Below, piece by piece: positions 1 to 19,348 of a stretch of 19,348 nt of DNA. Position 1 is the stretch's first letter, and every line of letters begins with the position of its first letter. The notes under the pieces are model-generated. The model had not been told where the DNA came from. It saw nothing but the letters and a program-made list of their open reading frames with translations, and ran no database searches. The stretch spans positions 1-19,348 of the forward strand of contig JBHLPR010000040.1 in assembly GCA_048939245.1 (NCBI GenBank). The letters run 5' to 3'. Origin of the DNA: Promethearchaeota archaeon (lineage in GTDB: Archaea; Asgardarchaeota; Hermodarchaeia; Hermodarchaeales; Hermodarchaeaceae). The translations under genes were made by a program, and so were the position numbers.

Positions 1-37
1 ATCCAGTTTGGAAGGTATAGAAGGTCTGGGTTGCCAT
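1..37 (-). CDS. possible 5' end of a gene running off the left edge (MATQTFYTFQTG...)
   Basis: ATG at 37 on the minus strand, open to the window edge, co-oriented with the CDF gene; too short to assign. Confidence 0.25.
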   Translation of the reverse strand, partial: MATQTFYTFQTG

Positions 38-116
38 TCGTGTCCAGCCTTTTCAACTTTACGACTTCTTAGTTCTCGCGGGTTATTCCTAGTAGGAATA
101 GTAAAAATGTCGTGAT

Positions 117-1406
117 TTATTGATGGGGTTCCTCTCTTTCCTTAGGTGTAATGTACGCTAGTTCGTCTGCGAAGAATTTTTCGAGATTTCTGCGACAACT
201 GGAGGTGCTTTCCTGCTGATAGACACGAATCAAGTGGTTTCGTAAGATACTCAATGGTGTTTCACCCATCTTTTCTGCAAACGCGATTTCAACCTTTGCA
301 TCAATCAACAAGGTCGCGGTATCCTTACCTCTTCTTTTTTCTTGTTTCGAGGCAGGATTTGGTAAAATCTCCCAAAGTGAAATTTCTTCATGTTTGATGT
401 CCATTATTAGAAACTGACCTACCGATCCAAAGTGGAGGCTTGGTTTAGAATCTGGTGTTGCTTCTCCTGAATCGACGGGGAATGCTACACGAAAGGTTAC
501 AGGAATAACTGGTTCGACATGTACAAGAAATGTAAGTACTTCAGAAAATGTTTCTTTTACACGCTCTTCGATTTCTTCGGTGAGCCTGTGCGATTCAAGG
601 ACCGACATTTTGCCTGCAACTTCTAAATGCATTTCTCCAAAACAAATCGGGCCAGCACGCCGTAATCTGATATCGTGAACTCCAAGTACTCCAATGATCG
701 GTTCGACTAGCTGAGCAATTTTAGATATCTTTTCAGGATCTTGACCTGCATCCATAAGGATTAGGATTGATTCGTAGGCCATTTGGAAACTGGTTCGTAA
801 GATGATAAGCCCGATGACGAATCCTACAATGAGTTCCACCCAGGGTAATCCGAAGAATGCGACGATTAATCCAATAATAACTGCGATGGTGGCAAGGATA
901 TCTAATTGGAATTCTTGACCTGAATTAAGCACAGCGTCACTTTCTGTATCTCGTCCGATTTTTTTCAGATACCAAGATATGATGATATTCACTGGAATCG
1001 ATGCAATGGAGATAATAATTGCCAGAGTGAGATTGGTGAGGACAGTTGGGAAAAAGATACGTTGAATGGCTTCCCATAATACCCCCAATCCAGTGATGAA
1101 AATAAAAATTGAGACGATAAGTGCGGCTAATGTTTCTGCTTTGAAATAACCATAAGGGTATTTTCCACTAGGGGCTTTTTGAGCAAGCCATAATCCGATA
1201 AAGACGGTGATAAGGGCAATTAGGTCGGTGAATGAATCCAGTCCTTTGGCTAATAATCCAACACTCCCGGATAGAATAGCGATGGTAAACCAGATTATCA
1301 CTAAACTAATGACAACAATTATCGCCCATTTAATGGCTTGTCGCGCTTGAGTAAGTTTTTCCTCAATTGTTGTAAGTGGTTTAGTCATTGCTTTTCTAAC
1401 TCGCAT
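117..1406 (-). CDS. cation diffusion facilitator (FieF-like) transporter with C-terminal NifB/NifX (FeMo-co biosynthesis-like) domain
   Basis: About 6 hydrophobic segments; CDF signatures DSFTD and YPYGYFKAE; dimerisation domain HDIRLRRAG...HLEV...ESHRLTEEIE...VHVEP; C-terminal HFG...ILPNP...KMGETP resembles NifB/NifX domains. Confidence 0.9.
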   Translation of the reverse strand: MRVRKAMTKPLTTIEEKLTQARQAIKWAIIVVISLVIIWFTIAILSGSVGLLAKGLDSFTDLIALITVFIGLWLAQKAPSGKYPYGYFKAETLAALIVSIFIFITGLGVLWEAIQRIFFPTVLTNLTLAIIISIASIPVNIIISWYLKKIGRDTESDAVLNSGQEFQLDILATIAVIIGLIVAFFGLPWVELIVGFVIGLIILRTSFQMAYESILILMDAGQDPEKISKIAQLVEPIIGVLGVHDIRLRRAGPICFGEMHLEVAGKMSVLESHRLTEEIEERVKETFSEVLTFLVHVEPVIPVTFRVAFPVDSGEATPDSKPSLHFGSVGQFLIMDIKHEEISLWEILPNPASKQEKRRGKDTATLLIDAKVEIAFAEKMGETPLSILRNHLIRVYQQESTSSCRRNLEKFFADELAYITPKEREEPHQ

Positions 1407-1429
1407 CTATTTTTCATTGCTAATAATCA

Positions 1430-1440
1430 TTTAAACTCTT
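1430..1440 (-). promoter_or_regulatory. putative BRE/TATA promoter (AAGAG-TTTAAA) for the CDF gene
   Basis: TTTAAA about 24 nt upstream of ATG 1406, spacing consistent with a leaderless archaeal transcript. Confidence 0.45.
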
Positions 1441-1524
1441 AGCATCTCATCAGTGAACTCTGATAGACTTTAATACGTGAAGAGTAAATTGCCTGGTCAC
1501 TTCCGCCTTCTTTTAACTTTACCT

Positions 1525-1550
1525 GAAGAAAAAGAGAGAAAGAAGGAAGG
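1525..1550 (-). terminator. pyrimidine/oligo-T tract, putative archaeal terminator
   Basis: Minus strand reads CCTTCCTTCTTTCTCTCTTTTTCTTC about 35 nt after the stop of the 1585-2130 gene. Confidence 0.45.
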
Positions 1551-1584
1551 ACAGATATCAAAGATGCGAGGTCAAATCTTTCGA

Positions 1585-2130
1585 TTAGACGGTCTCAACG
1601 CCCATGATTACCTGTTCACGGTCCTTCCATTTACGATTCATTTCCGAAATCATCTTTCGGAGATCCTTGATGTGTCCACTGGCTTTGTCTGGATCATCTT
1701 CAACAAATACTAAGACATCATCACAATTTTGGTCAAAGGCTTGGACTTGTTCTATAAACCAGGTATCGTAGCGAAGCATGTTTTCCAGGTCATCTTCTTT
1801 GATTTTTATTGCATCAAAGAAGGGACGATATCCGTAATCAGCATGTTCGATTTGGCTGATTAGTTTCTCGGTTCGGCTCATTAATGAGTCAACCGTTTTG
1901 TAGGCATCTTCAATTTCTTCTTCGACGACAGCAGCACGGATGTCTTCGATTTTGTCGGCACTTCGGCGCAGACGACTAACGATCTGGTCGCGTAGTATGC
2001 GGTCGGCGTTACGGCGTTCTTCCTTTATCCGGTATCCCCGCCAGCCGGGGATTAGTTTCATGATTTTCTGAGTTAAGGTGCGTTCGTCATCGACTTTTTC
2101 CATTATGGATGGTTTATCATCGTCTCCCAA
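1585..2130 (-). CDS. conserved alpha-helical hypothetical protein (IPGWRGY..KEERR.AD..LR motif)
   Basis: Charged, helix-favouring composition; motifs IPGWRGYRIKEERRNADRILR and ADYGYRPFFDAIKI recalled from a conserved uncharacterised family; GGTGAT SD precedes TTG at 2130. Confidence 0.8.
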   Translation of the reverse strand: MGDDDKPSIMEKVDDERTLTQKIMKLIPGWRGYRIKEERRNADRILRDQIVSRLRRSADKIEDIRAAVVEEEIEDAYKTVDSLMSRTEKLISQIEHADYGYRPFFDAIKIKEDDLENMLRYDTWFIEQVQAFDQNCDDVLVFVEDDPDKASGHIKDLRKMISEMNRKWKDREQVIMGVETV

Positions 2131-2174
2131 GGAGATCACCTCGATGGTCGCTATCTAGGCATTGGGTTGAGACC

Positions 2175-2182
2175 TTATAAAA
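2175..2182 (-). promoter_or_regulatory. putative TATA box (TTTTATAA) for the 1585-2130 gene
   Basis: Located in the intergenic gap about 45 nt upstream of the TTG start. Confidence 0.4.
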
Positions 2183-2294
2183 TCTCGCCAGAACGCGAGA
2201 ATCACTAATGAAGTTGCCGGGATGCGAAAGGTAGAACGATTCTTTGGTCTTTTTGTGTTGAACCGTCTGTTAGCTGATGCGTTGAAGCGCCGAT

Positions 2295-3287
2295 TTAGCG
2301 TGCTCGTTCGGCCGTAGTTCCGCGAAAGCCGAAGTAGAGCGTCATTATAGCCAATATCAGTGGGATTATTGCTAATCCGATGCCTGCGTAGAAAAGAAAC
2401 GCGGGGGTTAATCCGAGAAAGCCAATTTCCTGGTAGGCTAAGTAGGTAATGAAAGCGCCAACAGCGGTTAGAGCAAACCAAATAATGGACATACCAATAG
2501 TCTTTGCTTTGAACCCAGTTGTTGTTGGAATCTGTGAATAGATGACACGTCCGTTTGATGCATCCATGGCGGCTTCATAAGTTTTCCCTCCACCCACCGT
2601 GAATCGGATGTGGTAGATGGGCACATGGATATAAGCTTGATCGGTGACTTTGAAGGTTTCCTGGGCATCATCAACTTTTTCGGTTTCTCGGTTGATCCGA
2701 GCATAGATCATGTTTCGAGTAGCATCTACCGCTTGTTGTTTTGCTGTGTCCTGTGAAACCTTTGAAAATAAAACGTTAGCCGTGTACTCTTTGACTTCTT
2801 CCAGATTGAAATATCGGCGTGATCGAGTTGCTATCGGATAGTTGACAATTTCTGCTTGCGTTTTTGGACCAGCATATAAACGGATTTGCCGGGTTTGTTC
2901 CTGGTGGCCTGATTCGGCGACCCATTCCCAGTGAATGCTTGAATACCGTCCTCCTGACTGTCCCCGAAACGTGGCTTTTCGGTCAATTCCTTTATAGATT
3001 ACATCGCCTTGGACTGTGACAGTCCAATAGGGATAGAATGTCATTGAGAGATCTTTCAATTCGATTTGTTCTGCTAAATTATCTGGAACGCCAGGAATCT
3101 TGACCAAATAGGCTTTGAGAGTGTCTAGCGCATCACCCTGAGTATAATTTACCGCAAGAGCAAAATGCTCTTTCATCTGCGCTCCATCAGGGGTAAAGCT
3201 AGTACCGCAATAGGAGCATGTGATGATTGCATCCGATGGATGAATGTTTAGTGTTCCCCCACAATTTGGACAATGTTTTTGTGCCAT
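2295..3287 (-). CDS. YdjG-like zinc-ribbon membrane protein, paralog 2
   Basis: N-terminal CPNC...CSYC; FYPYW; HVPIYHIRF...YEAAMDASNGRV; two C-terminal TM segments; GGTGA SD before ATG 3287. Confidence 0.75.
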   Translation of the reverse strand: MAQKHCPNCGGTLNIHPSDAIITCSYCGTSFTPDGAQMKEHFALAVNYTQGDALDTLKAYLVKIPGVPDNLAEQIELKDLSMTFYPYWTVTVQGDVIYKGIDRKATFRGQSGGRYSSIHWEWVAESGHQEQTRQIRLYAGPKTQAEIVNYPIATRSRRYFNLEEVKEYTANVLFSKVSQDTAKQQAVDATRNMIYARINRETEKVDDAQETFKVTDQAYIHVPIYHIRFTVGGGKTYEAAMDASNGRVIYSQIPTTTGFKAKTIGMSIIWFALTAVGAFITYLAYQEIGFLGLTPAFLFYAGIGLAIIPLILAIMTLYFGFRGTTAERAR

Positions 3288-3307
3288 TTGTTTCACCTTT
3301 TCCTTAA

Positions 3308-4297
3308 TCACTCTCGTTTTTCTGCACTTATTTTGAAGGTTTGTCGGGTCGCAATGACACCGATTATTAAGCCGACGATAACTAAGGCGAGAGAAAAGAA
3401 TGAATAATCAGGGGAGAGCAATTGTGCGACGAAATATGTTCCCACAGTTCCAATTAGCAGAGCGACAATGCTCAAAAAGAACATTGCTCCCCGAAAACTA
3501 CTAGAGATTGGGACTTCTCCTTTCAAGACTTTCTTGGTATGCCCATCAATGCCGACTCGATAAGTTTCACTACCAAATCGATAGCGGACAAGCCAATGGG
3601 GGACATGTAAAAGATATGACCCAGTTTTATTTATTCGGCTATGGCAGTCCCAAATTTCTGTAGCTTTAGAATCTGCCCGGCTACGATGGTCTTGTGCCAC
3701 AAAGGTTTCAGCGACTTCATAGGCATCACCATCGGTGAGTTCGCTATTCAAAAAGAGGGGTTTTGATTCCACTGCCGTAATCGCATTGTAATCAAAGGGT
3801 TGTATGGCCCTCTTGGTCACATGAAGTGCCTTATCCAGTTCGCCCAGACTATAGAAGGTAGCACCCCGTCGACAGAGCACGTTCACAGAACGGTTTTCAT
3901 TAAATTGGCCCTGAATGGGTTCATACTCGATTTTCGTCCGTGACCGGCGTTTTCCTTGTGAATCCGTATAGTATTCGGTTTCTTGGTGCTTTTTATACCC
4001 CTGATACGAGGTAAAAGCATGCATCGATTCCACCCAGAAGGGTACGAATCGTAAATGTGCCTCGGTCATACGGGCTTTGCCACCTCGTCCAACCCACTCA
4101 GTGATTTTATCACGGACCTCACCCGCATCCATGGTGGGTTCCAAGACGAAATGATTCTCAATCTTCTCTCCCTCAACTGTGGATGTAAAACCACAATAGG
4201 CACATACCACAATTACGTCATCAGGTGACACTGCGAGGGGGGCGTTACAGGATTGGCACTTAAGAGCAGTCATGGTTTCAATAGGCTTTGTTGCCAC
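3308..4297 (-). CDS. YdjG-like zinc-ribbon membrane protein, paralog 1
   Basis: CQSC...CAYC; FVPFW; HVPHWLVRYRF...YRVGIDGHTKKVLKGEVPIS; two C-terminal TM segments; GGAGG SD before GTG 4297 (the ORF-track start at 4429 is probably over-extended). Confidence 0.75.
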   Translation of the reverse strand: MATKPIETMTALKCQSCNAPLAVSPDDVIVVCAYCGFTSTVEGEKIENHFVLEPTMDAGEVRDKITEWVGRGGKARMTEAHLRFVPFWVESMHAFTSYQGYKKHQETEYYTDSQGKRRSRTKIEYEPIQGQFNENRSVNVLCRRGATFYSLGELDKALHVTKRAIQPFDYNAITAVESKPLFLNSELTDGDAYEVAETFVAQDHRSRADSKATEIWDCHSRINKTGSYLLHVPHWLVRYRFGSETYRVGIDGHTKKVLKGEVPISSSFRGAMFFLSIVALLIGTVGTYFVAQLLSPDYSFFSLALVIVGLIIGVIATRQTFKISAEKRE

Positions 4298-4443
4298 CGT
4301 GCTTCCTCCTGTCACTGACATTGGAAAGAATGCCCTTAACTGTTTCCTCTGATTTTTCCCGTGTTTCAATTTTCTTCGACTTTTTAAATCGCTGGGCAGA
4401 AGGCTGAAAAGGAGATGCGTGCTAGGCAACTTGGTGGATCCTC

Positions 4444-5247
4444 TTGACGATTATTCATGATGGTGACCAGGTTTTCTTCTATTTGGATACCCGACATCAC
4501 TGGCTTCTCAAAGTCAAAGCTGGGAAATCCTTCCACCTCCACCGAGGCATATTAGACTTCGATAAGGTGATTGGTCAGCCGTATGGAAGTTTAATCCCGA
4601 CCAGCCTTGGTGTTCAGGTAGCGGCACTCCCCCCATTACCCCGAGATAAGGCAATCAAGATGGGTCGCCATACTAATATCGTATATCCCAAGGATGCAGG
4701 ACTGATTTTGTTATTAGCTGGCGTGGGTCCTGGCTCCAGGATAGTTGAAGCTGGAACCGGGAGTGGTGCACTGACTTCACTTCTCGGTTATCATGTAGCT
4801 CCTAGTGGTCATGTATTTTCCTATGAGCTACGTGAAGAGTTTGCCAAGGATGCACAAAAGAATCTTGAAAAATCGGGGTTAACCGATATTATTACCATTA
4901 AGCAGCAGGACATCCTCGCAGGTATTGAAGAAACAAACGTTGATGCAGTTATATTAGATATGGCAGTTCCTTGGGACGTTGTTTCACTCGCTTATGATGC
5001 CCTAATCGGTGGTGGTGTTTTGGTTTCTTTCTCACCCACCATTGAACAAACCCAACGCACTGTTGATGCTCTCTACACATCCCATTTCATCGAAATTATG
5101 ACTCGTGAACTTATTGAACGCGAAATTCTTGTACGCCCAGGGAAAACGCGTCCTGCCACCCGGATGATTGGACACACAGGATATGTGACCTCTGCGCGAA
5201 AAATCTATCCACCAAAAAAAAGACCAACCCTAGCGACGGAAACCTAA
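4444..5247 (+). CDS. trmI: tRNA (adenine-57/58-N1)-methyltransferase, GCD14/TrmI family
   Basis: IVYPKD, SAM motif VEAGTGSG, LDMAVPW, FSPTIEQ, RPATRMIGHTGY. Confidence 0.95.
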   Translation: MTIIHDGDQVFFYLDTRHHWLLKVKAGKSFHLHRGILDFDKVIGQPYGSLIPTSLGVQVAALPPLPRDKAIKMGRHTNIVYPKDAGLILLLAGVGPGSRIVEAGTGSGALTSLLGYHVAPSGHVFSYELREEFAKDAQKNLEKSGLTDIITIKQQDILAGIEETNVDAVILDMAVPWDVVSLAYDALIGGGVLVSFSPTIEQTQRTVDALYTSHFIEIMTRELIEREILVRPGKTRPATRMIGHTGYVTSARKIYPPKKRPTLATET

Positions 5248-5289
5248 TTTGCTCTCCTATCTCCGGCGCTAGGACTAATAATATGTATT

Positions 5290-5766
5290 CTATTCCAATG
5301 AAGCCCCACAGTGGTGGCAAAACCGTGCCTCTGCGGCAGGAACTGGAGAACCACAACTGGGGCAGAATTTTGCTGTAGTCGCTGGTGTAGCAGCTGCTAC
5401 TCCTGGCGCTGGTTTTACTGGCACACCAGCAAGTATTGGGTCAAGAAGCGAATTATTGACTTTTCGTTCGCCACTTCCGTGTTCGGGACATTGGATGCTC
5501 AATTGTGTTGAGAGTTTCCCAGCTTTTTGGCCAACAATGTCAACGGGCTGTCCACATTTCTTACATAAGAGCACATGTTCACGGACAAGATCGCTTGTCT
5601 CTTCAAAACGGCTCAGAGGCATAGTGTAGACGACTTCACTGCGGTGAACCGGGCAAGACATATAGAGTTTCACTTTGTCTGATTTTGGTTTGCTAACACG
5701 AGTTACGATTCGTGGTCGACCACATCGTCGACAATGGAGTTTTTGTTGAACTTCGTCTCGGGACAT
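5290..5766 (-). CDS. multi zinc-finger protein: two CxxC...CPxH repeats plus a C-terminal zinc ribbon
   Basis: CRRC..CPVH, CKKC..CPEH, Ala/Pro linker, FCPSCG..FCHHCG; TTTATAA at about 5806-5812 on the minus strand favours ATG 5766 (alternative start 5796). Confidence 0.75.
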   Translation of the reverse strand: MSRDEVQQKLHCRRCGRPRIVTRVSKPKSDKVKLYMSCPVHRSEVVYTMPLSRFEETSDLVREHVLLCKKCGQPVDIVGQKAGKLSTQLSIQCPEHGSGERKVNNSLLDPILAGVPVKPAPGVAAATPATTAKFCPSCGSPVPAAEARFCHHCGASLE

Positions 5767-5900
5767 AGAGGGCACGCTCTGTTTTCCATTATCCAAAATG
5801 CAGACTTATAAACAATCGCAACCGAGTGGAAATGCAAGGTGCCCAATGAGAAATCATTATCAACTCAACAATTATCCGCCTTCAATAGGTGTATCAAAGC

Positions 5901-6881
5901 ATGGATCAATCAGCATCAACAACTTTTCCTGTCACTCCGAAAATGATCCTTCAAGCCCGCAAACGACTTGCGCCAATAATAAAGCGGACCCCCGTGACCC
6001 CCTCCGCCCATCTGCAGAACATCTTGGGCGCTTCCGTTTTTGTAAAATGGGAAAATCAACAACAAACAGGTGTCTTCAAAATCCGTGGAGCCTATAATAA
6101 GATCGCTTCGCTTTCTTCCGATATTGCAGAACGCGGAGTTGTCACCGCTTCCACCGGAAACCATGCTCTTGCTGTAGCTTTTGCTGCTCAACAACACAAT
6201 GTCCCTGCCACCGTTGTAGTACCCCATAATGCTTCACCTTTGAAAATGAATAAATGTAGAAAGTATGGTGCAACAATCCTGGAACACGGAACCCAGTATG
6301 ATGAGGCAGCACGTTATAGTGTCAGATATGCTGAAGACAACCAGCTGACGCTAGTCCATGCATACGCTGATCCCTTCGTGATTGCTGGACAAGGAACAGT
6401 GGGCTATGAGCTCCTCGAGGATCTTCCTGACACCAATATAGTCGTTGTGCCAATAGGGGGCGGAGGGCTCATTTCGGGTATTTCGTTATGGATGAAAACC
6501 ATCGATCCAACGATTCGAGTGATTGGTGTACAAAGTACAGCAACTCGCGCATTCTATGAGAATTATCACCAGCAACGGCTTTTCCATGTTCCCATCGAAC
6601 CAAGCATCGCCGATGGCTTAGCTGGAAACACTGAACAACTAAACCTCGATATTGCATTGCGTTATGTAGATGATGTTGTTCTTGTTGAAGAACATGGATT
6701 ACGCGAAGCAATTAGATGGACTCTCGACCACGAACAGCAAATCCTTGAACCGGCAGGAGTCGTTGGAATCGCAGCATTACTTCAGAAGCGTATAAAGGCG
6801 CGCAAGAAGGACACTCTCGCCATTGTCGCCAGTGGCAGTAATATTGACTCGAATCTTCTCAATGAAATCAAGAAGCTCTGA
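5901..6881 (+). CDS. PLP-dependent threonine/serine dehydratase (fold type II, no ACT domain)
   Basis: KWENQQQTGVFKIRGA (PLP Lys), ASTGNHA, AGQGTVG, PIGGGGLISG, ASGSN; start at ATG 5901 or GTG 5889. Confidence 0.9.
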   Translation: MDQSASTTFPVTPKMILQARKRLAPIIKRTPVTPSAHLQNILGASVFVKWENQQQTGVFKIRGAYNKIASLSSDIAERGVVTASTGNHALAVAFAAQQHNVPATVVVPHNASPLKMNKCRKYGATILEHGTQYDEAARYSVRYAEDNQLTLVHAYADPFVIAGQGTVGYELLEDLPDTNIVVVPIGGGGLISGISLWMKTIDPTIRVIGVQSTATRAFYENYHQQRLFHVPIEPSIADGLAGNTEQLNLDIALRYVDDVVLVEEHGLREAIRWTLDHEQQILEPAGVVGIAALLQKRIKARKKDTLAIVASGSNIDSNLLNEIKKL

Positions 6882-6894
6882 GCTTATGATGGCT

Positions 6895-7277
6895 TCATTG
6901 TTGTATTCTCGTCTTACTTTCATAAGCGAGTGGATTCACGTCTGGATCGAGGATATTGATGAAAAACGTCCTCGGGTTGTATTCGACAATCTCTCGGGTG
7001 ATTCGCACTCCTGCTTTGTGTAAATGTTGCAGGACGTCATCCATATTTTTGACCTTGAACGAGAGTTGTGGTAATTTTCGCTTCTCACTCAAATCAGGGT
7101 CAGGGGGATAATCTGCAAGGTGTAGGTATATCTTCATATTCTGAAGTTTAAGAGCTGCAAAAAAGGGATCCGCTTCAATTGCTTTAACTCCCAGTATCTT
7201 AGTGAAAAATGCCAGAGTCCGGGACATATCAGCAGTATAGGAGCACTACACCTGCTACTTTTTGAAAAATCTACCAT
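6895..7277 (-). pseudogene. VOC/glyoxalase-family gene, probably 5'-frameshifted (intact ORF part 6895-7227)
   Basis: AFFTKILG, LSFKVKNMD...L..AGV, LDPDVN (canonical DPDGN); the missing first beta-strand (FQKVAGVVL-YTAD) lies upstream in shifted frames. Confidence 0.55.
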
Positions 7278-7292
7278 AAGTCGGATCACAAA

Positions 7293-8060
7293 TTATTTGT
7301 CACTATGGGATGTTATGCCCCGTTTCCCCCATCGATATCGTCCACGGCGGCGTCCAGGTCCACCAATAAGTTTGGTAGAAATGTCTATAGTGTTTTTCCC
7401 AATGGTGATGACGTTATAATTTTGACAGGGACTTCCACGAAGCCGTAAGCTGCCACAGGTCCCAGAATACGATAAGACCATATTCTCTAGACGCCAAACC
7501 CAAGGATAATGACGGTGGCCGCTTAGCACCAGACTAACCCCTTTGTGCATTAATAATTCAAGCATATCCCCAGCGTCTACCATACTATCTCGTTCACGAC
7601 CAGATCGCGGGACCGGCACCAAGTGGTGGTGCAGAGCAAACACTTTCAATAAGCCTTCCTTCACGTTGGAGAATGCTTTATCAATAAAGGTTCTCCCTTC
7701 GCGACCAATATGTCCGGTATCAAGGTCTGGTTCCGAACTATCAACAGCCATGAGGAATATTGTGTCATCTTGATATTCAGCAAATCGTGGGCCAAAGAGT
7801 TCTTCAAAAGTTAGGTATCCCACATTAGACGCGTCATGGTTTCCCATGGTATAGATTACTGGGGATTCAATATTTTGGAGCAAATCTCTGGCTTCCAGAA
7901 ACTGTTCTCGGACCCCATTCCACGTTAGGTCTCCGCAAACCATGACTAAGTTCGGTTTCAGTTTGTTGATTTCATCAACTGCGGTCACAATCATGTCCCT
8001 GCGATATCCTGATTCACCAATATGTAAATCTGAAATCTGAACAATCGAATATTTTGCCAT
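7293..8060 (-). CDS. calcineurin-like metallophosphoesterase (CpdA/Icc-like)
   Basis: All five motifs present: SDLH, GDLT, GNHD, HHH, SGHRH. Confidence 0.92.
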   Translation of the reverse strand: MAKYSIVQISDLHIGESGYRRDMIVTAVDEINKLKPNLVMVCGDLTWNGVREQFLEARDLLQNIESPVIYTMGNHDASNVGYLTFEELFGPRFAEYQDDTIFLMAVDSSEPDLDTGHIGREGRTFIDKAFSNVKEGLLKVFALHHHLVPVPRSGRERDSMVDAGDMLELLMHKGVSLVLSGHRHYPWVWRLENMVLSYSGTCGSLRLRGSPCQNYNVITIGKNTIDISTKLIGGPGRRRGRYRWGKRGITSHSDK

Positions 8061-8132
8061 CACGTTCACGCTCGAATATCGTGCACTCTTTTTGATACCT
8101 TGTATTAAGTGATTTGGGTATAATTCTTCGAA

Positions 8133-8152
8133 CGAAAAAACAGGATATAAAT
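8133..8152 (+). promoter_or_regulatory. putative BRE/TATA promoter for the SCP2-ADH-AOR cluster
   Basis: A-rich stretch followed by GATATAAAT at 8144-8152; GGTGA SD at 8193-8197 ahead of TTG 8204. Confidence 0.5.
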
Positions 8153-8203
8153 CTGAAGTCCATACACCCTTAGTTAAACACGAGTCAGATGTGGTGAAAA
8201 CAA

Positions 8204-8611
8204 TTGGTGAAATTTGGGACTCCTCAATGGATTGAACAATTCGTGAAGACCCTCAACGAAAACAAAGCTTACGCCGAAGCTGCAGCAACATGGGAAGGTG
8301 ACTTCCTCTTCATCGTCTACCCGAATAAAGAAGCTGGATTTGATGAGGAAGTAGTCATGTGGATGGACCTCTGGCATGGCAAAAGCCGAGATTATGCCCT
8401 GCTTATCGATCGCAATGCAAAAGATACAGCCTTCATATATGAAGGGGAATTAGAGAATTGGAAGGCAATCATCGAGGGGCGTCTGGATCCTATTAAAGCG
8501 CTGCTCACGAGGAAAATGAAGCTGACCGGCGATCGTGCAAAGGTTATGCGTGCAACACGAGCGGCAAAAGAGCTCGTGCGAACTGCTCAGATGATAAAAA
8601 CCGAATTCTAG
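8204..8611 (+). CDS. stand-alone SCP2 (sterol carrier protein 2-like) lipid-binding domain protein
   Basis: C-terminal WKAIIEGRLDPIKALLTRKMKLTGD is the typical SCP2 pattern; N-terminal F.TPQW...LN...Y..AAATWEGD. Confidence 0.85.
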   Translation: MVKFGTPQWIEQFVKTLNENKAYAEAAATWEGDFLFIVYPNKEAGFDEEVVMWMDLWHGKSRDYALLIDRNAKDTAFIYEGELENWKAIIEGRLDPIKALLTRKMKLTGDRAKVMRATRAAKELVRTAQMIKTEF

Positions 8612-8686
8612 CCATTGGATGCTGCGATGTGTTAAAAGTCTCCTTCATCCTATCCACTTTTTTACTGGAACACGACATTGGATGAT

Positions 8687-8723
8687 AATTCTTGAAGGCA
8701 ACTGTAAAATCCTTTCAAGAATT
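8687..8723 (+). promoter_or_regulatory. inverted repeat / stem-loop immediately upstream of the ADH ribosome-binding site
   Basis: AATTCTTGAA(GG)...(CCT)TTCAAGAATT with perfect 10-bp arms; SD GAGGTGG at 8727-8733. Confidence 0.5.
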
Positions 8724-8740
8724 TATGAGGTGGTATTCAG

Positions 8741-9910
8741 ATGTGGTATTTCCGGTCTCCGCGCCTTATTGTATTTGGAGAAGATGCGCTTGATCATCTT
8801 AAGGAACTAGAAGGTAAACGCGCCTTCGTCGTCACAGATAAAACAATAGCGAAATTAGGCTTTCTAGAAATGGTATTACAAAAACTGAAAGATAGTGGTA
8901 AAGAAGTAGCCTTCTTTGATGACATTCCCCCCGAACCTCCTGATGAGGTAGTACAAGCTTGTGCGAAGCAAGTTCGCGCATTTAATCCTGATTTGATTAT
9001 TGGCTTGGGTGGTGGTTCGGTGATGGATACAGCAAAGGTTTCTCGAATTTTGAATGAACATCCCGATCATCCAATTATCGACATTACCCCGCTTACTCCA
9101 ATTACTATTTCAAAAACAATGCTAGTGGCAATTCCAACGACATCTGGCACTGGCTCTGATGCGACTTGGGCTGCAGTCGTCACAGACAGTAAAGACCGGA
9201 ATAAGATGGAACTCACCCACCCAGAGTTAATGCCATATGTCTCGATTCTAGACCCAATCCTGACCAAGTCAATGCCACCTAAGGTGATCGCTTCTTCGGG
9301 TATGGATGCCCTGGCTCAAGCGATTGACGGTTATACTGTACAATGGCGCAATGACTTCAGTAACGCATTATGCATTCATGCGACAAGACTTGTTCTGGAC
9401 TATCTCCCCAAGGTGTATGAAAATCCCGATGATACCGCTGCACGTGAAAAATTGCACAACGCCGCCACTATCAGCGGAATGGCTTGGAGTAATTCCTTCC
9501 TTGGCATAACCCATTCCTTTGGGCATGCTATGGGTGCGGTCTTTAAAATTGCCCATGGAATCACGGTCGGAATGGTCCTTCCCTACTCCATTGAGTTTGC
9601 TTTGAAAACCAGTGCTGATTTGTACGGTGAACTGTCTCGGGCTATCGGTACCGCAAGTCCAAACGATGATGATAAAACAGCTACCCTGAAGCTCCGTGAT
9701 GTGATTTGGAAGCTGATGGATGAATTGGAAGTTCCACGAAGTCTGAAAGCCTACGGCATCTCCAAAGAGAAGTTCGAGGAAAATTATGACGATTTAGTTC
9801 GATTTACGCAAGAATCCGCGGTGAACATCTTCAATTGTCGCGAGCCAACAAACGAGGATATTGAACTTTTCTGGCATTATCTGTTTGAAGGCAAGTCAAT
9901 TGATTTCTAA
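8741..9910 (+). CDS. iron-containing (group III) alcohol dehydrogenase
   Basis: GLGGGSVMDTAK, AIPTTSGTGSD, GMDALAQ, GITHSFGH, IAHG. Confidence 0.95.
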   Translation: MWYFRSPRLIVFGEDALDHLKELEGKRAFVVTDKTIAKLGFLEMVLQKLKDSGKEVAFFDDIPPEPPDEVVQACAKQVRAFNPDLIIGLGGGSVMDTAKVSRILNEHPDHPIIDITPLTPITISKTMLVAIPTTSGTGSDATWAAVVTDSKDRNKMELTHPELMPYVSILDPILTKSMPPKVIASSGMDALAQAIDGYTVQWRNDFSNALCIHATRLVLDYLPKVYENPDDTAAREKLHNAATISGMAWSNSFLGITHSFGHAMGAVFKIAHGITVGMVLPYSIEFALKTSADLYGELSRAIGTASPNDDDKTATLKLRDVIWKLMDELEVPRSLKAYGISKEKFEENYDDLVRFTQESAVNIFNCREPTNEDIELFWHYLFEGKSIDF

Positions 9911-9955
9911 TAAAATTACCCCCTCCTACCTAATTCGATCAAGGAGCTGAATGAA

Positions 9956-11788
9956 ATGCCAACAAAGAAAGGAAATGGATTCACCGGGAAAATGCTCCAT
10001 ATTGACCTATCAGAAGGTTCATTGAAAAATCGTCCCACTCCATTAGATTGGGCACAAGAATTCATTGGGGGCGCAGGGCTGGCAGCAAAAATTCTCTACC
10101 CATTACTCTCTGCCACAACTGAGCCTCTTGGACCGAATAATCCGTTGCTATTGATGGCTGGACCCTTTGTAGGCACAGCGGTTCCAAGTTCGGGTCGATT
10201 GGCACTCTGTGCTCGTTCACCCCTCACCAGGCTGTGGGGTGAGTCTGATATCGGGGGCTATTTCGGCGCTGAAATGCGACAAGCAGGATACGACGGTATC
10301 TTGATTCAAGGACGCGCGGAAACACCTGTATACCTTTCTTTGCTCTATGGTCAGATTGAACTCAAGGATGCCAATCACCTGTGGTCCAAGACAATTTCTG
10401 AAACGCAACAGCAGTTACGGACGGAAATTAATGAAAAACGGTTTTTCACTCTCAGCATTGGACCAGCAGGGGAAAACTTGGTTAAATATGCGAATATCAT
10501 GTCAGAAGGTGGACGTGCTGCAGGACGTATGGGTCTTGGTGCTGTAATGGGAAGTAAGAATCTCAAAGCCATAGCTGTGGTTGGTGACCAAATCGTTCCC
10601 GTAGCAAATCATGGTGCGCTTGTGGAACATGTTCGGATAGCGAATAAGCTGATGATAGAAGACTTCATGCCCGACTGCTACCGAATGATGGGAACTGCCA
10701 CTGCTGTGGGTCCTGCCCAAGAAATTGGCGCCATGCCCAACAAGTACTTCACCCAAGGTGAATTTCCCACTCATGATAATATCAGTGGCGCTACCATGTC
10801 TGAAACACGTTTGGTAGGTCGTGATGGTTGTCACCGCTGCCCAATCCAATGTGGTCGTGTTGTTGAGATACCGGAGGGTCGATATAAGATACCTCGTGTG
10901 AGTGGACCCGAATATGAAACATTGGGGGCGCTAGGCTCAATGATGCTCATAGATGACCTAGATGCAATCATTACTGCTAGTCATCTCTGTGATGATCTCG
11001 GATTGGATACCATCAGTACTGGTAATAGTATTGGTTTCGCCTACTATCTCATGGATCAAGGCATACTCACCCCTAAAGAAGTAGGGGCCAATCTTGATTG
11101 GGGGAACCCTGAACCAGTTCTCTGGCTCATACCGCGAATAGCTTATCGAGAGGGTTTTGGTGATATTCTCGCTGAGGGGACACGATCCATGGGTGAGCGA
11201 TATGGTGTAGAAGACTTGGCAGTTCACGTTAAAGGTTTAGAAGTGTCCTGCTGGGATCCCCGCGCCCTCTTCGGAATGGCTACCAGCTATGCAACTAGCC
11301 CACGGGGTGGTTCGCATCTTGATGGGGATATGTACATGGTTCTACAAGGACAGGTTCAAATGGAGTTGGGAATTGACGCGGATGATCCTCAATCCGATGA
11401 AGGAATGGGCGAAATCGCTGCAAAATCTCAAAGCTGGCGGCAAGTCTCCAATTCATTGATAATCTGCCAGCTTCCAACTTATACTATTGATGATATTGTC
11501 CAATTTTACAGGAATGTTGTGGGTCGAGAAATAACACCCCAAGAATTACTTCATATTGGGGACCGAATTATTACATTAAAACGACTAATCAATCTCAATC
11601 TTGGGTTCACACCAGAGCAAGACCGACTACCAAAACTTCTCATGCAACCTCTCCAAGAGGGTGGTACTCAAGCTAAGGTTCCTGATGTGGAGAAACAACT
11701 CACAGACTATTATGCCTATCGAGACTGGGATCGCAAGACTGGTCGACCGTCAGCCGCTGCCCTTAAAAAAGTGGGACTCGCTGATTAA
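9956..11788 (+). CDS. aor: tungsten-type aldehyde:ferredoxin oxidoreductase family protein
   Basis: GRAAGRMGLGAVMGSKNLKAI, CHRCPIQC, GPEYET, CDDLGLDTIS, HVKGLE..WDPR, TSPRGG, distal Cys in SLIICQ. Confidence 0.95.
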   Translation: MPTKKGNGFTGKMLHIDLSEGSLKNRPTPLDWAQEFIGGAGLAAKILYPLLSATTEPLGPNNPLLLMAGPFVGTAVPSSGRLALCARSPLTRLWGESDIGGYFGAEMRQAGYDGILIQGRAETPVYLSLLYGQIELKDANHLWSKTISETQQQLRTEINEKRFFTLSIGPAGENLVKYANIMSEGGRAAGRMGLGAVMGSKNLKAIAVVGDQIVPVANHGALVEHVRIANKLMIEDFMPDCYRMMGTATAVGPAQEIGAMPNKYFTQGEFPTHDNISGATMSETRLVGRDGCHRCPIQCGRVVEIPEGRYKIPRVSGPEYETLGALGSMMLIDDLDAIITASHLCDDLGLDTISTGNSIGFAYYLMDQGILTPKEVGANLDWGNPEPVLWLIPRIAYREGFGDILAEGTRSMGERYGVEDLAVHVKGLEVSCWDPRALFGMATSYATSPRGGSHLDGDMYMVLQGQVQMELGIDADDPQSDEGMGEIAAKSQSWRQVSNSLIICQLPTYTIDDIVQFYRNVVGREITPQELLHIGDRIITLKRLINLNLGFTPEQDRLPKLLMQPLQEGGTQAKVPDVEKQLTDYYAYRDWDRKTGRPSAAALKKVGLAD

Positions 11789-11829
11789 TGAGAAAAGAAG
11801 ATTCCGTCGAATCCAAGTAGGATAAAACC

Positions 11830-12747
11830 ATGGAAACTTTACGGAAACAGGAACCAGAGTTATTCAACCTGTTAGACCAGGTTGCAACCGATCAACACAA
11901 TCAACTTCTCTCGTCAATGATTAATCAACTCCAACCTTATTCCAAAGGAACCCCTCAGCTTCTGCTCATGCCCAACGCGTTTGAACGAATTAAGAGCCAT
12001 TCAGAGGCTGCTGTCGACTTGGAAATGCGTGGGAAAACCCCTGAACTTATTGATTTTGGTGGATACACTCTGGTCGTACCACTCACATCGAAGAATCCCT
12101 TTGATACCCTCTATCTAACTCGCCCATTCTCCAACAAACTCAAACTCACCGTGTTTACAGACCAACCGCCCATCTTTCCCTTTGCATTGTGGTTGACACT
12201 CAATCCCGCACACCCAGGAATTACTCCGGACGGGTTCAATCCGAAGGGGGCATTCAATGCTTATCGAGGGCCAGCACCCACACTTCCAGTTAATGTTACC
12301 AAACCCAACGATCTTATCACAGCTTCGGTCCTGCTCCGGGAATCCTTAGAAACCCGATCCATAAACAAGCAGGATAAAACGGCACTTGAACAGCTCATTC
12401 CTTTTCCAGTGGAACGAGAAGTTGGAAAACGTTTCTTTCCACCTCTTCAGGTTGTCCAGAGTGGCATCGATGATATCCTTCGTCCCGAAATGTACCTTCT
12501 CCGTCTTCCTACTGTGCCACTGATTGTAACTCATGCAGAGGGGATAAAGCAGACTGTGATTCAAATTGAAACCGTCCCTACATGGCCTTCTGATTGGCGA
12601 CCTGAAAACGCATTCGCTAATACAACTCAGCGATATGTTACGATTGGGGAAGGGCTAGACTATGATATTTTTACTCTTATGACGTTGATGCGGGATTTAG
12701 CTGAAGCCACCACGGCTTCTGAGGATATTTATTGGCCAATTGGCTAG
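11830..12747 (+). CDS. hypothetical protein
   Basis: 305-aa ORF filling the gap 41 nt after aor on the same strand; Pro-rich; no recognised motif. Confidence 0.75.
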   Translation: METLRKQEPELFNLLDQVATDQHNQLLSSMINQLQPYSKGTPQLLLMPNAFERIKSHSEAAVDLEMRGKTPELIDFGGYTLVVPLTSKNPFDTLYLTRPFSNKLKLTVFTDQPPIFPFALWLTLNPAHPGITPDGFNPKGAFNAYRGPAPTLPVNVTKPNDLITASVLLRESLETRSINKQDKTALEQLIPFPVEREVGKRFFPPLQVVQSGIDDILRPEMYLLRLPTVPLIVTHAEGIKQTVIQIETVPTWPSDWRPENAFANTTQRYVTIGEGLDYDIFTLMTLMRDLAEATTASEDIYWPIG

Positions 12748-12820
12748 CTTGCTAGTAGCTGTTGCACCAAAAGGTTTATGCAATTTGAGATCCTGCGACG
12801 AATACCTTCGGTGAATTGTT

Positions 12821-13204
12821 GTGGTTTTTTGCCCCACTGCTGGTGGTCCTTGTCAGGGACGAGACAAATGTCGAATATGGATTCGTGGTCGTATCCTCTA
12901 CACCGACTCAAAACTCTTGGCTGTTCAGCTCGCGGAGTCTGTTATTGAGCATAACACCTCTGGAGATTTGCACACTATTCCAATGGAATCTCGTACAGCA
13001 TTTTGGCAAAATCAAGGGATTTCAAATATTCAACGGGAAATTCTCATCGATCGCTATCTCCGTGAGAAAGTCGAGGAGGTCGAAACCTTAGCGGTTCAAT
13101 GGCTTCAAAGCGCAGGTTTCCAGGAACGTGTTCTCAATAAGGTAAAGGGCAAAACTAAGGTATCATCTGCGCCCCATAGACTACGCTGCAAGTCCCCTCC
13201 GTAG
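12821..13204 (+). CDS. small hypothetical protein with N-terminal Cys motif (CPxxxxxCxxxxxCxxW)
   Basis: GGTGA SD at 12810-12814 before GTG; upstream AAAAGGTTTATG promoter-like element at about 12769-12780; 3' end overlaps hypD antisense. Confidence 0.65.
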   Translation: MVFCPTAGGPCQGRDKCRIWIRGRILYTDSKLLAVQLAESVIEHNTSGDLHTIPMESRTAFWQNQGISNIQREILIDRYLREKVEEVETLAVQWLQSAGFQERVLNKVKGKTKVSSAPHRLRCKSPP

Positions 13205-14276
13205 ATACCATGCATGGGCCAATTGGGTTTTCTGGGGTGCATTTTTTACCGAAAAGCGGACATTGCTCAGGGCGCATTATCCCTCGAAGGACTTCCCCGC
13301 ATTTACATCCTGGTGGCATCTCGAATTTCTGTGGTTCCAATTCAATCTCAAAGCGAGTTCGTACATCAAACATTTCATATTCTCTTCGTAACGTTAGCCC
13401 TGATTTGGGAATAATGCCAATTCCACGCCACCGCGAATCCGCCGGCGTAAATACTTGCTCGATCATCTCACGCGCCCGAACATTCCCTTCATAAGTTACT
13501 GCTCGCGTATACTCATTTTCCACTTCTCCCCTACCGTCTACCACTTGTTGCAGCAGCATGACAATTCCTAAGAGTACATCTAGGGGTTCAAATCCTGCAA
13601 CGACTTGTGGTACCTTCCATTGTGTGGAAATGTGCTCGTATCCCTCAACGCCAATAATTACTGATACATGACCTGGCAAGAGAAATCCATGCAATCCCAC
13701 TTCGCCTTGTTCAAGCAGGAATTCTTCCGCTGGAGGAATCAACCGATGACTCACTAACACACTCAAGTTCTCCGGAGGATCACCCAATATTTCGGCAGCG
13801 GTCGGTGGGGTAGTCGTTTCAAAACCAATGGCAAAATGTACCACTTCCTTTTCGGGATGCTCCTTTGCTGCAATAACCGCGTCCATCATACTATATACGA
13901 CTTGCACATTTGCTCCCTGACTTCGTGCAACATTCAATGAACCGAGATCGCCTGCAGGTACACGCATCATATCGCCAAAGGTTGTTAGTAACGCATTGGA
14001 TTGCTTAGCAACAGCAATAGCTAACGCAACATCTTCAGGAGGGCAAACACAGACTGGGCATCCTGGACCTGCGATTAGCTCTACATTCTTAGGGAGAAGA
14101 TCACGGAGTCCTGCGTGGGTGATAGTGTATTCATGTGTTCCACAAAGATGCATAAATTTGAAGGTTTGGTCCCTCGCTAATTCTTTGATCTTTTGTGAGG
14201 CTTTCCTAGCAAGTTGAGGGTCGCGAAATCCTTTTTGTACTTCCAAGGGGTCCATATTAGCGAAGCTTCCTGTCAT
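13155..14276 (-). CDS. hypD: [NiFe]-hydrogenase maturation protein HypD
   Basis: MHLCGTHE, GPGCPVC, GFETT, PGHVS, GFEPLD, CKCGEVLRG...CPLFG..CTP..PIGPCMVS.EG.C; start at 14276 or 14255. Confidence 0.97.
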   Translation of the reverse strand: MTGSFANMDPLEVQKGFRDPQLARKASQKIKELARDQTFKFMHLCGTHEYTITHAGLRDLLPKNVELIAGPGCPVCVCPPEDVALAIAVAKQSNALLTTFGDMMRVPAGDLGSLNVARSQGANVQVVYSMMDAVIAAKEHPEKEVVHFAIGFETTTPPTAAEILGDPPENLSVLVSHRLIPPAEEFLLEQGEVGLHGFLLPGHVSVIIGVEGYEHISTQWKVPQVVAGFEPLDVLLGIVMLLQQVVDGRGEVENEYTRAVTYEGNVRAREMIEQVFTPADSRWRGIGIIPKSGLTLRREYEMFDVRTRFEIELEPQKFEMPPGCKCGEVLRGIMRPEQCPLFGKKCTPENPIGPCMVSTEGTCSVVYGAQMIP

Positions 14277-14427
14277 TGGTGGGGTCTCCATATTCTGTTT
14301 TCGACCTGCATTACACCATCGCATAAGATGCCTAATACTTCTTTCGCAGTTGCATCTTCTCTAAGTGTTTGAATTTCCCGAACAGCTAAAAGCTCTTATC
14401 TATCCAGTGCCGACGAGTGTATTAACA

Positions 14428-14877
14428 ATGAGCGACGAGAAACCCCAAACCATAGAATTTGATGCGAATATTTCTTGGGACGGAGGGAAAGATGGAACTG
14501 TTACTGTTGAAGATAAACAGGCCATTCTTATTTCGTCACCAACCCATTGGGGTGGAAATCCTGCTGTTTATTCTCCTCATGACTTATTCGTGTCTGCCAT
14601 AGCAGGCTGCTATATTACGACATTTGCCACAATGATGCAACGAATGAAGCAACCACTAAAAGCCCATAACGTTTCGGGACGTGGAATTCTCACCAAGCAC
14701 CCAGAAGGTGGTTGGGACTTTACTGACATATACGTCACAATGGAAATCACCATTCCCAAGGATGCAAATCTTTCACAAGTAAAACGCGCTGTTGAATTAA
14801 CCGAGAAATATTGTCATATCTCTCGATCTGTGAAATGTAAAATGCACGTGGAACCTAAAATCACTCAACTGGATTAG
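14428..14877 (+). CDS. OsmC/Ohr-family protein (two-Cys peroxidase-like)
   Basis: WGG....SPHDLFVSAIAGCY and EKYCHISRS; ATG 14428 lies about 25 nt after a TATA-like CTTATCTA. Confidence 0.88.
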   Translation: MSDEKPQTIEFDANISWDGGKDGTVTVEDKQAILISSPTHWGGNPAVYSPHDLFVSAIAGCYITTFATMMQRMKQPLKAHNVSGRGILTKHPEGGWDFTDIYVTMEITIPKDANLSQVKRAVELTEKYCHISRSVKCKMHVEPKITQLD

Positions 14878-14981
14878 TGTTTGACCACGGAACATTCTAA
14901 ACAGGTTCGAATAGCAGGTTTAAGTAGGCAAACACACCCTTTTTTGGTCTGAATATGCTTCCCAATTTATGGGTGAAATAA

Positions 14982-16016
14982 ATGAGTGACGAAAAGCTTG
15001 GATTCGAACACCTTGAATCTAATGTGATTGACGCCAACAAATGTTGTAGTTGTGGTGGATGTGAAGCTGCCTGCCCCATCGGCGCTATTGAACTCCAAAA
15101 TCTTCGACCCACCCTAATAAAGGAATGCAATAAATGTGGGTTTTGCTGGAAATCATGTCCTCGAATGATTGAGGATTATTCTTCGTTATACCCTCTTGTG
15201 TTTGGTGAAAAAGCCCACCGTGATCCAGCACTCGGTGTCTATCGCCAAGCCTATGCACTTCGAAACAAAGACGAATCAATACGGAAACGTGCTCAAGATG
15301 GTGGAGTGGTTACTGCAATCCTTTTGCATTTACTGGAGGCTAATATTATCGAAGGTGCAGTGATTTCAGGTGTTAATCCAGGCGAGCCGTGGAAGCCCCA
15401 GCCAATGGTTGCCACCTCCCGAAAGGAAATCATTTCCGCCACCAAGTCTCGATATACCCGCTCACCGAATCTTATTGCCTTGAAGGAAGCCCTCAAAGAA
15501 CGAAAGCTAACGAAGATAGCGGTAGTAGGCACACCTTGTCATATCCAAGCAATCCAACGGATGCGACTTGCTCCGTTGAAGAAGATTGATCGAAGCGTTG
15601 TCATGACAATTGGCCTCTTTTGTAGTGAAACCTTCCAATTCAAAGAACTCATGGAAGAGAAAATTGCTGGCGAACTCGGAGTGCCCTTGGAAAATCTGAG
15701 GAAGCTCGATATCAAAGGTAAATTACTCGTCTATCCTCGTGGCGCAAAAGAATCCCTGAAAATACCCCTGAGTGAAGCAAAGCAGTGGGTAGATCCAGGT
15801 TGTCATGGCTGCAAAGATTTCGCTTCAGAATTTGCAGACATTTCAGTGGGAGGAGCAGGAACGCCAGGTAAGTGGTCTTCTGTTCTGGCTCGAAGTGAAC
15901 GTGGTCAAGGGGTCATTGATGAAATGATTGCAGCAGGACTTTTCTTCTATGAGGAATTGACTGAAGAAAGACTAAACCAGCTGCGTAAGATTGCTGCACC
16001 CAAGATTAAGTCATAG
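14982..16016 (+). CDS. coenzyme F420 hydrogenase/dehydrogenase beta-subunit family (FrhB/FpoF-like) with N-terminal 2x[4Fe-4S] domain
   Basis: CCSCGGCEAACP and CNKCGFCWKSCP; AQDGGVVT, VGTPCH, IGLFCSE, GCHGCKDF..EFADISVG. Confidence 0.92.
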   Translation: MSDEKLGFEHLESNVIDANKCCSCGGCEAACPIGAIELQNLRPTLIKECNKCGFCWKSCPRMIEDYSSLYPLVFGEKAHRDPALGVYRQAYALRNKDESIRKRAQDGGVVTAILLHLLEANIIEGAVISGVNPGEPWKPQPMVATSRKEIISATKSRYTRSPNLIALKEALKERKLTKIAVVGTPCHIQAIQRMRLAPLKKIDRSVVMTIGLFCSETFQFKELMEEKIAGELGVPLENLRKLDIKGKLLVYPRGAKESLKIPLSEAKQWVDPGCHGCKDFASEFADISVGGAGTPGKWSSVLARSERGQGVIDEMIAAGLFFYEELTEERLNQLRKIAAPKIKS

Positions 16017-16129
16017 GCTGAAGAACACGTTCTGTTGCTGTAGGGCTTCAAAGGTAAACACTTTTGTCAGTAGACCACACCAGAAGCTGTTAATCCTCTT
16101 TGCAAATACGAATTGATGGTGGTTAAACA

Positions 16130-16978
16130 TTGAGTTCTACAAACTTTCTCTTAGGCGTTCTAAAATTAGGGAATATTGGAGCCTCACCTTTGCTTGAACT
16201 CCTGTTAGATGAACGAGCAGAACGCGAAAACTTCGATGTCGTATTAATTGGTTCTGGAGCGAAAATGGACGAAGCATCAGCTGAGCGGAGTGCAAAATTG
16301 CTCATTGAACAAAAACCACACCTTGTGCTAATCCCAAGTCCTAATGCAGCCCTCAAGGGTCCAGCTAAAGCCCGAGAGCTTATCAAAGATGCAGAAATCC
16401 CAGTTATCCTATTATCCGATCTTTTACCAAAAGACCAACGTGAAACCCTTGCCGAAGCTGGATTTGGTTATATCCTCATCCCTGCTGACTCTATGATTGG
16501 TGCTCGGCGCGAGTTCTTGGACCCCACCGAAATGGCTCTTTTTAATGCCGATGTTATTCGTGTATTAGCCGCAACAGGTGCACTTCGCTGTGTCCAGCTA
16601 GCCTTAGAAGAAGTTATCACAAGCATCATGGCAGGCAAGACGCCCCAACTGCCAACGCTCGTGATCAACGCAAGCCGGGCCGTTAGCGCGGGGAAGTTTA
16701 CTAATCCCTATGCAAAAGTAAAAGCCATGGCTGCCTATGAAATGGCAGTTGCTGTGGCGCCTATTAATGTGAAGGGCTGTTTCAAACAAAAAGAACACCA
16801 GAAATACATTCCCACTGTTGCGAGTGCCCATGAGATGATGCGCACTGCGGCTCTTCTCGCTGATGAAGCCCGAGAAATTGAAAAATACGGGGATAGTCTT
16901 CATCGTTCTCCTCACTTCAACGACGGAAGCGTTGGCACTCTAAGCAGATTAGGAAGCAAACCCGAGAAACCTAAATAG
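16130..16978 (+). CDS. mtd: F420-dependent methylene-tetrahydromethanopterin dehydrogenase
   Basis: KLGNIG...LLDERAER, GSGAKM, SPNAALKGP, DSMIGARREFLDPTEMALFN, NPYAKVKA, AHEMMR.AA.LADEAREIEK. Confidence 0.96.
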   Translation: MSSTNFLLGVLKLGNIGASPLLELLLDERAERENFDVVLIGSGAKMDEASAERSAKLLIEQKPHLVLIPSPNAALKGPAKARELIKDAEIPVILLSDLLPKDQRETLAEAGFGYILIPADSMIGARREFLDPTEMALFNADVIRVLAATGALRCVQLALEEVITSIMAGKTPQLPTLVINASRAVSAGKFTNPYAKVKAMAAYEMAVAVAPINVKGCFKQKEHQKYIPTVASAHEMMRTAALLADEAREIEKYGDSLHRSPHFNDGSVGTLSRLGSKPEKPK

Positions 16979-17059
16979 CAGCATTTTGCCAATTTCAAAC
17001 AAGCGGCATTTCCACTATCCACTAGCTCAAAGATATCTACGCTGAAGAAGGTCTGCAGA

Positions 17060-17554
17060 CTATCTCTTTGACTTATCCAAATTCGGCGATTCCCAATCCT
17101 TCCGGAGGGGATAGACATCCTTCGGCCAATCTTCTGGCAGAATTAAGCGTTTCAGGTTCGGATGTCCCTTAAATTTGATTCCCAAGAGATCGTGGACTTC
17201 ACGCTCGTATAATGTCGCACCAGGTATTAGGGGTGTAATGGAATCCACCTCAGGATGGGAGGTGGGCACCTGGATATGCAAGCTTACAGAAACTGACTTC
17301 ACTTCAAAATGGTAAATGACAGCTAATTCGCCTCGAAGGTCCATTCCAGTTATCGTTGAAAGATGGTATAAGCCCCATTCTTGTTTCATCCATTCGACAG
17401 CTTTCCGTACGGCTTCAGCTTTCACAGTAACATAGATGCTGCCTTCACGCAAAAACTCTGACGAAATGAAATCTTCGCCCATGGCTTTTTCAATCTCAGC
17501 CATCATACCTGCTTCTTTCTTCGTAGGCTTTTTCGGGGTTTTCTCTTCTGTCAT
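17060..17554 (-). CDS. NuoC/MbhK-like subunit of a complex I-like / group 4 hydrogenase
   Basis: HLSTITGMD, YHF, SITPLIPGATLYEREVHDLLGIKFKGHPNLKRLILPEDWP...YPLRKD. Confidence 0.92.
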   Translation of the reverse strand: MTEEKTPKKPTKKEAGMMAEIEKAMGEDFISSEFLREGSIYVTVKAEAVRKAVEWMKQEWGLYHLSTITGMDLRGELAVIYHFEVKSVSVSLHIQVPTSHPEVDSITPLIPGATLYEREVHDLLGIKFKGHPNLKRLILPEDWPKDVYPLRKDWESPNLDKSKR

Positions 17555-17585
17555 ATCTTGTTTCCTCCATCCTTTTCATAAAAAC

Positions 17586-18020
17586 TCATGAACCAGCCAA
17601 TTTACCAAGGAGTGCCGCAACGCCATAAATTATGGCTTCAGGTTTCGGTGGACAACCAGGAATCCATGCATCCACAGGAATCACATCATCTAAGCCACCC
17701 GCAACATTATAACATTCCCGGAACACGCCACCAGACATTGTGCAGGCCCCTATGCCCACCACAAACTTGGGATCAGGAGTTTGATTATAAATTCGTAAAA
17801 AGCGCTTTGCAACCTGTTTAGTAATCGGTCCAGAACATAACAGAACATCTGCATGACGCGGACTGCCTTTCAACAAAACTCCAAACCGTTCTAGATCATA
17901 GCGCGGTGTCAATGCGTCGAGAATTTCGATATCGCACCCGTTACATCCTCCGCTATTCAGATGGAGTACCCATGGAGATTTGATGCGTGCCCATGTTACT
18001 ATCTTATCAACAATACCCAT
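17586..18020 (-). CDS. NuoB-family [4Fe-4S] subunit, group 4 hydrogenase small-subunit type (MbhJ/EchC-like)
   Basis: SPWVLHLNSGGCNGCDIE, PRYDLERFG, SPRHAD, GAC, PGCPPKPE; true start ATG 18020 (the track start at 18227 runs through the nuoA-like gene). Confidence 0.93.
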   Translation of the reverse strand: MGIVDKIVTWARIKSPWVLHLNSGGCNGCDIEILDALTPRYDLERFGVLLKGSPRHADVLLCSGPITKQVAKRFLRIYNQTPDPKFVVGIGACTMSGGVFRECYNVAGGLDDVIPVDAWIPGCPPKPEAIIYGVAALLGKLAGS

Positions 18021-18039
18021 TGTGGTTTCCTCTTTTCGT

Positions 18040-18381
18040 TTATTTTCGTAGAATGATGATTGCCAAGAATGCGACTGCCAGGAAGATGATTGGCACCCAG
18101 CCAAGGACACCCATAGATGTCGCAAGCACAAAGGCGACGATGTCAAAGATGGTAAAATAGACGGCATACCGGAGAAGGTGGGTGTGGAATTGGGCTTTAG
18201 TCGCAGGAAGTTCTTCGCCACAGGCATAGGTTGTGATTTTTTCCTTCGTGGGATTACTAGGCGCTATACGACTACCAACCCAGTAGAGGAGAACGACGAT
18301 TAGCAGAATTACGCCAAAGGCGGCAAGGAACCAACCAACATTACCGATATTATTCAGCCAACTGAAATATTCTGCCTGCAT
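18040..18381 (-). CDS. NuoA-like three-TM membrane subunit
   Basis: EKITTYACGE loop, YAVYFTIFDIVAF, three hydrophobic segments; GGTGA SD favours ATG 18381 (alternative 18390). Confidence 0.88.
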   Translation of the reverse strand: MQAEYFSWLNNIGNVGWFLAAFGVILLIVVLLYWVGSRIAPSNPTKEKITTYACGEELPATKAQFHTHLLRYAVYFTIFDIVAFVLATSMGVLGWVPIIFLAVAFLAIIILRK

Positions 18382-18437
18382 TTTCTGCATTCACCACAGG
18401 TCTTATGGCTTGTTAGCAGTTCAAGGGTTGGGCTTCG

Positions 18438-18444
18438 TATAAAA
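18438..18444 (-). promoter_or_regulatory. putative TATA box (TTTTATA) for the nuoA/B/C-like unit
   Basis: Located in the intergenic gap about 50-60 nt upstream of the nuoA-like start. Confidence 0.45.
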
Positions 18445-18489
18445 GGCTTGCTCCCTGAGGAACTTTTACTTTCAAGCACAACCTTGGAA

Positions 18490-18657
18490 TTAATCACTGA
18501 TTTCGATACGAACCTTCTCGGTGCCTTTCAATTTAGGCACTCGAAGAGTAGACACAACAGCCACAACAATTGTATGCAATAGTCTGTCGATATAGTCATT
18601 CATACCAATTTCACGGTCAAATATGATGAGGGTCGTTTTTCTTTCCTTAGATGTCAT
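18490..18657 (-). CDS. 55-aa small protein coupled to mobB, resembling the C-terminal extension of archaeal MobB proteins
   Basis: Hand translation MTSKERKTTLIIFDREIGMNDYIDRLLHTIVVAVVSTLRVPKLKGTEKVRIEISD*; ATGA overlap with the mobB stop; absent from the ORF track. Confidence 0.75.
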   Translation of the reverse strand: MTSKERKTTLIIFDREIGMNDYIDRLLHTIVVAVVSTLRVPKLKGTEKVRIEISD

Positions 18658-19211
18658 TCTTGGTCACCAATAGAAATGGTTGGTGCTGTAAGAAGCCATT
18701 TATCAATTGCTTCCAACAAGAAGGGAAACTCCGCAGGAATCTGAATCACTGATTCAATATTAGGGTTCAGAGTACACTGACCGAGGATGGGGCCTGTAGT
18801 TTCCACTTGAAATTCGGAGATTTCGTCGGTTGTGCGGATGCAGATAACCTTTGCGATACTCGGATCTTTCTGCGTCCAAAACCGAAATCCTTCAAGAACA
18901 ATGACATCGGCTGGAATTGCGGTGGCTCCATAACTCAGTAATTCCTTGAGTTGAGTAATTGGTTGTCGAAGAAGCAGAGCTGTTGCACTTTCACTATGAA
19001 GAAATGTAGCTGATGCTCCTGCATCCAGATGTCGATACGAATCAGTCCCTGGTGAATCCAGTGAAAATTCAGGGTCACCTACATGTTTTGCACTGAGCAC
19101 ATGAAACTTTTGCTCAACAAGGTGTGCAATAATTTTAGTCGTTACGGTGGTTTTTCCCGAATCCTTGTACCCAAATACCGAGATAGTTGGAGGCAATGAA
19201 ACAGTCAACAA
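18654..19211 (-). CDS. mobB: molybdopterin-guanine dinucleotide biosynthesis protein B
   Basis: Walker A GYKDSGKTT, AKH, DSPGTDSYRH..AGA, DVIVLEGF; GGAGG SD just upstream of tandem TTG codons. Confidence 0.9.
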   Translation of the reverse strand: MLTVSLPPTISVFGYKDSGKTTVTTKIIAHLVEQKFHVLSAKHVGDPEFSLDSPGTDSYRHLDAGASATFLHSESATALLLRQPITQLKELLSYGATAIPADVIVLEGFRFWTQKDPSIAKVICIRTTDEISEFQVETTGPILGQCTLNPNIESVIQIPAEFPFLLEAIDKWLLTAPTISIGDQE

Positions 19212-19348
19212 TCCTCCCTGAAACAGGCTTCTAACGGTAGATGGGAAGCTCCTCTCGTATAATCATTTTCATAAAAGCCCACAACAAAATGAAGGGTTCT
19301 AGTAACGCAAAAACTTCAAACTTGTAGTCACACTTTTAAGCAGAACAC

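Follow-up and report, generated by a model that had tools for sequence, protein, structure and literature searches.

An SCP2, iron-type alcohol dehydrogenase and aldehyde:ferredoxin oxidoreductase gene module conserved in archaea and bacteria, with SCP2 as a candidate accessory of the dehydrogenase

A Pfam search of the window, by which we mean the whole 19,348-nucleotide stretch of DNA analysed here, identified between positions 8204 and 11788 the genes for an SCP2-fold protein, an iron-type alcohol dehydrogenase (Fe-ADH) and an aldehyde:ferredoxin oxidoreductase (AOR), in that order and all on the plus strand (Table 1). The original prediction from this DNA had described three co-oriented genes; the shared orientation stands, but the run comprises five genes, with two unnamed open reading frames added behind the AOR gene. 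A TATA promoter had also been placed ahead of the SCP2 gene, and this is borne out within the genus, where the T/ATAAA and the flanking ACAG of the promoter block show no change in 10 readable orthologs. The Shine–Dalgarno (SD) sequences claimed for each of the three genes can likewise be read from the sequence: GGTGA for SCP2, GAGGTGG around 7 nt before the ATG at 8741 for the ADH, and AGGAG around 9 nt before the ATG at 9956 for the AOR. The SCP2 gene starts with TTG, at a position where most orthologs have ATG, and GGTGAA at its SD is kept in 11 of 11 orthologs.

Table 1 Features of the SCP2–ADH–AOR locus in window coordinates
Feature	Position	Strand	Remarks
Promoter block ACAGGATATAAA, purine-rich BRE-like stretch and TATA box ATATAAA	8140..8152	+	~52–64 nt before SCP2 start
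SD GGTGA of SCP2 gene	8193..8197	+	6 nt before TTG start at 8204
SCP2-fold protein, 135 aa, WEGDF / DLWHGK(C)R subfamily	8204..8611	+	Pfam SCP2
T-run block CACTTTTTTACTGG in SCP2–ADH spacer	~8655..8668	+	best-conserved part of the 130-nt spacer within the genus
Imperfect palindrome ATTCTTGAAGG ... CCTTTCAAGAAT	8689..8724	+	directly ahead of ADH ribosome-binding site
Group III iron-type alcohol dehydrogenase, 389 aa	8741..9910	+	Pfam Fe-ADH and ADH_Fe_C
Aldehyde:ferredoxin oxidoreductase, 610 aa, 'AOR proper' type	9956..11788	+	AFOR_N and AFOR_C
305-aa protein, no assigned family	11830..12747	+	41 nt after AOR; 55–83% identity in family
~127-aa open reading frame	12821..13204	+	73 nt after 305-aa gene; 47–63% identity in family

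Two features of the spacer between the SCP2 and ADH genes were considered further. The T-run block is a candidate oligo-T terminator or attenuator, or an internal promoter element, so that one unbroken transcript from the SCP2 promoter is only a possibility. The palindrome is predicted to form a 12-bp hairpin (-10.3 kcal/mol, z-score -1.8), and hairpins also appeared when the spacers were folded singly in 8 of 10 orthologs. These had modest z-scores and lay out of register, with 0 consensus pairs from RNAalifold across the 10 orthologs, and we make no claim for a conserved spacer hairpin.

The first protein scored 29.5 bits with Pfam SCP2 (PF02036; curated cut-off 21.3) over profile positions 9–98 of 101, and its AlphaFold2 model had a pLDDT of 96.2. 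Foldseek aligned this model to the Thermus structures 2CX7 and 1WFR with TM scores of 0.85–0.90, and to the rabbit, human, yeast and insect SCP2 proteins with TM scores of 0.5–0.6 at a probability of 1.0; as modelled, the window protein is a genuine α/β SCP2 fold. The WEGD...DLWHG signature singled out by the original prediction proved real, with W30, E31, G32, D33, L56, H58, G59 and R62 invariant among 53 subfamily sequences and the signature shared with 1WFR and 2CX7; the customary Cys61 is replaced by Ser in the window protein. Such conservation is unusually strong for a lipid carrier. In the model, the invariant polar residues are grouped where strand 1 begins and in the strand 2–3 hairpin, and they could form a protein interface or be purely structural.

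The second protein matched Fe-ADH (PF00465, E = 1e-47) and ADH_Fe_C (PF25137, E = 2e-37), and its nearest solved relative is 3ZDR, the ADH domain of AdhE (E = 7e-70). Identity with bifunctional AdhE itself was ruled out: the 389-aa protein consists of the ADH domain only, without a CoA-acylating aldehyde dehydrogenase domain, and matched the AdhE model at positions 456–867 only, with 306 bits against a cut-off of 951. The GGGS dinucleotide-binding motif is intact and invariant (G90-G91-G92-S93). The metal site reads D189-Q193-H258-H272, with Gln193 at the canonical His position of Asp-His-His-His; across the clade this position is His in 39 of 56 sequences, Gln in 11 and Asn in 6, and the amide oxygen of Gln or Asn could serve as a metal ligand. 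No co-variation was seen between this position (His193/Gln/Asn) and Cys61/Ser of SCP2.

The third protein contains AFOR_N (E = 3e-73) and AFOR_C (E = 6e-121) and is closest to characterised AORs (1AOR, E = 1e-125; 9MQX, 4e-121; 9G7J, 5e-110), with weaker matches to FOR (1e-88), WOR5 (4e-64) and BamB (2e-53). Residues C292, C295, C299, C504, E321 and H454 align with C288, C291, C295, C494, E313 and H448 of PfAOR, which accounts for the CxxCxxxC motif and distal Cys of the [4Fe-4S] site and for the catalytic Glu/His pair, and a DxxGLDT pterin-binding motif is also present. The putative cofactors are a tungstopterin and a [4Fe-4S] cluster.

Of the two genes behind the AOR, the first encodes a 305-aa protein that had no Pfam or NCBIfam match and no Atlas lead (best score 0.80), and its AlphaFold2 model was unusable (pLDDT 42). 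It is absent from distant SCP2 loci, being specific to the Asgard family of the window and outside the wider module, and a match to the ~280-aa gene found behind Heimdall-group fusions was ruled out (hhalign probability 0.1). The second, with no Pfam or NCBIfam match, overlaps the convergent hypD at its 3′ end and is uncertain as a real gene. The original prediction had further connected the locus to a group 4 hydrogenase encoded nearby. This connection finds no support: the window holds NuoB- and NuoC-like genes only, around 5.3 kb away on the opposite strand, no hydrogenase large subunit was found in it, and all NiFe/NuoD-type large-subunit homologs sit on other contigs.

Since synteny in the window's own family takes in all 16 kb of the neighbourhood, linkage of the three genes there proves nothing. 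Our synteny survey covered 72 species outside this family, from Asgard, Bathyarchaeia, Thermoplasmatota, Chloroflexota and other lineages. Among the loci sampled, which are the best 79 of at least 500 and phylogenetically clustered, 70 were informative, and in 57 of these a same-strand ADH gene lay directly downstream of SCP2, at a median gap of around 37 nt. In 3 further loci the ADH gene lay directly upstream, and 64 of 70 had one no more than 8 kb away; an AOR gene directly followed the ADH in 25 of 42. Unbiased clustering of the open reading frames at these loci returned only three recurrent families, namely SCP2, Fe-ADH (in 52 loci) and AOR (in 34), the next best cluster reaching at most 10 loci. 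The SCP2–ADH–AOR linkage is far beyond chance, and against the possibility, raised with the original prediction, that SCP2 orthologs elsewhere are not linked to AOR and ADH, the survey is decisive. The proposed unit of SCP2, ADH and AOR is upheld as a conserved functional unit with one correction: SCP2 is tied mainly to the ADH, and the AOR is a common but non-obligatory third gene.

The same partners are also joined by natural fusions. We found an SCP2::Fe-ADH fusion (P0122, 554 aa) and 14 clusters of ADH::AOR fusions of around 1000 aa in some Asgard lineages, two of which are continuous open reading frames directly behind an SCP2 gene. A candidate AOR–SCP2 fusion, P0131, was rejected as a 303-aa AFOR_C fragment with a partial SCP2-like match and no Pfam SCP2 match.

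Among 42 Asgard genomes outside the family, a strong SCP2 match was accompanied by the ADH clade in 12 of 12 cases, around 7 genomes had the ADH clade without SCP2, and 0 had SCP2 alone. SCP2-less ADHs fell into two supported clades of the ADH tree; this takes 3 label changes, a number reached or undercut in 0 of 500 shuffles. SCP2-linked and SCP2-less ADH paralogs also occur together in single genomes. Distances between SCP2 proteins tracked those between ADHs (Mantel r of 0.70; 0 of 2000 permutations as high), and ADH–AOR pairs occur without SCP2 in some lineages. Because the phyletic pattern is nested and the SCP2-less ADHs form separate clades, SCP2 is best read as an accessory of one ADH lineage, with the ADH–AOR pair as the enzymatic core.

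To our knowledge, no biological route other than AOR with ADH reduces non-activated acids to alcohols, and this route holds a central place in both bio-alcohol production and carbon turnover in anoxic sediments. It is established biochemistry (PMC10816221, PMC5367853, PMC12727526) and has been described in Thermoanaerobacter sp. X514, Clostridium autoethanogenum and Pyrococcus/Thermococcus (PMC10816221, PMC8466923, PMC5367853, PMC12727526). The window genes resemble these systems in their enzyme families, an 'AOR proper' by its matches to 1AOR and 9G7J and a group III Fe-ADH, and in their predicted CoA- and ATP-independent chemistry of acid, aldehyde and alcohol with ferredoxin and NAD(P)H. 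What sets them apart is the constant pairing of the ADH and AOR genes, joined into one gene in certain Asgard lineages, behind a gene of a specialised SCP2 subfamily; no dedicated SCP2-fold partner was found for the systems described so far. AdhE also couples an aldehyde-forming with an aldehyde-consuming activity, as the ADH::AOR fusions do, whereas the aldehyde side here would be a tungsten AOR acting on free acids instead of a CoA-acylating aldehyde dehydrogenase, an SCP2 component is added, and no spirosome is known for ADH–AOR. A literature search on SCP2 with AOR and ADH returned no paper describing the module, in agreement with the original prediction that an SCP2 role in such a pathway is uncharacterised. 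A small, dedicated SCP2 partner conserved across Asgard, Bathyarchaeia, Thermoplasmatota and Chloroflexota would supply a part of the route that has been missing so far. Should it open the route to substrates of low solubility, or shield cells from reactive aldehydes, it would bear on the diet of abundant uncultured lineages and on enzyme engineering.

Classical SCP2 domains serve as accessories to enzymes that act on apolar substrates. The window protein shares the α/β SCP2 fold with classical SCP2/nonspecific lipid-transfer proteins, MFE-2, SCPx, alkylsulfatases and UbiJ, but at 12–20% identity; the invariant polar signature of its subfamily is absent from them, and its fixed enzyme partner is a different one. 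That subfamily includes Thermus TT1886 (1WFR, 2CX7), which we take to be TTHA0401, the putative SCP2 of a FadR-regulated operon. The two proteins match with a profile E-value of 2e-30, are similar in structure (TM scores as above) and have the WEG and DLWHGxCR motifs in common, with Ser and Ala in TT1886 for Asp33 and Lys60 of the window protein. If the identification with TTHA0401 holds, TT1886 likewise shares one operon with an alcohol dehydrogenase gene, but in Thermus, an aerobic host, the partner is of the unrelated Zn/MDR family and an AOR is lacking. The operon, in Thermus thermophilus HB8, pairs TTHA0401 with the Zn-dehydrogenase TTHA0400 and is repressed by FadR (PMC5597230). The module described here gives a testable function to this structural-genomics orphan, in a genetically tractable host.

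With somewhat better than even confidence, we favour one conserved ADH–AOR module with a dedicated SCP2 accessory that binds the ADH and hands a poorly soluble alcohol or aldehyde to the enzymes. The NAD(P)-linked Fe-ADH and the ferredoxin-linked AOR would convert alcohol, aldehyde and acid into one another with no need of CoA or ATP, whichever direction the flux may take, and are probably paired for direct passing of the reactive aldehyde. The SCP2-fold protein, as a dedicated accessory of one ADH lineage and most likely bound to the ADH, would hold the apolar part of the substrate in a putative tunnel before handing it over, and the invariant E31/H58/R62 cluster may lie close to the ligand's polar head group.

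The substrate itself could be an aliphatic compound of medium or long chain, or else an amino-acid-derived one with a branched or aromatic skeleton. Long-chain or isoprenoid lipids are only indirectly supported, by the SCP2 fold, by the FadR-regulated SCP2–ADH operon of Thermus, by fusions of subfamily SCP2 to LuxC acyl-CoA reductase and to an R2-like ligand-binding oxidase, by minor neighbours at the sampled loci (acyl-CoA dehydrogenase, thiolase-like, acyl-CoA ligase) and by an ACAD–SCP2–MaoC fusion that adjoins another AOR in the same genome. A TPP-dependent enzyme often lies between ADH and AOR in Bathyarchaeia, which hints at aldehydes from 2-oxoacids. In the window's genome, another SCP2 heads a run of 2-hydroxyacid dehydrogenase, FGGY kinase, class II aldolase and AOR, which implies a hydrophilic (sugar) aldehyde. 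This genome has 4 SCP2-domain genes and 8 AORs, and 3 of the 4 SCP2 genes lie within 4 kb of an AOR; with the window's own SCP2 excluded, 2 of the other 3 do (chance probability of around 0.004). Because the ADH is nearest the ethanol-type AdhE domain and the AOR is of the broad-spectrum type, short-chain substrates are possible too.

In a second reading, which we regard as possible though rather doubtful, SCP2 would be a structural or regulatory subunit rather than a lipid carrier, docking by its polar patch on the ADH or on ADH–AOR, and the substrates would be ordinary short-chain ones, for example ethanol, acetaldehyde and acetate. SCP2 would then cap or gate the aldehyde-transfer path or stabilise the assembly, and the module would be a CoA-independent functional counterpart of AdhE. 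The polar nature and clustering of the invariant residues agree with this, as do the kinship of the ADH to AdhE, the ADH::AOR and SCP2::ADH fusions that point to physical assembly, and the SCP2 genes near AORs genome-wide, including the one heading the sugar-aldehyde cluster. However, the SCP2 fold is overwhelmingly known as a binder of apolar ligands, LuxC and R2lox, to which the subfamily is fused, are lipid-handling enzymes, the Thermus operon belongs to a fatty-acid regulon, and the polar cluster may be a mere structural salt-bridge network. In a bolder form that we think unlikely, SCP2 of the WEGDF/DLWHGxCR subfamily, instead of shuttling lipids freely, would be the obligate third subunit of a stable ADH–AOR complex enclosing the aldehyde, in anaerobic archaea and Chloroflexota, with the same fold recruited independently to the Thermus Zn-ADH; if true, this would make the module a tungsten-based, CoA-independent AdhE counterpart with its own substrate-gating subunit.

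The original prediction, in which a stand-alone SCP2 ferries alcohols and aldehydes of long-chain or isoprenoid type, released by ether-lipid or hydrocarbon breakdown, between ADH and AOR and the reduced ferredoxin feeds an adjoining group 4 hydrogenase, now seems improbable. It is in keeping with the SCP2 fold and with the lipid-type fusions and neighbours, and MAGs labelled Hermodarchaeota have been proposed as alkane degraders (PMC8163825), but the same paper discusses AORs for amino-acid-derived aldehydes only. The module occurs throughout lineages that ferment peptides and sugars, neither it nor the window holds an ether-lipid, isoprenoid or hydrocarbon-activation gene, and the window has NuoB- and NuoC-like genes on the opposite strand but no hydrogenase large subunit, as described above. 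The invariant polar motif, the AdhE-like ADH and the SCP2 heading a sugar-aldehyde cluster with an AOR call for caution on any lipid reading.

Finally, chance inheritance or hitch-hiking of an SCP2 without a role in the ADH and AOR reactions is very hard to credit: it fits the 16-kb synteny within the window's own family, but against it stand the SCP2::ADH and ADH::AOR fusions, the nested phyletic pattern and a linkage that persists, among Bacteria as well as Archaea, in lineages with entirely different flanking genes.

Linkage within the window's own Asgard family is uninformative because all 16 kb are syntenic there, and its loci were left out. With an alignment of the WEGDF/DLWHGxCR subfamily of SCP2 proteins as the query, we searched a single genome for each GTDB species and kept the best 79 of at least 500 relatives; 72 of these loci lie outside the family, 11 in Asgard archaea, 24 in Bathyarchaeia and kin, 25 in Chloroflexota, 8 in Thermoplasmatota and 4 elsewhere. 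Among these best 79 of at least 500, 57 of 70 informative loci had an iron-type alcohol dehydrogenase (Fe-ADH) as the next gene downstream of SCP2 on the same strand, with a median gap of about 37 nt; at 3 more it lay immediately upstream, and at 64 in all it was within 8 kb. An aldehyde:ferredoxin oxidoreductase (AOR) followed immediately behind the ADH at 25 of 42 informative loci. The linkage of SCP2 to ADH and AOR proposed from the window thus holds outside its family. Relatives of Promethearchaeum that have been brought into culture also carry an ADH–SCP2 pair (L121, L125). Assumption-free clustering of the 853 ORFs at those loci returned Fe-ADH (52 loci), SCP2 and AOR (34 loci) as the recurrent families, with no fourth family present in more than 10 loci. 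At seven Bathyarchaeia loci (L079, L081, L082, L085 and others), the SCP2-linked ADH and the AOR are separated by an opposite-strand gene for a TPP-dependent enzyme of about 594 aa, of the decarboxylase/acetolactate-synthase type, suggesting that aldehydes there come from 2-oxoacids.

The association is nested. Across 42 Asgard genomes outside the family, the ADH clade was present in 12 of 12 with a strong SCP2 match, whereas about 7 carried the ADH clade without SCP2 and none carried SCP2 alone. ADH–AOR pairs without an adjacent SCP2 also exist, and in one family SCP2 is on the same contig, 3.5–14 kb away. On a tree of 77 ADHs, the SCP2-less sequences form two well-supported clades, with 3 changes of SCP2 label, a number as low in 0 of 500 shuffles; two genomes (G044 and G049) each carry both kinds of ADH paralog, SCP2-linked and SCP2-less. 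SCP2 and ADH distances are correlated (Mantel r = 0.70, as high in 0 of 2,000 permutations), weakly so among distant pairs (r = 0.15); this fits joint inheritance of the two genes but says no more than that. From the nested presence, the pairs without SCP2, the clade pattern, the paralogs and the distances, we conclude that ADH–AOR is the enzymatic core and SCP2 an accessory specific to one ADH lineage.

Natural fusions join the same partners. A Hodarchaeota MAG encodes a subfamily SCP2 fused to Fe-ADH (P0122), and other subfamily members are fused to a LuxC-type acyl-CoA reductase or to an R2-like ligand-binding oxidase; SCP2 at the window locus is a stand-alone protein. Among long relatives of the ADH, the best-ranked are 14 clusters of ADH::AOR fusions of roughly 1,000 aa from Asgard MAGs, and in two loci the fusion is a single continuous ORF 24–33 nt behind the SCP2 gene. 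The Heimdall-group fusions are followed by a conserved gene (locus L112, 11481–12335; locus L108, 7424–8260) whose product of about 280 aa combines a winged-helix/DUF7347 domain at the N-terminus with a Yip1-like membrane domain and is possibly a membrane-anchored regulator of the module. It is unrelated to the window's 305-aa gene.

The window is the complete contig C30 of a 2.5-Mb, 88% complete MAG whose closest relatives are labelled Hermodarchaeota, Hodarchaeota or Promethearchaeota in public records, all of them Asgard archaea. Gene calls and sequence reading agree on three co-oriented genes, each preceded by a properly spaced Shine–Dalgarno sequence, and the TATA promoter proposed ahead of SCP2 is borne out by its conservation; the GGTGA ribosome-binding site of the SCP2 gene is likewise invariant in the genus. 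The original prediction of a trio stands as far as these genes go, but the run is longer, with two further co-oriented ORFs behind AOR. The T-run block between SCP2 and ADH could be an archaeal oligo-T terminator/attenuator or an internal promoter; a look-up of public RNA runs gave none that covers the locus.

Features of the SCP2–ADH–AOR locus (window coordinates)
Feature	Position	Size	Context or conservation
SCP2-domain protein	within 8204–11788	135 aa	co-oriented with ADH and AOR
Iron-type alcohol dehydrogenase	within 8204–11788	389 aa	co-oriented with SCP2 and AOR
Aldehyde:ferredoxin oxidoreductase	within 8204–11788	610 aa	co-oriented with SCP2 and ADH
BRE/TATA block (ATATAAA)	8146–8152		upstream of SCP2; invariant in genus
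Conserved block with T-run	about 8655–8668		in 130-nt SCP2–ADH spacer
Unknown ORF, co-oriented, after AOR	11830–12747		conserved only within window's family
Second unknown ORF, co-oriented, after AOR	12821–13204		conserved only within window's family

Both enzymes could be assigned to a type. The AOR belongs with the 'AOR proper' enzymes, matching Pyrococcus furiosus AOR (PfAOR; 1AOR, E = 1e-125) ahead of FOR, WOR5 and BamB, and retains the CxxCxxxC motif and distal Cys (aligned with PfAOR C288/C291/C295/C494) together with the Glu and His that align with E313 and H448. The ADH has the AdhE ADH domain as its closest match (3ZDR, E = 7e-70) and retains the GGGS motif; unlike AdhE, it has no ALDH domain. 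At its metal site (D189-Q193-H258-H272), Gln replaces the second canonical ligand His (codon 9317–9319) throughout the family, and the site may differ from that of textbook Fe-ADHs. Position 193 in the wider SCP2-linked clade is His in 39 of 56 sequences, Gln in 11 and Asn in 6.

The SCP2 model is confident (pLDDT 96) and resembles TT1886 of the genetically tractable Thermus thermophilus HB8 (2CX7/1WFR, TM 0.85–0.90; we take the 2CX7 protein to be TTHA0401), with a TM of only 0.5–0.6 to classical SCP2s. The invariant subfamily signature (W30-E31-G32-D33, L56-H58-G59 and R62), most of which TT1886 has in common with the window protein, is polar and sited where strand 1 begins and in the strand 2–3 hairpin, where it could form an interface or a structural salt bridge. 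Residue 61 (codon 8384–8386) is Cys in 46 of 53 subfamily sequences; the window SCP2 and a single Chloroflexia protein have Ser instead, and the other five have Ala. We saw no co-variation between it and ADH position 193.

We think it somewhat probable that SCP2 is an ADH-bound accessory that holds and hands over a poorly soluble alcohol or aldehyde in an ADH–AOR assembly. SCP2 would sit on the ADH, hold the apolar part of the substrate and pass it on inside the assembly; candidate substrates would be either fatty compounds or branched or aromatic ones derived from amino acids, and flux could run in either direction (binding, ligand and direction alike being what we infer). An apolar ligand is favoured by the SCP2 fold itself, by the LuxC and R2lox fusions and by the minor neighbours at the surveyed loci, namely acyl-CoA dehydrogenase (6), thiolase-like protein (5) and acyl-CoA ligase (5). 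It is also favoured by repression of the Thermus operon TTHA0401–TTHA0400 (hypothetical protein plus Zn-dehydrogenase) by the fatty-acid regulator FadR (PMC5597230). Contig C86 of the window's own genome (locus L146, 3281–11052) encodes a 675-aa ACAD–SCP2–MaoC triple-domain fusion flanked by an aldehyde dehydrogenase and an FAD-binding oxidoreductase, and adjoining it is another AOR with its own 4Fe–4S ferredoxin gene; judged by gene content, this is a second SCP2–AOR neighbourhood, of beta-oxidation type, which we also count for an apolar ligand.

Four observations call for caution: the invariant SCP2 residues are polar, the ADH is AdhE-like, a TPP-dependent enzyme intervenes at the Bathyarchaeia loci, and on contig C9 an SCP2 heads what appears to be a hydrophilic-aldehyde route. 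There (locus L147, 5303–12321) a stand-alone 111-aa SCP2 is followed by a co-oriented 2-hydroxyacid dehydrogenase, FGGY kinase, class II aldolase, AOR and GltD/NfnB-like protein, which resembles a pathway from deoxy-sugar through lactaldehyde to lactate that uses AOR and places SCP2 in a non-lipid context. Genome-wide, 3 of 4 SCP2-domain genes have one of the eight AORs within 4 kb; setting aside the window's own, 2 of the 3 others do so (chance roughly 0.004 by our arithmetic), so the SCP2–AOR association is wider than the subfamily and not obviously lipid-only. The main rival, which we regard as rather unlikely, gives SCP2 a structural or gating role, not a lipid one, as a subunit of an ADH–AOR complex acting on short-chain substrates. 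The ether-lipid or hydrocarbon breakdown feeding a nearby group 4 hydrogenase, as originally envisaged, is very improbable: the conserved module gives no sign of such substrates, the window has only NuoB- and NuoC-like genes (17060–18227, − strand), and the hydrogenase and NuoD-type large subunits all lie on other contigs.

As the original prediction had it, we found no account in the literature of SCP2 as a partner in an AOR/ADH route. AOR plus ADH chemistry is established (PMC10816221, PMC5367853, PMC12727526), and a paper on the Hermodarchaeota lineage brings up AORs solely in connection with amino-acid-derived aldehydes (PMC8163825). New here are the asymmetric dependence, with SCP2 coming only together with the ADH clade and the clade occurring also without SCP2, the clade-specific SCP2 linkage on the ADH tree, the His to Gln/Asn variation at the ADH ligand position, the conserved spacer element, and the C9 locus as contrary evidence against a purely lipid reading.

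Elsewhere in the window, 13155–19211 encodes HypD, an OsmC-like protein, an FrhB-like F420-related subunit, F420-dependent methylene-H4MPT dehydrogenase (Mtd), MobB and the NuoC/NuoB-like pair, the latter without an adjacent large subunit. On the − strand, 2295–4429 holds two tandem paralogs of 338 and 373 aa (about 20–23% mutual identity) that show a hint of a zinc ribbon or TPR, belong to no clear family and are kept as a pair through the Asgard family. Also on the − strand, 117–1406 encodes a cation-diffusion-facilitator transporter (Cation_efflux plus ZT_dimer) with a C-terminal PF02579 domain (dinitrogenase FeMo-cofactor-binding-like), an unusual pairing.
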